64,000 bases of DNA, taken from the NCBI GenBank assembly GCA_027623205.1, contig JAQBYC010000004.1, positions 5,810 through 69,809 on the forward strand, written 5' to 3'. Of the stretch, positions 1 through 64,000 are shown piece by piece. Source of the stretch: Pseudomonadota bacterium (GTDB lineage: Bacteria; Pseudomonadota; Alphaproteobacteria; GCA-2731375). How positions within the stretch are numbered: the first letter of the stretch is position 1; every line of letters begins with the position of its first letter. The translations under genes and the position numbers were made by a program. The notes beneath the pieces are model-generated. The model did not search any database, was not told the origin of the DNA, and saw only the letters and a list, made by a program, of their open reading frames with translations.

Positions 1-320
1 TGGTCGATCTCGATGGCATCCGAGAGGAGCGTTAGCCGCGCCATCAAGACGGCGTCGGAAATCGCCGTGTTGACATAGACAGGTTCCAGACCGTGCTTGT
101 CCGCCGGTCGAATATAACCAGTCAGGTTCTTGATAATACCCGCGACGTGCTTGCAATAGCCAATGATATCCTGAGCGTGCTCCTGGCCACGCGCCAAATC
201 GTTGCCGTCGCGAATGGCCTCGGCCGCGCCCAAGATAGCGTAGAGAGGGTTGTTGATTTCGTGCCCAATACCGCTGGCCAGCGTGCCCAATGCGGCCATC
301 TTCTCGGTCTGTATGAGGGC
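1..320 (-). pseudogene. Histidine kinase dimerisation/phospho-acceptor (HisKA) segment. It is partial (runs off the window) and lies in frame directly downstream of a TAG stop.
   Basis: The reverse-strand translation continues in the same frame after the TAG at 321-323: ALIQTEKMAALGTLASGIGHEINNPLYAILGAAEAIRDG... This is a typical H-box (EKMAALG..L..GI.HEINNPL). Confidence 0.6.
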
Positions 321-866
321 CTACTCTGCCTGCTCCTTGGCGGCAATCAATTCGGCCTCGGCCTGTTTCCGTGCTGTCACATCATGCAGCATCACCGTCA
401 GGATGGTCTCACCGTCCATCTCCAGCTTGGACACCGACGCCTCGGCGGGAAATTCCGAGCCGTCCGCGCGCACGCCGACAATCACGCTGCGCTCGGTCAT
501 TAACCGGCTTTGCTCGGGCGAGGCGCGGAAGTGCTTCATGTGACCGGCGTGCGCCGCCCGGAAGCGGGCGGGGATCAGCTCTTCCAGCGGCCGGCCGATG
601 ATGTCCGGGGCCCGGTGGCCGAACAGTTTCTCGGCTCCCGCATTGAAAACGCGGATCCTCGCGTCTTCGTCAACCGCGACAATGGCGTCTGGAGCGACGG
701 AAAGCATTCCCGCCAGCCGAAGCTCGCGGTTAACGACGGGGTCGCCGTGGCGCCTCTTGCCCTCCGGCGCCGCTACCCGGGCCTCATCAGCGCGCCGCGG
801 TTCCTCGATTGGCTGGTGACCGATGATCCCCTGGTCATTTGATTTCGGGTCGGTTCGGTCGGCCAT
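321..866 (-). CDS. PAS-domain sensor protein, the N-terminal part of a sensor histidine kinase. It ends at an in-frame amber codon.
   Basis: PAS-like sequence (SVAPDAIVAVDEDARIRVFNAGAEKLFGHRAPDIIGRPLEELIP...GSEFPAEASVSKLEMDGETILTVMLHDVTARKQAE) followed by a coiled-coil linker. ATG at 864-866 is preceded by GGAAGG. The ORF track start at 911 is also possible. Confidence 0.7.
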   Translation of the reverse strand: MADRTDPKSNDQGIIGHQPIEEPRRADEARVAAPEGKRRHGDPVVNRELRLAGMLSVAPDAIVAVDEDARIRVFNAGAEKLFGHRAPDIIGRPLEELIPARFRAAHAGHMKHFRASPEQSRLMTERSVIVGVRADGSEFPAEASVSKLEMDGETILTVMLHDVTARKQAEAELIAAKEQAE

Positions 867-1037
867 TTTCTCGCCTTCCCCTGGATTTTCGAGTTCACTC
901 AACCGACACAACCCGGACCAACGCCATATTCATCGTGATCGTAGCACACCGGCGCGCGCGCTGGTAACCATACGAGCCTTGAATAATCGGCTCGAAAGCG
1001 TTCCGGGTTATTCTGGCGCCAATTTGGAATCACACGG

Positions 1038-1064
1038 GTGACACTGTGGGGAAACTGCTATAAT
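1038..1064 (+). promoter_or_regulatory. Candidate sigma70-type promoter with an extended -10 (TGcTATAAT) for the MFS gene.
   Basis: TGCTATAAT at 1056-1064, about 72 nt upstream of the ATG at 1136. There is a weak -35-like GTGACA at 1038-1043. This rests on sequence pattern only. Confidence 0.3.
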
Positions 1065-1135
1065 TGGCCTTTGGCATCATCCGCACATCGGCCCTTCGGG
1101 CTTAGAACTGCTTTCTGGACGACCTCTTCTGTACA

Positions 1136-2401
1136 ATGAAATCACTGGCTCTGAGTATTAACCGCCGGGTCTTTTATGGCTGGGTCATTTTGGCCACGGC
1201 GGCCCTGGGTATCTTCGTTAGCGGCGCTGGACAATCCCATACTTTCAGCGTTTTCCTGGTTCACATCCAGGCCGATTTGGGCCTTTCCGCCACTTCGGTC
1301 TCGTCGGCCTACGCTTTCGCGACCCTGGTCGCGGCCTTTGGCCTGCCCTGGATGGGCCGCCTGGTGGACCGCCTGGGGCCGCGCCGCATGCTGTTGGTGG
1401 TCACCCTTTTGCTGGGCGTCGCCTGCCTGGCCTTCGGCGCCGCCGCCGGCTTTCTGTGGCTTGCGGTGGGCTTCGCCGCGCTGCGGTTCCTGGGCCAGGG
1501 CAGCTTGATGCTGAACTGTTCCAATCTGGTCTCCCATTGGTTCGACCGCCGCCGCGGCGTTGCCCTCAGCCTCATGGCCCTGGGGTTCTCCGCCTCCATG
1601 GCCGTCCATCCGCCGTTATCCCAATGGCTGATCGATACCGTCGGTTGGCGCCAGGCGTGGTTCTGGCTGGGCGCCAGCACCTGGCTGCTGTTGCTGCCGC
1701 CCGTGCTGTTCCTGGTTCACGACCGGCCGGAAAATCTGGGTTTGCAACCCGATGGCCATGGCAAAACCACAGCGCAGCATGGCGCCGCTACGGCGCAAGG
1801 ATTGACCCTGCGCGAAGCGCTGGCGACCAGTACGTTCTGGATCCTCTGCGCCGGCCTGTTTGGTCTGTCCATGCTGGTGACGTCATTACATTTTTTCCAG
1901 GTCTCGATCCTGACCACACAGGGTTTGAGCGAACCCGCGGCAGCGCGCATTTTTCCCATTTCGGCGCTGGTCATGGTCATTGCCATTCCCCTCGTCGGGC
2001 GCAGCCTGGACCGATTTCCCACGCACCGCGTGTTTGCCTTCGGCCTGGTCGTCATGGTCGGTTCCCTGGTCAGCGCGGCGCTGGTCCATGATCTGACCAC
2101 GGCGATGATTTATGCCTTTGCTTTCGGCCTGAACAACGGTTGTACCATGACCTTCTTCGGCTATCTGTGGCCGCGCTATTTCGGCCGCAAGCATCTGGGC
2201 GCCATTCAGGGCACCGGACAGATGATCGGCGTCATCGGCGCCTCTATCGGCCCCCTGCCCCTGGGCATCGCCTTTGATCTGACGGGCAGCTATCAAAGTA
2301 CCTTGTTGCTGCTGGCGATCTATCCGGCGGCCTGTGCCGTCGCCGCGCTTTTTCTGCGCACCCCGGCGCAATTATCGGCGCCGCCACCAGGCAATGGATA
2401 G
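1136..2401 (+). CDS. MFS transporter, resembling the oxalate/formate antiporter group.
   Basis: 421 aa and strongly hydrophobic, with about 12 predicted TM segments. It has the MFS loop motif GRLVDRLGPRRML. Confidence 0.8.
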   Translation: MKSLALSINRRVFYGWVILATAALGIFVSGAGQSHTFSVFLVHIQADLGLSATSVSSAYAFATLVAAFGLPWMGRLVDRLGPRRMLLVVTLLLGVACLAFGAAAGFLWLAVGFAALRFLGQGSLMLNCSNLVSHWFDRRRGVALSLMALGFSASMAVHPPLSQWLIDTVGWRQAWFWLGASTWLLLLPPVLFLVHDRPENLGLQPDGHGKTTAQHGAATAQGLTLREALATSTFWILCAGLFGLSMLVTSLHFFQVSILTTQGLSEPAAARIFPISALVMVIAIPLVGRSLDRFPTHRVFAFGLVVMVGSLVSAALVHDLTTAMIYAFAFGLNNGCTMTFFGYLWPRYFGRKHLGAIQGTGQMIGVIGASIGPLPLGIAFDLTGSYQSTLLLLAIYPAACAVAALFLRTPAQLSAPPPGNG

Positions 2402-2440
2402 AAGAAAAGCAGCGGCGCCCCATAAGGTCCGGGGCGCCGC
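2402..2440 (-). terminator. Intrinsic terminator downstream of metY. It sits between convergent genes and may act in both directions.
   Basis: Perfect 10-bp GC stem, GCGGCGCCCC (2412-2421) / GGGGCGCCGC (2431-2440), with a 9-nt loop. On the minus strand it is followed by GCUUUUCUUC. Confidence 0.7.
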
Positions 2441-2489
2441 CGTTACTCAGAATAGTTTCCAATCCCTTGGTCAGGCCCGGTCAGACCGG

Positions 2490-3806
2490 TCAGGCCGCAG
2501 CCTTCACCGCGGCCGCGGCGCGGTCCAGGGCCTGGGCCAAATCGGCGATAATATCGTCGATATGCTCTATCCCCACCGACAGACGCACATAGCCTTCGCT
2601 GACCCCGCTGGCCAATTGCTCCTCCAGGCTCAATTGCGAATGGGTGGTCGTGGCGGGATGGATCGCCAGGCTGCGGGCATCGCCGATATTGGCGACGTGA
2701 TAAAACAGCTCCAGCGCCTCAATGAAATGCCGCCCGGCCTCCAGACCACCCTTTAATTCCAGGCCGACCAGGCCGCCATAGCCGCCCTGCAAATAGGTAT
2801 CGGCCCGAACCCGATCCACCCCGGCCTGCAGGCTGGGATGGATCACGCGCGCGACCTGATCGTGGCGGTTCAGATATTCGGTCACGGCATCGGCATTGCG
2901 GCAATGTTCGCGAATGCGCAGGGGCAGGGTTTCCAGGCCCTGGATGGTTTGAAAAGCATTGAAGGGGCTCAACGCGGGGCCAAGATCGCGCAACAGGGTG
3001 ACCCGCGCCTTCAGAATGTAGGCGATGGGTCCGAGGGGCTTGACGGCCTGGGTCCAGACCGCGCCGTGATAGCTGGGATCGGGCTGGTTCAACAGCGGTT
3101 GGCGTTCCGGGTACGCCTCCCAATCGAAATTGCCGCCGTCAACGATCAGTCCGCCAATGGAGGTGCCGTGGCCGCCGATATACTTGGTGGTGGAATAGAC
3201 GATCACCGCGGCGCCGTGATCGAACGGGCGGCACAGGATCGGCGCCGCCGTGTTATCCATGATCAGGGGGATACCGACTTCGCGGCCAATATCCGCGACC
3301 TCCCGGATCGGAAAGACCGTCAATTTGGGGTTTGGCAGGGTTTCGGCGTAATAGGCGCGGGTTTTCCCGTCCGTGGCCCGGCGAAAATTCTCCGGATCCG
3401 CCGGGTCGACAAACCGCACTTCAATGCCCTGCTGCTTCAGGGTATTGGCGAACAGGTTCCAGGTGCCGCCGTAAAGGTCGGTGGAACTGACCACGTTGTC
3501 GCCCACCTGCGCAACATTCTGGATAGCCAGGGCGGAGGCCGCCTGCCCCGACGCTACGGCCAACGCGGCCGCCCCCCCCTCCAGCGCTGCAATACGTTGT
3601 TCCAGCACATTATTGGTCGGATTCATGATGCGGGTATAGATATTGCCCAACTCCTTCAGGGCAAACAGATTGGCCGCGTGTTCGGGACTGTCGAATTGGT
3701 ACGAGGTGGTTTGATAAATCGGCACGGCGACAGCGCCGGTGGTTGGATCCTGGCGGAAGCCCGCATGCAGGGCCAATGTTGCCGGGTTCTTGCTTTCAAT
3801 TGTCAT
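2490..3806 (-). CDS. metY: O-acetylhomoserine sulfhydrylase / aminocarboxypropyltransferase (PLP-dependent).
   Basis: NPATLALHAGFRQDPTTGAVAVPIYQTTSYQF...GNIYTRIMNPTNNVLEQRIAALEGG...YSTTKYIGGHG is typical of the MetY/Cys-Met-metabolism PLP family. The ATG at 3804-3806 has GGAG 6 nt upstream. The ORF track extends to 3878, and ATGs at 3812 and 3818 are alternatives. Confidence 0.9.
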   Translation of the reverse strand: MTIESKNPATLALHAGFRQDPTTGAVAVPIYQTTSYQFDSPEHAANLFALKELGNIYTRIMNPTNNVLEQRIAALEGGAAALAVASGQAASALAIQNVAQVGDNVVSSTDLYGGTWNLFANTLKQQGIEVRFVDPADPENFRRATDGKTRAYYAETLPNPKLTVFPIREVADIGREVGIPLIMDNTAAPILCRPFDHGAAVIVYSTTKYIGGHGTSIGGLIVDGGNFDWEAYPERQPLLNQPDPSYHGAVWTQAVKPLGPIAYILKARVTLLRDLGPALSPFNAFQTIQGLETLPLRIREHCRNADAVTEYLNRHDQVARVIHPSLQAGVDRVRADTYLQGGYGGLVGLELKGGLEAGRHFIEALELFYHVANIGDARSLAIHPATTTHSQLSLEEQLASGVSEGYVRLSVGIEHIDDIIADLAQALDRAAAAVKAAA

Positions 3807-3847
3807 CGTCATCTCCATGACTGTGTGGCGCCAGCCCGGTCCCAAAC

Positions 3848-3893
3848 AAAAAAACCGCCTCAGCATTCTCAAGCGCAAGCTTTTGCTGGGCGG
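3848..3893 (-). terminator. Leader terminator hairpin in the metY 5' UTR, a putative riboswitch expression platform.
   Basis: On the minus strand: CCGCCCAGCA...UGCUGAGGCGG followed by U7 (the A-run at 3848-3854 on the plus strand). It lies between the SAM-II-like element and the metY start codon. Confidence 0.6.
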
Positions 3894-3905
3894 TGGGTAC
3901 CGACC

Positions 3906-3953
3906 GGTTTAGCTGCATTTTTTTAGCGCCCGCAAGCTGGCTCAAATCGGCGC
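3906..3953 (-). promoter_or_regulatory. SAM-II (SAM-alpha)-like riboswitch aptamer candidate upstream of metY.
   Basis: The minus-strand RNA reads GCGCCGAUUUGAGCCAGCUUGCGGGCGCUAAAAAAAUGCAGCUAAACC. The GCGCC/GGCGC stem encloses a loop containing GAUUU and AGCUUG. The 3' A-rich tract plus GCAGCUAAA could form a pseudoknot with the loop. This resembles the SAM-II consensus as I remember it, and the context (an alphaproteobacterial methionine gene) is canonical. Confidence 0.5.
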
Positions 3954-4020
3954 AAGAGGTACTCTAGAGGAATTCTCAGGAGCAAGTCAATAATGGATTT
4001 AAACATGCCTATATCTTTAT

Positions 4021-4740
4021 GTGATATTGGCGATCCCCGCATTGGATTGCCAACCGCATGGGGCTATGGTGTTGGCAGACCGTAGTTTGGGCCGAGGACA
4101 ACATATAGTGACGGATTTTCCCTACACCAATGAACTGCGCGGCCTGTTTGCCGACCGCCTGCGGCGTTTTCAAAGACAGGCGCATGACGGCGCCGGCGAC
4201 CGCTTGAAACGGGCGGCCGTAACCATCACCCTGATCGACGACGGCAACGGGCAAACCGCCTTTGTCCTGACACGCCGTACGCCGCGGTTGTCATCGCACG
4301 CCGGGCAAAAGGCCCTGCCGGGCGGGCGCCTGGATGGGGACGAGACAGCCGCACAGGCCGGACTGCGTGAATTATCGGAAGAGATCAACCTGCATCTGGA
4401 GCCGGATGCCGTATTGGGCCTGTTGGACGATTACCCCACCCGGTCAGGCTATGTCATCACGCCGGTGGTGATCTGGGCCGGCCACGATGCCACCATGTCC
4501 CCCAACCCCGATGAAGTGGCCAAGATCATGCCGATCCCGCTAGCTGATCTGATCCGCCCGGATTCACCGGAATTCATCACCATTCCCGAAAGCGATCGGC
4601 CGGTGCTGCGGGTACGGTTTGGCGACGATCATGTACACGCGCCAACGGCGGCGGTGGTATATCAATTCTGTGAAGTTGCCATGCGCGGCCGGGCGATCCG
4701 GGTCGACCATCTGGAACAGCCGGTCTTTGCCTGGCGTTAA
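4021..4740 (+). CDS. NUDIX hydrolase of the CoA pyrophosphatase type.
   Basis: NUDIX box GGRLDGDETAAQAGLRELSEEINL, preceded by the CoA-pyrophosphatase-type motif LTRRTPRLSSHAGQKALPGG. The true start may be internal, for example M at 4063. Confidence 0.75.
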   Translation: MILAIPALDCQPHGAMVLADRSLGRGQHIVTDFPYTNELRGLFADRLRRFQRQAHDGAGDRLKRAAVTITLIDDGNGQTAFVLTRRTPRLSSHAGQKALPGGRLDGDETAAQAGLRELSEEINLHLEPDAVLGLLDDYPTRSGYVITPVVIWAGHDATMSPNPDEVAKIMPIPLADLIRPDSPEFITIPESDRPVLRVRFGDDHVHAPTAAVVYQFCEVAMRGRAIRVDHLEQPVFAWR

Positions 4741-4760
4741 TCCCGCCCGAGGAAACCATC

Positions 4761-5627
4761 ATGCCAAATATAATTCGGCCCAGACGCAGCGCCCTCTATA
4801 TGCCCGGCTCCAACGACCGGGCACTGGAAAAAGCCCGCAGCCTGCCCGCCGACATTCTGATCCTGGATCTGGAGGACGCCGTCGCGCCTGCTGCCAAGGC
4901 CACCGCGCGGGAGCAGGTCATCGCCGCCCTGGCCAAAGGCGGCTATGAACCACGGGAAGTGGTCATCCGCATAAACGGCCCCGCCACCCCTTGGCATGCG
5001 GACGATCTGGCCGCTGCCGCGGCGTCCCCCGCAGCTGCCGTCCTGCTGCCCAAGGTCGAAGGCGCCGGCCAGGTCCGCGCGGCGGCGGCGGCCCTGCCCG
5101 CGGGCATGGACCTGTGGTGCATGATCGAAACGCCGCTGGCCATCCTGCATGTGGAGGAGATCGCCGCCGCTTCGTCCAAAACCCGCTGTCTGGTCATGGG
5201 CACCTCGGATCTGGCCACGGATCTGAATGCCCTGCATACGCCGCATCGGGAACCTTTCACCACGGCGCTGTCCCTTTGTCTGTTGGCGGCCCGGGCCTAC
5301 GGTCTGGCGGCCCTGGACGGGGTCTATCTGGACCTGAAGAACGACCAAGGATACGAGGCTGCCTGCCACCAGGGCCGGCAGTTCGGTTTCGACGGCAAAA
5401 CCCTGATCCATCCGCGGCAGGTGGACCCGGCAAACCGGATTTTCGCGCCCTCCGACGATGATATCGCGGAAGCCGACATCATCGTCACCGCCTTCGAGGG
5501 GGCCCGGGCGGCGGGCAAGGGCGTGGTGGTCGTCAACGGACAGTTGGTGGAAAACCTCCATGTCGTGGCGGCCCGGCGCCTGCTGGCGCTGGCCGACGCC
5601 ATCAGCGCGCGGCAAAGGGGCGCATGA
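4761..5627 (+). CDS. HpcH/HpaI aldolase / citrate lyase beta-subunit-like (CitE-like) CoA-ester lyase.
   Basis: RSALYMPGSNDRALEKARSLPADILILDLEDAVAP...MIETP...GKTLIHPRQV are hallmark CitE / malyl-CoA lyase family motifs. Confidence 0.8.
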   Translation: MPNIIRPRRSALYMPGSNDRALEKARSLPADILILDLEDAVAPAAKATAREQVIAALAKGGYEPREVVIRINGPATPWHADDLAAAAASPAAAVLLPKVEGAGQVRAAAAALPAGMDLWCMIETPLAILHVEEIAAASSKTRCLVMGTSDLATDLNALHTPHREPFTTALSLCLLAARAYGLAALDGVYLDLKNDQGYEAACHQGRQFGFDGKTLIHPRQVDPANRIFAPSDDDIAEADIIVTAFEGARAAGKGVVVVNGQLVENLHVVAARRLLALADAISARQRGA

Positions 5628-6385
5628 CCATGACGCGCATCGTATTTGTAACCGGCGGGGCCAGCGGCATCGGCCTGGCCCTGGCCCGCCGCTTCGCCGA
5701 AGGCGGCGACCAGGTGGTGCTGGGCGATATCAGTGACGCGGCGGGGCGCGCCGCCGCTGCAACCATTGCCGGCGCCAGCTACCGCCATCTCGATGTTACG
5801 GATGCGGCCCAGATCGAACGAACCGTGGCGGCCCTGGAACAGGATTTGGGGGCCATCGACGTTCTGGTGAACTCCGCCGGTCTGCTACAGAACCGGGCCG
5901 AGACCGCGACCTTTCCCCTCGACGAACACGACCGGATTTGGGCCGTGAACTATCGCGGCAGCTACCTGATGTGCCGGGCCTGCGCGCCGCGCATGGCGGC
6001 GCGGCAAGACGGCGCTATTTTGAATATCGCCTCGGTCAACAGCTTCACGCCCCTGCCCTTGCCGGCCTATACCCCGACCAAGGCGGCGATTGATTCCCTG
6101 ACCAAGCTGCTGGCGGCGGAATTCGGCCCCGCCGGCGTGCGGGTGAACGCGGTGGCGCCCGGCTTTACCCTGACGCCCGCGCTGCAATCCAGAATCGACA
6201 GCGGCGACCGCGACCCCGCCGGCATGAAACGCCTCAGCACCCTGGGCCGACTGGTAAAGCCCGAAGAGGTCGCCGAAGCCGGCTATTTCCTCTGTTCCCC
6301 GGCCGCCTCGGCGATCACCGGCGTCAACCTTTTGGTGGACTGCGGCTTCATGGCGGCAATCAGCTACAATACTTATCCGAGTTGA
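5624..6385 (+). CDS. Short-chain dehydrogenase/reductase (SDR).
   Basis: TGGASGIG Rossmann motif, NSAG, and the YxxxK catalytic motif (YTPTKAAI). Its start overlaps the upstream stop (ATGA). Confidence 0.85.
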   Translation: MTMTRIVFVTGGASGIGLALARRFAEGGDQVVLGDISDAAGRAAAATIAGASYRHLDVTDAAQIERTVAALEQDLGAIDVLVNSAGLLQNRAETATFPLDEHDRIWAVNYRGSYLMCRACAPRMAARQDGAILNIASVNSFTPLPLPAYTPTKAAIDSLTKLLAAEFGPAGVRVNAVAPGFTLTPALQSRIDSGDRDPAGMKRLSTLGRLVKPEEVAEAGYFLCSPAASAITGVNLLVDCGFMAAISYNTYPS

Positions 6386-6981
6386 GCCGCCATCACGTCA
6401 GCCAAGCGTTCGTCTTCGGCCCGGCCCGTCGCGCGCAGTCCCGTGATGGCGCCCTGGAGATCCTCCGGCTTGCGGTTCTGACTTAATTTTGCCTTGCCTT
6501 CCATGCGGGTGATTTCAATCTCGAAAGTGACAATGCCGGCCAGCATGCCCTGTTCGTAGCTTTCCGGCAGCTCCATGCGCCAGGGCACATCGAAGCCGCT
6601 TTCCATGACCTCAACCAAATGCGCCTGTCTGGCTTTTTTTTGGTCCGCATCCTCGATCAGGCGCGGGCGGCCATAGACGTGCAGGGCGGTATAATTCCAG
6701 GTCGGCACGTTGGGCGCGTTTTTGTACCACGAGGGTGAGATATAGCCATGGGGGCCGCTGAAAATGGCCAGCACGTCACGGTTGGACTGAAAATGTTGCC
6801 ATTGCGGGTTGGCCTTGGCCATATGGCCATCCAAACGGCCACTAAAAAACAAAAATGGCAGGTGCGAGGCATGGGGCAGGCCGTCCCCATCCATGGTGAT
6901 CAACTGGGCAAATGGATTGTCGGCGATCAGAGCCTGCTGTTGGGACGGATCGTCCAGGGCAAAATGCGCGGGCGTGTACAT
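6373..6981 (-). CDS. FMN-binding negative transcriptional regulator, PaiB family.
   Basis: MYTPAHFALDD...NPFAQLIT...HLPF...GHMAKANPQW...ISPSWY matches the PaiB-family signature. 202 aa. Confidence 0.75.
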   Translation of the reverse strand: MYTPAHFALDDPSQQQALIADNPFAQLITMDGDGLPHASHLPFLFFSGRLDGHMAKANPQWQHFQSNRDVLAIFSGPHGYISPSWYKNAPNVPTWNYTALHVYGRPRLIEDADQKKARQAHLVEVMESGFDVPWRMELPESYEQGMLAGIVTFEIEITRMEGKAKLSQNRKPEDLQGAITGLRATGRAEDERLADVMAAQLG

Positions 6982-6992
6982 GCTCGTGGCTC

Positions 6993-7032
6993 CATAAAAT
7001 AAGCCGGGCCGCCGGTCTGATCCGGCGGCCCG
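6993..7032 (-). terminator. Intrinsic terminator downstream of sdhB.
   Basis: 11-bp GC stem, CGGGCCGCCGG (7005-7015) / CCGGCGGCCCG (7022-7032), with a 6-nt loop. The minus strand then reads CUUAUUUUAUGG. Confidence 0.7.
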
Positions 7033-7059
7033 ATGACGTTCATCAGTGTGGCCGGATCG

Positions 7060-7842
7060 TCAGACCTGGCGGCTCATCATCATTTTTTTGATCTCGGCGA
7101 TGGCTTTGGCCGGATTCAGGCCTTTCGGACAGGTATTCGTGCAATTCATGATGGTGTGGCATCGATACAGGCGGAACGGGTCTTCCAGACTGTCCAGACG
7201 CTCGCCCTGGCTTTCGTCCCGGCTGTCGATCAGCCAGCGATAGGCCTGCAACAACACGGCCGGGCCCAGATAACGGTCGCTGTTCCACCAATAGCTGGGG
7301 CAGGCCGTCGAACAACAGGCGCACAGGATGCATTCGTACAGGCCGTCGATCTGTTTTCGTTCCGCGGGGCTTTGCAGCCTTTCGCTATCGGGCGGCGCCG
7401 GCGACTGCGCCTCCAGCCATGGCTTAATCGAGGCATACTGGGCGTAAAAGTTGGATAGATCGCCAACCAGATCCTTGATGACCTCCAGATGCGGCAGGGG
7501 ATAGATTTTGACATCCCCCTTCACGTCGTCACAGGCCTTGGTGCAGGCCAGGGTGTTGGTGCCGTCGATATTCATGGCGCAGGAACCACAGATGCCCTCG
7601 CGGCAGGAGCGGCGGAAGGTCACGGTGGGATCAATCTCGTTCTTGATCTTGATCAGCGCGTCCAGAACCATGGGCCCGCATTCATCCATGTCCACCTCGT
7701 AGGTATCGAGGCGGGGATTTTCGCCGCTGTCGGGGTCATAGCGATAGACCTGAAAGCTGCGGACGTTCTTGGCCCCGGCCGCCGCCTTATGCGTCGTGCC
7801 GCCCTTGACCTTGGAATTGGCGGGCAGGTTGAACTCGACCAT
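7060..7842 (-). CDS. sdhB: Succinate dehydrogenase iron-sulfur subunit.
   Basis: [31 protein letters not shown] and [17 protein letters not shown] Fe-S cluster motifs. ATG at 7840-7842 with GAGGA upstream. The ORF track start at 7890 would overlap sdhA. Confidence 0.95.
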
Positions 7843-7852
7843 ATCCGTATCC

Positions 7853-9643
7853 TCAATAAACCCGCGCTTTGGGCGGGAAATACTGCACATCGTCCGTCAG
7901 GGTATAGGCATGCACGGGGCGGTAATCGATTGTCACCTTGCCGTCATCGCCAAGCCAGGTCAGCGTATGCTTCATCCAGTTCTCGTCATCGCGGTCGGGA
8001 TAGTCCTCCCGCGCATGGCCGCCCCGGCTTTCCTTGCGGTTGGCCGCCGCGTGCATGGTCACCACCGCCTGGCGGACCAGATTGTCCAGTTCCAGGCTTT
8101 CAACCAGATCCGAGTTCCAGACCATCGAGCGGTCGGAGACGCCGATATCAGGCATCATTGCCCAAACCTCGTCGATCAGCTTCTGCCCTTCTTCCAATAC
8201 CTCGCCGGTGCGGAACACCGCGCAGTTGCTCTGCATGGTGCGCTGCATCCTGTCGCGGATCACGGCGGTGGAAGTGCCGCCCGAGGCATGGCGCATGGCG
8301 TCGAAACGCGCCATCACGGCAGCGTCGATGGATTTCGGCAGATCGGGCTGCGCGGCGCCCGGCGTCACCACTTCAGCCAGGCGCAGTCCGGCAGCACGGC
8401 CAAACACCACCAGATCGATCAACGAGTTGGAGCCGAGGCGATTGGCGCCATGCACCGAGACGCAGGCCGCCTCGCCCACCGCCATCAGGCCGGGGACGAT
8501 CGAATCCGGATCGCCATCCTTCAGGTTTACGACCTCGCCATGATAATTGGTCTGAATACCGCCCATGTTGTAATGCACCGTCGGCAACACCGGGATGGCT
8601 TCCTTGGTGACGTCCACGCCGGCAAAAATGCGCGCGGATTCCGCAATACCGGGCAGCCGCTCTTCGATCATCGCCGGGTCAAGATGATCCAGGTGCAACA
8701 GGATGTGATCCTTATTGGCGCCGATGCCGCGGCCTTCGCGAATTTCGATGGTCATGGAGCGGCTGACCACGTCCCGGCTGGCCAGGTCCTTGGCCGATGG
8801 CGCGTAGCGCTCCATGAAGCGTTCGCCCTCGCTGTTGACCAGAAAGCCGCCCTCGCCGCGCACCCCTTCGGTAATCAGGCAACCGGCGCCGTAAATCCCG
8901 GTGGGATGGAACTGCACGAACTCCATATCCTGCAACGGCAGGCCCGCCCGCAGCAGCATGGCATTGCCATCGCCGGTGCAGGTATGGGCCGAGGTGCAGG
9001 AGAAATAGGTCCGGCCATAGCCGCCCGTGGCCAGCACCACCGTTTGCGCCCGAAAACGGTGAATGGTGCCGTCTTCCAGGTTCCAGGTCATGACCCCGCG
9101 GCAGACGCCGTCTTCATCCATCAACAGGTCCATGGCGAAGTATTCGATGAAGAAGTCAGTATCGTAGCGCAGGGACTGCTGGTACAGGGTATGCAGGATG
9201 GCATGTCCGGTACGGTCGGCGGCCGCGCAGGTCCGCAACGCCGTGCCTTCGCCGTAGTTGGTGGTCATGCCGCCAAAGGCGCGTTGGTAAATCTTGCCTT
9301 CCTCGGTGCGCGAGAAGGGCAGCCCCATATGCTCCAATTCCAACACCGCGCGGGGCGCTTCGCGGCACATATATTCGATGGCGTCCTGATCGCCCAGCCA
9401 GTCCGAGCCCTTGACGGTGTCATACATGTGCCAGCGCCAATCGTCCGCGCCCATATTGCCCAAGGCCGCGGCGATACCACCCTGGGCGGCGACCGTATGG
9501 CTTCGGGTCGGGAAAACTTTCGAGATGCAGGCGGTTTTCAGTCCAGCCTGCGCCGCCCCCATGGTGGCCCGCAGGCCCGAACCGCCAGCCCCAACCACCA
9601 CCACATCATAGACATGGTCCTCAATCTCGTAGGCCTGCGACAT
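7853..9643 (-). CDS. sdhA: Succinate dehydrogenase flavoprotein subunit.
   Basis: [16 protein letters not shown]-binding motif, SHTVAAQGG (covalent FAD His) and a full-length SdhA-like sequence of 596 aa. Confidence 0.95.
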
Positions 9644-9646
9644 ACG

Positions 9647-10036
9647 TTAGCCCCCTAACAGCATTTTGAGCACCGCCAGCGTCGCTGCCAGGGCCAGGAA
9701 TATGGAAATAAGGTTGTTCAGGATCAGGCAGCCAATCTTGCGCCACTCGCCATGCACATAATCCTCGATCACCACCTGCAGGCCCAGTTTCATATGCCAG
9801 AACCCCGCGAGCAGAAAACTCAGCATCAGCACCGCACTTAGAGGCGCGCGCATCCAGGCCAGCACCGCCGGCAAATCAGCCGTCGCCAATGAGGCGATGG
9901 ACAATGCGAACCAGATGGTCAGCGGCACCAGGGCAATGGCGGTCAGCCGTTGCAGCCAGAAATGATGGGTGCCCCCCTTGGCGGAGCCAAGCCCACGCAC
10001 CCGCGCCAAAGGCGTTCTTAAGCTACCCGCGCGCAT
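9647..10036 (-). CDS. sdhD: Succinate dehydrogenase membrane anchor subunit.
   Basis: 129 aa with 3 TM segments. Sits between sdhC and sdh[17 protein letters not shown] matches the SdhD motif. Confidence 0.85.
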
Positions 10037-10039
10037 CCT

Positions 10040-10426
10040 CTATGCCCCCCCGTAACCGATCAGGAACGTCCCCAGGGTCAAGACCACGGCGGCCGCCAGT
10101 ACCAGCCAACCGGATTTCTGCATGGCCCCTATTTCAAAGCCATAGCCGGCATCCCAAACCAAATGACGAATGCCGTTGCACAGATGAAAATATAGCGACA
10201 AAGTGAAGCCGAACAGCAGGACACGGCCAATTTCCGAGCCCATGACAGCATGCACATAATTGAAATAGTCCTCACCGCCGGCCGCTGCGACCAGCCACCA
10301 GGTCAGCAGCAGCAGCCCCAGGGCCAGCCCCACGCCGGTGATCCGGTGCAGGATCGACAGCGCCATGGTGATCTGCCAGCGGTAGACCTGCAGATGTGGT
10401 GAAAGCGGTCGGTTTCCAGCTGCCAT
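10040..10426 (-). CDS. sdhC: Succinate dehydrogenase cytochrome b556 subunit.
   Basis: RPLSPHLQVYRWQITMALSILHRITG is the SdhC signature. ATG at 10424-10426 is preceded by GGAGGA. The ORF track start at 10507 is less likely. Confidence 0.9.
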   Translation of the reverse strand: MAAGNRPLSPHLQVYRWQITMALSILHRITGVGLALGLLLLTWWLVAAAGGEDYFNYVHAVMGSEIGRVLLFGFTLSLYFHLCNGIRHLVWDAGYGFEIGAMQKSGWLVLAAAVVLTLGTFLIGYGGA

Positions 10427-10640
10427 TTTTGCGTTCCTCCGTGGTCCCGGTCCCGTGGTCCCGACCCAGCGATTACGATCTAGTGAATTGCCCGCCATAC
10501 TAGCCAACCGCCCGCCCCTGTCAAAGGTTGCGGCGATGAAAATGTCAGGAAAGTACGGGAAAAATGCGCCAAATTGTTGTTTGGCGGCGATGCCGGTTCA
10601 TGCTTGAGTCGCGGCAAGGAATTAATCAGGGAATTGTACG

Positions 10641-11993
10641 ATGAATCTAGCAAGATTATTGGCGGCGCGGGCCGAGGCGGGTAACCCGGTGCGTGTGGGT
10701 CTGATCGGGGCGGGCAAGTTCGGCTCCATGTTCCTGGCCCAGGCGCGGCTGACCACCGGCATACATCTAATGGGCATCGCCGATTTGAACGTCGAACAGG
10801 CAGCCAAAAACTGCCGTCAGGTCGGCTGGTCCGAGGCACAGATCGCCGCCGCCTCCCTGGATGATGCCATGCAAAGCGGGGCCACCCATATCGGCGATGA
10901 CGCCATGGCCCTGATCGCCCATCCCGGTCTGGAGGTGCTGATCGACGCCACCGGCGACCCTCGCGTCGGCATTCGCCACTGCCTGGCCGCCATCGACAAC
11001 GGCAAACACGTCATCATGGTGAATGTCGAGGCGGATGTGGTCGCCGGTCCCCTGCTGGCGCGCCGGGCGGCACAGGCCGGCGTGGTCTATAGCCTGGCCT
11101 GGGGGGACCAGCCGGCCCTGATCGCGGAACATGTGGATTGGGCCCGGGCCTGCGGCTTCCGGGTCGTCTGCGCCGGCAAGGGTACCCGCTATCTACCCGC
11201 CTATCATGGCCTGACCCCCGACACGGTCCCGGAAGTCCTGGCGCAATACCTTGAGATCGATCCCGGCTCCATCAATCTCAAAATGTTCAATTCCTTTCTG
11301 GACGGCACCAAGTCCGGCATCGAGATGACGGCGGTCTGCAATGCCACCGGCCTGACACCCCAGGACGGCGGTCTCGCCTTTCCGCCCGCCAGCCGCTTTG
11401 AGTTGGCGGACGTCTGCAAGCCGGCCGCGAATGGCGGCAGCCTCAGCCGCGACGGCACGACAGAGGTGGTCTCCTCGCTATACCGCGACGGCACCGGCGT
11501 GCCGCACCATCTGGCCATGGGCACCTATGTGGTGATCGAGGGCGAGACCGACTATGCCCGCCAGTGCTTCCGCGAATATCACATGCTGGCGGATCGCAGC
11601 GGTCAATTCGCCGCCCTGTACCGCCCCATCCACATGATCGGCCTGGAACTGGGAATTTCCGTCGCCTCCGTCGCCCTGCGGGGCGAACCAACCGGCGCGC
11701 CGATCGCCTTCCGTTCCGACGTGGTGGCGGTGGCCAAGCGGCCCCTGAAAAAGGGCGAAATGCTGGATGGCGAGGGCGGCTATATGGTCTGGGGCAAACA
11801 GCTGCCGGCACCCCAATCCCTGGCCATGGGCGGCCTGCCCCTGGGTCTGGCCGGCGGTGTGCCCCTGACCCGCGACATAGCAGAGGGTGCCTTATTGACC
11901 TGGGATGATGCCGCCATCGACCAAACCGACCAAGCCGTTATCGTGCGCCGCGAAATGGAAGCCGCCTTCGGCCGCGCCAACGCCGCGGAATAG
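10641..11993 (+). CDS. NAD(P)-binding, homoserine-dehydrogenase-like oxidoreductase with a C-terminal SAF-like domain (COG4091-type).
   Basis: N-terminal Rossmann motif VGLIGAGKFG, 450 aa. The family assignment is from overall resemblance only. Confidence 0.55.
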   Translation: MNLARLLAARAEAGNPVRVGLIGAGKFGSMFLAQARLTTGIHLMGIADLNVEQAAKNCRQVGWSEAQIAAASLDDAMQSGATHIGDDAMALIAHPGLEVLIDATGDPRVGIRHCLAAIDNGKHVIMVNVEADVVAGPLLARRAAQAGVVYSLAWGDQPALIAEHVDWARACGFRVVCAGKGTRYLPAYHGLTPDTVPEVLAQYLEIDPGSINLKMFNSFLDGTKSGIEMTAVCNATGLTPQDGGLAFPPASRFELADVCKPAANGGSLSRDGTTEVVSSLYRDGTGVPHHLAMGTYVVIEGETDYARQCFREYHMLADRSGQFAALYRPIHMIGLELGISVASVALRGEPTGAPIAFRSDVVAVAKRPLKKGEMLDGEGGYMVWGKQLPAPQSLAMGGLPLGLAGGVPLTRDIAEGALLTWDDAAIDQTDQAVIVRREMEAAFGRANAAE

Positions 11994-12168
11994 GCGATCA
12001 TGGCGAAAATGTTCTGGTTAAGTTGATGTTTTATTGTAGTGATTCGGCCTGTCGGCTCGTGCGATTAAGGCATTCGTATAGGCCGGTAGCGTAAATAGAT
12101 CACCTTTCAATTCGATATTGGCTTCTGTTATAACGGCCGTAGTCGATCGTGATCAGGAAGCCGGCATC

Positions 12169-13080
12169 ATGCACCAACGAATGCTGAAGAATGCTATCGG
12201 CTTTCTGGTATTGGCTAGCGGTCTCGGGTGGCTAATTCGCAATATCGCAGCGCGGGGAAAAGTATCAATTCTCGTATATCACGATCCCAAGCCGGAAGTA
12301 TTGCATCGACATCTTCAGCATTTGAACCGCGCCTACAACATCATCCCTCCCTCTCGATATTTCGAGGCCCTGAAGGCAAAGGATTTTTCGACACTGCCAC
12401 CACGCAGCCTTGTTATGACGTTCGACGACGGTCACGTGGGGAATGCCGCGCTGGTGCAGGTGATGCACGCACATGGTGTAAAAGGTTTGATCTACTTATG
12501 CAGCCACATCGTTGACACGCAGCGGGGATTTTGGTGGCAAAGCGCCGCGGCCAAAAATCTTGGTATTTCGGAATTGAAAAAGCTGACCGACGCTGATCGG
12601 TTGGCAAAGCTGGCTGAATACGGATTTGAACGCGATGCGGACCAGGGAACGGCCGCAGCCGTAAGCCTATCCCAGATCAAGTCACTTTCCCAGGTGTTCG
12701 AGTTTGGCTCTCACACTTGCTACCATCCGATATTGACGCAATGCAATGACGCCGCATGCGATGAGGAAATAGCTGCATCAAAAAGGAAATTGGAAAGCTT
12801 GCTGAACCAACCCGTGCTGCATTTTGCGTTTCCAAACGGCAACTATGGCCAACGGGAAATCGCAATGATCAAGGCAGCGGGATATGAAACGGCGCGGACC
12901 ATAGATGTGGGCTGGAACGGCGCCTTGACTGATCCTTTCCACCTGAAGGTATTGGAGGCTGCTGACGACGCGACGGTATGGTGGTTGCGCGCCCAGTTGA
13001 CCGGCGCTACGACCTTGTTCAAAAACGCGGTACGTTACCGACGGATTTCGTTGGCTCTGCAGCAAGGGGATAATGCGTGA
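12169..13080 (+). CDS. Polysaccharide deacetylase (NodB-homology domain) with an N-terminal TM anchor.
   Basis: LVMTFDDGHVGN (the TFDD motif), FGSHTCYHP and HFAFPNGNYG. N-terminal hydrophobic segment AIGFLVLASGLGWL. ATG at 12169 with AGGAAG upstream. The ORF track uses TTG at 12118. Confidence 0.8.
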   Translation: MHQRMLKNAIGFLVLASGLGWLIRNIAARGKVSILVYHDPKPEVLHRHLQHLNRAYNIIPPSRYFEALKAKDFSTLPPRSLVMTFDDGHVGNAALVQVMHAHGVKGLIYLCSHIVDTQRGFWWQSAAAKNLGISELKKLTDADRLAKLAEYGFERDADQGTAAAVSLSQIKSLSQVFEFGSHTCYHPILTQCNDAACDEEIAASKRKLESLLNQPVLHFAFPNGNYGQREIAMIKAAGYETARTIDVGWNGALTDPFHLKVLEAADDATVWWLRAQLTGATTLFKNAVRYRRISLALQQGDNA

Positions 13081-13379
13081 CCCATGAATTCGGACAGTTT
13101 GATCCAGAGTGCGATATCCCGACCTTCCTCTGGTGGAGTTGGGTGGGCAGGGACCCTGATTGCAGTCGGGAATTTCCTTGGCGGGAAATGGGGATATCCG
13201 TATGTCAGACCGAATGCCCCTGATTGATCTTGCCGTCGGCACAGCGGGCAAAATGACCGGCACAATCACCTTTTTCCAGCGCATCAGTGGCATAGCGGCG
13301 GTAAATTGCATACATTTGATGGTCAGCTGGGTTTTGGTTTTCCGGATGCTGCCGAATTTTTGGATCAAGAGGGTGACAT

Positions 13380-13628
13380 ATGCGAAACAAGATAATCGGC
13401 GCGTTTGAAGCTTCCTGGCGTGAGCAAAAAGAAACGGAGCCTCCCCTCTTGACCGACGATACGGTACTCCTCGATACGGGCCTCGACAGTCTTGGTTTCG
13501 CAATCATTATCACGCGGCTCGAAGAAGAGCTTGGCTACGATCCATTTTCCCTTGCTGAAGACGCGTTCTACCCCCAAACCTTTCGCGAATTCGTCGACTT
13601 CTACGAGACCCACAGACCGGCCCAATGA
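13380..13628 (+). CDS. Acyl/peptidyl carrier protein.
   Basis: 82 aa with the GLDSLG phosphopantetheine-attachment motif followed by an acidic helical region. Confidence 0.8.
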   Translation: MRNKIIGAFEASWREQKETEPPLLTDDTVLLDTGLDSLGFAIIITRLEEELGYDPFSLAEDAFYPQTFREFVDFYETHRPAQ

Positions 13629-14962
13629 CCACCTTGCAAAAGCGAATCCGTGCGCGGCCTGGCCTGGAACCGGTTCTGACAACCGGACGAATGGATCTTT
13701 CGAGGGCCGCAATACTGGCTCTGCTCCCGACGCTCGGACCGTCATCAAGGTTGGCGCTCACCATCCGCGAGCCTGGGGCCCTTCTCAAGGTCCTGGCGGC
13801 CTACGACGGCCGCAGTGACGCGCTGTTAATCTTGTCCGGAGAATTGGCGCCGGACGATGCGCAGGCGCTCGCCGCGGATGCCGAAGCCACCGCGGTCGTG
13901 TCCGATCGGCCGGAGATCCCCGGCGCGCTCAGCCCCGACAGCGTATTGTCGGAAGGCAGCGCCGACCAAGATGCCGTGACGCGGCAGGACATGGAGACCA
14001 GGTGGATCATGACCACGTCTGGCACGACAGGGCGTCCCAAGATGGTCAATCATACCCTGGCGGGACTTGCCCGCACCGTCCGCCCGACCCGGCCGGACGG
14101 CCTGGCACCGGTCTGGGGGCTCACCTATGCGCCAACCTGTTTTGCAGGGCTTCAGGTCGTGCTGCAAGCCGTGCTTGGCGGCGGTAGGCTGGTTGCGCCG
14201 CCGCTCTCGGCTCCGATCGGGGATCGCCTGGCCGGTTTCGCGGCGGCCAAGGTCACTCATCTTTCGGCGACACCGACGCTCTGGCGGCACATGCTCATGC
14301 ACCCGTCTTCCGCGAAACTACCGCTTCGCCAGATCACGCTTGGCGGTGAAATCGTCGACCAGGCCTTGCTCGATACGCTTCGCGCGCGCTTTCCCAACGC
14401 GAAGCTGACCCATATCTATGCCTCGACCGAGACGGGAGTCGGCTTTTCCGTCAAGGACGGGTTAGAGGGGTTCCCGGCGAGCTGGCTCAACGATGCCCCA
14501 GACGGAATTGCACTTAGGATCACCGGCGACACGCTCTGGATCCGGGTGCGCGGCACGCCCAGCGAATATCTGGGTCCGATGCGTCTGACCCGCGATGCCG
14601 ACGGTTTCGTCGACACCCTGGATCGGGTTGGCCGCCAGGCGGATCGGGTTGTTTTTCTCGGTCGCGATACGGGTGTCGTGAATGTGGGTGGCGTGAAGGT
14701 GTATCCAGAAACCGTCGAACGGGTTTTGAATGCCTCGCCGGCGGTCGCTGCCTGCCGCGTCATTGCACGCAAGAACCCGATCAGCGGCGAAATTCTGGTG
14801 GCTGAGGTCGTCCCGATGCAGACCCCCGAGAACCCCGATACCTTCAAAGCCGAATTGATCAAGTATTGCCGCACCTGCCTTCCGCCCGCCGCCGTCCCGG
14901 CGCTGGTGAGGCTGGCGGACCGGCTGGACGTCAATTCCGCTGGAAAGCTGAGCCGGAGCTAG
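13625..14962 (+). CDS. AMP-dependent synthetase/ligase (adenylate-forming enzyme), probably loading the adjacent carrier protein.
   Basis: TTSGTTGRPKMVNHT (A3 core), YASTETG, GRDTGVVNVGGVKVYP and a terminal SAGKLSR. Its start overlaps the ACP stop (ATGA at 13625-13628). Confidence 0.85.
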   Translation: MTTLQKRIRARPGLEPVLTTGRMDLSRAAILALLPTLGPSSRLALTIREPGALLKVLAAYDGRSDALLILSGELAPDDAQALAADAEATAVVSDRPEIPGALSPDSVLSEGSADQDAVTRQDMETRWIMTTSGTTGRPKMVNHTLAGLARTVRPTRPDGLAPVWGLTYAPTCFAGLQVVLQAVLGGGRLVAPPLSAPIGDRLAGFAAAKVTHLSATPTLWRHMLMHPSSAKLPLRQITLGGEIVDQALLDTLRARFPNAKLTHIYASTETGVGFSVKDGLEGFPASWLNDAPDGIALRITGDTLWIRVRGTPSEYLGPMRLTRDADGFVDTLDRVGRQADRVVFLGRDTGVVNVGGVKVYPETVERVLNASPAVAACRVIARKNPISGEILVAEVVPMQTPENPDTFKAELIKYCRTCLPPAAVPALVRLADRLDVNSAGKLSRS

Positions 14963-14966
14963 AGAG

Positions 14967-15686
14967 ATGGGCACCATTTTCGTCACGGGTGTTTCGAGGG
15001 GACTCGGTCTGGCGATCGCGGGCCGTCTCATCGATGATGGGCACATGGTCATCGGCCTGGGCCGCGGCCTTTCCGAAGGCTACCAGGCATTGATGCACCA
15101 GCATCCCGGCGCAGCGGTTTTCGAGACCCTTGATATCGCGGATATCAAGGCGATCCCGGAACGGGCGCGGCTGCTCATCGCCGCCCACAAGCCGGTTTTC
15201 GGGCTGGTCAACAACGCCGGTATCGGCCTCGACGGTGTGCTGGCGACCCAACATCAGAGCGATATCGATCGTGTCATCGCAACAAATCTGGTTGGCCCAA
15301 TCGCGCTGACGAAATACGTCTCACGCTCCATGCTCGCACGGGGCGAAGGGAGGATCGTCAATATTTCGTCGATTATCGCCTCGACCGGTTTCCATGGCCT
15401 TTCGGTCTACGCCGCCAGCAAGGCGGGCCTCGAAGGCTTTACGCGTTCGCTGTCCCGCGAGCTTGGTAAAATGAAGATAACCGTCAACTGCGTGGCCCCG
15501 GGCTATATGGAAACCGAAATGACCAGCGGTCTGGTAGGCGAAAAGCTGGAATCGGTTCGCCGTCGCGCGCCCCTGGGACTGCCGCGGCCCGAGGAAGTGG
15601 CGGCGGCGGTCTCCTATCTCCTTGGACCCGACGCGGCCCGCGTCACGGGTACGGTCATGACCGTGGACGGGGGCAGCACGGCGTGA
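14967..15686 (+). CDS. SDR oxidoreductase resembling 3-oxoacyl-ACP reductase.
   Basis: TGVSRGLG, NNAG and YAASKAGL (YxxxK), 239 aa. Starts 4 nt after the ligase stop. Confidence 0.85.
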   Translation: MGTIFVTGVSRGLGLAIAGRLIDDGHMVIGLGRGLSEGYQALMHQHPGAAVFETLDIADIKAIPERARLLIAAHKPVFGLVNNAGIGLDGVLATQHQSDIDRVIATNLVGPIALTKYVSRSMLARGEGRIVNISSIIASTGFHGLSVYAASKAGLEGFTRSLSRELGKMKITVNCVAPGYMETEMTSGLVGEKLESVRRRAPLGLPRPEEVAAAVSYLLGPDAARVTGTVMTVDGGSTA

Positions 15687-16522
15687 GCGAGGTTCATGTT
15701 CGCGAGATCGCGGATACGGATATAGCCGAGGTATGCGCGCTGCTCGCCGAAGGTCTCAGACCTTCGAATGAATTTTGGCGGAACGCGGTCCATATGCTTA
15801 GCCGCCGCCCGGTAGTTGAGGGCTATGCCCGGTACGGCTTCTGTCTTGATGTCGACGGCCGTCTCGAGGGCGTCCTTCTGCTGTTGACCGCACGAGTCGA
15901 CGGTATCATCCGCAGCAACCTGTCCAGCTGGTACGTGCGCGAGCCGCACCGCAAGTTCGCCTCCTTCCTGTATCAGCGAACCATACGGACCAAGGGTTCC
16001 GTTTATCTCAACCTCTCGCCATCCCCGGCTGCCCTGCCGATCGCGAAAGCCTTCGGATTCAAGCCCTACACCGGCGGGATGCTGCTCCTCGACGCCCGTT
16101 CCGCTCTAAAAATGGGTGACGCGAGCGTGCGTCCCCTCACGCAGGATTTGGTCGGCGGGCTCGACGTTGCAACCCGCGGCATGGTGGAAGCCCATCTTGG
16201 CTACGGTTGCACGGGACTTCTGCTGCACGACGCCGCGGGCCCAATGGTTGCGCTCTACCGGATCAGGCGGCTGAAGCGCCTGATCCCGGCCGCCCGCTTC
16301 GTCGCGGGCGATTCCGCGCGGCTCGCCAAAGCGTCAGGCGCCCTGATGCGGGCCGTTCTCCGGCGCGGACTGCCGCTTTGTATCATTGATGCCCCCGTGG
16401 ACTATCCGCCGGCGCCGGGCGCATTCCTGTTTCCCGGGCGCGAGATGCGCTATGCCAAGGGCGGAACCCCGCCAGGTCCCGGCGATCTCCGTGAAACCGA
16501 ACTGGCGCTTTTCGATTTTTGA
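15683..16522 (+). CDS. Hypothetical protein, possibly a GNAT-like acyltransferase.
   Basis: GTG start overlaps the SDR stop (GTGA). The N-terminus (VREIADTDIAEVCALLAEGL...GFCLDVDGRLEGVLLL) resembles a GNAT fold. No unambiguous motif. Confidence 0.4.
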   Translation: MSEVHVREIADTDIAEVCALLAEGLRPSNEFWRNAVHMLSRRPVVEGYARYGFCLDVDGRLEGVLLLLTARVDGIIRSNLSSWYVREPHRKFASFLYQRTIRTKGSVYLNLSPSPAALPIAKAFGFKPYTGGMLLLDARSALKMGDASVRPLTQDLVGGLDVATRGMVEAHLGYGCTGLLLHDAAGPMVALYRIRRLKRLIPAARFVAGDSARLAKASGALMRAVLRRGLPLCIIDAPVDYPPAPGAFLFPGREMRYAKGGTPPGPGDLRETELALFDF

Positions 16523-16583
16523 AGGTGAGCGTCAAACAGGCGCGTCAGGCCATGGGCCTCGCCGCCAGCAATGGTTTTTCAAT

Positions 16584-17092
16584 CTACTGAGCAGCCTTAT
16601 AGCTGAGCTTGATTTCGCATTCTCTGGCGCCGCTGACGGTCAGCAGGATTGGGCCGGTGGGGCTTTCGGATGGTGAAAGGGCAACCTTGACGCTATGGAC
16701 ACCGTTAGAACCAGTCGTTTCCTTCCAATCCACAGACGCGTCCTCAAGACCCCCAGTCTGAGTCTCTTCGGCGAACCAACGAAGTTCTTGGCCATGTTTC
16801 GCTTCGAATGAGACGGTGGAAAATTGGTTACTCGTATAGCTCGCCGCCTCTATGGACAGTTTCAGGCTGCCATAGCCCCTGCCTGTTGCCCGGACGACGG
16901 CAGCTTGGCCAGTTCTTCCTCAGGTATTTTTTTCCTTGTTTCTTCGAACTCCGTATCACCGATAAAGCCGTCAGCCTTCATTTTCTCAGGTTCCCTGAGC
17001 CGGCGGGATGCCCTGTTTTGCGGTAAACTCAGCGCCGTCATTGGAACGATGATGGCGCATTGCTTGAAGCGGCTAACCCTATCAATCGCCAC
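16584..17092 (-). pseudogene. Frame-disrupted ORF of unknown function: a 5' part in one frame and a 111-codon open 3' part in another frame with no usable start codon.
   Basis: Frame A (16862-17092) ends ...EEELAKLPSSGQQAGAMAA*. A second frame is open from 16919 to the TAG at 16584-16586 (GSLKLSIEAASYTSNQFSTVSFEAKHGQELRWFAEE...ECEIKLSYKAAQ). It has no ATG at all, and its only GTG comes too late to explain the long open frame. Confidence 0.4.
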
Positions 17093-17191
17093 CCGGTCGC
17101 CTGTTCCGCCAGACCTCTCGCGCGCCGCTATACATCTGCTGCGACGAAGGTATATTTACGAAACCCGGCGCAATTCGAGGGAGGATAGGCA

Positions 17192-17860
17192 ATGGCAGGC
17201 GCGATGATGGCGGCGTGGCTGGATATCACGCCGGAGGTGGAGGACGAGTTCGCCGATTGGTACTTCCGCGAACACGTACCGGAGCGGGTGAGCTTGCCGG
17301 GATTCCTATCGGGCCGGCGCTACACGGCGCCCGATGGCGGGCCAAACAAGTATCTGGCTCTTTACGAGGCCACCGCGAAAGCGGTGTTCGCCAGCGAAGC
17401 CTATCGCGCGCGCCTCGAGGCGCCGACCCCGCGGACCAGCAAGATCATGCCGCAGTTCCGCAATTTCGCGCGTTCGGTGTTCGACGTTCGACTGGAGCTG
17501 GGCAACCAGTATGGCGGCGCCGTCTGCACCATCCGCTATGGCGCCGGCGCCGATCTCGCCGGCTGGCTCGAACGTGATGCCCTGCCGGCGCTGGCCGAAC
17601 GCTCCGGCATCTGCCGGGTTCGGTTGCTGGAAGCCGATGAAGCGCAAAGCAAGCCGCAGACGAGCGAGGCGCGGATGCGCGGCAATGCCGGCGGCAATGC
17701 CTGGGCGCCCTGGACGATCTGCATCGAGAGCATCGGCATGGCCTGGCTGCGCCCGGCGGTCGCCGAATTGCTGCCCGACAGCGCCCTCGCCCAGCGCGGC
17801 GCCACGGAGATCGCGACGGGGTACTATGACTTCGTTTTCGGCATGGAACACCGCGCCTGA
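17192..17860 (+). CDS. Hypothetical protein.
   Basis: 222 aa. Strong SD (GGGAGGA) upstream of the ATG and coding-like composition. No motif I can name. Confidence 0.55.
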   Translation: MAGAMMAAWLDITPEVEDEFADWYFREHVPERVSLPGFLSGRRYTAPDGGPNKYLALYEATAKAVFASEAYRARLEAPTPRTSKIMPQFRNFARSVFDVRLELGNQYGGAVCTIRYGAGADLAGWLERDALPALAERSGICRVRLLEADEAQSKPQTSEARMRGNAGGNAWAPWTICIESIGMAWLRPAVAELLPDSALAQRGATEIATGYYDFVFGMEHRA

Positions 17861-17941
17861 TCCCTGCACAGGATGTCGCGCGAAGTGTTACCCTTGGCTC
17901 GAACTTGGCCGGCCACACTTTGCTAATCTGGAGGAACCATT

Positions 17942-19381
17942 ATGGGCATTGTGCACTATTCAAATGTGGACTGGATCGTTGCCTGGGATGAGAATCAACA
18001 ATCCCACAGCTATCTCAAAGGTGGGGATCTGGTTTTTGACGGCAACCGGATTACCCATATAGGCAAGGCTTATGAGGGGCGTGCCGACCGCGTGCTCAGC
18101 GGTTCGGGTCTGTGCCTGATGCCCGGGTTGGTGGATGTTCATGCGCATCCCGCCGGCGAAATTATGTTCCGGGGCATCCGGGAAGATCACAACGTCCGCG
18201 AGCATTATATGAATGGCCTTTATGAGAGGTCCTGTTCTTATCCCATAGATCCCGAAGATCTTAAGATCGGCGCGGAAGTCTCCTATGCCGACCTGATGTT
18301 GAGCGGCGTGACAACGCTGGTCGATATCGCTTTTCCCTATCCCGGCTGGACTGATGTCATTGAACGGAGCGGCCTGCGCCTTTATGCCGCGCCTGGGTTC
18401 AATACGGCCCGTTGGCATCGCGACAATCTTCATGAGTTGAAATACATTGAGAATGTGGAAGCAGGGCGCAGCGCCTTCGATGCCGCATTGAAAATCGTTG
18501 ACGCAATGGTGGCGCATCCCTCGGGCCGTCTTTCCGGCATGATCTCGCCGTTTCAAATCGACAACAACGATAAGGATATGATGGTCGACAGCCACGCCGC
18601 GGCGCGCGAGCGGGGCCTGCCCTGGACGATCCACGCCGCCCAGGCGGTTCTGGAGCACCACACCATGATCAGGCGCCATGGCATCACGCCGATCCAGTAT
18701 CTCGACGAATTGAAGCTTTTGGGCCCGGGGACGATTGTCGGCCATGCCCTCTTTATCGATCAGCATTCCAGGATCGGCTGGCATACCGATCTGGATTTAG
18801 CTTTGTTAGGCAATAGCGGAACAGCCGTGGCCCACTGCCCGACGCCGTTCATGCGCTATGGCGCCGTTCTGGAGCATTTCGCAAAATACAAGGAGGCTGG
18901 CGTCGTGATGGCGATCGGCACGGACACTATACCGCACAATATGCTGGAAGACCTCCGCTATGCCTCCATTCTCGGCCGCATTGCCGGCCGTGACGGCCAC
19001 CTGGCTTCAACCTCGGATGTTTTCCACGCCGGCACCGTTGGCGGCGCCCGGGCGCTCATGCGCGACGATATCGGCAAACTTGCCGTCGGCGCCAAAGCCG
19101 ACGTCGTGGTGGTGGACACCACCCTTCCCGTCATGGCCCCGTTACGCGACCCGATCGCCAGCCTCATTCACTCGGCCGCGGAACGGGCCGTCAAGGACGT
19201 TTATATCGACGGCGAATTGGTTGTCGAAAACCACCGGGTCCTCACCCTAAACCGTAGCGAGGCCGCCGGGCAGTTGGCGGATTGCCAGGCACGCATGGAA
19301 GCCGGCGTGCCAGGCAAGGATTATCTGGGCCGAAGCAGCCGGGATATCGCACCCCTCATTTTGCCGGAGGCCACTTTCTAA
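17942..19381 (+). CDS. Amidohydrolase-superfamily protein resembling chlorohydrolases/deaminases.
   Basis: LMPGLVDVHAHP metal-binding HxH motif, later HA..., GTD and a C-terminal D. 479 aa. Confidence 0.75.
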   Translation: MGIVHYSNVDWIVAWDENQQSHSYLKGGDLVFDGNRITHIGKAYEGRADRVLSGSGLCLMPGLVDVHAHPAGEIMFRGIREDHNVREHYMNGLYERSCSYPIDPEDLKIGAEVSYADLMLSGVTTLVDIAFPYPGWTDVIERSGLRLYAAPGFNTARWHRDNLHELKYIENVEAGRSAFDAALKIVDAMVAHPSGRLSGMISPFQIDNNDKDMMVDSHAAARERGLPWTIHAAQAVLEHHTMIRRHGITPIQYLDELKLLGPGTIVGHALFIDQHSRIGWHTDLDLALLGNSGTAVAHCPTPFMRYGAVLEHFAKYKEAGVVMAIGTDTIPHNMLEDLRYASILGRIAGRDGHLASTSDVFHAGTVGGARALMRDDIGKLAVGAKADVVVVDTTLPVMAPLRDPIASLIHSAAERAVKDVYIDGELVVENHRVLTLNRSEAAGQLADCQARMEAGVPGKDYLGRSSRDIAPLILPEATF

Positions 19382-20184
19382 GGCCGCGCTTCAGGCCATC
19401 GAACGGCCAGGATCCGGGCGGCGCGGGGATGGCTGGCGGCTTCCAGGGCGTCGCGTGCGGCATCGGAAAACCCGGGGTCCGTCTGCAGGATTCGGCCCAG
19501 GAGAATGATGCAATCCTCGTCGGCCACCCGGGAAATCGCCTCTATGATTTCCACCGAAGGCGCGCCGCGCAGCATGCGGGACAGCATGGGCAGCGCCTCC
19601 CGCCGTCCCATGCGGCCGAGGGCGCAGGCCGCCGCCGCATTCACCTCCCCGTTCAGGTCGTCCAGCAGACCGATCAGCAGGGCAATGGTGCCGGGCGCCG
19701 GCCGGGCGCAACGGCAGGCATTGGCCCGCACCTCCGGTGCGTCATGTGCCAGAAGCCGGTGCACCATGGCGCCGGGCAAATGGCAGCCAAGGCGGGCAGC
19801 GACATTGACCGCGACGTTCAACGTCGGACCCTGGACCACGGCCTTGACCATAAGCCGCGTCACCGTTGCCGCCGCGTCCCGGCCACCGATCGCCGCCAGG
19901 GCCCCGAGCGCCGCGATCTGCTCGGGAATAGGCTGATCGGCGCCAAAGCCGGTGAAACGCAGGCACAGCCTTTCGAGAACGGGAATCGCCGCGGCCAACC
20001 CGCGCCGTTCCACTTCCGCGATCACGGCGAGAATATCCGTAAGCCCGGCTTGCAGGATCGCGGCAAGCAGCGTGTCGTCATCCAGTTCCGCGGGGACGAT
20101 AGCGGGGGCGTCGACCACGCCCTGCCGCCGGCGTTCCGGCGTCAGGGCGCTGCTGGAAAAAAGATTGAGCTGTGTCTCGGGCAT
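19378..20184 (-). CDS. HEAT-repeat-like protein.
   Basis: Repeated Ala/Leu-rich helical units containing ...EVRANACRCA... and ...EVNAAAACALGRMGRREALPML..., typical of PBS-lyase HEAT-like repeats. Converges on the amidohydrolase gene with a 4-nt overlap. Confidence 0.5.
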   Translation of the reverse strand: MPETQLNLFSSSALTPERRRQGVVDAPAIVPAELDDDTLLAAILQAGLTDILAVIAEVERRGLAAAIPVLERLCLRFTGFGADQPIPEQIAALGALAAIGGRDAAATVTRLMVKAVVQGPTLNVAVNVAARLGCHLPGAMVHRLLAHDAPEVRANACRCARPAPGTIALLIGLLDDLNGEVNAAAACALGRMGRREALPMLSRMLRGAPSVEIIEAISRVADEDCIILLGRILQTDPGFSDAARDALEAASHPRAARILAVRWPEARP

Positions 20185-20393
20185 GATCCAGGTGGCGCTT
20201 TTCCCCTACCTCTTGGCTCCATGAACAAGCCAACAGGATTCCGGCGACGGATCCATTTTTGACCAAATCCGTCATGATCCGTCAAGGCGCGATTGGCGCG
20301 GGTCGCCATTCATCCCTGAAATCGGCTCTGCGGTCATAGTGCCGCGAAAAAAGGACGCCGCCATGGGCCGAGCCGACGCCGCCGATCGGGCGG

Positions 20394-21629
20394 CTACAGC
20401 TCCCGGTCGCCGCCGAGCAGACGGTGGACGATGGTGCGGCGCAGGATCTCGTTGGTGCCGTCGGCCACATTGACCACGCGGACCACGTTATAGGCCTCGG
20501 CCAGGCCGACTTCATTGGTAAACCCCATGGCGCCGTGGGTCTGGATAGCCCGGTCGATGGCGCGGGCGCCGACCTCGACCGCATAGGCCTTGGCCATGGA
20601 AAGCTCCTTGATCGCCGGCTGCCCCCGGTCCAGCAGCATGGCCGCGTTCAGGCCCATCAGATGGGCGCCGTGCAATTCCATGGCCGATTCCGCAAGGGGA
20701 AAGGTAACGCCCTGATATTCGGAAATCGGTTTGCCAAAAGCCTGCCGCGTGGTGGCGTAATCCAGGGCCAGTTCAAGCGACCAGCGCGCCAGACCCAGGG
20801 CCCGGGCCGAGTTATAGATCCGTCCCATGGAGACGCCGAACACGGCGTTCTTGAAACCGTCGTGCAGTTCGCCTACCAACTGGGACGGCTCCACCCGAAT
20901 ATCCTCGAACACCAGTTGCGCCTCGTTGCCCCCCACCGAGCCATGCATGCGGATAATACTCTCGACCGTAAAGCCCGGCGCATCGGTGGGCACGAGAAAG
21001 GCGGAAATGCCGCCCTTGCGCGCCGCCGCCCGCGCGGGGTCGGTCTGGGCAAAGATGATGCAGTAGTCGGCGATGGGGGAATTGGTGGTCCAGATCTTGC
21101 GCCCGTTGATGCGCCAGCCGTTGCCGTCAGGCGTCGCCCGGGTGGTCAGGGCGGCGGCATCGGAGCCCGCGCCAGGTTCCGAGAGGCCGAAACACATGGA
21201 GGTCCGCCCTTCGATCATGCCGTTCAGCATTTCCTCCCGCGCCTCGGGCGTGACCCGTTCCAGCAGGCGCGAGGGGCCCAGTGCCCAATGGCTGATGGCG
21301 TAAACCGACAGCCAGTTATGCGGTCCGCACAGGCGAAAGGCATGCTCCCAGGCCACGTAATAGGCCAGCATGCCGAGGCCGCTGCCCCCCAGTTCCTCGG
21401 GCACGCACATGTTGTAATAACCCGCCTTGGCCGCGGCCATGCGGACTTCGCGGATCAGCGCGATCACTTCCTCTACATAACGGCCATTTTCATCATAAGT
21501 ATGGCGGCCGTTGGACAGCAGGTCGTGATGTTTCTCGTGCCGGGCGATAACCTCGGCCTTTAGAAAGGCGCCAAGGCCGTCACACAGGGCGCGGATTTCC
21601 TCGGGGATTTCGAACGCGATACTGCTCAT
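20394..21629 (-). CDS. Acyl-CoA dehydrogenase.
   Basis: CFGLSEPGAGSDAA, WTTN and a C-terminal QTHGAMGFTNE. ATG at 21627-21629; the ORF track start at 21719 is less likely. Confidence 0.85.
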   Translation of the reverse strand: MSSIAFEIPEEIRALCDGLGAFLKAEVIARHEKHHDLLSNGRHTYDENGRYVEEVIALIREVRMAAAKAGYYNMCVPEELGGSGLGMLAYYVAWEHAFRLCGPHNWLSVYAISHWALGPSRLLERVTPEAREEMLNGMIEGRTSMCFGLSEPGAGSDAAALTTRATPDGNGWRINGRKIWTTNSPIADYCIIFAQTDPARAAARKGGISAFLVPTDAPGFTVESIIRMHGSVGGNEAQLVFEDIRVEPSQLVGELHDGFKNAVFGVSMGRIYNSARALGLARWSLELALDYATTRQAFGKPISEYQGVTFPLAESAMELHGAHLMGLNAAMLLDRGQPAIKELSMAKAYAVEVGARAIDRAIQTHGAMGFTNEVGLAEAYNVVRVVNVADGTNEILRRTIVHRLLGGDREL

Positions 21630-21733
21630 GATCAAATTGCCTTTCAGGGGGCGCAATCGTGGAAGCCGCCAAGCCCCATTGTGCGGCCCGGGCTGGCGGC
21701 GGTAAAGAGCCGGCCGCACCCATAAGCAGTGGA

Positions 21734-23002
21734 TTATAACTGCCAGTAGCGCCGATCCTTTGGCCGGTCCTTTTCGCGCCAGAGCCCCTTAATATCGGCA
21801 ATCAGGCCGCCTTCACGAACCAGGCCGGCCAGCGCGGCGGCATCCAGGCCGAGATAGTCGTCATGGCGCACGGCGCCAACCACGGCATCGAAGCCGCCCA
21901 GACCGTCCAGGGAGGCAAGCAGCGGGAAGCCGTACAGGCGTTCCGCCTCTTCGCCGTTCGCCACCGGGTCATGCACCACGACCGTATGGCCCCGGTTCCG
22001 CAGCCCCGCGACGACATCCACCACCTTGGTATTGCGCAAATCAGGCACGTTTTCCTTGAAGGTCAGCCCCAACATCAAGACCTTACCCGGACCGGTCATG
22101 TGCTCATCGATACAGCCGGCGATAAATTCGCCCATGGCGTCATTCAGGCGCCGGCCCGCCAGAATGATCTGGGGGTCGTGACCCAGTTGCTGCGCCTGGT
22201 AGGCGAGATAGAAGGGATCGACGCCGATGCAATGGCCGCCTACCAGACCCGGCGTAAAGGGCAGGAAATTCCATTTCGTGCCCGCCGCCTCCAACACGTC
22301 ATGGGCGGAGAGCGATAATTTCTGGCAAATCGCCGCAACTTCATTGACGAAGGCTATGTTGATGTCGCGTTGGGCATTCTCGATCACCTTGGCGGCTTCC
22401 GCCGTCTTTATATTAGGCGCCCGGTAGATGCCGCCGGTGGTGACCTGTCCATACAGATCGGCCAGCCGCTCCAGGACCGCCGGGGTTTGCCCGGCAACCA
22501 CCTTGGTGATCTTGTCGACGGTGTGTTCCCGGTCGCCGGGATTGATCCGTTCGGGAGAATAGCCAAGGAAGAAATCCCGGCCACAAACCAGACCCGACGC
22601 CGCCGCCAGCGCGGGACCGCAAATATCTTCGGTAACGCCGGGATAGACCGTGCTCTCAAAAACCACGACGTCACCCACCGCCAGCATTTTGCCGATGCCG
22701 GCGCAGGCCGCCTTCACAATGCTCAGGTCGGGTTGGTTCCGCGCATCCACCGGCGTCGGTACGGTGACGATGTAGATCCCGGCCGCCGCGATGGCTTCCG
22801 GTTGGTCGGTCACCGTCAAGGCGCTATCGGCCATTACAGCCGCGGCAATTTCGCCGGTCCGGTCATACCCGTCCCTCAATTCCGCGATCCGGGAGGGATC
22901 GACATCGTAGCCGATGGTCGGGAAATGCCGGGCCAGGGCAACCGCAAGGGGTAGCCCGACATAGCCCAGGCCGACGACCGCGATGGGTGAAGAAGAGGTC
23001 AT
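21734..23002 (-). CDS. Nucleotide-sugar 6-dehydrogenase, resembling UDP-N-acetylhexosamine dehydrogenases (TviB/WbpO-like).
   Basis: VVGLGYVGLPLAVALA Rossmann motif, GGHCIGVDP catalytic Cys motif, 422 aa. Confidence 0.8.
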   Translation of the reverse strand: MTSSSPIAVVGLGYVGLPLAVALARHFPTIGYDVDPSRIAELRDGYDRTGEIAAAVMADSALTVTDQPEAIAAAGIYIVTVPTPVDARNQPDLSIVKAACAGIGKMLAVGDVVVFESTVYPGVTEDICGPALAAASGLVCGRDFFLGYSPERINPGDREHTVDKITKVVAGQTPAVLERLADLYGQVTTGGIYRAPNIKTAEAAKVIENAQRDINIAFVNEVAAICQKLSLSAHDVLEAAGTKWNFLPFTPGLVGGHCIGVDPFYLAYQAQQLGHDPQIILAGRRLNDAMGEFIAGCIDEHMTGPGKVLMLGLTFKENVPDLRNTKVVDVVAGLRNRGHTVVVHDPVANGEEAERLYGFPLLASLDGLGGFDAVVGAVRHDDYLGLDAAALAGLVREGGLIADIKGLWREKDRPKDRRYWQL

Positions 23003-23232
23003 GCTGGATTTCAGAATTCGGTATCGGTGTGCGGAAGAAAGCGTTTCATTGCGCCAGAACCATTAAAATATCCGTTCGGCCCGATAGCCGAGGCAGCCAG
23101 GATTTGCGGGCGGGGAGTAGCATTATCACCACAATTTGACAAGGACCGCAATCAAGCCCTGTACCACGCGGTATCCCCCGCCGGTATGCGTCGGCCCCTG
23201 TCCGGGGATGGCAAACCGCGTTATAAGCAGCC

Positions 23233-24252
23233 ATGTCCTGGACCCTTAGCATCGCCATGGCCGCCGCCGCCTGTATCGTGACCGTGTTGGCCACGGGCGC
23301 ACTGGTGCGCCTGTTGGGGGCCCGCGCGATCCTGGACCATCCCAATGAACGCTCCAGCCACGACCGGGCGGTGCCCCGCGGCGGCGGCATCGCCGTGATG
23401 GCGGTAATCGTCGCGGCCTGGTGTCTGCTGGCCTGGCCTGGCGCCATGGCGATCGCCGATTCGTCCAATCTGATCGTCATTGCCCTGTTGGCCATCGCGC
23501 TGGCCGGGTATTCCTTTCTGGACGATCTGCGCGGTCTGCCGGCGCTGCAAAGGTTGCTGCTGCAAAGCGTGGCGGTCGCTCTGGGTTGCCTCGCGTTGCC
23601 GGACAGCCCGGTGTTTCAAGGCCTGCTTCCCCCCGTGGCGGACCGTTTGGCGGCTGGATTCGTTTGGCTGTGGTTCATCAATTTGTTCAATTTCATGGAC
23701 GGCATCGACGGTATCACGGTGGTGGAAACAGGCAGCATTGGCATCGGCATTTCCCTGATAACTCATGCCAGCGGCATCGCGGTCCACCTTGCCGCGCCCG
23801 CCGCTATTCTGGCCGGCGCCGCCGTAGGCTTCGGCTTTTGGAACTGGCGGCCGGCCAAAATCTTCCTGGGAGATGTTGGCAGCGTCGGCCTGGGCTTTCT
23901 ATTGGGCTGGCTGTTGCTGTCGCTGGCGGCAGCGGGACATTGGATCCCGGCGCTGCTATTGGCGCTATATTACCTGTGCGACGCGACCTGGACCCTGTTG
24001 CGCCGGGTCCTGCGGGGCGAGCCTTTCTGGCGGGCTCATCGGTCCCATTTTTATCAAAACGCCGCCCGCCACTGCGGCGATCATGGCCGTGTCGCGCTGC
24101 TGATTCTGGCCTGTAACGGCGCGCTTGTGGCAACCGCACTATGGGCCGCCCTGGGCGGCGACCGATGGCTGGCGGTTGCGCTGGGCGGCGTGGCGGTGGC
24201 GCTTCTGTTATACTATTTTGCCAGGATGAAAATTAGGGACGGGGCGGACTGA
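23233..24252 (+). CDS. Glycosyltransferase family 4: polyprenyl-phosphate HexNAc-1-phosphate transferase (WbpL/WecA-like initiating enzyme).
   Basis: DHPNERSSHDRAVPRGGG, NFMDGIDG and multiple TM segments. Confidence 0.8.
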   Translation: MSWTLSIAMAAAACIVTVLATGALVRLLGARAILDHPNERSSHDRAVPRGGGIAVMAVIVAAWCLLAWPGAMAIADSSNLIVIALLAIALAGYSFLDDLRGLPALQRLLLQSVAVALGCLALPDSPVFQGLLPPVADRLAAGFVWLWFINLFNFMDGIDGITVVETGSIGIGISLITHASGIAVHLAAPAAILAGAAVGFGFWNWRPAKIFLGDVGSVGLGFLLGWLLLSLAAAGHWIPALLLALYYLCDATWTLLRRVLRGEPFWRAHRSHFYQNAARHCGDHGRVALLILACNGALVATALWAALGGDRWLAVALGGVAVALLLYYFARMKIRDGAD

Positions 24253-24254
24253 GC

Positions 24255-26195
24255 GTGAACTGGCTTCGGCGCATCTCCGGACGCATCAACGGACGCATCG
24301 CAACCGTGGCCGCGCATGACGTCTTCATGGCGGCCGTGTCGTTCGAGTTGGCTGTCTGGGTGCGCTATCAGACCTATGGCAAGCCGCAGGATATCTTCTT
24401 TCTTTGGCACGGCACGGCGACCTTTACGGTGGTTTGCGCCCTGGTCTTTTGGCGCATGGGATTGTACCGGGGAATTTGGCATTACGCCTCGCTTTCTGAC
24501 CTGATCGCCATCGTCAAGGGCGTGACTTTGGCGATCCTGATCTATTTGCCGGTGATGTTCGTGCTGAACCGCCTGGAAGATTTTCCGCGCAGCGCGATGC
24601 TATTGAACTGGCCCTTGCTGGTGGCTTTCCTCATGAGCTCGCGGCTGTTGTACCGCTTTTCCAAGGATGGCAATTTGCGCGCCGTGTTCGAACGCGCCGA
24701 CGATGGTTTGGTGCCGGTGCTGTTGATCGGCGCCGGCGACGAGGCGGAAACCTTCATCCGCGTCCTGGCCCGGGACCGCCTCACCGGCTACCGCGTGGTC
24801 GGCATTGTGGATCATAAACGAACCCGCATTGGACGGGAAATTCGCGGCGTGACCGTACTGGGCGGTCTGGATGAGATCGAGGCGGTGGTCAAACATCTGG
24901 AGCGCAAGGGTCGCAAGCCCCAGCGTCTGATCATCACCTGGCCGAAACTAGACGGCGCCACCATCGGTAGGTTGCTGGAGCAGGCCGAGAACCTCGGACT
25001 GAGCCTCTCCCGCATGCCGCGCTTGACCGAGCTTCAAAGCAGCGGCAAAGGCGAGATGAAACTGGAGGTGCAGCCCGTGCAGGTCGAGGATCTATTGGGC
25101 CGGCCGCAACAGGTTTTGGACCGGGCGGCTATGCAGACCCTGATCGCCGGCCGGCGTGTCCTGATCACCGGTGCGGGGGGCACCATCGGCGCGGAATTAG
25201 CGCGCCAGATCGCGGCCCATGCCCCGGCCCATGTCAGCTTGCTGGACAATGGCGAGCATGCCTTGTACCGGATCGATCTGGAGTTTGCCGAAAGCTGGCC
25301 CGAATTGTCCCGCCGCGCCATCCTTGGCGATGTGCGGGATGCCCAACGCCTGGCCGTGGTGTTCGCGCGGGAGCAACCCGAACTGGTGTTTCACGCCGCG
25401 GCTTTCAAGCATGTCCCCATGGTGGAGGACAATCCCAACGAAGGTGTGCTGACCAACGTCATGGGCACGGCCAATGTGGCCCGGGCCTGTCAGTCGGCGA
25501 ATGTTCGGGTCATGGTGCAGATATCCACCGACAAGGCGGTCAATCCCAGCTCTGTCATGGGCGCCTCCAAGCGCATTGCCGAGATGATCTGCCAGGATAT
25601 GAGTCTGACGGCTTCCGACTGCCGCTTTATCACCGTGCGCTTTGGCAATGTTCTGGGCTCCACCGGTTCCGTGGTGCCTTTATTCCAAAGACAGCTGGCC
25701 CGTGGCGGTCCCTTGACGGTCACCGACCCTGAAGTCACCCGTTACTTCATGACCACACGGGAAGCGGTGGAACTGATTTTACAGGCGACGGCGGCGGCGC
25801 CAACGGGAGATGAAGGGGGCAAGATCTTTGTCCTCGACATGGGCAAGCCGGTACGTATCCTGGATCTGGCCCGGCAAATGATCCGCCTGGCCGGCCTGAC
25901 GCCCGAGGTCGATATCCCCATCGTATTTACCGGCCTGCGGCCTGGCGAAAAGCTGTACGAGGAACTATTGCACGACGGCGAGGCGCCACAGCCGACCCGG
26001 CTGGCCGGCGTCAACCTCGCCGCGCCCCGGGTTGTTGACCACCAGTTTCTGAGCGCCCAGGTGGAGAAACTGGCCGCTGCCGCGGCGGCCCGCGACACGG
26101 CCCGGACCCTCGCCCTGATTCGTCTCCTGGTGCCCGAAATGCTGACCGGCCCGGACCAACCCGTGGCCGCAAAAGCCGCGCTCCAGGCGGAATAA
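24255..26195 (+). CDS. Membrane-bound UDP-HexNAc 4,6-dehydratase / polysaccharide biosynthesis protein (CapD/WbpM/PglF family).
   Basis: N-terminal TM domain, VLITGAGGTIGAEL Rossmann motif, STDKAVNPSSVMGASKR catalytic region, 646 aa. Confidence 0.85.
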   Translation: MNWLRRISGRINGRIATVAAHDVFMAAVSFELAVWVRYQTYGKPQDIFFLWHGTATFTVVCALVFWRMGLYRGIWHYASLSDLIAIVKGVTLAILIYLPVMFVLNRLEDFPRSAMLLNWPLLVAFLMSSRLLYRFSKDGNLRAVFERADDGLVPVLLIGAGDEAETFIRVLARDRLTGYRVVGIVDHKRTRIGREIRGVTVLGGLDEIEAVVKHLERKGRKPQRLIITWPKLDGATIGRLLEQAENLGLSLSRMPRLTELQSSGKGEMKLEVQPVQVEDLLGRPQQVLDRAAMQTLIAGRRVLITGAGGTIGAELARQIAAHAPAHVSLLDNGEHALYRIDLEFAESWPELSRRAILGDVRDAQRLAVVFAREQPELVFHAAAFKHVPMVEDNPNEGVLTNVMGTANVARACQSANVRVMVQISTDKAVNPSSVMGASKRIAEMICQDMSLTASDCRFITVRFGNVLGSTGSVVPLFQRQLARGGPLTVTDPEVTRYFMTTREAVELILQATAAAPTGDEGGKIFVLDMGKPVRILDLARQMIRLAGLTPEVDIPIVFTGLRPGEKLYEELLHDGEAPQPTRLAGVNLAAPRVVDHQFLSAQVEKLAAAAAARDTARTLALIRLLVPEMLTGPDQPVAAKAALQAE

Positions 26196-26271
26196 CGCCG
26201 CTTCTTTTTGGCGGTTTCACATGCCGTGCTATAGGGCCAAGGTAGAATTCACAAAGTTGTGGGAGTAAACC

Positions 26272-27873
26272 ATGTCGACAACGCCGGCGAATGATCTGGT
26301 GGTGATCAATCGAGCCTTGATTTCAGTCTCCGACAAGAATGGTCTGGTGGAATTCGGCCGCGCCCTGGCAGAACATGGGGTAGAAATCCTATCCACGGGC
26401 GGCACCGCCCGCGCCCTGGCCGCAGCCGGCATTCCGGTAAAAGAGGTTAGCGATCATACCGGTTTTCCCGAGATGATGGATGGGCGGGTCAAGACACTGC
26501 ATCCTACCGTGCACGGCGGCATCCTGGCCTTACGCGACGATCCGGCGCACGCCCAAGCCATGACGGCGCACGGCATCGGCGCCATCGATCTGGTCGCGGT
26601 GAACCTGTATCCTTTCGAGGCGACGGTAGCCAAGGGCGCCGATTTCGCCACCTGCATCGAAAATATCGATATTGGCGGCCCCGCGATGATCCGTTCCGCC
26701 GCCAAAAACCACGCCCACGTTGTGGTGCTGACCGAGCCGGGTGACTATGGCCCGGTGATCGAGGCCATGGCCACGCACAGCCGGGCTACGGATGGCGCCT
26801 TGCGCCGCCGCCTCGCCGCCAAGGCCTATGCCCGCACGGGCAGTTATGACGCCGCCATTTCGGCCTGGTTTGCGATCCAGCAGGGCGAGACCTTTCCCGA
26901 CCGTTTGCTCCTGGCGGCGACGAAGCAGGCGGAACTGCGCTACGGTGAAAACCCCCATCAAGAGGCGGCCTTCTACACCACCGGCAGCGCCCGCCCCGGA
27001 GTCGCCACGGCGCGGCAGTTGCAGGGTAAGGCGCTGAGCTACAATAATCTGAATGATACGGATGCGGCGTTCGAATTGGTTGGGGAATTTGACCCAGGCG
27101 AGACGGCGGTGGCAATCATCAAGCACGCCAATCCCTGCGGCGTTGCCATTGGAGAAAACCTGCTGGACGCCTACCGTAAAGCCCTGCGCTGTGATCCGGT
27201 CAGTGCCTTTGGCGGCATCATCGCCACCAACCGTCCCTTGGATGGCACGGCGGCGGCGGCCATGGTGGAAATCTTTACCGAAGTCATCATCGCGCCGGAC
27301 GCCGATGAGGCGGCGCGGGCCGCCATTGGCGCAAAGAAAAATCTACGCCTGTTGCTGACTGGCGGCATGCCGGACCCGGCCGCGCCCGGCATGACATTAA
27401 AAAGCCTGGCGGGCGGTTATCTGCTGCAATCGCGCGACGCCGGTCGGATCGGCGCCGATGACGTCCAGGTGGTCTCCAAACGCGCGCCCAGCGAACAGGA
27501 AATGGCCGATCTGTTGTTGGCCTTTCGGATCTGTAAGCATGTCAAATCCAACGCCATTGTCTACGTCAAGGACGGCGCCACGGTAGGCATCGGCGCCGGT
27601 CAGATGAGTCGGGTGGATTCCGCCCGCATTGCCGCCCGCAAGGCGGAGGACGCGGCCCGTGAAGCCGGCATCGGGCAGGCGTTGACCATCGGTTCGGTGG
27701 TTGCCTCGGATGCTTTTTTCCCCTTTGCCGACGGCCTGCTGGCCGCGGCAGAGGCCGGCGCCACGGCGGTGATCCAGCCGGGCGGCTCCATGCGCGACGG
27801 TGAAGTCATAGCCGCCGCCGACGCGGCCGGCCTGGCCATGGTGCTGACCGGCATGCGCCATTTCCGGCATTAG
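26272..27873 (+). CDS. purH: Bifunctional AICAR transformylase / IMP cyclohydrolase.
   Basis: [32 protein letters not shown]...GRVKTLHP...[15 protein letters not shown]...[10 protein letters not shown] are full-length PurH hallmarks. Confidence 0.95.
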
Positions 27874-27881
27874 GGCGTTAT

Positions 27882-29315
27882 CTATACCGCGGCCTGGGAT
27901 CTTTTTTCCTGCACGGGCAACATCAACAGCAGGCCCAGAACCAGAAAAACCAGGATAACCGCAATGCCAGCCCGCTGGCTTTGCGCCATACCGGTAACCA
28001 AGCCGACCACCAGGGGGGCGATAAAGGCGGTGGCTTTGCCCGACAGGGCATAGAGGCCGTAGAACTCGCCAATCATCGCGGGCGGCGCCAGACGCGACAG
28101 CATGGTCCTGGACGCGGCCTGGGCCGGACCGCCGAAAATGCCGATCATGATGCCAAAGAGCAGGAAAATCCGTTCCGCCAGCGTATTGAACAGGCCGTCC
28201 CCGGGTGCGGCCACACCATAGTGGACGAAGAAGAAGATGGTATCCGTCCGCGTTCCGCTGCCCAGACCGTCAACGGTGATGGAGACGATCCCCAGGGTCG
28301 CGATGAACAGGCCAGCTACGGCCAGCAAAATCGTTCTCTTGGAGCCGATGCGATCATCGAGCCAACCGCCGACAGCGGCGCCAATCGCGGCAAATAGGAC
28401 CAGGATAATGCCGAAGACACCCAAATTCGTCGTTGTCCAACCAAATATCCCTGCGGCATAAATACCGCCAAAGGCGAAGACCGCCGAAAGGCCATCGAAA
28501 TAGATCATCCGCGCGATCAGGAACAGCATGATATTGCGGTAATGGCGTAGATTACCCAGGGTGCCGCCCAACCGGCGCAACCCCCGACGCACAGCCTGGG
28601 CCCGGCCCAGACCGCTGGGTGGCGCATCCGGGGTGAACAGGAACAGGGGCAGCACGAATATCATCATCCAGACCGCCGATAGGGGACCAACCATGCGGTC
28701 ATGTTGATGACTGGCCTTGTCCAGACCGAACAAGGGGGTCTCCGGCAGGCTAAATCCCCCCAACACGAAGCCCAGGGATACCAGGCCGCCCAGATACCCC
28801 AAAGCCCAGGCATAACCCGACAACCGGCCCAGATGGCCCCGCGACGCCAAGCCGGGCAGCATGGCGTTGTTGAACACAATCGCGAATTCCGCGCCCAGAC
28901 TGGCCAAGACAACCAGGCCCAGGATCATGATCAGGTCCCGGTCTGCCGCGCCGGGCAGCGCCAGCCACAGTCCGGCGCAGCCCACCACGCTCAACCCTTG
29001 AAACACCAATATCCATGGCTTGCGCGGACCACTGGCGTCGGCCACGGCCCCCAGCACAGGGCTTAACAGAGCAATGCAAAGACCAGCAACGGCCTGGCCA
29101 TAACCCCATAGTTCCTGCCCGCGTATGGCATTACCAACTACATACGAGGTGAAATAGGGCGCGAAGATGAATGTGGTAACCAAGGTGAAATAGGGCTGGT
29201 TGGCCCAATCGAAGAGCGCCCAGCTGAATTGACCCGAACGCCGCGCCGGCCGCGCGCCGGTGATGGTCAACCCATCCGCCGGGCCATCCCCCCGGCCGTC
29301 ATTCAGCGTTGTCAT
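27882..29315 (-). CDS. MFS transporter resembling the UMF1/Atg22 group.
   Basis: 477 aa and highly hydrophobic, with about 12 TM segments. The N-terminus FSWALFDWANQPYFTLV is typical of this subgroup. Confidence 0.7.
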   Translation of the reverse strand: MTTLNDGRGDGPADGLTITGARPARRSGQFSWALFDWANQPYFTLVTTFIFAPYFTSYVVGNAIRGQELWGYGQAVAGLCIALLSPVLGAVADASGPRKPWILVFQGLSVVGCAGLWLALPGAADRDLIMILGLVVLASLGAEFAIVFNNAMLPGLASRGHLGRLSGYAWALGYLGGLVSLGFVLGGFSLPETPLFGLDKASHQHDRMVGPLSAVWMMIFVLPLFLFTPDAPPSGLGRAQAVRRGLRRLGGTLGNLRHYRNIMLFLIARMIYFDGLSAVFAFGGIYAAGIFGWTTTNLGVFGIILVLFAAIGAAVGGWLDDRIGSKRTILLAVAGLFIATLGIVSITVDGLGSGTRTDTIFFFVHYGVAAPGDGLFNTLAERIFLLFGIMIGIFGGPAQAASRTMLSRLAPPAMIGEFYGLYALSGKATAFIAPLVVGLVTGMAQSQRAGIAVILVFLVLGLLLMLPVQEKRSQAAV

Positions 29316-29345
29316 CCTCGCCCCCTGTATTTCCGAGGGTTGAGT

Positions 29346-32300
29346 TTAGCTTATGATCAACCTGCGGATATAGCGGTTTGCCAGGGCTAGTTTGGCGATG
29401 TCTATGCCGCCGGCCTCAAACTCGGCGATCATTTGGTCGCTACGAGCGATATCCGCCTTATTTGCGGCACACCATTTGTCAACCGCCTTGGTCCCGGCCG
29501 CGCCATTGGCCCGGCTCAATACGACAGAGGTCAGCGCCCGCTGCTGGCCACGCAGATCCTCGACGATCGACGCCGTCGCCTGACTTTGCCAGTGATCCTC
29601 GGCCTCCAGGGCTTCAGCCGCGCCGCATAGACGATCCAGGCCCAGGCGCGCGCCCAGGGCAAAGTGGACCCGGCCAACTTCGTCAACCGGGCGGCCGCTA
29701 TCGGCGGCAACCTGGACGATGTCACAGGCGGCGGTCAACGGTTCCAGCCCTTCGACACGGCGAGCCAAATTCCCGGGCACGCCCTGTTTGACCAACGCGG
29801 CCACGCTCTTGGCCAGTTTTTGTTTCTCGTGCGCACCGACGACCTTCTCCAATTGCCCGCTCAAACTCGCTATACCGGGGCCGAAATTGGCCATGGTCGA
29901 GTTGATTTTCAATGGTTGTTCGGCATTGCGCAGGAACCATAAGGTCATGCGGCGCAAAAACTCGGCCGCGGCCAGCACCATTCGCATCTGTACGGCGGTC
30001 GGAACTTTGGTGTCCAGGGTCTCGATATCATTCCAAAGCTGCCGCATTTCGAATAAGTCACGGGCGGCAGCGTAACTGCGGGCAATAGCCTCGACCGAGG
30101 CGCCCGTATCCTCGATCACGTCGTGGACGAAGGTGATACCGACCCGATTAACGATAGAATTGGCCATCACCGTCGCAATTATCTCGCGCCGTAGACGGTG
30201 CTGCAGAATTGCCGCGCCATGGCGTTTGCGTAACGGGCGGGGAAAATATTTCACCAGATCGGGAACCAGACCCTTGGAACTTGTCAAGTCGCTGCTCAGG
30301 AATTTCTCGTACAGCTCCATCTTGGCATAGGCCAGCAGAACGGATAACTCAGGCCGTGTCAGCCCTTCCCCTACCGCCATGCGGTCGGCCAGGGCCTCGT
30401 CATCGGGCAGGCATTCCACCCTGCGGTTCAAGCGGCCGGTACGTTCAAGATTTCGCATGTAACGGACGTGTGCCTGCAACAAAGCGGGCGCACGTTGCTG
30501 CAACATGCTCAGCGCCTGATTCTGCAGATAATTGTCCCGCAGGACCAGTTCACCAACCTCTTCGGTCATCTCGACCAATAGGCGGTCGCGCTGCTTTTCG
30601 GTCATCTCGCCGTCGGCCACCACCGCATCCACCAGGACCTTGATGTTGACCTCGTGATCCGAGCAATCAACACCGGCGGAGTTATCGATGGCGTCCGTGT
30701 TCAACCGGCCACCATTGCGGACAATTTCCTGCCGGCCCAGCTGGGTAATACCCAGATTGCCGCCTTCGCCAATAACCTTGCAGCGCACCTCGGCGCCGTT
30801 CACCCGAACCGCGTCATTGGCCCTGTCGCCCACATCCAGATCGCTTTCGCCGCCGGCCTTGATATAGGTACCGATGCCGCCGAACCACAGCAGATCCGCT
30901 TGCACCTGCAACAGGGCGTGGATCAATTCGTTCGGGGTCACCGCCTTTTCTTGCAACCCGGTCAGACGTTTGATTTCCGGGCTAAGCTCTATTGCCTTGG
31001 CCTTGCGGTCAAAAACGCCACCGCCCTTGCTGATCAGCTTGGCGTCGTAGTCTTCCCAGGAGGAACGGGGCAGCCCGAACAGACGTTTGCGTTCATTCCA
31101 GGTGATCGCCGCATCGGGCGCCGGATCGATGAAAATATTGCGATGATCGAATGCGGCAAGCAAACGAATGTGCCTGGACAACAGCATGCCATTGCCAAAC
31201 ACATCGCCCGACATATCACCGCAGGCAACAACCGTGAAATCTTCGTTCTGAATATCCCGGTCCATTTCCCGGAAGTGCCGTTTGACCGATTCCCAGGCCC
31301 CGCGCGCGGTGATGCCCATGGCCTTGTGGTCATAACCCTTGGCCCCGCCGGAGGCAAAAGCATCACCCAGCCAGAAGCCATAATCGATAGCCACGCCATT
31401 GGCGATATCCGAGAACGTGGCCGTTCCCTTGTCGGCCGCAACCACCAGATAGGGGTCATCATCGTCATAACGCTCAACCAGCGGCGGTGAAATCACCTCT
31501 TGGCCAACCAGATTATCGGTCAGATCCAACAGACCGCGGATAAATATCTTGTAGCAGTCGATGGCTTCTTCCAGCGCCGCCTCCCGACCCCCGGTCATGG
31601 GTAGCCGCTTGGGCACGAAGCCGCCTTTCGAACCGACCGGAACGATGACCGCGTTTTTGACCATCTGTGCCTTCATCAGGCCCAGTACCTCGGTGCGGAA
31701 ATCCTCCCGCCGGTCGGACCAGCGCAGGCCGCCACGGGCCACTTTGCCCCCCCGCATGTGGATGCCTTCCACGCGCGGGGAATAGACGAAAATTTCCCGG
31801 AACGGACGGGGCAGCGGCAATTCGTCCACCGCCAGACTGTCAAATTTTATGGCAAGATAAGGTTTGGGTCCACCGTCCTCGGCGACTTGGAAATAGTTTG
31901 TCCGCAATCCGGCCTGCACCAGGTTCAAAAAACGGCGCAGAATGCGGTCCTCGTCCAGACTGTCAACGGCTTCCAGACCATCGATGATATCAGCGGCCAA
32001 CTGGTCGGCCCTGGCCTGACGGTCAGCAATGGCGGCGGGATCGAAACGGATCAAAAAAAGCGCCGCGATCATTCGGGTGATATCATGGTTCCCCGCCAGG
32101 GTATGTTGCATATAATCCTGGCTGTAGGCGATGCCGGTCTGGCGCAGGTATTTGCATAGCGCGCGCAACACCACGACCTGACGCCAAGCCAGACCGGCCT
32201 TCAATACCAGGCGGTTGAAACCGTCATCCTCCACCTCTCCGGCCCAGACTTTCACGAATGCTTCTTCGAAGCTTGCCTTGACGGCACCGAGATCGATCCC

Positions 32301-34190
32301 CTCTCCATCCTGCTCTTCCAACAGAAAGTTGTGAATCCAGATGGTCTTGTCGCCGCTAAGGCTGATCTTGAAAGGTTCTTCGCCGATCACCCGCAAGCCC
32401 ATGTTTTCCAGCATCGGCAGACAATCCGACAAGGGCAGGGCCTGGCCGGGATGGTAGATCTTGAACCGCACCACATGATCCGCGTCCTCAATCATGCGGT
32501 AGATATTCAAACCAACGCCCGCGCCATTGATCAGGGTCTCGATGCCTTCAATATCGCGCAACGCAGTCTCGGCGTTGAAGCGTTCCGTATAGGATGTCGG
32601 AAAGGCCTTGCCATAACGCGCGGCCAGGCGGTTGCCACCCTCTTCGCCCCAATGCTCCACCAACGCGTCGTAGAAATCGTCTTGCCAGTCCCGCGCCGCG
32701 GTGATCAAACGCGCTTCGAGCGCCGCCGTATCAAGATCACCGGGCGCGCCGCCCTCGTTGATACCCAGGATAAAATGCACCCGCGCCAACGGGCTTTGGC
32801 TGACCTCCGTGTAGTAATTGGACAACCGGCCATTAACCGCCTGACACAGCATTTCGGAGAACCGTTCACGCAATTCGGTGCTCAATCGCTCCCGCGGCAT
32901 ATAGACCAGAACCGAGAAATAACGGTCAAAAGCGTCCCGCCGGACGAACATGCGAATGCGCGGGCGCTCCTGCAGGGCCAGTATTCCGGTGGCAATCCTG
33001 ACCAGGGTCTCCACATCGATCTGCCACAATTCATCCCTGGGATAGGTTTCCAGGATATGGGTCAAGGCCTTGCCGTCGTGACTGGAGGGCTCCGCCCCTG
33101 CCCGTTCGAGGGCCTGGGACAGCTTACGCCGCAATAAGGGTATGTCCCGTGGCGTACGATTGAAGGCGGACGAGGTAAACAGTCCGACGAAACGCCGTTC
33201 GCCGATTAGTTTTCCCTTGCCGTCGTAGCGCTTGATGCCGATGTAATCCATATGCACCGGGCGATGTACGGTGCCCCGAACACCGGTCTTGGTAACCAGC
33301 AGTATTTCCTCGCGCTGGAAGAAGCGCTCGGCGATGGAGGCTGTCGCCGGCGCCCCCCGCATATCCTGCCGGGTCAGGACGTAACGCGTTTCGTCTCGGA
33401 AGATACCCAGCGACGAGCCCGGCACAACGCTCAGGCGAGCTTCACCATCCCGTCTATTGTAGCTATAGTCCCGACTGCCAAGCAAAGTGAAGTGATTGTC
33501 CCGGATCCAAACCAGAAAGGCTGTGGATTCCGTCACCTCTTCCCGGCTTTGTGGGCAGGCGCCGGCTTCCATATGGGCGATGGCTTCGTCGAGTTGCGAC
33601 TGCATGGCCGGCCAATCCGCCACCGCCACCTTTACATCCGCCAGGACACCACGAAGATCATCGATGATCTTGTGCAACGCACCGGGATCGCTTTGTTCCG
33701 CGATCTGAATATGCATGATGGCCTCGGACAAACCGGCCTTGCCTTTGCCTGCGGGCGGCAGCAACTCCACCCGTCGGCCTTCATCATCCCGACGCAAACG
33801 GATCACCGGGTGGATCGCCAGATGGATCCGATGATCCCAATGGTTCAGATTACCGGTGATGGAATCCACCAGGAACGGCGAGTCATCGGTGATGATTTCG
33901 ACAATGGTATGAGACGACTTCCATCCGTGCTCCTCCATCGATGGGTTGTAGACCCGCATTTTGGCCTCGCCCACGGGGCGCTGCGCGGCAAACTTCCATA
34001 ACGACAGGGCGGCGCCGTAGAGATTTTCCGGCGGCGTTTCAATGATATCCTCGTGGGGCACGCGGGCATGGAATTGTTGGCAGAACGCTCTGATCTGGGA
34101 GGCCTCGGCAGACTTGAAGCGTTTGCCCACCATTCGAGACACTTCTTCCAGGCGGCTGTCTTTTGCTTCCCGTGCTCTGTTATCCAACAT
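29346..34190 (-). CDS. gdhB: Large NAD-specific glutamate dehydrogenase (about 180 kDa class).
   Basis: 1614 aa. The central catalytic region ...HMRGGKVARGGLRWSDRREDFRTEVLGLMKAQMVKNAVIVPVGSKGGF...VVAADKGTATFSD... is characteristic of the Bac_GDH family. Confidence 0.9.
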   Translation of the reverse strand: MLDNRAREAKDSRLEEVSRMVGKRFKSAEASQIRAFCQQFHARVPHEDIIETPPENLYGAALSLWKFAAQRPVGEAKMRVYNPSMEEHGWKSSHTIVEIITDDSPFLVDSITGNLNHWDHRIHLAIHPVIRLRRDDEGRRVELLPPAGKGKAGLSEAIMHIQIAEQSDPGALHKIIDDLRGVLADVKVAVADWPAMQSQLDEAIAHMEAGACPQSREEVTESTAFLVWIRDNHFTLLGSRDYSYNRRDGEARLSVVPGSSLGIFRDETRYVLTRQDMRGAPATASIAERFFQREEILLVTKTGVRGTVHRPVHMDYIGIKRYDGKGKLIGERRFVGLFTSSAFNRTPRDIPLLRRKLSQALERAGAEPSSHDGKALTHILETYPRDELWQIDVETLVRIATGILALQERPRIRMFVRRDAFDRYFSVLVYMPRERLSTELRERFSEMLCQAVNGRLSNYYTEVSQSPLARVHFILGINEGGAPGDLDTAALEARLITAARDWQDDFYDALVEHWGEEGGNRLAARYGKAFPTSYTERFNAETALRDIEGIETLINGAGVGLNIYRMIEDADHVVRFKIYHPGQALPLSDCLPMLENMGLRVIGEEPFKISLSGDKTIWIHNFLLEEQDGEGIDLGAVKASFEEAFVKVWAGEVEDDGFNRLVLKAGLAWRQVVVLRALCKYLRQTGIAYSQDYMQHTLAGNHDITRMIAALFLIRFDPAAIADRQARADQLAADIIDGLEAVDSLDEDRILRRFLNLVQAGLRTNYFQVAEDGGPKPYLAIKFDSLAVDELPLPRPFREIFVYSPRVEGIHMRGGKVARGGLRWSDRREDFRTEVLGLMKAQMVKNAVIVPVGSKGGFVPKRLPMTGGREAALEEAIDCYKIFIRGLLDLTDNLVGQEVISPPLVERYDDDDPYLVVAADKGTATFSDIANGVAIDYGFWLGDAFASGGAKGYDHKAMGITARGAWESVKRHFREMDRDIQNEDFTVVACGDMSGDVFGNGMLLSRHIRLLAAFDHRNIFIDPAPDAAITWNERKRLFGLPRSSWEDYDAKLISKGGGVFDRKAKAIELSPEIKRLTGLQEKAVTPNELIHALLQVQADLLWFGGIGTYIKAGGESDLDVGDRANDAVRVNGAEVRCKVIGEGGNLGITQLGRQEIVRNGGRLNTDAIDNSAGVDCSDHEVNIKVLVDAVVADGEMTEKQRDRLLVEMTEEVGELVLRDNYLQNQALSMLQQRAPALLQAHVRYMRNLERTGRLNRRVECLPDDEALADRMAVGEGLTRPELSVLLAYAKMELYEKFLSSDLTSSKGLVPDLVKYFPRPLRKRHGAAILQHRLRREIIATVMANSIVNRVGITFVHDVIEDTGASVEAIARSYAAARDLFEMRQLWNDIETLDTKVPTAVQMRMVLAAAEFLRRMTLWFLRNAEQPLKINSTMANFGPGIASLSGQLEKVVGAHEKQKLAKSVAALVKQGVPGNLARRVEGLEPLTAACDIVQVAADSGRPVDEVGRVHFALGARLGLDRLCGAAEALEAEDHWQSQATASIVEDLRGQQRALTSVVLSRANGAAGTKAVDKWCAANKADIARSDQMIAEFEAGGIDIAKLALANRYIRRLIIS

Positions 34191-34290
34191 CGTCTAGTTC
34201 CTTAAAAAAATTTCCGCCAGGACAGGGAACTGCCTGAGTTTGGCTGACGCACGGAAAAACAAACCGGAGTGGGTGTATTCGCCAAACAAA

Positions 34291-34320
34291 GATTATTTAG
34301 AATTACTACAATAAATAATC
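34291..34320. promoter_or_regulatory. Perfect 9-bp inverted repeat in the AT-rich gdhB upstream region, a candidate operator.
   Basis: GATTATTTA (34291-34299) and TAAATAATC (34312-34320) separated by 12 nt, about 100 nt upstream of the gdhB start. Confidence 0.35.
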
Positions 34321-34515
34321 TCTCTCAGATAATATATAAAGAATAGTTACTATTTTGTTGAAGCGTAGGCCCGTGTTTTTCTGAATATTTCAGAATGGGC
34401 GGATGTCACGTGTTTGCACGGCGCGACTTCGAAATGGGCTGGCGTTTGGCCAGCGCGCTCGTGCGACCGCGTCGGGGGCATTGCATCAACCCGCGCTGAT
34501 TGCAAACCATTGGCA

Positions 34516-35310
34516 TCATGCCCGAACAGCGCCAGTTTTCAACAGCTCCTCGACATCGACCTTGCTATCATCATAGTCGAGTGGAAATTTAAACGGAGCC
34601 GGTGATATGCGCCGTAGTAGGATTTTGACGCCGGTATCCATTGATGCCATCGGCGGCATGCCGTTGTCCAACAGGACTTGCGGAATGGGTTGGTTGCCCG
34701 GCGACTGACTGTATTGCTGATACACCAATTCATAGTTGTTGGCGATCAACAGACGCTCGAAGAACTTTACGTCATATTTATAGAAGCCATGATAATAGAA
34801 ATCTGACATCGGCAAACTATGCCACATGATGCCGCCATCGGGACTGGTCAAATCGTGGATGACTTTAAAACAATTTGCCTGGTTGAAAACATGCTCTGTC
34901 GTGCCAAAGTTTTGCACCAGATGTCCTGCGCCCATCAAGTCCTCGGGTACCGGATCGTGATTTAGATCGAAAACAACACTGTTTTCCGATTCATAGACAT
35001 CCAACGCAAGGTATTTGAACCCCAACAGTCCAAATAGGGGGCCGCTGAAACGTAAATTCAGGAAATCGCTGATTTTGAGATTCCTGAAGTCGTCCTCGGG
35101 AAGAAATTGAGCCATAACATCATGCAGCTTGAAGATATCGATGCCGTTGTTGAACTCCTGTGCGCCAAGATCTATCAGAAACGCCTCTTTCGGAATTATG
35201 CCTTGTTCCGCGAGCGCCCGTGCGAAAAAGACATCGTCAATTGAAGTACCCATTGTTTCAAAGTTTCCATACAAATGCAGTGCATTTTCCCGTTGCGTAT
35301 TTGCAACCAA
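34516..35310 (-). CDS. Probable class I SAM-dependent methyltransferase-like protein, in an AT-rich gene.
   Basis: LIDLGAQEFNNG (motif I-like), LALDVYE (acidic end of beta-2) and VQNFGTTEHVFN (LEHV-like). Starts 12 nt downstream of the radical SAM gene stop. Confidence 0.45.
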   Translation of the reverse strand: MVANTQRENALHLYGNFETMGTSIDDVFFARALAEQGIIPKEAFLIDLGAQEFNNGIDIFKLHDVMAQFLPEDDFRNLKISDFLNLRFSGPLFGLLGFKYLALDVYESENSVVFDLNHDPVPEDLMGAGHLVQNFGTTEHVFNQANCFKVIHDLTSPDGGIMWHSLPMSDFYYHGFYKYDVKFFERLLIANNYELVYQQYSQSPGNQPIPQVLLDNGMPPMASMDTGVKILLRRISPAPFKFPLDYDDSKVDVEELLKTGAVRA

Positions 35311-35322
35311 GCGCCGCCGGGT

Positions 35323-37623
35323 TTATCCGACCGCGCCCGCTTTTTTGATCAGGGCGTCGACCTGATCGCCCATGAAGCGATAGGTGGCGGCAAGATTGCC
35401 ATCGCCTTCCCCCGTCACCTGGCGCAACGCCATGAGGCGCTGCAGAAAATAAATTACCGGATAGGCACTTGAGGTCTCCAGCTTGGCGGGCTCGAAATCG
35501 GCGAAGAAATGGCCTAGCCGCGGCGCCTGGGCCGGAGATAAACTGGTACCGCCTACGAGGCGAAGGTCAGCCGCTCTCTGGTCCGCACCTTGCCCTCTTG
35601 CAATCGCCGAACGCCCCTCGGCCTGAGCGATCAAAACCTTAATCTCGCCGCGCAGCGTTTCCAGATCGGCTAGCGCGTCGCTCTTTTCCGCTGAATTGTG
35701 ATCGGCGATCATGCGCTGCAGAAAAAACACCACTGGATAGGTATCGGAGGCAGCCATTTGATGCAGATCGAAGTCGGCCAGAGCCTGCTGGGCGGCGTGA
35801 TGCTGATCCTGATCCACCTTCCTATCGCTGCCGTGCAGGCCGTGGTTCAGATGGACCGGCGGACAGGCCTGCCGCCAGGCCGGATTGATGAATTGCGCGA
35901 TGCACCGGATGGTGGCGGGATCGTCAAGTGCCTCGGTTGATACCTGCATGTTGTTGGGGAACAGATGCAGATTTTGGTCGATCAGGCGGTGCGCGGTGTC
36001 ATAGAACCAGCCAAGCCGTTCGTCGAGAGAAAGGGCGTTCCAGACATCCGCCTCCATCTCGCCCAGCAGGACCGCCGTCGGCGGCGCCGGATCATAAGGT
36101 GCATCCGTCGCCGTCGTATCTGTTCGTACAGGCGCAATATAGCCGTCCCAGGCCAAGGGATCGGACTGCGCCTGATGGCGCATGGAGGCGATGCAGCCAT
36201 CACGGTCCCGTTTCACATGGATCACGCGCACATCATCGCCGAAGGCATGGTGTAGCACAGGCACGACAAAGCTAAAGATATTGCCCGAGACCACTTCGGC
36301 GCTCATGGTATCGCAGATGGTATGCATCCACGCGTCATCGCCGTCCCTGTAATATTTGGCCGTGCCGGCGAAGCTGCGAAAACTGTTCGCTTCATGGTGC
36401 AGCGCGGCCTGCTCGCCGTTGGCGGCATGCAGATCGGCGACCAAACGGCCAAGTGAACGGGTGCCATCACGGCCGGCACCGAGCACTAAAACCCGTGGCG
36501 GCCGGTTCGGCGTTGGCTCCTCGAAATGTTGCGATAGCTCTTCAAAACGGGGACTTTCTTTCACCAAGGGGTGGAAATGCGCTTTCCAGTCATCGAAGGT
36601 CTGGAACATGGTGCAGTTCTGGCAGGTATTCATCCAGCGTTCGCGGCGCAGCTTCTGATATGGCTTGCCGTTCCAGACTGCATCAAAACCCTTTACGAAC
36701 GCATCGCCCATGTTGACATCGCCGATATGGCAACAGGGCACGGTCTGGCCAGGCGTAAAAACAATGGCCTGTTCGATGGGCCACCTGCAATCGCGCTCGG
36801 CATCGAACGATTTGATCTCCTCCTTGAAAAACTGCCGCGCATTGACGGTGACACCCAATTCTTTACCCAATGCAATCGCCCCACCTACGGCGGCGTTATA
36901 GCGCTCCTTCTGGAAATAGACGCTGAATTCGATGTTCTCGACCCGGTTCACCATGTAATGGGTGAAATTGATCAGGCTTACGCCCAGGCTTCTCGCCAGC
37001 CGCACGAATTCGGGCATTTCGTCAATATTATCGCGATGCACGACATAATGCAGGGCCACCCGCCGGGCCGATTGCGCCCCCAGACCTGACATGAAATCGG
37101 CGATCCGGCCCACCGTGCGCTCGAACTGGCAGGGCCGTTCACGCTCATTGTCCTCGGCAAACTGCTTGCCGCGGTAGGCTTTGGGCGCGTTCTCGCGGGT
37201 ATAGCGGAACAGATAGGGATACATGTCCCGCTTATAGGTTTCGGGAAGCGCCGCATTGAGGGAAATCGCCAAATTGTTCAGCCGCTTGTCCAGTTTTTCG
37301 CCCCACGCACGTGTCAACAGGGTGCCATTTGAAACAAACTCGATTAAATCCTCGCGCGGGTTTATGGAGTAAATGTAGTCCAGGGCTTCGCCCAATTGCG
37401 GATGCAGAAACGTCTCGCCAAAGCCGGTCAATTGGATGATCCGGGCATCACGCAGTGACGATTCCATGCCGTAAAGGTTTTCCAGCGCCAGATTGCGGCC
37501 CTTGCTGCCAAGTTGCCCCTCGAACTCCTCGCGGGTGCAAATAAAACACTTCAGATTACATCGGTCTGTCAGTGCAACCGTCAATTTATACGGATTCGGC
37601 GCCTTCGCCGGCAAATTGGTCAT
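35323..37623 (-). CDS. Radical SAM/SPASM-like domain fused to a sulfotransferase-like domain and a C-terminal duplicated module.
   Basis: CNLKCFIC (CxxxCxxC, aa 22-29). Cys-rich auxiliary region CRWP...VPCCH...TCQNCTMF (aa 279-338). LGAGRDGTRSLG and IHVKRDRDGCIAS resemble the sulfotransferase 5'-PSB and 3'-PB motifs. aa 611-670 and 703-762 are repeats sharing ADF...YPV(V/I)(F/Y)FLQR. Confidence 0.75.
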   Translation of the reverse strand: MTNLPAKAPNPYKLTVALTDRCNLKCFICTREEFEGQLGSKGRNLALENLYGMESSLRDARIIQLTGFGETFLHPQLGEALDYIYSINPREDLIEFVSNGTLLTRAWGEKLDKRLNNLAISLNAALPETYKRDMYPYLFRYTRENAPKAYRGKQFAEDNERERPCQFERTVGRIADFMSGLGAQSARRVALHYVVHRDNIDEMPEFVRLARSLGVSLINFTHYMVNRVENIEFSVYFQKERYNAAVGGAIALGKELGVTVNARQFFKEEIKSFDAERDCRWPIEQAIVFTPGQTVPCCHIGDVNMGDAFVKGFDAVWNGKPYQKLRRERWMNTCQNCTMFQTFDDWKAHFHPLVKESPRFEELSQHFEEPTPNRPPRVLVLGAGRDGTRSLGRLVADLHAANGEQAALHHEANSFRSFAGTAKYYRDGDDAWMHTICDTMSAEVVSGNIFSFVVPVLHHAFGDDVRVIHVKRDRDGCIASMRHQAQSDPLAWDGYIAPVRTDTTATDAPYDPAPPTAVLLGEMEADVWNALSLDERLGWFYDTAHRLIDQNLHLFPNNMQVSTEALDDPATIRCIAQFINPAWRQACPPVHLNHGLHGSDRKVDQDQHHAAQQALADFDLHQMAASDTYPVVFFLQRMIADHNSAEKSDALADLETLRGEIKVLIAQAEGRSAIARGQGADQRAADLRLVGGTSLSPAQAPRLGHFFADFEPAKLETSSAYPVIYFLQRLMALRQVTGEGDGNLAATYRFMGDQVDALIKKAGAVG

Positions 37624-37725
37624 CGCGCTTTAACCCATCAATCCTACCATGATCCCCACCTAGTACATTGACAGGTTAAACGCAGAAGCTGAACGAATGG
37701 TAAATCAGGGTAAAGGGTATTAACC

Positions 37726-38658
37726 CTAATCCAGTTGGTCCCCAGGTTGCAGGGGGTTGCCGCGCAGAAAATCCGCTGCCGCCATCACCGCCCTGCCCGA
37801 CCGCTGCAAACGGGAGAGGCGCAATGCGCCCTCGCCACAGGCAATCAGCAGGTTATCGTCCAGGACCGTGCCCGGCGGAGCGCCCGCCTCTCCCATTTCG
37901 GGCCGGGCCAAAAGAACCTTGATGCGGACGCTTTGCCTTTCGCACCACGCGCCGGGAAAGGGCGATAAGCCGCGGATCAGGCGATCCAGCTCCACGGCCG
38001 GCCGGCTCCAATCGATGCACGCTTCCGCTTTGTCGATCTTTTTCGCATAGGTAACGCCCACCTCGGGCTGGGGGTGTACCTGCAATTGCCCACTGGCCGC
38101 ACCTCGTAGGGCCTCCACCATCATGGGTGCGCCCATTTCAGCCAGTTGCGCACTGAGTTCCCCCGCCGTGGCCTCGGCCGCGATGGGGAGTTCCGCGCGC
38201 AACAGCACGGCACCGGTATCAAGGCCCTCGTCCATGGCCATGATGCAAATGCCGGTCACGGGATCACCAGCCATTAGCGCCCGCTGGATCGGCGCCGCGC
38301 CGCGCCAACGGGGCAATAACGAGCCATGCAGGTTGAAACAGCCCAGGCGCGGCGCCTGTAGAATTGCCGCCGGCAGTATCAGGCCATAAGCGACCACCGC
38401 CGCCGCGTCCGCCCCCAAGGCGCGAAATTCAGCCTGGGCTTCCGCCGACTTCAGGTCGGCTGGCGTGTGAACAGGAATGTCGTGCGCCAGGGCGGCGGCA
38501 TGTATGGGCGTAGGCCGGAGCTGCTTGCCACGCCCGGCCCGGCGCGGCGGCTGACTATAGACCGCCGTCACCTCGATCCCGTCGGCTGCCCGCAACGCGG
38601 CGAGGGTCGGCACCGCGAAGTCCGGCGTACCCATGAAGACGATCCGCAAGTCCGCCAT
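37726..38658 (-). CDS. fmt: Methionyl-tRNA formyltransferase.
   Basis: [13 protein letters not shown]...[16 protein letters not shown]...[19 protein letters not shown] are Fmt hallmarks. Lies downstream of def. Confidence 0.95.
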
Positions 38659-38677
38659 TTTGTATGCTGCCTTTGTT

Positions 38678-39196
38678 TTAGGCGGTGACCTTTTGCCGCT
38701 TGGCCTTATCCAGCTTGCGCAAAATCATGCCGCGTTTAACGGCAGACAAGCGATCCACAAACAGACGGCCCTTCAGATGATCCATTTCGTGCTGGATACA
38801 GCGCGACAACAAGCCCTCGGCATGCAATTGCCGCTGCTGACCATGATAATCCAGGAATTCCACCGTGATTGCCCCAGGTCGGTCCAGATCGGCAAACTGT
38901 TCGGGCAAGGACAGACAACCCTCATTATAGCTCGCCAGCTCTTCGGAATATTCCACGATGTCCGGGTTGATCAGGTACAGCGGCGCATTCACCTCGTCGT
39001 CCCGCGAGACGTCAATAGTAATCAGGCATTTCGGAATACCGATCTGCACCGCGGACAGGCCGATGCCCGGCGCCTGGTACATGGTTTCCAACATATCGTC
39101 CAAAATTTTCCGCACTTTATCGTCGACCGCTTCCACGGGCCTGGATTTCACCTTCAAACGCCGGTCCGGTGCGGTGATAATAGATAAAATCGTCAT
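38678..39196 (-). CDS. def: Peptide deformylase.
   Basis: [15 protein letters not shown] and HEMDHL, the three deformylase motifs. Confidence 0.95.
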
Positions 39197-39672
39197 ATGT
39201 CGTTGCCGTGCACAGGATCAATACAGACCAAAATGGAGTTCTAGCCTCTAGGTAGTATGGCGCCGGAACCGGGTCAAGTTCCCGCGCACCACTTTGGGGG
39301 CAAATTGGAACGCACCGCGACATCAACATGTAGATCGGCGCGCTGGCCCCTTCTACTCTGTTGCCGGTTTTGGGCAGGATTGCCCACCTGCCTTGGCTCC
39401 GCCGGGCGGCGCGATTTTAGGACGTCCGGTAGGCCGCGGCGGAGGACGACACCCCGGGCCTGCCGGCGGCGGGTATCGAGGGCCCTTGGGCGCATCGTTG
39501 GTAGATTTGCCAGAACATGGCGCCAGTCGGCAAAAATTTCTGTCGCTATGGTAAAAATATCATTAAAAAATGGGCACAGTATATCGAATCGATATATTGT
39601 GATTCATAATAAATATGCTATATAGCCCTTATGGCAGTTGGATGCCGGATGAAATAACTCTATCCGGGCAAC

Positions 39673-39918
39673 TTGTTGGGAAAAAAGCCGCGGGCGGCGC
39701 GGCACGAGGATGACATGCTGGAAATGATGCGACCCGAACCGAAAGCAGCCCTGACCTGGGTTGTCGTTTGGTTGGCAGCTCTGATCGCGCTGGCCATGGT
39801 GCCGGTTGACAACGCCAATTCAGGACTTGCCTCTATGCCTGATGAAATTCAATACAGCCATGGGACAAACCCTGGGCTCCAGCGCACCAGCGCGCCGACG
39901 CCAAGGGTGCCGGGCTAG
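39673..39918 (+). CDS. Possible small membrane protein. Weak call.
   Basis: 81-aa ORF with one hydrophobic helix (ALTWVVVWLAALIALAMVPV). No recognisable motif. It lies in an otherwise unassigned 870-bp gap. Confidence 0.25.
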   Translation: MLGKKPRAARHEDDMLEMMRPEPKAALTWVVVWLAALIALAMVPVDNANSGLASMPDEIQYSHGTNPGLQRTSAPTPRVPG

Positions 39919-40069
39919 CCCGTATCAAGGTTAGCCGGCGCCACCCACACCTGCAAAAAATTGCGCCCCCGGACATGGCGAGTTAACGTGGCATGAAACG
40001 ATTGCAGAACATCCCGCGCCAACAGGCGGGCCGGGGCGGTGCAATTAACCGTGTTGGGGGCGAAACAAC

Positions 40070-41209
40070 ATGACCGAGCAAATCGATCCGTTCAGAGTGG
40101 CCATTCCAGAAGCCGCCTTGGAGGATTTGCGCCGGCGCCTGAACGCCACCCGCTGGCCAGACGCCGAGACCCCGGATGACTGGTCCCAGGGCGTTCCATT
40201 GTCGTACATGCAGGAGATCTGCCGGTACTGGGCCAATGATTATAATTGGCGCCGCTGCGAGACCCTGCTGAACGGCATGGACCAGTTCCTGACCGAGATC
40301 GATGGCCTCAACATTCATTTTCTCCATATCCGCTCGCCGCACCCGAATGCCTTGCCGCTGCTGATCAGCCATGGCTGGCCCGGCTCGGTCCTGGAATTCC
40401 GCCACGTGATCGGGCCCCTGACAGACCCTACTGCCCATGGCGGCAAGGCCGAGGACGCCTTTCACGTCATTGCACCATCCTTGCCCGGCTATGGCTTTTC
40501 CGGCAAGCCGGAGGCACCGGGCTGGTCGGTGCCGCGCATCGCTACCGCCTGGGGGCAATTGATGGCCCGCCTTGGCTATGACCGCTATCTCGCCCAAGGC
40601 GGCGATTGGGGCTCCGCCATCACGCGGCAGATTGGCGTGCAGGACAGCGAACATTGCCTGGGCATCCATCTGAATATGGTGACCGAACGGCCTGACCCGG
40701 AGACCATGGATGACCTGACCGATTTCGAGCGCAAGGCGCTGGCTTCGGCAAAACATTATGTGGATTGGGACTCGGGCTATTCGAAACAGCAAAGCACCCG
40801 GCCACAGACCCTTGGCTATGGTCTGGCCGACTCCCCATCCGGCCAGGCGGCCTGGATAATGGAGAAATTCTGGGCCTGGACCGATTGCGGCGAGCACCCG
40901 GAAAATGCGCTCAGCCGAGACGATATGCTGGACAATATCATGCTCTATTGGCTGCCGAACACAGCAGCCTCGTCGGCCCGGCTGTATTGGGAAAGTTTCG
41001 GACGGCGGTCAATAGACGACGTCAAAATTCCAGTCGGTTGCAGCCTCTATCCCAAGGATATTTTTGCCGCCTCCCGGCGCTGGGCGGAAAAGCGCTTCCA
41101 CAACATCATCCATTGGAACGAAATGCCAAAAGGCGGCCACTTCGCGGCAATGGAGCAGCCGGACATGTTTGTCGAGGAGCTGCGGACCTGTTTCCAGACG
41201 TTGCGCTAG
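40070..41209 (+). CDS. Epoxide hydrolase (alpha/beta hydrolase with an N-terminal EHN domain).
   Basis: FRVAIPEAALEDLRRRLNATRWPD...IHFLHIRSPHPNALPLLISHGWPGS...GGDWGS (nucleophile) match the microsomal-type epoxide hydrolase pattern. Confidence 0.85.
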   Translation: MTEQIDPFRVAIPEAALEDLRRRLNATRWPDAETPDDWSQGVPLSYMQEICRYWANDYNWRRCETLLNGMDQFLTEIDGLNIHFLHIRSPHPNALPLLISHGWPGSVLEFRHVIGPLTDPTAHGGKAEDAFHVIAPSLPGYGFSGKPEAPGWSVPRIATAWGQLMARLGYDRYLAQGGDWGSAITRQIGVQDSEHCLGIHLNMVTERPDPETMDDLTDFERKALASAKHYVDWDSGYSKQQSTRPQTLGYGLADSPSGQAAWIMEKFWAWTDCGEHPENALSRDDMLDNIMLYWLPNTAASSARLYWESFGRRSIDDVKIPVGCSLYPKDIFAASRRWAEKRFHNIIHWNEMPKGGHFAAMEQPDMFVEELRTCFQTLR

Positions 41210-41243
41210 CACCAATTGATACAGCGCCAGCATCCTGCATGCG

Positions 41244-42479
41244 ATGACTGCTGAAACGCCAAAACCCACGGCCAAGGCGCCCGTGCCGATGCTGATCCCG
41301 ACGCTGCTGATCATGGCGTCCGCCGTATCCATTCTATCGACGGATCTCTACACCCCCTCATTGCCGCATTTACAAGCGGTGTTCCATACCAATGCAGGCC
41401 GGGTGCAATTGACGATCACCCTGAATCTGGTCGCCTACGCCCTGGCGCAACTGTTTTACGGTCCCCTGTCGGACCGCATTGGGCGGCGTCCGGTGTTGCT
41501 GGCGGGGATGGCGGGATTTGCTTTGGCTTCGGCGGGCTGTGCTGCCGCTAATTCCATCGACACCTTTATTCTGGCCAGAGTGCTGCAAGGGCTGACGGCC
41601 TGTGCCGAGGCGGTGGTGGCCTATGCGGTGATACGGGAGCTTTACGATCAGGCCGGCGCGGTTCGCATCCTCGCCGCCTATGGCATGGCCATTGCCCTGG
41701 CGCCGGCCATAGGGCCGATCGTTGGGGGATATATGCATGTCTGGTTCGGCTGGCGGTCGAATTTCGTGCTGTTGACCGGATTGATCATTCTGGTGACCCT
41801 GCTGATTTGGCGATACTTACCGGAAACCCTGCAGCAACCCGACCGCGGCGCCTTACGCGCCAGGCGCCTTTTGGGCGGCTATCTTGCTTTGCTGCTGGAT
41901 GGGCCTTTCATGACCTATACCCTGATCATGTCCCTGGTCCTGGGCGGTCTGTTCGCCACGCTTGCCGCCTTTCCTTTCCTGTTTATAGAACGCTTGGCCG
42001 TCCCCACGGAGCAATATGGCTACTATTATGCGGCCATTGTGTCGGCCTTTTTCCTGGGCTCCCTGGCCGCCAATCGGATGGCTGGACGCATGGGCAGCGA
42101 TCCGTTGCTGGCCGCCGGCCTGGTCTTGTGCGCCGTGGGTGGCGTGACCATTCTGGTATTGGTTGCCGCCGGATTGGAAACACCCGTAACCATAACGGCT
42201 ACACAATGCTTTTTCGGCCTCGGCCTGGGGCTGGTATTCGCCGCGGCGCCGGTTCGGGCCTTTGATGTCTGCCGCACCGGCCATGGTTATGCGGCCGCGA
42301 TGCTGGGAGCCTTGCCCATGGCGGCGGGTGGTTTGGGCACATTCTGCATCGCGCTGTCCCACGACGGCAGCGCCTGGCCCATCGCCATCCTGCTTACCGT
42401 AACGACCTTATCCGCCACGGCTTTATACCTTACCGTGCAGCCCTGGCGGGTGGTTCAACCAAATCCCAAATCAGTCTAG
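41244..42479 (+). CDS. MFS drug efflux transporter, Bcr/CflA subfamily.
   Basis: LSTDLYTPSLP...GPLSDRIGRRPVLL...ARVLQG, 12 TM, 411 aa. Confidence 0.8.
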   Translation: MTAETPKPTAKAPVPMLIPTLLIMASAVSILSTDLYTPSLPHLQAVFHTNAGRVQLTITLNLVAYALAQLFYGPLSDRIGRRPVLLAGMAGFALASAGCAAANSIDTFILARVLQGLTACAEAVVAYAVIRELYDQAGAVRILAAYGMAIALAPAIGPIVGGYMHVWFGWRSNFVLLTGLIILVTLLIWRYLPETLQQPDRGALRARRLLGGYLALLLDGPFMTYTLIMSLVLGGLFATLAAFPFLFIERLAVPTEQYGYYYAAIVSAFFLGSLAANRMAGRMGSDPLLAAGLVLCAVGGVTILVLVAAGLETPVTITATQCFFGLGLGLVFAAAPVRAFDVCRTGHGYAAAMLGALPMAAGGLGTFCIALSHDGSAWPIAILLTVTTLSATALYLTVQPWRVVQPNPKSV

Positions 42480-42494
42480 ACGTGTCGCGCCGGG

Positions 42495-43088
42495 CTATAC
42501 CGGATGGCGGGAACGCAGGGCGGTGGCCAAGGTGCCGTCGTCGAGATAGTCGAGTTCGCCGCCCACCGGGACGCCATGGGCCAGCCCAGAAATTTTTACG
42601 CCGCAGCCAACCAGCTTTTCAGCCAGATAGTGGGCCGTGGTCTGTCCATCTACCGTGGCGTTGGTGGCCAGGATCACCTCGCCTACCGCGGCTTCTCCGG
42701 CGCGGGCGATCAGGGCGCCGATACCCAGATCCTCCGGTCCAATGCCATCCAGGGCCGAGAGCGCCCCGCCCAAAACATGATAACGGCCCCGAAAAACCCC
42801 GGACCTTTCCAGGGCCCATAAATCGGCCACGCTTTCGACAACACAAATCAGGCTGGCATCACGGCGGCCGTCGCGGCAGATGGCACAGGGCTGCATACTG
42901 TCCAGGTTACCGCAGTTGTCACAGGGCGCCACCATATCCGCCGCCTGGCTCAGTGCCTGGGCCAGGGGCCGCAGCAGGCTTTCCTTGCGGTCGATCAGAT
43001 GCAGGGCGGCCCGGCGGGCGGAACGGGGGCCCAGGCCGGGCAATTTCGCCAACAGCTGGATAAGCTGATCAATCTGCGTTCCGGTCAT
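42495..43088 (-). CDS. recR: Recombination protein RecR.
   Basis: [16 protein letters not shown] helix-hairpin-helix, CDNCGNL...CAIC zinc finger and a Toprim domain. ATG at 43086-43088. Confidence 0.95.
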
Positions 43089-43108
43089 TGCGTCTGGCTG
43101 CCCGCCAT

Positions 43109-43429
43109 TCAAAAAGGCAATTTCAGGCCGGCAGGCAGGTTCAGGCCACCGGTCAGTTTGCTCATCTCTTCCTGGGTATAGTCCTCGACCCGGCGCTTGG
43201 CATCGTTGTGGGCGGCGATGATCAGGTCTTCCATTACCTCGATCTCGCCGTCTTTCAAACTGGCGTCCATTTTCAGGCCACGCATTTCCCCCTTGCCATT
43301 CAAGGTGACGCTGACCAGGCCGGCGCCTGCCTGGCCGGTCATTTCAACCTCTTCCATGCGGGCCTGCATTTCCTGCATTTTGCCCTGCATTTCCTGTGCC
43401 TGTTTCATCATCTGGCTCAGATTTTTCAT
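43109..43429 (-). CDS. ybaB: Nucleoid-associated protein, YbaB/EbfC family.
   Basis: 106 aa. [15 protein letters not shown]...[14 protein letters not shown]...LPF. Conserved position between dnaX and recR. Confidence 0.9.
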
Positions 43430-45357
43430 CTCTGCTCTACTCCATTCGAGGTATCGTTTTGCGCCGGTGCGGCAGCGTCGCCGTCTTCAACGCGATCATG
43501 AAGGGGGCGAATGTCGGTAACCTTAGCGCCGGGGAACGTATCCAGCACGGCCTTGACCAGCGGGTCGCCCTCGGTATCGGTCAATATATCAGCCTCGACC
43601 TGCCGCTGTTGCACGGCCAGGGGGGGCTGTCCAACAGCCTGGCTGTTGATCACGACGGCCCAGGTCTCACCGGTCCAGACTTCCAGCTTGCCGCGCAGTT
43701 TATTCGCCAGATCGGCTGGGGCATTGGCCCCGGGATGAATTTCGAGATGCCCTGGCCGGAACGCCACCAACCGGACATCCTCCATCAAGTGATGGTACAG
43801 GCGCCCATCGCGGGCTGCCTTGGCATGCTCGGCAATCGCCTCGAAACTAACGATGGTGACGGCCTGGAGGGCGGTCTCCGCCAGATCGGCTGACGCTGGG
43901 TCGGATGCAGCCCGCCCCGGCGCTTCTCCCGAAAATTCATAATCCTGTTGTTCCGGCATCGGCACCGGCATTTCGTCCGGCACCGCTAACGCCCGGGCGG
44001 CCACGCCGCGCCCAGTCTGGCGCCCCGGCAACGATGCTGACGCAGGCGCGCCAACCGGCGTGGGGGCCTGCCCGGGGGTAGCCTTGGCGTCCGTGGCGCC
44101 GGCCGCACCGGTAACTGCACGCACGGCATCGATGGGGGTTGGCAGGTCCGTGCTGTAGGCGAGGCGGATCAGGATCATTTCAGCGGCGGCCAGGGCCGAC
44201 GGCGCACCGCGAATCTCGCTCAATCCCTTCAAAAGCATCTGCCAGGTGCGCGCCAGAACAGGCATGGACAGGCCACTTGCCAGGGTCCTGGCCCGTTGCC
44301 GCTCCAACTCCGAAAGGCTGGGATCGGCGCCGGCCTCCGGCGCCACCTGCAAACGGGTCAGCAAATGGGTCAATGCCAACAGATCACGCAAAACCACTTC
44401 CGGATCGGCGCCCAGATCGTATTGTTCGCGCAATTGCCCCAAGGCCCCTGCCACGTCGCCGCGCATCAATTCCTCGAACAGATCATAAATCCGTACGCGG
44501 TCCGCCAGCCCCAGCATCTCGCGCACCTGCTGGGCCGTCACCCTGCCGCCACAATGGGCGATGGCCTGATCCAACAGGGATAGCCCGTCCCGCACGGAAC
44601 CTTCCGCCGCGCCAGCAATCAGGTTCAACGCCTCTGCTTCCGCAGTTGCTCCCTCCGCCTCGACAATGCCGCCGAAATGGGCCACCAGCAATTCCGCCCC
44701 CACCCGGCGCAGATCAAAGCGTTGACAGCGCGACAGCACGGTCACCGGCAGTTTGCGAATTTCCGTCGTGGCAAAGATGAACTTCACGTGCGACGGCGGC
44801 TCCTCCAGCGTCTTCAACAAGGCATTGAAGGCGGCCAGGGACAGCATGTGTACTTCATCGATGATATAGATCTTGAAGCGGGCCGAGGCGGGCAAATATC
44901 GCACACCCTCCAGCAGATCGCGCATATTATCAACGCCGGTACGCGACGCCGCATCCATTTCCAGCACATCCACATGCCGGGATTCGGCGATTGCCCTGCA
45001 ATGTTCGCAAACCCCACAAGGGTCGATGGTCGGGCCGCCCTGGCCATCGGCGCCGATGCAATTCAGCGACCGGGCAATGATCCGCGCCGTCGTCGTCTTG
45101 CCCACACCGCGAACGCCGGTCAGGATGAAGGCGTGCGCAATACGGTCTTCGCGAATGGCATTGGTGATGGTGCGGACCAAGGCATCCTGACCCACCAATT
45201 GGCTGAAATCCTGAGGCCGGTATTTGCGCGCCAGGACCCGATAGGCCGCATCGTCCGGCGGCCTGCCGCCAGTGCCTCTAGCGCCCGCGGGCGCCGCGCT
45301 ATCCACATCAATTTCGTTCATGGCCTCACTTGGAGCGGGTTTGGAACCTACGCTCAC
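43426..45357 (-). CDS. dnaX: DNA polymerase III subunits gamma/tau.
   Basis: [13 protein letters not shown]...[13 protein letters not shown] (Walker A), CGVCEHC zinc module, DEVHML and [11 protein letters not shown] at 45355-45357; the ATG at 45319-45321 is an alternative. Confidence 0.95.
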
Positions 45358-45410
45358 AGGTTAGCATGGCAGGGCAGCATTATAAATGGACTGCATCAAT
45401 TGTTATGAAG

Positions 45411-45510
45411 TGGAAGAACGGCCAACAACCCGGACCAAACTTGTTACGGCTGCTTCCTTTCGGACCTGACCGGATTGGCAAGAGGCCCGTCCGTAGCCGC
45501 CCTTCCGCCG
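45411..45510 (-). ncRNA. ffs: Signal recognition particle RNA (4.5S RNA).
   Basis: The minus strand contains the conserved domain IV core CCGGUCAGGUCCGAAAGGAAGCAGCC. It is flanked by pairing arms GGAAGGGCGGC...GCCGUUCUUCC. It sits in the canonical position immediately upstream of dnaX. The ends are approximate. Confidence 0.85.
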
Positions 45511-45632
45511 GCAATATCCGCTTTTGTCCGGTAATGTGCAAGCCGCTAATGCTCCCATTCGAAGGTCATGCAATTTGCCGCCCGTCACCTTGGGGCCACA
45601 GAGCGGGTGAGCGAGCCAATTGCCAAATTGGG

Positions 45633-46703
45633 CTATTCGCGTCCGCCTTCCACGGGACAATGCTGGGCGCGCCAGCGCAACATGCCGCCGGCCAGATTTG
45701 CGATCTCGGTGAAGCCGGCACGGCGCAGGATAACCGTCGCCTGGGCCGAACGCCCACCGGCCCGGCAGACGGCGATGATCGGTTGTTCCTTGTCCAGTTC
45801 CTCGGCGCGCCTGGCGAGATCGCCTAACGGTATCAGTTTGGCGCCCTGAATACGGCCCAACGGCCCGTCAAATTCGTCCTCTTCGCGCACATCCACGATC
45901 TGCGCCACGCCCAAGTTTTCCTCCAGCCACTGCGGCTGCACCTCCCAGATGCCGGCGAATGTGCAGGTCAGGCTGGCCCACGTCGGCTTATCATCTGGGA
46001 TATCGTCATCGTCGGGTCGGCCGCATTTCAAGTTCGCCGGCACCGCTATATCCATCTTCTTCGGATGGTCCAGACCCAGATTGTCCATGTAGCCGGCAAA
46101 ATCACTCTGACTCAATTGTCCGCCAAGACGCGGGTTGAAGGCTTTCTCCTCCGCCACGCTGGTTGCCGTCAGGCCGCGGTAGTCGTGACCCGGGTAAAGC
46201 AGGCAGTCGTCCGGCAAGGTGAATATCTGGGTATGAATTGAACGGTACATCTGCCCGGCATCGCCGCCCTGAAAATCGGTACGTCCGCATCCCCGGATCA
46301 GCAGGCAGTCACCAGTAAACGCCATCTTTTCCGTATCAAGCACAAATGTGAGACAGCCGGCGGTGTGACCGGGCGTGGCCCTGACGGTCAGGTAACGGTC
46401 ACCGAAATTGATCCTGTCGCCATGGACGAGGGGTTGATCAACCCCAACGGCACCACCATCCGCCGACTGCGCGATCTTGCTGCCGGCACTATTCCGCAGC
46501 AACCAGGCGCCGGTAACGTGATCGGCATGGACATGGGTTTCAAGCGTGTAGAGCAAGTTCAGGCCAAGTTCATTCAACAACGCGCCGTCGCGCCGGGCCT
46601 GCTCATAGACCGGATCGATCAGCACCGCTTCACCTGTCCCTGAATCGGCCAGCAAATAAGTATAAGTCGCCGATTGCGGATCAAATAGCTGACGAAATAG
46701 CAT
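45633..46703 (-). CDS. Persulfide dioxygenase (ETHE1-like MBL fold) fused to a C-terminal rhodanese domain.
   Basis: HVHADHVTG metallo-beta-lactamase motif at the N-terminus. The C-terminal rhodanese active-site loop is CRAGGRS. Confidence 0.8.
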   Translation of the reverse strand: MLFRQLFDPQSATYTYLLADSGTGEAVLIDPVYEQARRDGALLNELGLNLLYTLETHVHADHVTGAWLLRNSAGSKIAQSADGGAVGVDQPLVHGDRINFGDRYLTVRATPGHTAGCLTFVLDTEKMAFTGDCLLIRGCGRTDFQGGDAGQMYRSIHTQIFTLPDDCLLYPGHDYRGLTATSVAEEKAFNPRLGGQLSQSDFAGYMDNLGLDHPKKMDIAVPANLKCGRPDDDDIPDDKPTWASLTCTFAGIWEVQPQWLEENLGVAQIVDVREEDEFDGPLGRIQGAKLIPLGDLARRAEELDKEQPIIAVCRAGGRSAQATVILRRAGFTEIANLAGGMLRWRAQHCPVEGGRE

Positions 46704-47008
46704 GCGCTCGAACCCCCCTTACAGCTACATATTTTGATTGCAATCGTGGACCCAAGCCGGCCAACAAGCAACACGCATTTTTCTCAAAGCACCTGGCCTG
46801 GCGCCAAACTTTGCCCGCCAGAGTGGCGATGGCAGGGCGGCGATTTTTTCCTGAAACTGAAGGTAGGTGGTGGCAACCGCCACAATGCCGGTTTTTGCGT
46901 TGGGCTGAAACTCACATCCCGATGATGCAGCTGGGTTTGCCGAAGGGGCTGGCTTGTGGCACGCTCCGCGCCAACAGATAGCGTAGTTCAGAGAAAAGCG
47001 GACAGATT

Positions 47009-47935
47009 ATGGAGTTCATCAATACCTTTGCCGGCAGCCCCTTGAACCGAATGGGTAATGAGCGGCGAAACGCGGACTGGCTGCAACAACAAATGGACGA
47101 CCCGGAGAGCTGCTTTTTGCCCCTGTGGCAGTTGCGCGGCCTGATGCTGCCGGGGGATGAATTGCGTCTTGGCTGGTGCCGGCGGGCCGATGTGCAGCCA
47201 TTCATCGCTCAAGGCGCGACGGTTCTATTGCTGGGCCAGATCAATGGCCGTTCGCACTTCGCGGTGGATGTCTCCGCGGCCGGCCCGAAAAAGGCCGACG
47301 CGCCGCTGCAGGACTTCGGCAAATGGATCGATGTACGCAGCGCGGCAGCATCGTGCGGCCACGGCGACGCCGCCATCCTGGCGCAATCCCGTTCCATGCT
47401 GGACTGGCATGTCCGGCACGGCTTTTGCTCGGTCTGCGGCCAGCCCTCGAGCATGGGCGAGGCGGGCTATTCCCGCAAATGCAACGACGAGGCGTGCGGC
47501 GCCATGCATTTCCCGCGCACCGACCCGGTCACCATCATGCTGGTGCTGGATGGCGAGCGCTGCCTGTTGGGGCGGCAAAAGATCTTTGCCCCGAACAGCT
47601 ATTCCGCCCTGGCCGGCTTCATGGAACCAGGCGAAACCATGGAAGAAACCGTGCGCCGCGAAGTCTTTGAAGAGGCCGGCATTCGGGTCGGCGATGTGCG
47701 CTATATCTTTTCGCAACCCTGGCCCTTCCCCTCTTCATTGATGATGGGCTGCTTTGGCACGGCGGAAACCACCGAGATCAAAATCGATCCAGCCGAACTG
47801 GAAGAAGCCCGCTGGTTCAGCCGGGACGAGGTGGCGGACATGGTGCACAGCTGGCAGGACCAGACCAAGTTGCGCATGCCCGCCCCCCTGGCCATTGCCC
47901 ATCAACTGGCCCAGGCCTGGCTGCGCGGCGATTAG
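47009..47935 (+). CDS. nudC: NAD+ diphosphatase (NADH pyrophosphatase).
   Basis: Zinc ribbon CSVCG...CNDEACG, FPRTDP, NUDIX box GFMEPGETMEETVRREVFEEAGI and the downstream SQPWPFP motif typical of NudC. Confidence 0.85.
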   Translation: MEFINTFAGSPLNRMGNERRNADWLQQQMDDPESCFLPLWQLRGLMLPGDELRLGWCRRADVQPFIAQGATVLLLGQINGRSHFAVDVSAAGPKKADAPLQDFGKWIDVRSAAASCGHGDAAILAQSRSMLDWHVRHGFCSVCGQPSSMGEAGYSRKCNDEACGAMHFPRTDPVTIMLVLDGERCLLGRQKIFAPNSYSALAGFMEPGETMEETVRREVFEEAGIRVGDVRYIFSQPWPFPSSLMMGCFGTAETTEIKIDPAELEEARWFSRDEVADMVHSWQDQTKLRMPAPLAIAHQLAQAWLRGD

Positions 47936-48191
47936 AGGACTTTCGGACTAGACCTCATCAATACGTCTACCGCTGGATGCAGAAGTCATTGCTTGGAATA
48001 GTCAATGGTTCTAAGGTTCGCGCCACTGCGTCGCATAGCGAAAGCGTGTTTGAACGCTACCTAAAATATTGACCCCACGATGGGTGACAGCACTTGTATT
48101 TTGATGTTTTAATTTGGCGTGTGCTGCCTGTATTGGCAGCAATGTTGGGTCGATAGGACATACGGCATTGGATCTCAGGGAAGTGAGGTAG

Positions 48192-48515
48192 ATGACTGTG
48201 AAAAAATCGGATCGCAAAAGCCACCGCCAACTCATCAGGCATTTGATCACCGCTAAGTTGGCGGTTGGGGCTGCCTGTTTGGTTCTAAGCGCCACGGTCG
48301 CCCAAAAGGCGAGCGCGATAGCCGCGCCCGAAGAAGCCAAAATCTCGATCGCGGACCGGATTGAGGCCATTCGGTCAAGCCTCCGCACCCAAGGCGCCAA
48401 GGAGGGCGGGCCGTTGCACGCCCTGAAACAAGTGGCCCAATGGTACAATTGGCCGAACTGGCGAAATGGCTGGAACGACTGGCGGAACCAACGCTGGTTT
48501 AATTATCGGCGGTAA
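48192..48515 (+). CDS. Small secreted peptide with a C-terminal Trp-X-Asn repeat, a candidate RiPP precursor.
   Basis: 107 aa. Basic N-terminus, a hydrophobic core and AQKASA-IAAP (Sec signal-like), then an amphipathic middle. The tail is QWYNWPNWRNGWNDWRNQRWFNYRR (nt 48441-48512). It ends 28 nt upstream of a radical SAM/SPASM gene. Confidence 0.65.
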   Translation: MTVKKSDRKSHRQLIRHLITAKLAVGAACLVLSATVAQKASAIAAPEEAKISIADRIEAIRSSLRTQGAKEGGPLHALKQVAQWYNWPNWRNGWNDWRNQRWFNYRR

Positions 48516-48543
48516 CGCCACACGCATGACCGCCGACGGATGA

Positions 48544-49806
48544 ATGTGGCTCTATAAGTCCGTAGGCCCTGATCATGCGGCGCAAATGGACGTATCGGAG
48601 CCGCTGATGGAAAGGAATTCCTTGTCAAGTCATCAAGCGGATATATCTCCGGTGATTGATTTGCTGGTCATCCAGCCGACGCCCTTCTGCAATCTCGACT
48701 GCGACTATTGTTATTTGCCGAACCGGGGCGACAGGCGAAAAATCGATCCTGATACTCTGAGGCGGATCTTCAAGGCGGTGTTCGAAAGCGAATTCCTGGG
48801 GCGCCAATTGGGCATAGTTTGGCACGCCGGCGAACCAACCACGATGCCGATCGAGTTTTACCGCACTGCGTTCGCCCTTGCGGAACAATCAAAGCCGGAA
48901 GATCTGGCGCTTACCCACTCAATTCAAACCAATGCGGTGTTGATCGACCAGGCCTGGTGCGATTTCGTCCTGGAAACCGGCCTTCAGGTCGGCGTGAGTG
49001 TCGATGGCCCCGCGTTCCTGCACGATCGTCATCGAAAAACCCGGTCCGGCGCCGGTACCCATGCGCGGACGCTCCGCGGTATCAGACGATTGCAGGACAA
49101 CGGTATCGATTTTCATGCGATCTGCGTGCTGACGCGCGACTCCCTCGACTATCCCGACGAGATCTTCGACTTCTTCGCCGATAACAATATCGGACAGATC
49201 GGCTTCAACATCGATGAGATCGAGGGCGCAAATCATGACTCAACGTTGACCGGTGTCGGTACCGATACGCTGTTCAGACGTTTTCTGCGCCGTTTTCTCG
49301 ATCTGCTGAAACAGCATCCAGGAATTCTGAGCGTCCGCGAATTCGATGATACCATGTCAGCCATCGCCGCCGACGAAAATGCCGCTATCTATAATCATCA
49401 GGTCATGCCCTTCGGCATCGTCAGCGTCGATGCCGACGGCAATATCAGCACCTTTTCGCCGGAACTCCTGGGGCAGTCTTCCCGTACTTACGGAGACTTT
49501 GCTTTTGGCAACGTTCACCAAGGGGGGCTTGATGACGTGGAAAATAACGCCGCGTTTCAAAAGACGCGGCGGGAGATCAAGGCGGGACTCTCACGCTGCC
49601 GCGAAACATGTGATTATTACGGTGTCTGCGGCGGCGGCGCACCGTCCAACAAGTTCTTCGAACATGGCCGCTTCGACGAAACAGAGACGATGTATTGCCG
49701 CCTCACAAAAATGGCGGTAACGGATATTGTCATATCGGACATTGAAGCAGACCTCGCGCAGCATGCTGCCGAATTCGTCACGGCGGCCGGGGGTCAGCGC
49801 GCATGA
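48544..49806 (+). CDS. Radical SAM/SPASM-domain peptide maturase resembling AnSME and cyclophane-forming maturases.
   Basis: QPTPFCNLDCDYCYLPNR (CxxxCxxC at nt 48688-48711), WHAGEPT, and the C-terminal auxiliary-cluster region CRETCDYYGVCGGGAPSNKF...YCR. The ATG at 48607 (GGAG 6 nt upstream) may be the true start. Confidence 0.85.
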   Translation: MWLYKSVGPDHAAQMDVSEPLMERNSLSSHQADISPVIDLLVIQPTPFCNLDCDYCYLPNRGDRRKIDPDTLRRIFKAVFESEFLGRQLGIVWHAGEPTTMPIEFYRTAFALAEQSKPEDLALTHSIQTNAVLIDQAWCDFVLETGLQVGVSVDGPAFLHDRHRKTRSGAGTHARTLRGIRRLQDNGIDFHAICVLTRDSLDYPDEIFDFFADNNIGQIGFNIDEIEGANHDSTLTGVGTDTLFRRFLRRFLDLLKQHPGILSVREFDDTMSAIAADENAAIYNHQVMPFGIVSVDADGNISTFSPELLGQSSRTYGDFAFGNVHQGGLDDVENNAAFQKTRREIKAGLSRCRETCDYYGVCGGGAPSNKFFEHGRFDETETMYCRLTKMAVTDIVISDIEADLAQHAAEFVTAAGGQRA

Positions 49807-50558
49807 CAAGCATTCAGCCGGTTGATCCTGCAAAACCGACCGAACGCGGCGGCGGGGTAATTGTGCGGCCATTTTCACACTATGCCGGCCACTGGCGGGC
49901 CGAGCAAAAGTTGCGGGTACATTCCGGCGCGAAGCTGAAGATGCACGGCGATGCACCGCGCGATGACTGGCGCACGCCACGGGATGTTGAGTTATCGCGT
50001 TTGACAGGCGGTGATACCGATGGCGCCGATCTCTTGGTGGTCGAGGTTTTTACCTTCCCGAACCACCTTAGGAATGACTCTTGGGGTTTGAATTTGGATT
50101 CAGATCAGGTTTCCGCCGGTTCGGGCGTTTCGCAGGAATATCGGGCATTTGCGGCCCGCTTGCTGGAATACCTGGAATTCATCCGTGTGCCCGTCAACCG
50201 AACCTGCACAATTCGAGCAGAGATCTCGCGTCCAGGTGGTGGCCCGTCTTGGACTGCCGCCGGCCCGCCAGCAGGAGACAAAGTGGCGTCGGACGGTCGA
50301 CCGGTTGCGGAGTCAACCACCATAATGCTCAATTTTGGCTTCGAGCCGCGCGGCGTCGTGTGGGCCAATCAGGATCCGTCATGTCCGTGGGTGAGGCTTG
50401 CATTGGAACCGGGTGAAGCTTGCTTCGGCCCGTTTCGGCAAATGCAGCTGGTTCAGGATACCTTGGGGATGACGGAACCCGATTTCAACCTGATCGTCGA
50501 ACCATCCGAGTCCGAACAACACGCCAACAAAGACCTATGTGGTGTTTGTCATGACTGA
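49803..50558 (+). CDS. Hypothetical protein, operon partner of the radical SAM maturase.
   Basis: 251 aa. Its ATG overlaps the maturase stop (ATGA at 49803-49806). No motif I recognise. Confidence 0.55.
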   Translation: MTSIQPVDPAKPTERGGGVIVRPFSHYAGHWRAEQKLRVHSGAKLKMHGDAPRDDWRTPRDVELSRLTGGDTDGADLLVVEVFTFPNHLRNDSWGLNLDSDQVSAGSGVSQEYRAFAARLLEYLEFIRVPVNRTCTIRAEISRPGGGPSWTAAGPPAGDKVASDGRPVAESTTIMLNFGFEPRGVVWANQDPSCPWVRLALEPGEACFGPFRQMQLVQDTLGMTEPDFNLIVEPSESEQHANKDLCGVCHD

Positions 50559-53500
50559 CAATAATGAACCGACCCCGAATTCCGCGTCCGGCGCTGAAGG
50601 TCAGGCCAATGAAGCGCGAAGGTATTTTGGTGCTGTCCTATCCTGGAAAACCGCCAGCTTAGTGCTTTTCATCTTGATTATTGGCGTTGCTCTGGAAAGA
50701 ATATTTATAGTGTTCCCCAATATTTCAGTGCAACTCACCAATGAGCGCGATGGCGGCTTTATCCTGGTCGATAGTCCGGAGATATATTCCCGCGAACGTT
50801 TGTTGAACGATAGGCTTCGCCAACACGATTGGCTAATGGAGCTTCTGAAAAAAATGGACGATCTTAAGTTCGGAAGCCAGGCAACTATCGAACAAATGGA
50901 TAACAGCCAGTTCGGCGCTAATATTTCTGCCCGCGCAGGACCGTTGGTGGAAAATTCCGCGGGCGCCATCGCGCCCTTGACAACGGACACTAGATCTCCT
51001 GCGCAAGGAGTAGAGAATTCAGCGGCACCTGGCCGGCGCGAGGCCAACGGCGCAAGTTCGGGGAAGCCCACCGAAACAAATATCGAAAGATTTCGTAGCC
51101 GGCTGGCCTACCGGGAAGAAATACGGGCGGAGCTGTTGGAGACGCAACTCGATGACCGGCACGACATCAAAGGCAACACGCTTTACCGTCTGAAATTCGA
51201 CGTCACAGTCCTGCCGCAGGAAGGAAACGAAAACTGGGCATTTGTCGAGGTCAAGTTGAGTAATGACGACGAACCTGAGGACAATTTGGATGTCTATACC
51301 AGGTGGTTGAAAGACACGCAACAGCGACTAAATGACTATCTCTTTGAGCTGACGCAGGCGTTTTTCACCCGAACAGCGAAGCCGGAAGTGTTGCATGAGT
51401 TGGAAACTTTCATGCGTCAGAAAATTCCAGATGTTATTCTGGAGAGTGACTATTTCCAGAAAGAGCCATCTTCTTCACCGCCCGCTAAGCACCAAACGCA
51501 TTGCCGCGCCGAGACCATCAGCCGAAGATTGGATTGCTTGGACGGATTTTTTGAACGAGTTTTGAATGCGCCATATTCTGATCAGATATTTGGCAGGATC
51601 GAGGCCACGCTTGATGGCGGAACGGATCGAGAATTTGACTTCATGCGTGCGTTTATACTCGATTATATGCACACCGTTTATGGCAAATCGGACGACCCGT
51701 ATGTCGGGGGACATCAAAGCCCTGCTTACATTCGTTATGCGTCCTGGAGGACAGCGCTGAGCGAGGCGTCCCGCGCTATTCCTGCCGGCCATGATAATCT
51801 CAGCGCCCTGTTCGACGATCCGAATTCTGATTATAATGATCTGCTGAAGACACCCGATAGTTTGTCTCCCCATAAAATTCAGCAGTTATTGACCAATTTC
51901 AAGAAGGACAAGAATTTTTCTGCGATATATGATGCCTTCCAACTAACCGCTGACGCATTTGAATTGGAGCGGCACTTGATCCAGTCGGCAATTGCCGATT
52001 TCGTGGTCGAGAAATATCTTCACGTACACGCACTCAACCGATTTGCGCTACTTGTGAAGACCGGATGCGATGTTGGTTATTGCAACATCGCCATGAGCCC
52101 AAAATCAGGGTATTATACAAACGATTCAGGCCAATGTGCGGGGAAATACCGACCGCTAGGCGCCACCAATAGCAGCAGATGGGCGTGTCCCGATAGGGGC
52201 ATTGTCGCGGGTTTCTATCAAGCCTTGAAAAACGCGCCGGTTTATTCCTACGCCGTGAGCCCAAAGGAATCGATCCAACGGGTGGCGAATTTATCTTCCC
52301 ACGTTCAAGAATTGAACCTCGCGCTCAACACCGCCGCGAAGGTTTCGTCGTCTGCAAACATCGAAGGTCTAATTAGTCTTCTAAGGAGCGAACAAAAGCG
52401 CGTTCAATCAATCAAACGCCAGCCATTGATTGTTGGGTTCTCGGATCGTTATTTTGCCACGGGCAAATATTCTTACAACGGTTTGATAGAAAGGCCCCCC
52501 GCCGTGACTCATTTCGGTTGGTTGATCGGACCCAAGTTTGACATCGGCGAAAAGCCAACATTCCATCATGTCCCGATACAAAATGCGGTTGCCGCCGTGG
52601 TGTCTGTCCCGAGTTGGTGGAAGAGAGCGAAGATCGAGGTTGCTTCGTGCTTTGTCGCGCCAGCGCATACGACAATGCTTTTGACCAAATCCGATGCTGA
52701 GGGCTCTAAATCCATATGCGGACCAGAAAAAAAGGAAGCGGACACAAATTCAGGGACGGGGAAAAATACCACCGGCGACGCCAGCAAAGAAGCCAGACGA
52801 AACAAGCGGAATTTCGACTTCAAAATTCGTCTGCCGGGGCGGGCGGATGAAATCCCGCGCAAGATAGGCTACGCCGTGGGCCGCAGTCCGCGATTGACAT
52901 CACAAGGGTCACTCGGCGCGCTCTATGTGGGGCAAAAAGAGGCCAAGCTGTTGCTGTTCGGGATTGATCTTTGGCGCAGCACCGTTGTCACGGTCGGATC
53001 CCAGAAAGCTGACGGGATCGAGATTCTGCCGGACATGAAAGGTATCATTGCAAGGTTCGATGATGTGAAGGCGCCGCTGCGCTGGGGCATAGAGGGACGG
53101 GACGGTGCCCAACGTCGTGGAAATTTTTGCAAGGCGCATGCAGAACTTTTCGTATGGACGAGCGAGGGCAAAACCGAACCGCAAATAGTGACGATCTATC
53201 AGTCGAAAGAGGATTTCGAACGAGGCGGCTGCAAGAGAGATATTCAACCAGGAGAAACCGAACCTAGGAATATCCAGCCAGAAGCGCTAGCGCATTTGAG
53301 CGTTGGCACCAAAAATGCGGAGCTGCATATCGACGGTCGAAATTTGCAACAGGTCACCCATGTCACTTTGGGAAATCAGATCAGCAGCAAAACGACCCCG
53401 TTAGGTGGGGGCGGCATTATGGCAATGTTTGATGAAATCAAAAATCCGACGGATTGGCCAAACGGCCCGTCTTGGATGCGGGTTCCGGTCATGGTCTGGG

Positions 53501-53658
53501 GTCGTGACCGGAAATGGTCTCCTGGGTTCGCCTGTCTTTATCCGAAAGGGGTCAACCTTAAAGATGACACTGTGCCGCTGTGCCCATCCCACGGACCTCA
53601 ATCGGGCTTTAATAGCGGGCCGCCCGATAGTAACCGGCCCGCCTATCCAACCAAATGA
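50551..53658 (+). CDS. Large membrane-anchored hypothetical protein with a tandem C-terminal repeat.
   Basis: About 1035 aa. The ATG at 50551 overlaps the upstream TGA (50556-50558). One N-terminal TM helix (TASLVLFILIIGVAL). Two related segments of about 90 aa lie at nt 52909-53200 and 53287-53545. The ORF track start at 50539 is an alternative. Confidence 0.65.
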   Translation: MTDNNEPTPNSASGAEGQANEARRYFGAVLSWKTASLVLFILIIGVALERIFIVFPNISVQLTNERDGGFILVDSPEIYSRERLLNDRLRQHDWLMELLKKMDDLKFGSQATIEQMDNSQFGANISARAGPLVENSAGAIAPLTTDTRSPAQGVENSAAPGRREANGASSGKPTETNIERFRSRLAYREEIRAELLETQLDDRHDIKGNTLYRLKFDVTVLPQEGNENWAFVEVKLSNDDEPEDNLDVYTRWLKDTQQRLNDYLFELTQAFFTRTAKPEVLHELETFMRQKIPDVILESDYFQKEPSSSPPAKHQTHCRAETISRRLDCLDGFFERVLNAPYSDQIFGRIEATLDGGTDREFDFMRAFILDYMHTVYGKSDDPYVGGHQSPAYIRYASWRTALSEASRAIPAGHDNLSALFDDPNSDYNDLLKTPDSLSPHKIQQLLTNFKKDKNFSAIYDAFQLTADAFELERHLIQSAIADFVVEKYLHVHALNRFALLVKTGCDVGYCNIAMSPKSGYYTNDSGQCAGKYRPLGATNSSRWACPDRGIVAGFYQALKNAPVYSYAVSPKESIQRVANLSSHVQELNLALNTAAKVSSSANIEGLISLLRSEQKRVQSIKRQPLIVGFSDRYFATGKYSYNGLIERPPAVTHFGWLIGPKFDIGEKPTFHHVPIQNAVAAVVSVPSWWKRAKIEVASCFVAPAHTTMLLTKSDAEGSKSICGPEKKEADTNSGTGKNTTGDASKEARRNKRNFDFKIRLPGRADEIPRKIGYAVGRSPRLTSQGSLGALYVGQKEAKLLLFGIDLWRSTVVTVGSQKADGIEILPDMKGIIARFDDVKAPLRWGIEGRDGAQRRGNFCKAHAELFVWTSEGKTEPQIVTIYQSKEDFERGGCKRDIQPGETEPRNIQPEALAHLSVGTKNAELHIDGRNLQQVTHVTLGNQISSKTTPLGGGGIMAMFDEIKNPTDWPNGPSWMRVPVMVWGRDRKWSPGFACLYPKGVNLKDDTVPLCPSHGPQSGFNSGPPDSNRPAYPTK

Positions 53659-53796
53659 GTATCTGCGTTTCAGGGGCTGCGGCACGAAGTCATTGATCGG
53701 CCAGACCTTTTCATAGCCTCCACTGGGCGCAGAAATCAGGGGTTGGCGCAGGCAACTAATTCCAGGATGAGTGGCGCTTGAACGCAATTTCATTGA

Positions 53797-54708
53797 TCAA
53801 CCAAACAGCAGCAGGACCACGATGCTGCCCGCGACCAGGGCCATGCCGGACAGTTCCTTGGGCGTTGAACGTTCCTTGAAGAACAGCACCGACAGGCACA
53901 GGGTGAACAGCAGCTCCACCTGACCCAGCGCTTTGACATAGGCGGCGCGCTCGATGGTCATGGCCGTGAACCAGCCGGCGGAACCGATCACCGAGGTGAT
54001 GCCGACGAACAGGCAGCCGCGCCAGTTGGGCGCCATGACGGTGAATTGATCGCGGGCGCGCAGCAGCATATAGGCCGACATCACCGCCGTTTGGATCAAC
54101 AGCACCATGGCGAGCGTCAGGGCGGCGGCATAAAGCCAGTCATCCAGGCCCAGGGACAGGCTGGCCTGGCGCAGGAACAGCGAGGCCCCGGCAAAGCCCA
54201 GGCCCGCGGCCAGGCCAACGCCGGCGGCGGGCTGAAACAACCGCCGCAACAGGGTATCGCCGGCGATGCCGGTGCGGGCGAGATTGATCACCACCACGCC
54301 GACGGCGCCCAGGGCGATGGCGACCCAGCCGGCGCCGGCGATGGCCTCGTGAAAGACCGTCGCCCCCAACAACGCCGTCAACAGGGCTTCGGTGCGGGCA
54401 TAAGTGGAGCCGACGGCAAAGTTGCGCAGGGAAAAGAGGAATACCAGCAGGACAGTGGCGGCGATCTGGGAAAGGCCGCACAGGGCCGCAAAGACAAAAA
54501 ACGTCCAATCCGGCGACGGCAGCTGGTGGCCGCCCAGCTGCTTCAAGAACAACAGATAGACCAGCGCAAACGGCAGCCCCCACAGAAACCGCACATAGGA
54601 TGCGCCGACCGCGGAGAAATCCCTGGTCAAGTATTTCTGGCCCGCCGTCCGCGCCGCCTGCATGAAGGCCGCCAGAAAGGTGATCGGTATCCAGAGCCAG
54701 ACTTCCAT
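53797..54708 (-). CDS. DMT-superfamily (EamA-like) transporter.
   Basis: About 303 aa with 10 hydrophobic segments in two EamA-like halves. ATG at 54706-54708; the longer ORF track start would overlap the upstream gene. Confidence 0.75.
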   Translation of the reverse strand: MEVWLWIPITFLAAFMQAARTAGQKYLTRDFSAVGASYVRFLWGLPFALVYLLFLKQLGGHQLPSPDWTFFVFAALCGLSQIAATVLLVFLFSLRNFAVGSTYARTEALLTALLGATVFHEAIAGAGWVAIALGAVGVVVINLARTGIAGDTLLRRLFQPAAGVGLAAGLGFAGASLFLRQASLSLGLDDWLYAAALTLAMVLLIQTAVMSAYMLLRARDQFTVMAPNWRGCLFVGITSVIGSAGWFTAMTIERAAYVKALGQVELLFTLCLSVLFFKERSTPKELSGMALVAGSIVVLLLFG

Positions 54709-54734
54709 GAATTTGGCCGGTGCCTTTTTTTGCG

Positions 54735-55775
54735 TTAGGCCAAGGTCCGATACCAGGTATCGGACAGAGTATAGCCCTGCGGGAACGGGTCGTCGGGGTC
54801 CAGGGTATATTGATGGCTGCCGGTGATCCAGGCGCGGCCTTGCACGCTGGGTGATATGGCCGGCAAGCCGCCAACCTCGCACACGGAGTCGATCCGGCAC
54901 TGGAATTCCGTGCTCAGCACTGATTGACTGACCAGAATATCATCCAGTCCGATCTGTCCACGGCGATGCAGCACCGCCAGCCGGGCCGAGCTGCCCGTAC
55001 CGCAGGGGGAGCGGTCCAACTTGCCCGGCGAGATCACCACCGTATTGCGCCCGATTGTGCGGCCGGCGGCATCCCTGGTCAGAGGTGCGGCAAACTGCGT
55101 AAAGGTCACGGTATGAATGCCGGGATTTTCCGGGTGGCTGACCGGGTGTTGCGCCACCACCGCTGATTTTATGCGTTCGCCCATCTCCACCAGATCCCGC
55201 GCCTCGTCCGGCACCAGGGCAAAGCCCAGGCCCGGTGCATCGAAAATGGCAAAGAAGGCGCCGCCATAGGCGATGTCACAGGTCAGACTACCCAGGCCCG
55301 CAACCTCGACAATCGCCTCCAACTTGGCCACGAAACAGGGAACATTGCGGATACGCACATTCCGGCAACGGCCGTCGCGGCAATCCGCCACCACCTGGAT
55401 CAAGCCGCCGGGGGTATCCAGCGCCAGCACGGTCTCGGGCCCGCGCATGGCCACCATGCCGGTTTCCAGCAATACCGTGGCCACGCAGATGGCATTGGAA
55501 CCGGACATGGCCGGATAATCCGTTGGCTCCATGATGATGAAACCCGCATCCGCACCCGGCGTTTTGGGCGGCACCACCAGATTGGTGTGGACAAAAGCCC
55601 CACCCCGCGGTTCGTACAACAGAAACTTGCGCAGACCGTCAGCCTGGGTGCGCAAATATTCCCGTTGTGCGAACAGGCTGTCCCCAGGCGGCGGCAACAC
55701 GCCGCCGGTAATCACCCGGCCCACCTCGCCCTCGGCATGGCAGCCGATCACCGTGATGGTGCGGGCCGATTGCAC
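54735..55775 (-). CDS. Proline racemase superfamily enzyme (hydroxyproline epimerase/dehydratase-like) with a Ser/Cys catalytic pair.
   Basis: VIGCHAEGEVGRVITGG...YEPRGG...MSGSNAI...DRSPCGTGSSA. The GTG start at 55773-55775 is 3 nt from the pheA stop (the ORF has no internal ATG before the conserved N-terminus). Confidence 0.8.
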   Translation of the reverse strand: MQSARTITVIGCHAEGEVGRVITGGVLPPPGDSLFAQREYLRTQADGLRKFLLYEPRGGAFVHTNLVVPPKTPGADAGFIIMEPTDYPAMSGSNAICVATVLLETGMVAMRGPETVLALDTPGGLIQVVADCRDGRCRNVRIRNVPCFVAKLEAIVEVAGLGSLTCDIAYGGAFFAIFDAPGLGFALVPDEARDLVEMGERIKSAVVAQHPVSHPENPGIHTVTFTQFAAPLTRDAAGRTIGRNTVVISPGKLDRSPCGTGSSARLAVLHRRGQIGLDDILVSQSVLSTEFQCRIDSVCEVGGLPAISPSVQGRAWITGSHQYTLDPDDPFPQGYTLSDTWYRTLA

Positions 55776-55777
55776 CC

Positions 55778-56695
55778 CTAGGCCTTCACATGCGGTGCTT
55801 CGTAGTCGGCCCGTTTGGACTGGCGGAAGGGATGACGCGGATAGGTGCCCAGAATTTGCAGCCGGGTGCAAAAGAACTGCGCCTCTTCCAGCGCCCATGC
55901 CACCCGCTGATCCTCCGGATGCCCCTCAAAATCAGCATAAAACTGCGCCTGTTCGAAGCTGCCCGGTTCGATATAGCTTTCCAGTTTGGTAATATTGATG
56001 CCCGTGGTGGCGAAACCGCCCAGGGATTTGTACAGCGACGCCGGTACGCTGCGGACCTGAAAAACGATGGTCGTCATGGCATCGCCATCCTTGGGATGAG
56101 GGGTAATTCGCTCCCGCGCCAGAATGATGAAACGGGTGACGTTGTTGCCCATGTCCTGGACGTTCTCGCGCAGAATTTGCAGATCATAAATTTCCGCGGC
56201 CAGGGAAGAGCCAAGGGCCGCCAAGGAATTGTCGCCCTTCTCCGCCACCATCTGGCAGGCGCCGGCGGTATCGGCATGCACCACCGGCTCGATCCCCAGT
56301 TCACGGATCAGATTACGGCATTGGGGCAGGGCATGGATATGGCTGTGGACCTCGCGGATATCTTCCAGTTTGGCGCCCCGAGGGGCCATCAACTGGTGGT
56401 TCACGGCCTGGAAATGCTCGCCCACGATATACTGATCCGAGGTCGGTATCAGATGATGAATATCGGCTACCCGCCCGGCCAGGGAGTTCTCGATTGGGAT
56501 CATGGCGCGCCCCGCCTTGCCTTCATTCACAGCGGCAAAGGCATCTTCGAAGGTGCGGCATGGCAGGGGCGTGTAATCGGGCAGGCCTTCCAGACAGGCG
56601 AGGTGGGAATAGGCGCCGAACTGGCCCTGAAAGGCCACGTTCCTGCGTGGATCCTCCCCCTCGCTCGTGCCGTTCGAAACTGTCTTATCGGCCAT
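55778..56695 (-). CDS. pheA: Prephenate dehydratase with a C-terminal ACT domain.
   Basis: VAFQGQFGAYSHLA...IPIENSLAGRV...TRF(I)IL..., followed by the ACT region IVFQVRSVPASLYKSLGGFA and ESYI. Confidence 0.9.
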   Translation of the reverse strand: MADKTVSNGTSEGEDPRRNVAFQGQFGAYSHLACLEGLPDYTPLPCRTFEDAFAAVNEGKAGRAMIPIENSLAGRVADIHHLIPTSDQYIVGEHFQAVNHQLMAPRGAKLEDIREVHSHIHALPQCRNLIRELGIEPVVHADTAGACQMVAEKGDNSLAALGSSLAAEIYDLQILRENVQDMGNNVTRFIILARERITPHPKDGDAMTTIVFQVRSVPASLYKSLGGFATTGINITKLESYIEPGSFEQAQFYADFEGHPEDQRVAWALEEAQFFCTRLQILGTYPRHPFRQSKRADYEAPHVKA

Positions 56696-56737
56696 GGCGG
56701 CTCGCCCTAATTAATTGAATAACCTTGTAATTCCGGA

Positions 56738-57475
56738 TCATCGCGCCAGAGCGCGGCGCGCCCGGTCCAGATCGGCAGGAGTATCGACACCGAAGGGAAC
56801 CCTGTCAACGAGGCCCACCTGGATCCACATGCCGGCCTCAAGGGCGCGCAACTGCTCCAATCTCTCACGCTGTTCCAAATGGCCGCGCGGCAAGGCGATA
56901 AAGCGCGCCAGGGCGGCCCGGCGATAGCCGTAGATGCCAATATGATGGTACAGCGGCCCCGGACCCGACGGCGCGGCCACCCGGGTAAAATAAAGTCCCC
57001 GGCCCTGGCGGCCGCCTGGCGGCAACGATATCACGGCCTTTACCACGCTGGGTGCTTCGCGTTCGTAATCCTCGACAATTTCCGCCGCCAGGGTGGAAAT
57101 ATCGACCTCCCTCTCGGCCAAAAGGGCCAGGGTCAGACGGATCTGCTCCGGTTCCATGGTGGGCAGATCGCCTTGCAGGTTGACGACAACGTCATGACGC
57201 CCGTCCGGATCGACGCGTTGTACCGCCTCCCACACACGGTCCGAGCCCGATGGATGTGCCGGATCTGTCAGCACCGCCCGGCCACCGGCAGCCTCGATCA
57301 CCTCGACGATTTCCGGCTCGGCGCAGGCCACCAGAACCGGGCCGATATCAGCCTCCATCGCCCGGCGCCAGACATGCACGATCATCGCTTGGCCATGGAT
57401 ATCCGCCAACGGTTTGTCCGGCAGCCGGACCGACGCCAGACGCGCCGGAATAACCACAAGTGCCCGCTGTTTCAT
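56738..57475 (-). CDS. kdsB: 3-deoxy-manno-octulosonate cytidylyltransferase (CMP-KDO synthetase).
   Basis: VVIPARLASVRLPDKPLADIHGQAMIVHV...NLQGDLP...HIGIYGYRR. ATG at 57473-57475. Confidence 0.9.
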   Translation of the reverse strand: MKQRALVVIPARLASVRLPDKPLADIHGQAMIVHVWRRAMEADIGPVLVACAEPEIVEVIEAAGGRAVLTDPAHPSGSDRVWEAVQRVDPDGRHDVVVNLQGDLPTMEPEQIRLTLALLAEREVDISTLAAEIVEDYEREAPSVVKAVISLPPGGRQGRGLYFTRVAAPSGPGPLYHHIGIYGYRRAALARFIALPRGHLEQRERLEQLRALEAGMWIQVGLVDRVPFGVDTPADLDRARRALAR

Positions 57476-57583
57476 GCCGCCCCTTCGTGCTCTGGCCAAT
57501 CCTTTATGGCAATGTTATACGGTGGGCCGTCCACCTGGGAAAGTCGTTCCATTATCGCAAAAGGCTCAATTGGGGTTGCCGCC

Positions 57584-58138
57584 ATGAATATGTACGAATT
57601 CAACAAGATGCTGGGAGCTGTTCTGGGCTCCGCGTTATTGGTCATGGTTGTCAATGAAATCGGCAATGCTCTGGTGCACCCGATCACCCCGGCCAAGGCC
57701 GCTATCGCCATCGGCGACGGCGAGGCGGACGCCAAGGCGGAAAAGAGCGCGGATACCGTCAAGGAAAATGCCGGTCAGGCGGATCTGGCAACGCTGCTGG
57801 CGGCGGCGGACGTCGCCAAGGGCGCCAAGGCCGCCAAGAAGTGCACGGCCTGTCACAGCTTTGATAAAGACGGCAAGCATAAAGTGGGCCCGGTCCTGTA
57901 CGGCGTGGTGGGCCGGGGCAAGGGCACCGGAACAAACTTTAAATTTTCCGCCGCCATAGTGGATAAGGGCGGCGATTGGAGCTATGGCGATCTGGATGCC
58001 TTCCTGGCCGATCCCAAAGGCTACATGCCAGGCACCAAGATGGCCTTCAAGGGTATCGCCAAGGCGACGGACCGGGCCGATCTGATCGCCTATATGCGGC
58101 AAAATAGCGATTCGCCCCCGGCTTTGCCAGCCCAATAA
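57584..58138 (+). CDS. cycM: Membrane-anchored class I cytochrome c.
   Basis: N-terminal TM helix (LGAVLGSALLVMVV), CTACH heme-binding site, GPVLYGVVGR and the distal PGTKMAF Met ligand. The upstream 235 codons of the ORF track (from 56879) are antisense to kdsB and were rejected. Confidence 0.8.
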   Translation: MNMYEFNKMLGAVLGSALLVMVVNEIGNALVHPITPAKAAIAIGDGEADAKAEKSADTVKENAGQADLATLLAAADVAKGAKAAKKCTACHSFDKDGKHKVGPVLYGVVGRGKGTGTNFKFSAAIVDKGGDWSYGDLDAFLADPKGYMPGTKMAFKGIAKATDRADLIAYMRQNSDSPPALPAQ

Positions 58139-58145
58139 GCCTCGC

Positions 58146-58928
58146 ATGGCGCAAGCAGCGCACTATCTGGCGTTGGCCGAACGGTTGGCGGACGCCGCTG
58201 GTGCGATCATCCGGCCCTATTTTCGCGCCGATCTGGACATAGAAAGAAAGGCCGACGAAAGCCCCGTAACCATTGCGGACCGGCAAGCCGAACAGGCCAT
58301 GCGCGCCATAATCGAAGCCGAATGCCCTGATCACGGCATCCGCGGCGAGGAATACCCCGACAAGGCCGGCGCCGGCGAATGGCATTGGATTCTGGATCCC
58401 ATTGACGGCACGAAGCTGTTCATTACCGGTATCCCGTTGTTCGGCACGCTGATCGCGCTGTCCAAAAATGGCAAACCGGTTATTGGCGTGGTCGACCAAC
58501 CGATCAGCGGCGAACGTTGGGCCGGCGGCATGGACGGCATGGCCACCTTCAACGGCGCCGCGGTCAGGACCAACGACCGCGATGGTCTTGCCGGGGCCAA
58601 TCTGTTCACCACGTCATTAAACGAATACCACCCGGACCAGGCCCAGGCCTTTGCCCGCCTGTCCGCCGCCACCGCGTTGACCCGGCAGGGCACCGACTGC
58701 TATGCCTTTGCCATGCTGGCCATGGGCTTTGTCGATATTGTCACCGAAACCAACCTGCACGAATGGGACCTGGCGGCGCACGTTCCCATCATCGAGAATG
58801 CCGGCGGCCGCATCACCGACTGGCAGGGAAAACCCTTGCGTTTTGACGGTCAGATCAAAATTGAAACCGTGATAGCCTGCGCCAACCCCACCCTGCACGC
58901 CCAGGCCCTGGCCGTATTACAAGGCTGA
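58146..58928 (+). CDS. hisN: Histidinol-phosphatase of the inositol monophosphatase family.
   Basis: WILDPIDGTKLFITGIPLFGTLIAL and WDLAA, the IMPase-fold metal-binding motifs in the HisN-like variant. Confidence 0.65.
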   Translation: MAQAAHYLALAERLADAAGAIIRPYFRADLDIERKADESPVTIADRQAEQAMRAIIEAECPDHGIRGEEYPDKAGAGEWHWILDPIDGTKLFITGIPLFGTLIALSKNGKPVIGVVDQPISGERWAGGMDGMATFNGAAVRTNDRDGLAGANLFTTSLNEYHPDQAQAFARLSAATALTRQGTDCYAFAMLAMGFVDIVTETNLHEWDLAAHVPIIENAGGRITDWQGKPLRFDGQIKIETVIACANPTLHAQALAVLQG

Positions 58929-59016
58929 ACCCTCGCAGCCTGGCATGAGGCCTTGCTATCGCCGCATTGTACGGCCATCGTTTGCCATATTCTTGCAATC
59001 GGCCGGAGATCAGCTC

Positions 59017-60840
59017 GTGCGCGCCATTCTTGTCACCATCGGATCGTTGTTTCTAAGCCTGCCCGTCTGGTCGGAAGACACCGCACGGCACGGCATGTCC
59101 ATGTTCGGGGAACTGAAGTATCCGGCCGGCTTCAGGCATTTCGACTATGTCAATCCCGACGCGCCCAAGGGCGGGCTGGTCCGCCTCGAAGCGCAGGGCA
59201 CCTACGACACTCTGAACGGCTTCACCATCAAGGGCAGCGCAGCCGCCGGGTTGGGCCTGATCTATGATACTCTGCTGGAGTCTGCCCGCGACGAGGCTTT
59301 TGCGGAGTACGGACTGCTGGTGGAAAGCGTCGCGGTGGCGGCAGATCTGTCATCGGTTACCTTTAACCTGCGTCCACAGGCCCGTTGGCATGACGGCAAG
59401 CCGGTCACCGCCGACGACGTTGCCTTCAGCCTCGATTTACTGAAATCCACGGGCGCGCCTTTTTACCGCTTCTACTATGCCAATGTGGACAAGGCGGAGG
59501 TGCTGTCCCCCCACAAGGTCAGGTTTATCTTCAAGGGTCAAACGAACCGCGAATTGCCTCTGATCGTTGGCCAACTGCCGGTGCTGCCGAAACATTATTG
59601 GCAGGACAAGGACTTTGCCACGACGACGCTGGAACCACCCCTGGGCAGCGGACCCTATCGCATCGGCAAGATCGATCCTGGACGCAGCATTACCTATGAA
59701 CGGGTGGCTGACTATTGGGGCCGCGATCTGAGCGTGAACAAGGGACGCTACAACTTTGACAATCTGCGATTTGAATATTACCGCGATCCCACCGTGGCGC
59801 TGGAAGCGTTCAAGGCCAACGCCTTTGATTTCCGCCAGGAGAATACCGCCAAGGTCTGGGCCACGCAGTATGAATTCCCGGCCATCAAAAATAATCAGGT
59901 AATCAAAAAAACCCTGGCCAACGGCAATCCTACGGGCATGCAGTCCTTCGCCTTCAACATCCGCAGGGACAAGTTCCAGAACCGCCAGGTACGCCAGGCC
60001 CTGGCCCTGACATTTGATTTTGAATGGGCCAACAAGAACCTGTTTTTCGGCCAATACACCCGGACCCAAAGCTTCTTTGCCAACTCGGAACTGGCGTCCC
60101 GTGATCTTCCCAGCGCGGCGGAGTTGCTGCTGCTTGAACCTTTACGGGGACAAATTCCCGAAGAGGTCTTCACCAAGTCCTTTTCGGCACCAAAAACCGA
60201 TGGCTCCGGAAATTCCAGGCAACAATTGCGCCAGGCCAAGCAGCTGTTGGAGGGCGCCGGCTGGTCGGTCAGGGACGGCCGCTTGACCAACGATAAAACC
60301 GGCCAGGCCATGGAAGTTGAAGTCCTGCTGGTCAACCAGGGCTTCCAGCGGGTCGTGGCGCCCATGCAACGGGCCATGGAACGCCTGGGCGTTAAGGTCA
60401 ATGTACGCCTGGTCGATACCTCGCAGTACATCAATCGCCTGCGCGACTTCGACTTTGATATCATCGTCGGCGGCTGGGGCCAGTCCCTCTCGCCGGGCAA
60501 CGAACAGCGGGACTTCTGGGGCGCCGCCGCCGCCGACCGGCCGGGCAGCCGCAACTATATCGGCATCAAGGATCCCGCCATCGACAAACTGGTCGATCAC
60601 ATCATATTCGCCGAAAGCCGGGCGGGACTGGTCGCGGCCTCACGGGCCCTGGACCGGGTGCTGTTGTGGAACCATTTCGTCATCCCCAATTGGCACATCA
60701 ATAAATACCGCATCGCCTATTGGAACCGTTTTGGCCAGCCGCCCGCGCCGCCGAAATACGGCCTGGGCTTTCCCGATACCTGGTGGCTGGATGCCGCCAA
60801 GGACCAGGCCTTGCAGAATGCCACGAAGGGACGGAAGTAG
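59017..60840 (+). CDS. yejA: ABC transporter periplasmic substrate-binding protein (family 5, YejA-like), copy 1.
   Basis: Signal peptide from the GTG at 59017 (RAILVTIGSLFLSLPVWS). FRHFDYVNPDAPKGG...GSGPYRIGKIDPGRSITYERVADYWG. The ORF track start is 58945. Confidence 0.8.
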   Translation: MRAILVTIGSLFLSLPVWSEDTARHGMSMFGELKYPAGFRHFDYVNPDAPKGGLVRLEAQGTYDTLNGFTIKGSAAAGLGLIYDTLLESARDEAFAEYGLLVESVAVAADLSSVTFNLRPQARWHDGKPVTADDVAFSLDLLKSTGAPFYRFYYANVDKAEVLSPHKVRFIFKGQTNRELPLIVGQLPVLPKHYWQDKDFATTTLEPPLGSGPYRIGKIDPGRSITYERVADYWGRDLSVNKGRYNFDNLRFEYYRDPTVALEAFKANAFDFRQENTAKVWATQYEFPAIKNNQVIKKTLANGNPTGMQSFAFNIRRDKFQNRQVRQALALTFDFEWANKNLFFGQYTRTQSFFANSELASRDLPSAAELLLLEPLRGQIPEEVFTKSFSAPKTDGSGNSRQQLRQAKQLLEGAGWSVRDGRLTNDKTGQAMEVEVLLVNQGFQRVVAPMQRAMERLGVKVNVRLVDTSQYINRLRDFDFDIIVGGWGQSLSPGNEQRDFWGAAAADRPGSRNYIGIKDPAIDKLVDHIIFAESRAGLVAASRALDRVLLWNHFVIPNWHINKYRIAYWNRFGQPPAPPKYGLGFPDTWWLDAAKDQALQNATKGRK

Positions 60841-60877
60841 GCGGGCCAGGCATCCCTAATCTGCTATCATCTGGTGC

Positions 60878-62713
60878 ATGATTCGCATTGCCTGGTTACC
60901 GCTGTTTTTGTTGCTGATGGGAAGCGCCGGGGCTGCGGCGGAACCCAGGCATGGTTTTGCCGTGCTGGGCAGTCTGAAGTACGGCCCCGGCTTCAAACAT
61001 TTTGACTATGTCAATCCGGACGCGCCCAAGGGGGGGCGGTTGCGCCTTTGGTACAACGGCAACTTTGACAGCCTGAATCCGTTCATATTGAAAGGCCATT
61101 GGGCCGCGGGCAGCAATCCGTTTGGCGTCGATGGCCGCCTGCTCACCTTCGAAAGCCTGATGACCGCCGCGGGCGACGAGGAAGATTCCTATTACGGCTT
61201 GATCGCCGGCGGGGTGGAACTGCCGGATGACAGGCAGTCCATTACCTTCACACTGCGCCCAGAGGCCCGTTGGCATGACGGCAGCGAAATTACCGCCGCC
61301 GACGTGGCCTATTCCTTTGATACCCTGAAGGCCAAGGGGCATCCGGTCTATCGGGTTTTATTCAAGGATGTGACCGATGCCGAGGTCCTGGCCTCGCGCA
61401 AGCTGCGCTTCAACTTTGCCCAGGGCGCCCTGACCCGCGACCTGCCCGCGACCGTAGCCAGCATGCCGGTGATTTCCCAGGCCTGGTACAAGGATCATGA
61501 TTTCAACAAGACCACCATGACGGCGCCGCTCGGCAGCGGGCCCTACAAGGTGGAGAACGTGGATCCGGGCCGGTCCGTCACCTATGCCCTGGTGCCGGAC
61601 CATTGGGCCAAGGATCTTCCGGTCTACGCCGGGCGCTACAATTTTCAGCGCATTAGCTGGGATTATTACCGCGACCGGGACATCGCGTTGGAGGCGCTGT
61701 TCGCGGGCAAGATGGATTTTCGCGAGGATTTCACCTCGCGCAACTGGGCCACCAAGTATGACAATGTGCCCGCCATCATGGATGGCCGTCTGATCAAGGA
61801 AGCGCTGCCGGATCTCAATCCGTCAGGCTTCCAGGCCTTTTTCCTGAACACCCGCCGGGCCAAGTTCGCCGACCGCCGGGTGCGCCAGGCCATCGGTCTG
61901 GTATTTGATTTTGAATGGACCAACAAGAACCTGTTCCATGGGCTGTACCAGCGCACCTACAGCATCTTTCAAAACTCCGACATGGAAGCAGCAGGCGCGC
62001 CGCAAGGGGCCGAGCTGGCCCTGCTGGAACCCTGGCGCAAGGCGTTGCCGGCGGAGGTTTTTGGCGCCGTCTACCGCGCGCCGGAAACCGACGGTTCAGG
62101 TAACATCCGCGGGCAGTTGCGCCAGGCTAAAAAACTGCTGCGGGCAGCGGGCTGGACGGTGCAGGATGGCAAACTGATCAATAACCAGAACCAGGTTTTC
62201 GAGATCGAGTTCCTATCCTATGGCAAAGCCTTCGAACGCATCGTCATGCCCTATATCCGCAATTTGGAGAAACTGGGCATCGCCGCGCGCTTCCGCCTGG
62301 TGGAGCCGGCGCAATACCAACGGCGCATCCAGGAATTCGATTTTGACATCACCACATTCCGCAATTCTTCGTCCCTGACACCGGGCCTGGGCCTGCGCAG
62401 CGCCTGGAATTCCAGGAACGCCGATGTGGTCGGCGGGCGCAATTACACCGGCCTGAAAAGCGCCGCCGTCGATGGCCTGATCGAACAGATCATTCAGGCC
62501 GAGAACCGGGCGCAGCTGCGCCACGCGACCCATGCCCTGGACCGGGTCATCATGTGGACCCACAATCTGGTGCCCCAGTGGTTCAAGGCCTCGCACACCA
62601 TCGCCTATTGGGATGTTTTCGGGCGCCCGGCCATAAAACCGAAATATGCCCGCGGCGTCCTGGATACCTGGTGGTGGGACCCGGCCAAGGCCGCCAAGCT
62701 GGGCCGCGATTAG
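60878..62713 (+). CDS. yejA: ABC transporter periplasmic substrate-binding protein (family 5, YejA-like), copy 2 and a tandem paralog.
   Basis: Signal peptide MIRIAWLPLFLLLMGSAGAAA. FKHFDYVNPDAPKGG...GSGPYKVENVDPGRSVTYALVPDHWA, collinear with copy 1. Confidence 0.8.
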   Translation: MIRIAWLPLFLLLMGSAGAAAEPRHGFAVLGSLKYGPGFKHFDYVNPDAPKGGRLRLWYNGNFDSLNPFILKGHWAAGSNPFGVDGRLLTFESLMTAAGDEEDSYYGLIAGGVELPDDRQSITFTLRPEARWHDGSEITAADVAYSFDTLKAKGHPVYRVLFKDVTDAEVLASRKLRFNFAQGALTRDLPATVASMPVISQAWYKDHDFNKTTMTAPLGSGPYKVENVDPGRSVTYALVPDHWAKDLPVYAGRYNFQRISWDYYRDRDIALEALFAGKMDFREDFTSRNWATKYDNVPAIMDGRLIKEALPDLNPSGFQAFFLNTRRAKFADRRVRQAIGLVFDFEWTNKNLFHGLYQRTYSIFQNSDMEAAGAPQGAELALLEPWRKALPAEVFGAVYRAPETDGSGNIRGQLRQAKKLLRAAGWTVQDGKLINNQNQVFEIEFLSYGKAFERIVMPYIRNLEKLGIAARFRLVEPAQYQRRIQEFDFDITTFRNSSSLTPGLGLRSAWNSRNADVVGGRNYTGLKSAAVDGLIEQIIQAENRAQLRHATHALDRVIMWTHNLVPQWFKASHTIAYWDVFGRPAIKPKYARGVLDTWWWDPAKAAKLGRD

Positions 62714-63826
62714 ATGATCGCCTATATCATCCGCCGCCTGCTGTTGATGATCCCCACTTTGTTCGGGATCATGCTGCTGAACTTCGTGGTGCTGCAATTC
62801 CTCCCCGGCGGACCGGTTGAACAGGTAATCGCGCAATTGACTGGCACGGCGGTGGAAGCGACCTCCCGCGTCTCCGGCGGCGGCGCCGAGGTCGGCCGCG
62901 AACAGCAAATGGCCAGCCAAGGCGCCGATGCGGCGGTTTCCAGCAAATACCGGGGCGCCCAGGGCCTGGACCCGGAACTGATCAAGGATCTGGAGCGGCA
63001 GTTCGGCCTGGACAAGCCGGCCCACGAACGCTTTGCCCTGCTGGTCTGGAATTACCTGCAGTTCGACTTCGGCGAAAGCTTCTTCCGCGACCAGCCGGTG
63101 ATCGGCCTGGTGATCGACAAGATGCCGGTCTCCATCTCGCTTGGCCTCTGGACCACGCTGTTGACCTATCTGATCTGCATACCCCTAGGCATCGCCAAAG
63201 CGGTGCGCGACGGCAGCCGTTTTGACATCTGGACCTCGACCATCATTATCGTCGGTTATGCCATCCCCGGCTTTCTGTTCGCGGTGTTGCTGATCGTGCT
63301 GTTCGCGGGCGGCTCGTTCTGGGATGTCTTCCCCTTGCGCGGCCTGACCTCGGAGGGTTGGGACGATATGAGTTGGCCGGCCCGGATCACAGATTATTTC
63401 TGGCACATGGTCCTGCCGATCCTGGCCATGGCAATCGGAGGTTTCGCCACCCTGACCATGCTGACCAAGAATTCCTTTCTGGACGAGATCAACAAGCATT
63501 ATGTGATCACCGCCAGGGCCAAGGGTTTGAGCGAACGACGCGTGCTGTACGGCCATGTCTTCCGCAATGCCATGCTGATCGTGGTTGCCGGGTTCCCCTC
63601 TGCCTTTATCGGCGTTCTGTTCACCGGTTCGCTATTGATCGAGGTGATTTTCTCGCTTGATGGCCTTGGCCTGTTGGGCTTCGAAGCCGCCCTGAACCGG
63701 GACTATCCGGTGGTGTTGGGCACCTTGTACGTGTTCACCCTGATGGGGTTGATCCTTAATCTGATCGGCGATCTGATGTACACCATCATCGATCCGCGGA
63801 TCGATTTCGAAAGCCGCGAGGTCTAA
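62714..63826 (+). CDS. yejB: ABC transporter permease, YejB-like.
   Basis: [24 protein letters not shown] (typical DppB/OppB-type N-terminus) and the EAA-loop region [22 protein letters not shown]. Confidence 0.85.
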
Positions 63827-64000
63827 ATGGACGCGGCCGGACAGGACCACCTTCTGGGCCGCCGCATCACGCCGCTGACCCGGCGGCGGCTGCGCAATTT
63901 CCGGGCCAACAAACGGGGCTACTGGTCGCTATGGATATTCCTGACGCTGTTCATACTCGGCCTGTTCGCCGAATTCATCGCCAATGACAAACCGTTGCTG
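63827..64000 (+). CDS. yejE: ABC transporter permease, YejE-like. Partial; continues beyond the window.
   Basis: The ATG comes 1 nt after the yejB stop. RRRLRNFRANKRGYWSLWIFLTLFILGLFAEFIANDKPLL is the typical N-terminus of the second permease. Confidence 0.75.
   Translation, partial: MDAAGQDHLLGRRITPLTRRRLRNFRANKRGYWSLWIFLTLFILGLFAEFIANDKPLL

Follow-up and report, generated by a model that had tools for sequence, protein, structure and literature searches.

Does a short peptide ending in Trp-x-Asn repeats, encoded beside a radical SAM (rSAM) gene and two larger genes, belong to an undescribed RiPP pathway, or to a variant of a known one? The question is raised by four co-directional ORFs at positions 48192–53658 (+) of an alphaproteobacterial stretch of 64,000 nucleotides (the window, to which all coordinates refer). 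The original prediction had proposed an undescribed cyclophane-type system, composed of a multi-site peptide substrate, its maturase and two orphan proteins of 251 and about 1035 aa.

Organization of the locus

The four ORFs are tightly packed or overlapping, and their layout is as first described: the maturase stop and the start of the 251-aa ORF share an ATGA (49803–49806), and the ATG of the 1035-aa ORF (50551) overlaps the TGA of the 251-aa ORF (50556–50558). The 28-nt gap given for the peptide and rSAM genes holds for the longest rSAM ORF, but not for the start selected by gene callers (ATG 48607), which leaves 91 nt. Also in agreement with the original prediction, the block is lower in GC (0.49–0.59 over 48000–53500 vs ~0.58–0.67 in most flanking 500-nt windows, with one at 0.55), is bordered by nudC (NUDIX-like, with Zn ribbon and NUDIX domains) and a convergent EamA/DMT transporter, and has no mobility genes among the ORFs of 45000–57000. 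A related metagenome-assembled genome (MAG) carries the entire block in synteny, at 57–79% protein identity. The overlapping start and stop codons and this synteny establish the four genes as one real operon, as had been proposed.

A GrrM/OscB-family maturase

The second gene (48544..49806, +) is a 420-aa ORF carrying the rSAM motif region FCNLDCDYCY and, further on, CRETCDYYGVCGGG...YCR. Its likely start is ATG 48607, which has a GGAG 8 nt upstream, is also used in the syntenic gene and gives a protein of 399 aa. Besides a match to PF04055 (E 1.3e-19), the protein scores 480.3 bits (E 3.5e-144, cutoff 310) against the curated NCBIfam model for GrrM/OscB cyclophane maturases (TIGR04261), with residues 43–401 aligned to positions 1–362 of the 363 in the profile, and relatives at ~50% identity are named GrrM/OscB by NCBI. 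By profile membership, the maturase therefore belongs to an already named family, and the description of the system as undescribed does not hold for its enzyme.

Canonical SPASM domains carry a seven-Cys motif with two auxiliary clusters. The C-terminal Cys-rich auxiliary region originally noted in the maturase is present, but it holds just four Cys (C352, C356, C362 and C385), and the Pfam SPASM model (PF13186) reaches 17.1 bits, below its gathering score of 21.5. Four is also the number across the whole GrrM/OscB family: these residues and the CX3CX2C cysteines (C49/C53/C56) are all kept in 18 of 18 aligned members, NCBI-named GrrM/OscB proteins included.

The cyclophane or ether maturases XyeB/XncB, FxsB/MscB, YhhB, AmcB, DarE and DynA, which are rSAM crosslinkers of aromatic side chains in short RiPP motifs, are detectable homologues of the maturase. 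Unlike TIGR04261, however, all other rSAM maturase models tested score it below their cutoffs: AmcB at 322 of 425 bits, DynA at 168 of 450, YhhB at 145 of 445, DarE at 124 of 650, FxsB at 120 of 370 and XyeB at 87 of 450. We give almost no credence to the reading that the enzyme is an anaerobic sulfatase-maturating enzyme (anSME) or another non-cyclophane maturase beside an incidental Trp-rich ORF, and, as far as the sequence evidence goes, anSME was rejected as a candidate. General similarity to the anSME model TIGR03942 does exist (168.9 bits, E 1.6e-49), but this score lies well below the cutoff of 349.45, whereas that for GrrM/OscB is far above its own; no sulfatase gene was found among the ORFs and flanks of the block, and a W-x-N peptide gene is conserved upstream of the rSAM gene in >30 loci. 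The expectation that the maturase would not group with sulfatase maturases was thus upheld. The two are nonetheless related rSAM enzymes that would share a logic, since anSMEs modify signal-peptide-bearing (Sec/Tat-exported) substrates before export and a cytoplasmic rSAM step on such a substrate is also proposed here; they differ in chemistry (formylglycine vs the C–C cyclophanes expected here) and in the full SPASM domain with two auxiliary clusters of anSMEs vs four C-terminal Cys.

OscB is reported to form three-residue cyclophanes between Trp-C7 and Asn/Asp-Cβ on W-x-N/D motifs (PMC11002830). By analogy within the family, the crosslink chemistry of the present maturase would be predictable.

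A precursor with six W-x-N/D motifs

The first gene (48192..48515, +), with a GAGG ribosome-binding site upstream of its ATG, encodes a 107-aa peptide that ends in QWYNWPNWRNGWNDWRNQRWFNYRR. Residues 1–42 (48192..48317, +) form a Sec-signal-like segment, made up of an unusually long basic N-region of 22 residues, a hydrophobic core (LAVGAACLVLSATVA; hydropathy maximum 2.24 in the 15-residue window from residue 23) and an A-x-A site (KASA, followed by IA). The leader region (residues 43–82; 48318..48437, +) contains the conserved helix motif ADRIEAIRSSL, and R56 is shared by all 24 aligned precursors (alignment A2); this helix is probably the element recognised by the maturase. The core (residues 83–107; 48438..48512, +) comprises an invariant Q83-W84-x-N86, the motifs WYN, WPN, WRN, WND, WRN and WFN, and a terminal YRR. 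Its 25 residues thus hold six W-x-N/D motifs, with 6 Trp, 6 Asn and 1 Gly; among the 538 window ORFs of at least 40 aa, no other has more than one W-x-[ND] per 25 residues. Across the 24 homologues, Q83, W84, N86 and N99 are invariant.

The small ORF predicted to be conserved at homologous loci is indeed found there: the same peptide architecture lies upstream of homologous GrrM-like rSAM genes in >30 other loci. Together with aromatic-X-X motifs (six W-x-N/D and YRR) placed 28–91 nt upstream of a GrrM-family gene, this supports the view that the two genes encode a RiPP precursor and its maturase, of the three-residue-cyclophane (triceptide) type, and agrees with the proposal of a multi-site substrate. 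Small crosslinked rings at the Trp-x-Asn repeats are the probable product of the GrrM/OscB-family enzyme.

The precursor resembles GrrA/OscA1, the substrates of this family, in its N-terminal hydrophobic segment and leader and in the motifs that OscB is reported to crosslink. Residues 27–105, a stretch that includes the Sec-like feature, align to the GrrA/OscA1 model (TIGR04260) at 23.5 bits (E 6.5e-5), which is below the cutoff of 31, and 6 of the 24 homologous precursors reach E < 0.01. The model is named 'Cyano_gly_rpt' and OscB substrates are described as Gly-rich; in place of the Gly-rich repetitive C-terminal region of GrrA/OscA1, the core here is a compact series of W-x-N motifs with a single Gly among its 25 residues, and the host is an alphaproteobacterium, as a SAM-alpha riboswitch also suggests, not a cyanobacterium. 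Because the precursor falls below the cutoff and is not Gly-rich, the regiochemistry of OscB may not transfer exactly.

The original prediction had taken the absence of a leader peptidase and an ABC exporter as the mark of a new pathway. The ORF list and profile searches revealed no leader peptidase gene in the block, but a simpler explanation is available, since the N-terminal part of the precursor has the appearance of a Sec signal peptide, which would be cleaved: with Sec export and signal peptidase I cleavage, the pathway would do without an ABC exporter or leader peptidase of its own. Given the 22-residue basic N-region and a hydrophobic stretch of ~20 residues, the hydrophobic segment could instead be an uncleaved membrane anchor, so that the peptide would not be released and its stapled, Trp-rich tail would sit at the periplasmic face of the inner membrane in a two-part complex with the 1035-aa protein. 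The lack of a leader peptidase gene, and the single N-terminal hydrophobic helix found in both the precursor and the 1035-aa protein, would fit such a complex. We nevertheless regard it as unlikely: basic residues, a hydrophobic core and small-x-small (A-x-A-like) sites are common to the 24 aligned homologues, these sites follow the core in essentially all of them, as in cleaved signal peptides, and the cores are nearer to signal-peptide length than to transmembrane-helix length.

A MicC-like protein adjoining GrrM genes

The third gene (49803..50558, +) encodes the 251-aa protein, to which profile and database searches assigned no recognisable function. It is not the orphan that it was taken for. 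An exhaustive HMMER search found 58 representative relatives, which form a divergent family. In 33 of 34 informative metagenome loci a GrrM-like gene immediately precedes the family member, an arrangement that recurs at loci L089 and L024. A family profile (A4), rather than a PDB search with the window protein alone, matched almost the whole length of MicC (9vkm_A; profile 17–239 vs chain residues 32–290, E 7.4e-15), the αKG-dependent non-heme iron oxygenase of the minviopeptin triceptide cluster (9VKM). By profile and neighbourhood, this family is distantly related to MicC and a near-obligate neighbour of GrrM. The window protein has no hydrophobic segment (hydropathy maximum 0.74) and is therefore presumably cytoplasmic; its predicted structure has a pLDDT of 28.

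The genes for MicC and the 251-aa protein both adjoin rSAM genes for three-residue cyclophanes, and the two proteins share an NLG motif. They differ in their rSAM partners, GrrM-type here and the darobactin-related MicB for MicC, and in their hosts: Guo et al. reported MicC homologues beside rSAM genes in Actinomycetota and Bacteroidota, whereas the hosts of the 251-aa family are Proteobacteria and soil metagenome taxa. The active sites differ as well. In an alignment at 20–30% identity, the 251-aa protein lacks all three residues of the MicC triad (H160/D162/H253): the HxD segment is deleted, and Leu or Gln stands in place of the distal His.

Could the protein still be an active tailoring enzyme, which hydroxylates Asn/Asp or makes a MicC-like oxidative cut at Gly93, such that the product would not be a plain triceptide? 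MicC cleaves a Gly N–Cα bond in a triceptide pathway, R183 is kept at the position of its αKG-binding R188 (alignment ~20% identity), the lone core Gly (WRN-G-WND) is kept in the syntenic MAG, and 2 of 38 family members have the full triad. The remaining 36, however, like the window protein, do not, the position of MicC K266 is occupied by Asn, and changing any single triad residue to Ala abolished MicC activity (PMC12912966). An active enzyme is, in our estimate, improbable, somewhat more so than an anchored peptide.

A predicted membrane-anchored partner family

The fourth gene (50551..53658, +) encodes a protein of 1035 aa, or 1039 aa from an alternative GTG at 50539, belonging to an unannotated family: no Pfam, NCBIfam, PADLOC, PHROGs or PDB sequence match was found. 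A single N-terminal transmembrane helix is predicted at ~aa 34–55 (50650..50715, +), where the top hydropathy windows (residues 34–38, up to 2.74) and an AF2 helix (34–54) coincide. With R23, R24 and K33 on the N-terminal side of the helix, the positive-inside rule suggests an N-in topology with the bulk of the protein in the periplasm. In the AF2 model, which is of medium quality (pLDDT 65), strands at 753–997 point to a C-terminal tandem β-sandwich of IPT/TIG-like, Ig-like type (~aa 750–1000; 52798..53550, +). Foldseek matched this region to SGBP-B (6E57), the IPT domains of MET (6GCU), protocadherins and viral IPT/TIG proteins, with a probability of 1.0 to tandem Ig/IPT proteins but a query-normalised TM-score below 0.1; Pfam TIG (PF01833) is weakly detected in 2 of 28 relatives (E 0.002) and has no match in the window protein. 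The AF2 model, Foldseek and profile searches yielded no fold or motif pointing to a function.

This protein, too, had been called an orphan, and it has a family: 49 relatives were found in one search and at least 131 genomes contained one in another. Of these genomic relatives, 80 loci were fetched. In 29 of them a WxN peptide gene and a GrrM-like gene stand immediately ahead of the family member, a distant relative with 27–50% identity; the hosts of these loci are Alpha-, Beta- and Gammaproteobacteria, with a Phycisphaeraceae (Planctomycetota) MAG as well. These rSAM-linked copies group together in a tree, apart from the unlinked ones, and a Cys pair (C700, C723) is conserved in the linked group only. 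Neighbourhood thus marks the WxN peptide, GrrM and 1035-aa genes as a conserved module. In ~50 of the 80 loci there is no rSAM gene at all, so the core function of the family does not require a cyclophane peptide.

The frequent lack of an rSAM gene, and the lack of a recognisable function in either protein, could be explained if both downstream genes were passengers in the same AT-rich insertion, unrelated to the peptide. This we consider very improbable: the genes overlap at their start and stop codons, the large proteins linked to rSAM genes group on their own, and adjacency persists down to ~27–30% identity, at 29 genome loci in the case of the large protein and at 33 metagenome loci in that of the 251-aa family.

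Discussion

The maturase family (GrrM/OscB) and its reported chemistry are already known. Two extra conserved genes set this locus apart from GrrM/OscB systems, and we found no description of either in the accessible literature. What is new, judging from gene neighbourhoods, is that both recur as GrrM partners in many bacteria, and the roles of their proteins are the new part of the system.

We favour, with some reserve, a proteobacterial variant of the GrrM/OscB triceptide RiPP system with a four-step mechanism. In the cytoplasm, the rSAM enzyme would recognise the conserved leader helix and link the Trp in every one of the six W-x-N/D motifs to Cβ of the i+2 residue, so that six small rings would form, each with a mass change of −2 Da; a seventh site may lie in the terminal Y-R-R. 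The stapled peptide would then cross the inner membrane by means of its Sec signal, and signal peptidase I would cut after KASA. The 1035-aa protein, anchored by its N-terminal helix with its bulk and predicted IPT/Ig-like domains in the periplasm, would be a dedicated extracytoplasmic partner that binds, holds or processes the exported peptide at the cell envelope. The 251-aa protein, which would keep a MicC-like fold without the 2-His-1-Asp iron site, most likely serves not as an oxygenase but as a non-catalytic assistant, binding the precursor at around the stage of maturase action.

A broader reading, which we offer tentatively and hold to be rather doubtful, is that stapled GrrA-type Trp peptides in these bacteria serve the producing cell itself, as periplasmic ligands of, or building blocks for, a dedicated, co-evolving membrane-anchored IPT-domain protein, and are not secreted antibiotics. 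The unlinked branch of the large-protein family may then pair with small secreted disulfide-rich peptides, and the triad-less MicC-like proteins would be pseudo-enzymes chaperoning the precursor before Sec export. If true, these loci would stand for a class of envelope peptide/partner systems that has so far escaped recognition.

Results

The block holds four co-directional genes on the forward strand, and the ends and overlaps claimed for them in the original prediction are present in both the ORF list and the sequence. They encode a 107-aa precursor peptide (48192-48515, +) ending in QWYNWPNWRNGWNDWRNQRWFNYRR, a 420-aa radical SAM (rSAM) protein (48544-49806, +) carrying FCNLDCDYCY and CRETCDYYGVCGGG...YCR, a 251-aa protein (49803-50558, +), and a large protein that runs to 53658 (+) from an ATG at 50551 or a GTG at 50539, giving 1035 or 1039 aa. 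Reading of the sequence places an ATGA overlap at 49803-49806 between the rSAM and 251-aa genes, and an ATG/TGA overlap at 50551-50558 between the 251-aa and large-protein genes. The proposed 28-nt gap between peptide and rSAM genes holds for the longest rSAM ORF, but gene callers start that gene at ATG 48607 (399 aa), as also in a syntenic Alphaproteobacteria metagenome-assembled genome (MAG), and because this start has the better ribosome-binding site (GGAG 8 nt upstream), the gap may instead be 91 nt.

The block is more AT-rich than its surroundings, as first noted by eye (GC of 0.49-0.59 vs ~0.58-0.67 in most flanking 500-nt windows), and is bordered by nudC and a convergent EamA transporter gene. 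The related MAG carries the same low-GC block (48000-53700 in the window) at the same nudC/EamA junction, with 57-79% protein identity. At its borders we noted neither an integrase nor a repeat nor a tRNA; if the block was horizontally acquired, its arrival predates the split of the two lineages. A promoter and terminator scan returned no more sites than shuffled sequence. Elsewhere in the window are a bacterial small SRP RNA (RF00169, 56.8 bits; 45410-45505, -), between dnaX and a metallo-β-lactamase/rhodanese gene, and a SAM_alpha riboswitch (RF00521; 3888-3963, -; 38.2 bits vs a gathering score of 36), which fits an alphaproteobacterial origin.

The rSAM protein scores 480.3 bits on the NCBIfam GrrM/OscB model TIGR04261 (cutoff 310). 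Membership in other maturase families was considered and rejected, as the protein falls under the cutoff of each: AmcB (322 bits, cutoff 425), anaerobic sulfatase maturase (169, cutoff 349), DynA (168, cutoff 450), DarE (124, cutoff 650), FxsB (120, cutoff 370), XyeB (87, cutoff 450) and YhhB. A homologue search recovered more than 5,000 database clusters at E < 1e-30, and relatives at ~50% identity, where named, carry the name GrrM/OscB or "GRRM system radical SAM/SPASM domain protein". According to a review, OscB links Trp-C7 to Asn/Asp-Cβ and Phe-C4 to Asn-Cβ between residues i and i+2 (PMC11002830), and from its sequence the window peptide repeats this same motif. The system would work like an OscB-type triceptide pathway, with a maturase that belongs to the family, and the earlier view of an undescribed system gives way to a known one for both maturase and peptide.

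The C-terminal region described as a Cys-rich auxiliary-cluster domain is present, but it holds only four Cys (residues 352-385, window 49597-49698, pattern CX3CX5C...C), and the Pfam SPASM model scores below threshold. Four Cys are enough for one auxiliary cluster; a canonical SPASM domain has seven, and the family is nonetheless named 'SPASM'. The CX3CX2C motif and the four C-terminal Cys are kept in all 18 aligned family members, so that on this alignment the reduced set is a GrrM/OscB family trait and not a peculiarity of the window gene.

The window contains 538 ORFs of 40 aa or more, and the precursor is the only one in which W-x-[N/D] occurs more than once in any stretch of 25 residues; it has six such motifs. 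Its residues 27-105 align to the GrrA/OscA1 precursor model, but the score of 23.5 bits falls short of the cutoff (31), and its core is Gly-poor; on these grounds we regard it as related to that family and, by score and by composition, not as a member. Small ORFs lie 5' of GrrM-like genes at more than 30 loci, and all 24 of those that we aligned have basic residues at the N-terminus, then a hydrophobic core with small-x-small residues after it (KASA|IA in the window), then a helix in which one Arg is invariant (R56 in ADRIEAIR), and finally an invariant Q-W-x-N that opens a (W/F)-x-N run at the extreme C-terminus. This architecture resembles that of a Sec signal peptide with leader and core behind it, with a predicted cleavage site. 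If the N-terminus is a signal peptide, Sec and signal peptidase I would stand in for a dedicated exporter and leader peptidase, and modification must precede export. Exported substrates of anaerobic sulfatase maturases are likewise modified ahead of export. The lack of a leader peptidase and exporter had been read as a sign of a new pathway, for which a Sec-like precursor N-terminus would account.

The large protein has no match in Pfam, NCBIfam, PADLOC, PHROGs or, by sequence-profile search, the PDB, and belongs to no described family. It is no orphan, as had been proposed: a word-indexed protein search found 49 relatives and a scan of one genome per species at least 131, with none in the plasmid collection. 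We fetched 80 loci of the latter set, from Alpha-, Beta- and Gammaproteobacteria, Acidobacteriota, Planctomycetota, Verrucomicrobiota and Binatia. In 29 of these a GrrM-like gene (38-50% identical to the window rSAM) ends just 5' of the large-protein gene and is itself preceded by a WxN peptide gene, which bears out the co-occurrence that the original prediction had proposed to look for. The same order recurs in metagenome contigs and a Rhodospirillales MAG, and cultured carriers include Paracoccus halophilus JCM 14014, Elioraea rosea PF-30, Elioraea thermophila YIM 72297 and Xanthobacter sp. KR7-65. Across the fetched loci, no other neighbour of the three-gene module recurs, signalling and transport genes included.

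A neighbour-joining tree was built from 73 family members. It sets the rSAM-linked copies, which cluster, apart from the unlinked copies, which make up a clade of their own. L003, L012 and L017 were scored as unlinked yet are placed in the linked group; a contig end truncates the upstream side of two of these loci, and the third shows no rSAM match in its 2.3 kb of upstream sequence. Judged by gene order and phylogeny, the large protein is a recurrent, co-evolving partner of the GrrM/WxN peptide pair.

In an AlphaFold model of medium quality (pLDDT 65, pTM 0.60), a single membrane helix at the N-terminus is followed by a long helical region that includes small β-sheets and, starting near residue 750, by tandem β-sandwiches. 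Foldseek matched only the C-terminal β-sandwiches, as Ig/IPT-like; for the N-terminal two-thirds, made up of helices and β-structure, it returned nothing. Domains of the IPT type usually lie outside the cytoplasm; together with basic residues ahead of the membrane helix and a Cys pair (C700/C723) conserved only in rSAM-linked copies, this suggests that the bulk of the protein is periplasmic. Conserved family motifs, including VDSPE.YSRERL.NDR, LDDRHD..GNTLYRLKFD, FGW.IGPK, SVPSWW and LWRSTVV, fit no known catalytic signature.

About 9 of 50 rSAM-less large-protein loci have, by crude detection, a small same-strand ORF directly 5' with a signal-peptide-like N-terminus and 3-10 Cys (L013 5456-5773, L026 5534-5848, L029 5537-5887, L038 5693-6004, L053 5604-5858, L064 5501-5797, L068 5526-5804, L075 5259-5546 and L085 5509-5775), which may parallel the WxN peptide. 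A subtilisin-like (Peptidase_S8) gene lies directly 5' of an rSAM-less homologue in Glaciecola sp. SC05 (L007 6475-7815), and BLAST groups with it three tandem genes of Ca. Uabimicrobium amorphum (L046 928-5661).

The 251-aa protein receives no direct annotation from Pfam, NCBIfam, PADLOC or PHROGs. A word-indexed search found a single relative, which suggested an ORFan; exhaustive HMMER searching overturned this, and with it the earlier description as an orphan, by recovering 58 representative relatives. A 38-sequence family profile matched one PDB entry over nearly its full length, 9VKM chain A (E 7.4e-15). This is MicC, an αKG-dependent non-heme iron oxygenase of the minviopeptin triceptide cluster, which cuts a Gly N-Cα bond so that a C-terminal amide remains, and in which H160, D162, H253, R188 and K266 are each essential (PMC12912966); Guo et al. 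report that its homologues adjoin rSAM genes in Actinomycetota and Bacteroidota. When the HMMER-printed MicC segment was aligned with the 38 sequences, the window protein retained an equivalent of R188 (R183) and lacked the HxD segment, with Leu or Gln in place of the distal His and Asn in place of K266. Only two of the 38 relatives have the full triad. By this alignment, the window protein is homologous to MicC but fails its defining triad of metal ligands.

A metagenome scan with a 12-sequence subset as query returned 42 loci of this family. A GrrM-like gene ends just upstream in 33, and of the remaining nine, eight are truncated at a contig end; the expected association with WxN-type precursors was found there too, in a related form (LAWW(R/G)NW...NGGW...WHNWPNWRNW). 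None of the 42 encodes the large protein, which argues that GrrM systems have here two accessory modules, each separate from the other. Both are present in the window, its syntenic MAG and a metagenome locus cut by the contig end; a further, independent case of the pair is a Rhodospirillaceae MAG. In the literature covered, in which OscB is represented by a review, we found no description of either protein in GrrM clusters; there may be a prior mention.

Other genes also lie near GrrM genes. In a Pyrinomonadaceae MAG (L090 2798-10175), the WxN precursor that accompanies the GrrM gene has 11 motifs, and the genes that come after encode a TIR-domain protein and an nSTAND/WD40 protein and neither accessory protein of the window. 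At three unrelated loci (L004 5153-5956 and 15469-17718; L088 10065-11363; L089 8792-11947), no more than a few kb separate the GrrM module from genes with an adenylate/guanylate cyclase domain.

Discussion

We propose that six (possibly seven) Trp-to-Cβ cyclophanes would be formed on the precursor in the cytoplasm, a chemistry that we consider highly probable. The precursor would then leave the cytoplasm through Sec and be cleaved by signal peptidase I, a route we regard as likely. The exported peptide might meet the periplasmic part of the large protein to be bound, held or processed, and the 251-aa protein might be a non-catalytic helper; these two roles are tentative and rather doubtful as worded. 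Taken as a whole, the scheme is somewhat favoured.

If formed as predicted, the product would offer peptide chemists a dense scaffold, with six consecutive Trp-Asn cyclophanes per 25 residues. The GrrM/OscB family has been studied as enzymes, and we found no account in the literature of what its peptides do for the producing cell. A co-evolving, membrane-anchored partner with its own grouping in the tree points to a function at the cell envelope, and a widespread MicC-like family lacking the iron site and tied to GrrM genes provides a second lead. Both are testable in cultured strains that carry the peptide/rSAM/large-protein module. With the chemistry predictable, the biology of this very large RiPP family becomes open to testing through its conserved partners.

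Follow-up and report, generated by a model that had tools for sequence, protein, structure and literature searches.

The 64-kb stretch of alphaproteobacterial DNA that we analyzed (the window) carries an island of four genes, all on the plus strand. These are a precursor gene (48192 to 48515, 107 amino acids [aa]), a gene for a radical SAM peptide maturase of the GrrM/OscB family (48544 to 49806), a gene for a 251-aa MicC-like protein (49803 to 50558), and a gene for a 1039-aa protein of an unnamed family (50539 to 53658; 1035 aa from the ATG at 50551). The precursor, which we read as a divergent triceptide precursor of the GrrA/OscA type, ends 28 nucleotides (nt) upstream of the maturase. The start of the 251-aa gene overlaps the maturase stop (ATGA; 49803/49806), and the 251-aa and 1039-aa genes overlap in turn (50539/50558). 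These overlaps are operon structure, and both downstream genes belong to the same module. We found the same four genes in a syntenic Alphaproteobacteria MAG. GC content is 0.49 to 0.58 inside the island versus 0.61 to 0.65 outside it. A 15-nt imperfect direct repeat on the plus strand brackets the island (47982 to 47996 and 53686 to 53700; 13 of 15 bases identical); this repeat is tentative and could have arisen by chance. Between positions 47800 and 54000, scans for promoters and terminators did no better than with shuffled sequences.

The maturase is 420 aa long from the ATG at 48544, and its true start may lie downstream. It matched NCBIfam TIGR04261 at 480.3 bits (E = 3.5e-144), with residues 43 to 401 aligned to positions 1 to 362 of the 363 in the profile, and thus lies above the curated cutoff of 310 bits. 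It also matched Pfam Radical_SAM. The preliminary description of this DNA had deduced a three-residue cyclophane-forming enzyme from the peptide motif, and the GrrM/OscB assignment of the adjacent enzyme bears this out. The CxxxCxxC motif reads CNLDCDYC (residues 49 to 56), and all 80 aligned relatives also have Cys at the positions of C352, C356, C362, and C385. Pfam SPASM scored below threshold (17.1 versus 21.5 bits), a shortfall that, as we see it, is in keeping with the low number of C-terminal cysteines (four) conserved in the family. Among solved structures, anSME and the triceptide synthase ChlB (9gm3, E = 4e-18) come closest. OscB is reported to link Trp-C7 or Phe-C4 to the Cβ of the Asn or Asp at i+2, and the reported GrrM/OscB specificity is for Trp or Phe as the first residue of the motif and Asn or Asp as the third (PMC11002830). 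Because of the TIGR04261 match and this known Trp-C7-to-Cβ chemistry, we regard the locus as a triceptide precursor/maturase pair. By analogy with OscB, we infer that the window maturase makes Trp-to-Cβ carbon-carbon links.

The substrate for this chemistry would be the precursor core (residues 84 to 107; 48441 to 48512, plus strand). In the frame of the open reading frame (ORF) it reads WYN, WPN, WRN, G, WND, WRN, QR, WFN, YRR, that is, six W-x-N/D triplets and a YRR tail, exactly as described before. The Trp residues are at positions 84, 87, 90, 94, 97, and 102, with Asn at +2 in five cases and Asp in one. At the DNA level, the TGG-NNN-AAY pattern reported earlier holds for the W-x-N triplets but not for W-N-D, which is encoded by TGG-AAC-GAC. 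Tandem Repeats Finder detected no DNA tandem repeat in the core, and therefore the periodicity is kept at the protein level. Among 76,620 stop-free 24-residue stretches in a six-frame translation of the 64-kb window, the core alone had three or more W-x-[ND] motifs. At the Trp frequency of the window (1.34%), the probability of at least six Trp in 24 residues is about 6e-7. When the 24-residue tail was shuffled, six W-x-[ND] motifs were reached in 9 of 200,000 cases, so the register is nonrandom beyond composition. Since the W-x-N/D core fits the reported specificity of GrrM/OscB enzymes, it supports the cyclophane reading.

We found three close homologues of the precursor (53 to 77% identity). 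Relative to the 77%-identical one, the precursor ORF has 14, 13, and 28 differences at codon positions 1, 2, and 3, respectively, and 22 synonymous and 24 nonsynonymous codon changes; the excess at position 3 is evidence that the ORF is coding. Conservation of the register among homologues, a check proposed with the first description, was found in full, as the six W-x-N/D columns are invariant in all three. Gly93, the single core glycine, is invariant in all four close homologous sequences, and Gln83-Trp84 is conserved. By analogy with OscB, six Trp-to-Cβ cyclophane links are predicted in the core. The earlier estimate of up to six or seven rings thus stands for six. It does not stand for a seventh, since the terminal YRR is not conserved, is missing from one close homologue, and corresponds to no known OscB motif.

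The precursor had no Pfam domain, and its match to NCBIfam TIGR04260, the model for GrrA/OscA1 cyclophane-containing RiPP precursors, was specific but, at 23.5 bits (E = 6.5e-5; residues 27 to 105), below the curated cutoff of 31 bits. Its close homologues scored 30.4 bits, 25.8 bits, or not at all, whereas one Gly-rich cyanobacterial member scored 131 bits. Gly-poor W-x-N precursors adjoining bona fide GrrM relatives had no TIGR04260 match whatever. Because Gly-poor precursors score low or nil, the model seems tuned to the Gly-rich subclass. The window precursor does not have the glycine-rich repetitive C-terminal half of GrrA/OscA1; one of its 24 core residues (4%) is Gly, versus 30 to 49% in most cyanobacterial members. 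It does have the complete three-module GrrA/OscA plan next to a maturase, which is common to 82 to 86 family precursors. The middle module is a conserved leader motif, IADRIEAIRSSLR (residues 53 to 65; 48348 to 48386, plus strand), of the form I-x-x-R-[LI]-x-x-[IL]-x-x-x-[LI]-R. The strict motif was present in 68 of 86 family precursors, and the rest show, as judged by eye, a relaxed R-phi-x-x-phi-[RQK] version. The close homologues all retain I53, D55, R56, I60, and R61. We presume that this motif is the recognition element for the maturase. Its amphipathicity was not significant, with 454 of 5,000 shuffles reaching the same value.

The first module is a segment that resembles a Sec-type signal peptide (residues 1 to 42; 48192 to 48317, plus strand). 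Its n-region (22 residues; net charge, +6) exceeds that of the usual Sec signal in both length and basicity. The h-region, LAVGAACLVLSATVA, has 15 uncharged residues (mean Kyte-Doolittle value, 2.2), and it is followed by the c-region QKASA, whose -3 and -1 positions hold small residues, and then by IAAP; the predicted cut is after ASA (between A42 and I43). We scored such segments by a crude heuristic based on n-, h-, and c-regions and the -3/-1 residues, which control ORFs pass at a rate of 25%. By this heuristic, the precursor has the basic n-region, 7- to 15-residue h-region, and small -3/-1 residues expected for Sec and signal peptidase I. So do 82 of 82 precursor candidates beside GrrM/OscB relatives, compared with 135 of 546 control ORFs. 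Across the 82 family precursors the median h-region is 14.5 residues, which, judged by length, is too short for a typical membrane span. The preliminary description had noted a signal peptide in this ORF. Both the test and its recurrence in the family support this, but the segment is a trait of the whole family and not special to this gene. The accompanying remark that signal peptides are atypical for RiPPs agrees with the literature (PMC11626156). In the literature searched, the primary papers (Nguyen 2020; Sugiyama 2022) aside, we found no mention of triceptides or cyclophane RiPPs with signal peptides. Cleavage at ASA would leave the conserved leader motif on the exported product. This is unusual for a RiPP, and it would call for a further protease or for a final product of 65 residues.

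GrrM/OscB relatives were present in 80 loci that span Cyanobacteria, Verrucomicrobiota, Planctomycetota, Acidobacteriota, and Proteobacteria. Beside most of these relatives we found the same precursor plan of a signal-like N terminus, an R-phi-x-x-phi motif, and [WF]-x-[ND] repeats, and in most of the 80 loci the repeat ORFs lie directly upstream of the maturase. Gly-poor cores of back-to-back W-x-N triplets also occur beside cyanobacterial GrrM relatives (loci L007 to L012, L018, and L040). Cyanobacterial loci usually consist of one or more precursors and the maturase alone, without a recurrent protease or transporter, which fits the use of general export and cleavage machinery. Export without a dedicated transporter, as proposed before, likewise agrees with the window, where none of the four island genes encodes a transporter, but that proposal overlooked the two conserved genes of the operon.

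The 251-aa protein had no family match in Pfam, NCBIfam, or PADLOC. An exhaustive search recovered a family of 58 representatives, and a 43-member profile of this family matched MicC (PDB 9vkm_A) with an E value of 1.1e-17 over profile positions 19 to 248. By this comparison, the protein is a distant relative of MicC. The 2-His-1-Asp triad is absent: the MicC iron ligands H160, D162, and H253 align with K, A, and L, respectively, in a gappy loop alignment. Of the 43 family members, 3 retain the first His and 8 the last, and no alternative His/Asp/Glu column matching the triad was found across the family alignment. AlphaFold2 with a two-sequence input gave a pLDDT of 28. The family occurs downstream of the maturase in the window and in six further loci (L001, L085, L006, L004, L017, and L012), and a member lies beside the large protein at a contig edge in L083. 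An apparent maturase/MicC-like fusion in L017 was rejected, as it comes from an alternative reading frame that is free of stops in this high-GC contig. The MicC-like gene co-occurs with a long basic precursor n-region in four clades (window/L001, L085, L004/L006, and L017). L012 has the gene without such an n-region, and the independent cases are too few overall.

The 1039-aa protein has an N-terminal membrane helix, a long helical region, and C-terminal Ig-like β-sandwich domains. It also had no match in Pfam, NCBIfam, or PADLOC, and none of its 20 homologues had Pfam domains. The AlphaFold2 model had a mean pLDDT of 65, Foldseek returned generic tandem Ig-like folds only (TM-scores, 0.1 to 0.2), and the protein profile found nothing meaningful among PDB sequences. 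At least eight loci (window, L001, L084, L085, L088, L089, L090, and L029) encode a large protein of this kind 3' of the precursor and maturase. A rough positive-inside reading suggests that the bulk of it is probably extracytoplasmic. The maturase and the 251-aa protein do not have a hydrophobic N terminus, and so we place both in the cytoplasm.

The analysis shows the sequence features, the family to which the enzyme belongs, the conservation, and the gene linkage; from these we infer the chemistry, the succession of steps, export and cleavage, and any part played by the accessory genes. We consider it likely that the ORF encodes a triceptide precursor with a Sec-type signal, a leader, and a six-triplet core that is stapled by the GrrM/OscB enzyme and then exported. 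According to this model, the GrrM/OscB-type radical SAM enzyme would bind the leader in the cytoplasm. The 5'-deoxyadenosyl radical would take a Cβ hydrogen from each Asn or Asp, and this Cβ would bond to the indole of the Trp that lies two residues before it (at C7 in OscB), giving six small rings of -2 Da each. The stapled preprotein would then leave by general secretion, and signal peptidase I would cut after ASA. The released product would be basic, with about 65 residues and a pI of about 10.5, and may be trimmed further, ahead of the conserved Gln83-Trp84.

Several other explanations bear on parts of this model, and two of them concern the N terminus. Macrocyclized peptides have been argued to be possibly poor Sec substrates in view of the SecY pore size (PMC11626156), an objection that export of the modified precursor by Tat would bypass. 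The Tat pathway carries folded or cofactor-bearing proteins, and the long basic n-region could be a degenerate Tat signal. A sequence S/N-R-R-x-[HYL]-I-[KR], which resembles S/T-R-R-x-F-L-K, is present in three of the four clade sequences and in the L085 precursor. A basic residue in the c-region (QKASA, HKASA) is a known Sec avoidance feature, and N termini weakly matched TIGR02811, "formate dehydrogenase region TAT target." These matches (12 to 17 bits), however, are far under the 48-bit cutoff, and no match to a general Tat signal model was reported. The window precursor itself has His-Arg (S-H-R-Q-L-I-R) where Tat signals have Arg-Arg, and the RR position lies about 10 residues ahead of the h-region, with charged K, D, and K in between. 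Moreover, the precursors of L084, L088, L089, and L090, which have the same large-protein family, and those of cyanobacteria have short, ordinary Sec-type n-regions. We therefore think Tat export quite improbable. Somewhat less improbable, but still unlikely, is that the hydrophobic segment stays uncleaved, serving either as an N-in anchor for display of the stapled Trp-rich tail at the outer face of the inner membrane or as a leader segment that the enzymes recognize, with no role in export. The +6 charge favors an N-in orientation, and if K22 is counted, the apolar stretch from I19 to A37 reaches 19 residues. Cleavage at the predicted site would not remove the leader motif, and the bufferin authors could not exclude a leader that overlaps the Sec signal (PMC11626156). 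The uncharged h-region of 15 residues is nevertheless short for a membrane span, as is the family median, and small -3/-1 residues follow the h-region in all 82 candidates and in the four close homologous sequences. Across the family, the h-region shows poor sequence conservation but retains its character, as is typical of signal peptides and not of specific recognition sequences.

Another explanation gives the 251-aa protein an active role as an oxidative cleaver at the Gly93 N-Cα bond, which would release the C-terminally amidated three-ring nonapeptide WYNWPNWRN-NH2 and a second three-ring fragment. MicC cleaves its triceptide strictly at a Gly located after a cyclophane (PMC12912966), and the profile match to MicC, the invariance of Gly93, and the ATGA overlap, which suggests translational coupling to the maturase, all agree with such a role. 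The replacement of all three iron ligands, their rarity in the family with no substitute column, the low confidence of the AlphaFold2 fold, and the gappy alignment in that loop argue against it, and we give this idea little credence. Finally, the ORF could encode an ordinary small periplasmic protein whose Trp-rich tail is unrelated to its radical SAM neighbor. In favor are its secretion signal, its lack of Pfam domains, and its length, since 107 aa is long for a RiPP precursor. This is highly improbable given that, across the phyla named above, most of the 80 loci have [WF]-x-[ND] ORFs immediately 5' of the GrrM/OscB relative, the GrrA/OscA1 model match (though below its cutoff), and the agreement of the core motif with the reported specificity of the enzyme family (PMC11002830).

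The model of a stapled and Sec-exported precursor can be extended, more tentatively, to an undescribed non-cyanobacterial triceptide subtype of four genes, in which the peptide works in the envelope with the large protein, the triad-less MicC-like partner is noncatalytic, and a Sec signal defines the GrrA/OscA family. We regard this extension as possible but doubtful. The exported stapled small protein would then act in the envelope with, or on, the large protein, and the MicC-like protein, having lost iron chemistry, might bind the precursor, for example, delaying export until stapling. The Sec-type signal would be a so far unremarked trait of GrrA/OscA, which would in that case be a large family of radical-SAM-macrocyclized RiPPs that use general secretion.

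To our knowledge, the natural end products and biological roles of triceptides, a recently defined RiPP class, are largely unknown. Most triceptide work has relied on coexpression of tagged precursors in Escherichia coli. A functional signal peptide would mean that the place to seek the native product is the periplasm or supernatant, as a peptide or small protein with Ile43 or a later residue at its N terminus, and the signal would explain why most GrrM/OscB loci are without a protease or transporter. The precursor would also be a second RiPP, chemically unrelated to the bufferins, that uses general secretion, and it would test whether SecYEG passes small side chain macrocycles. The compact core of six back-to-back rings would be a convenient minimal substrate for following the enzyme's progress through adjacent motifs. 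The two linked accessory genes are concrete handles on the role of the peptide in non-cyanobacterial hosts.

The closest known system is GrrA/GrrM, or OscA/OscB (Nguyen et al. 2020, Nat Chem, as summarized in PMC11002830). It shares with the window the maturase family (above cutoff), a precursor directly upstream, and the three-part precursor plan. GrrA/GrrM has cyanobacterial hosts and a core with 30 to 45% Gly, whereas the window comes from an alphaproteobacterium and has an all-Trp core of 24 residues, with one Gly and back-to-back triplets. The window also differs in its long and basic n-region, its two extra conserved genes downstream, and a precursor below the TIGR04260 cutoff. AmcB, XncB/XyeB, MscB/FxsB, YhhB, ChlB, and DarE/DynA (darobactin and dynobactin) are homologous radical SAM enzymes that also join an aromatic residue to the Cβ two residues away. 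Their motifs differ, with Arg, Ser, Lys, or Ala at position 3 or with Trp-Trp ether links. The window maturase scored under the cutoff of each such model tested (bits/cutoff: AmcB, 322/425; DynA, 168/450; YhhB, 145/445; FxsB, 120/370; XyeB, 87/450).

The minviopeptin (mic) pathway of Mucilaginibacter inviolabilis (MicA, MicB, MicC, and MicD) is a triceptide pathway in which MicC is an αKG-dependent nonheme iron oxygenase (PDB 9vkm; PMC12912966). As in the window, a triceptide radical SAM maturase is encoded together with a MicC-family protein. MicB, however, is PasB-like, whereas the window maturase is GrrM/OscB-like; mic has an ADP-ribosyltransferase and an ABC transporter, both absent from the window locus; and MicC has the 2-His-1-Asp iron triad, which the 251-aa protein does not. 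The term "signal peptide" has no occurrence in the mic pathway paper (PMC12912966). Bufferins are RiPPs modified by MNIO enzymes that have Sec signal peptides (PMC11626156). They share with our model of the window locus a long precursor (80 to 120 aa), a Sec-type signal, cytoplasmic modification, the lack of a transporter of their own, and a product that has the size of a small protein and not of a short peptide; general export and cleavage have been shown experimentally for bufferins and are predicted for the window precursor. The bufferin chemistry is unrelated, with Cys converted to thiooxazole by an MNIO enzyme and its partner. Other RiPPs suggested to have signal peptides are cinnamycin, chryseobasin, and oxazolin; triceptides are not listed there (PMC11626156). 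We concluded that the locus is no new kind of system and that it joins the known triceptide class, described in 2020.

We found that the 107-codon precursor ORF (48192-48515, + strand) ends in a 24-residue Trp-rich core (48441-48512, +), and its translation, WYN WPN WRN G WND WRN QR WFN YRR, is identical to the peptide in the preliminary description. All six Trp residues of the precursor fall within this core, with Asn at +2 from Trp in five cases and Asp in one. In a six-frame translation of the window, the core was the only stop-free 24-residue stretch with at least three W-x-[ND] motifs. Given a local Trp frequency of 1.34%, the binomial probability of six Trp residues in 24 is about 6e-7, and shuffling of the precursor tail regained six motifs in only 9 of 200,000 trials. 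The W-x-[ND] array is far beyond chance. Tandem Repeats Finder detected no DNA repeat in the core region, and thus the periodicity is maintained at the protein level. Compared with its nearest homologue, the precursor differs at 14, 13, and 28 sites at codon positions 1, 2, and 3, and judged by its sequence the ORF behaves as coding. Only three precursor homologues (53 to 77% identity) were found in the protein database. All three keep the six W-x-N/D columns, Gly93, and Gln83 without change, so the register is kept across homologues; the terminal YRR is absent from one.

The radical SAM maturase gene (48544-49806, +) starts 28 nt downstream of the precursor. Its product matched NCBIfam TIGR04261 (cyclophane-forming radical SAM/SPASM peptide maturase GrrM/OscB) at 480 bits (cut-off, 310), and all remaining maturase models scored under their own cut-offs. 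It has CxxxCxxC at residues 49 to 56, and its four C-terminal Cys residues are conserved in every one of 80 relatives. A cyclophane-forming enzyme had earlier been proposed from the motif alone, and the adjacent GrrM/OscB-family maturase bears this out. OscB joins residues i and i+2, linking Trp-C7 to Cβ of either Asn or Asp and Phe-C4 to Cβ of Asn, and the products of its family are named triceptides (PMC11002830, review). The precursor itself scored 23.5 bits against TIGR04260 (GrrA/OscA1; cut-off, 31), a specific but subthreshold match. We concluded that the locus is a genuine, well-conserved GrrM/OscB-family triceptide precursor and maturase pair in an alphaproteobacterial host.

A maturase scan of one genome per species yielded 80 loci, mainly cyanobacterial (44 to 52% identity), with others in Verrucomicrobiota, Planctomycetota, Acidobacteriota, and Gammaproteobacteria; the closest relative (77%) is in an Alphaproteobacteria MAG. 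In most of the 80 loci, an ORF of about 100 to 150 residues with terminal [WF]-x-[ND] repeats lies directly upstream of the maturase. The Gly content of the family cores ranges from 0 to 49%. Many cyanobacterial loci (L010, L011, L016, L021, L034, L045, L046, L054, L058-L060, L065, L067, and L073) have two or three different precursor genes beside one GrrM/OscB maturase, often one Trp rich and one Phe/Gly rich. Two verrucomicrobial precursors (L004, 5365-5778; L006, 1545-2015) carry twelve W-x-N/D motifs and then a His/Lys/Asp-rich tail (NHNKHHKHHHDDDD), suggesting that the tail may bind metal or be a follower peptide.

The precursor N terminus comprises 22 mostly basic residues (net +6), the uncharged 15-residue segment LAVGAACLVLSATVA, QKASA, and IAAP, in agreement with the basic n-region, hydrophobic stretch, and cleavage site described earlier. 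In a crude test, an N terminus counted as signal-like if its first 45 residues held an uncharged run of 9 or more residues whose hydropathy averaged 1.6 or higher, if the n-region charge was nonnegative, and if small residues stood at -3/-1 no more than 10 residues past the run. All 82 distinct precursor candidates passed; among 546 long control ORFs taken from the same DNA, 135 did. By this measure, a predicted signal peptide is a trait of the whole precursor family. Past the predicted cut, every precursor has the motif [ST]-[IV]-E-x-R-[LI]-x-R-[IL]-x-x-A-[IL]-R (S-I-A-D-R-I-E-A-I-R-S-S-L-R in the window); the strict pattern matched 68 of 86, and the remainder have a shorter R-phi-x-x-phi-[RQK], identified by eye. 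The family plan is thus a signal-like segment, conserved leader helix, variable linker, and repeat core.

It is improbable that the hydrophobic segment is instead an uncleaved anchor: the median h-region of the candidates is 14.5 residues, a length that suits a signal peptide and would be short for a segment spanning the membrane. An argument from pore size against the passage of macrocycles through Sec (PMC11626156) applies in principle to a stapled precursor, but by our own reasoning three-residue rings are small, which may weaken this objection. Three of four window-clade sequences and a related metagenomic precursor (L085) have S/N-R-R-x-[HYL]-I-[KR] within an extended basic n-region and also a basic c-region residue, two traits reminiscent of Tat signals. 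The N termini also weakly match a Tat-target model (12 to 17 bits; cut-off, 48). However, the window precursor itself has His-Arg, some ten residues, part of them charged, separate the arginine pair from the h-region, no match to a general Tat model was reported, and precursors tied to the same large accessory protein have short ordinary n-regions (e.g., MYRIKHYAL). We consider a Tat signal very unlikely and favor Sec. The only neighbors that recur in the cyanobacterial loci are additional precursor genes and unrelated housekeeping genes; neither a protease nor a transporter recurs among them, which fits the use of general machinery for export and cleavage.

The motif array and its conservation, enzyme family membership, tripartite family architecture, and gene linkage are directly established. 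We propose that the maturase would recognize the leader motif in the cytoplasm and perform six Cβ hydrogen abstractions at Asn/Asp, forming C-C bonds to Trp (total, -12.09 Da). The precursor would then be exported posttranslationally through Sec and cut at ASA|I, giving a basic 65-residue product (7773.98 Da unmodified), possibly trimmed further ahead of Gln83-Trp84. In characterized triceptides, the maturation cut falls just ahead of the first cyclophane motif (PMC12912966). In the window precursor, Gln immediately precedes the first core Trp (residues 83-84; 48438-48443), and this Q-W-[YN]-N-W start recurs in Gly-poor precursors of several phyla (L084, L085, L088-L090, L010, L016, L020, and L040). 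Gln83 may be a processing determinant or, if the cut falls before it, an N-terminal pyroglutamate.

The four genes share one orientation, overlap or directly adjoin one another (49803/49806 and 50539/50558), and have a GC content of 0.49 to 0.58 (flanks, 0.61 to 0.65). In a related MAG, all four are flanked by the same NUDIX and EamA genes. An imperfect 15-nt direct repeat (47982-47996, GAAGTCATTGCTTGG; 53686-53700, GAAGTCATTGATCGG) brackets the four genes; it could be the scar of an insertion, or the match could be due to chance. Elsewhere in the window, all on the - strand, are dnaX (43426-45357), a bacterial small SRP RNA just upstream of it (45410-45505; Rfam RF00169, 56.8 bits), and a SAM-II (alphaproteobacterial SAM) riboswitch aptamer (3888-3963; RF00521, 38.2 bits; gathering score, 36), which is consistent with an alphaproteobacterial origin. 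The gene at 45633-46703 (-), conserved in the syntenic MAG L001, is assigned as a metallo-β-lactamase-fold and rhodanese fusion because it is syntenic with its L001 counterpart (Pfam Lactamase_B and Rhodanese) and has the same length (356 aa); we read its product as persulfide-dioxygenase-like.

The last gene (50539-53658, +) encodes a 1039-aa protein of a predicted membrane-anchored family (about 900 to 1040 aa). None of its 20 homologues has a Pfam domain. Its medium-confidence model (pLDDT 65) suggests a membrane helix at the N terminus, a long helical portion, and Ig-like sandwiches at the C terminus, and the family has highly conserved motifs, e.g., LDDRHDIKGNTLYRLKFD and LWRSTVVT.G.QKAD.IE.LP.MKGIIA.F. 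This family repeatedly trails a precursor and GrrM-type maturase outside cyanobacteria (the window, L001, L084, L085, L088, L089, L090, and L029), and the linked precursors share the core start Q-W-[YN]-N-W. Homologues also occur without any radical SAM gene (L086, 8001-10373; L087, 722-3094), so the family is not strictly bound to triceptide loci. The one in L086 lies downstream of Peptidase_C14 (caspase-like) and trypsin-like genes, with a type I restriction HsdR gene near.

The 251-aa protein (49803-50558, +), whose start overlaps the maturase stop, had no matches in Pfam, NCBIfam, or PADLOC. An exhaustive HMMER search gave 58 family representatives, and a profile of 43 of them matched the PDB 9vkm sequence (MicC; E, 1.1e-17). 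The family lies downstream of the maturase in the window and six further loci (L001, L085, L006, L004, L017, and L012); in L083, a member adjoins the large protein at a contig edge. MicC, which acts in the minviopeptin triceptide pathway, is an αKG-dependent nonheme iron enzyme; it cuts the N-Cα bond of Gly and so produces a C-terminal amide (PMC12912966). In contrast, the iron-binding residues H160/D162/H253 of MicC align with K/A/L in the window protein and are rarely retained in its family. The 251-aa protein is probably not an iron oxygenase, and it may be a pseudoenzyme or perform different chemistry. Both linked accessory genes are worth follow-up.

A study of bufferins describes Sec signals as rare among bacterial RiPPs and names cinnamycin, chryseobasin, and oxazolin as the other suggested signal-bearing examples, with triceptides not among them (PMC11626156). 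We found no link of triceptides or cyclophanes to signal peptides in the accessible literature, which did not cover the primary triceptide papers; within that scope, the family-wide Sec-type signal is apparently undiscussed and worth follow-up. The window pair adds to an already known triceptide class. Gly-poor, back-to-back W-x-N/D cores like that of the window also occur in cyanobacteria (L007-L012, L018, and L040), which places its compact, Trp-only array at one end of a known spectrum.
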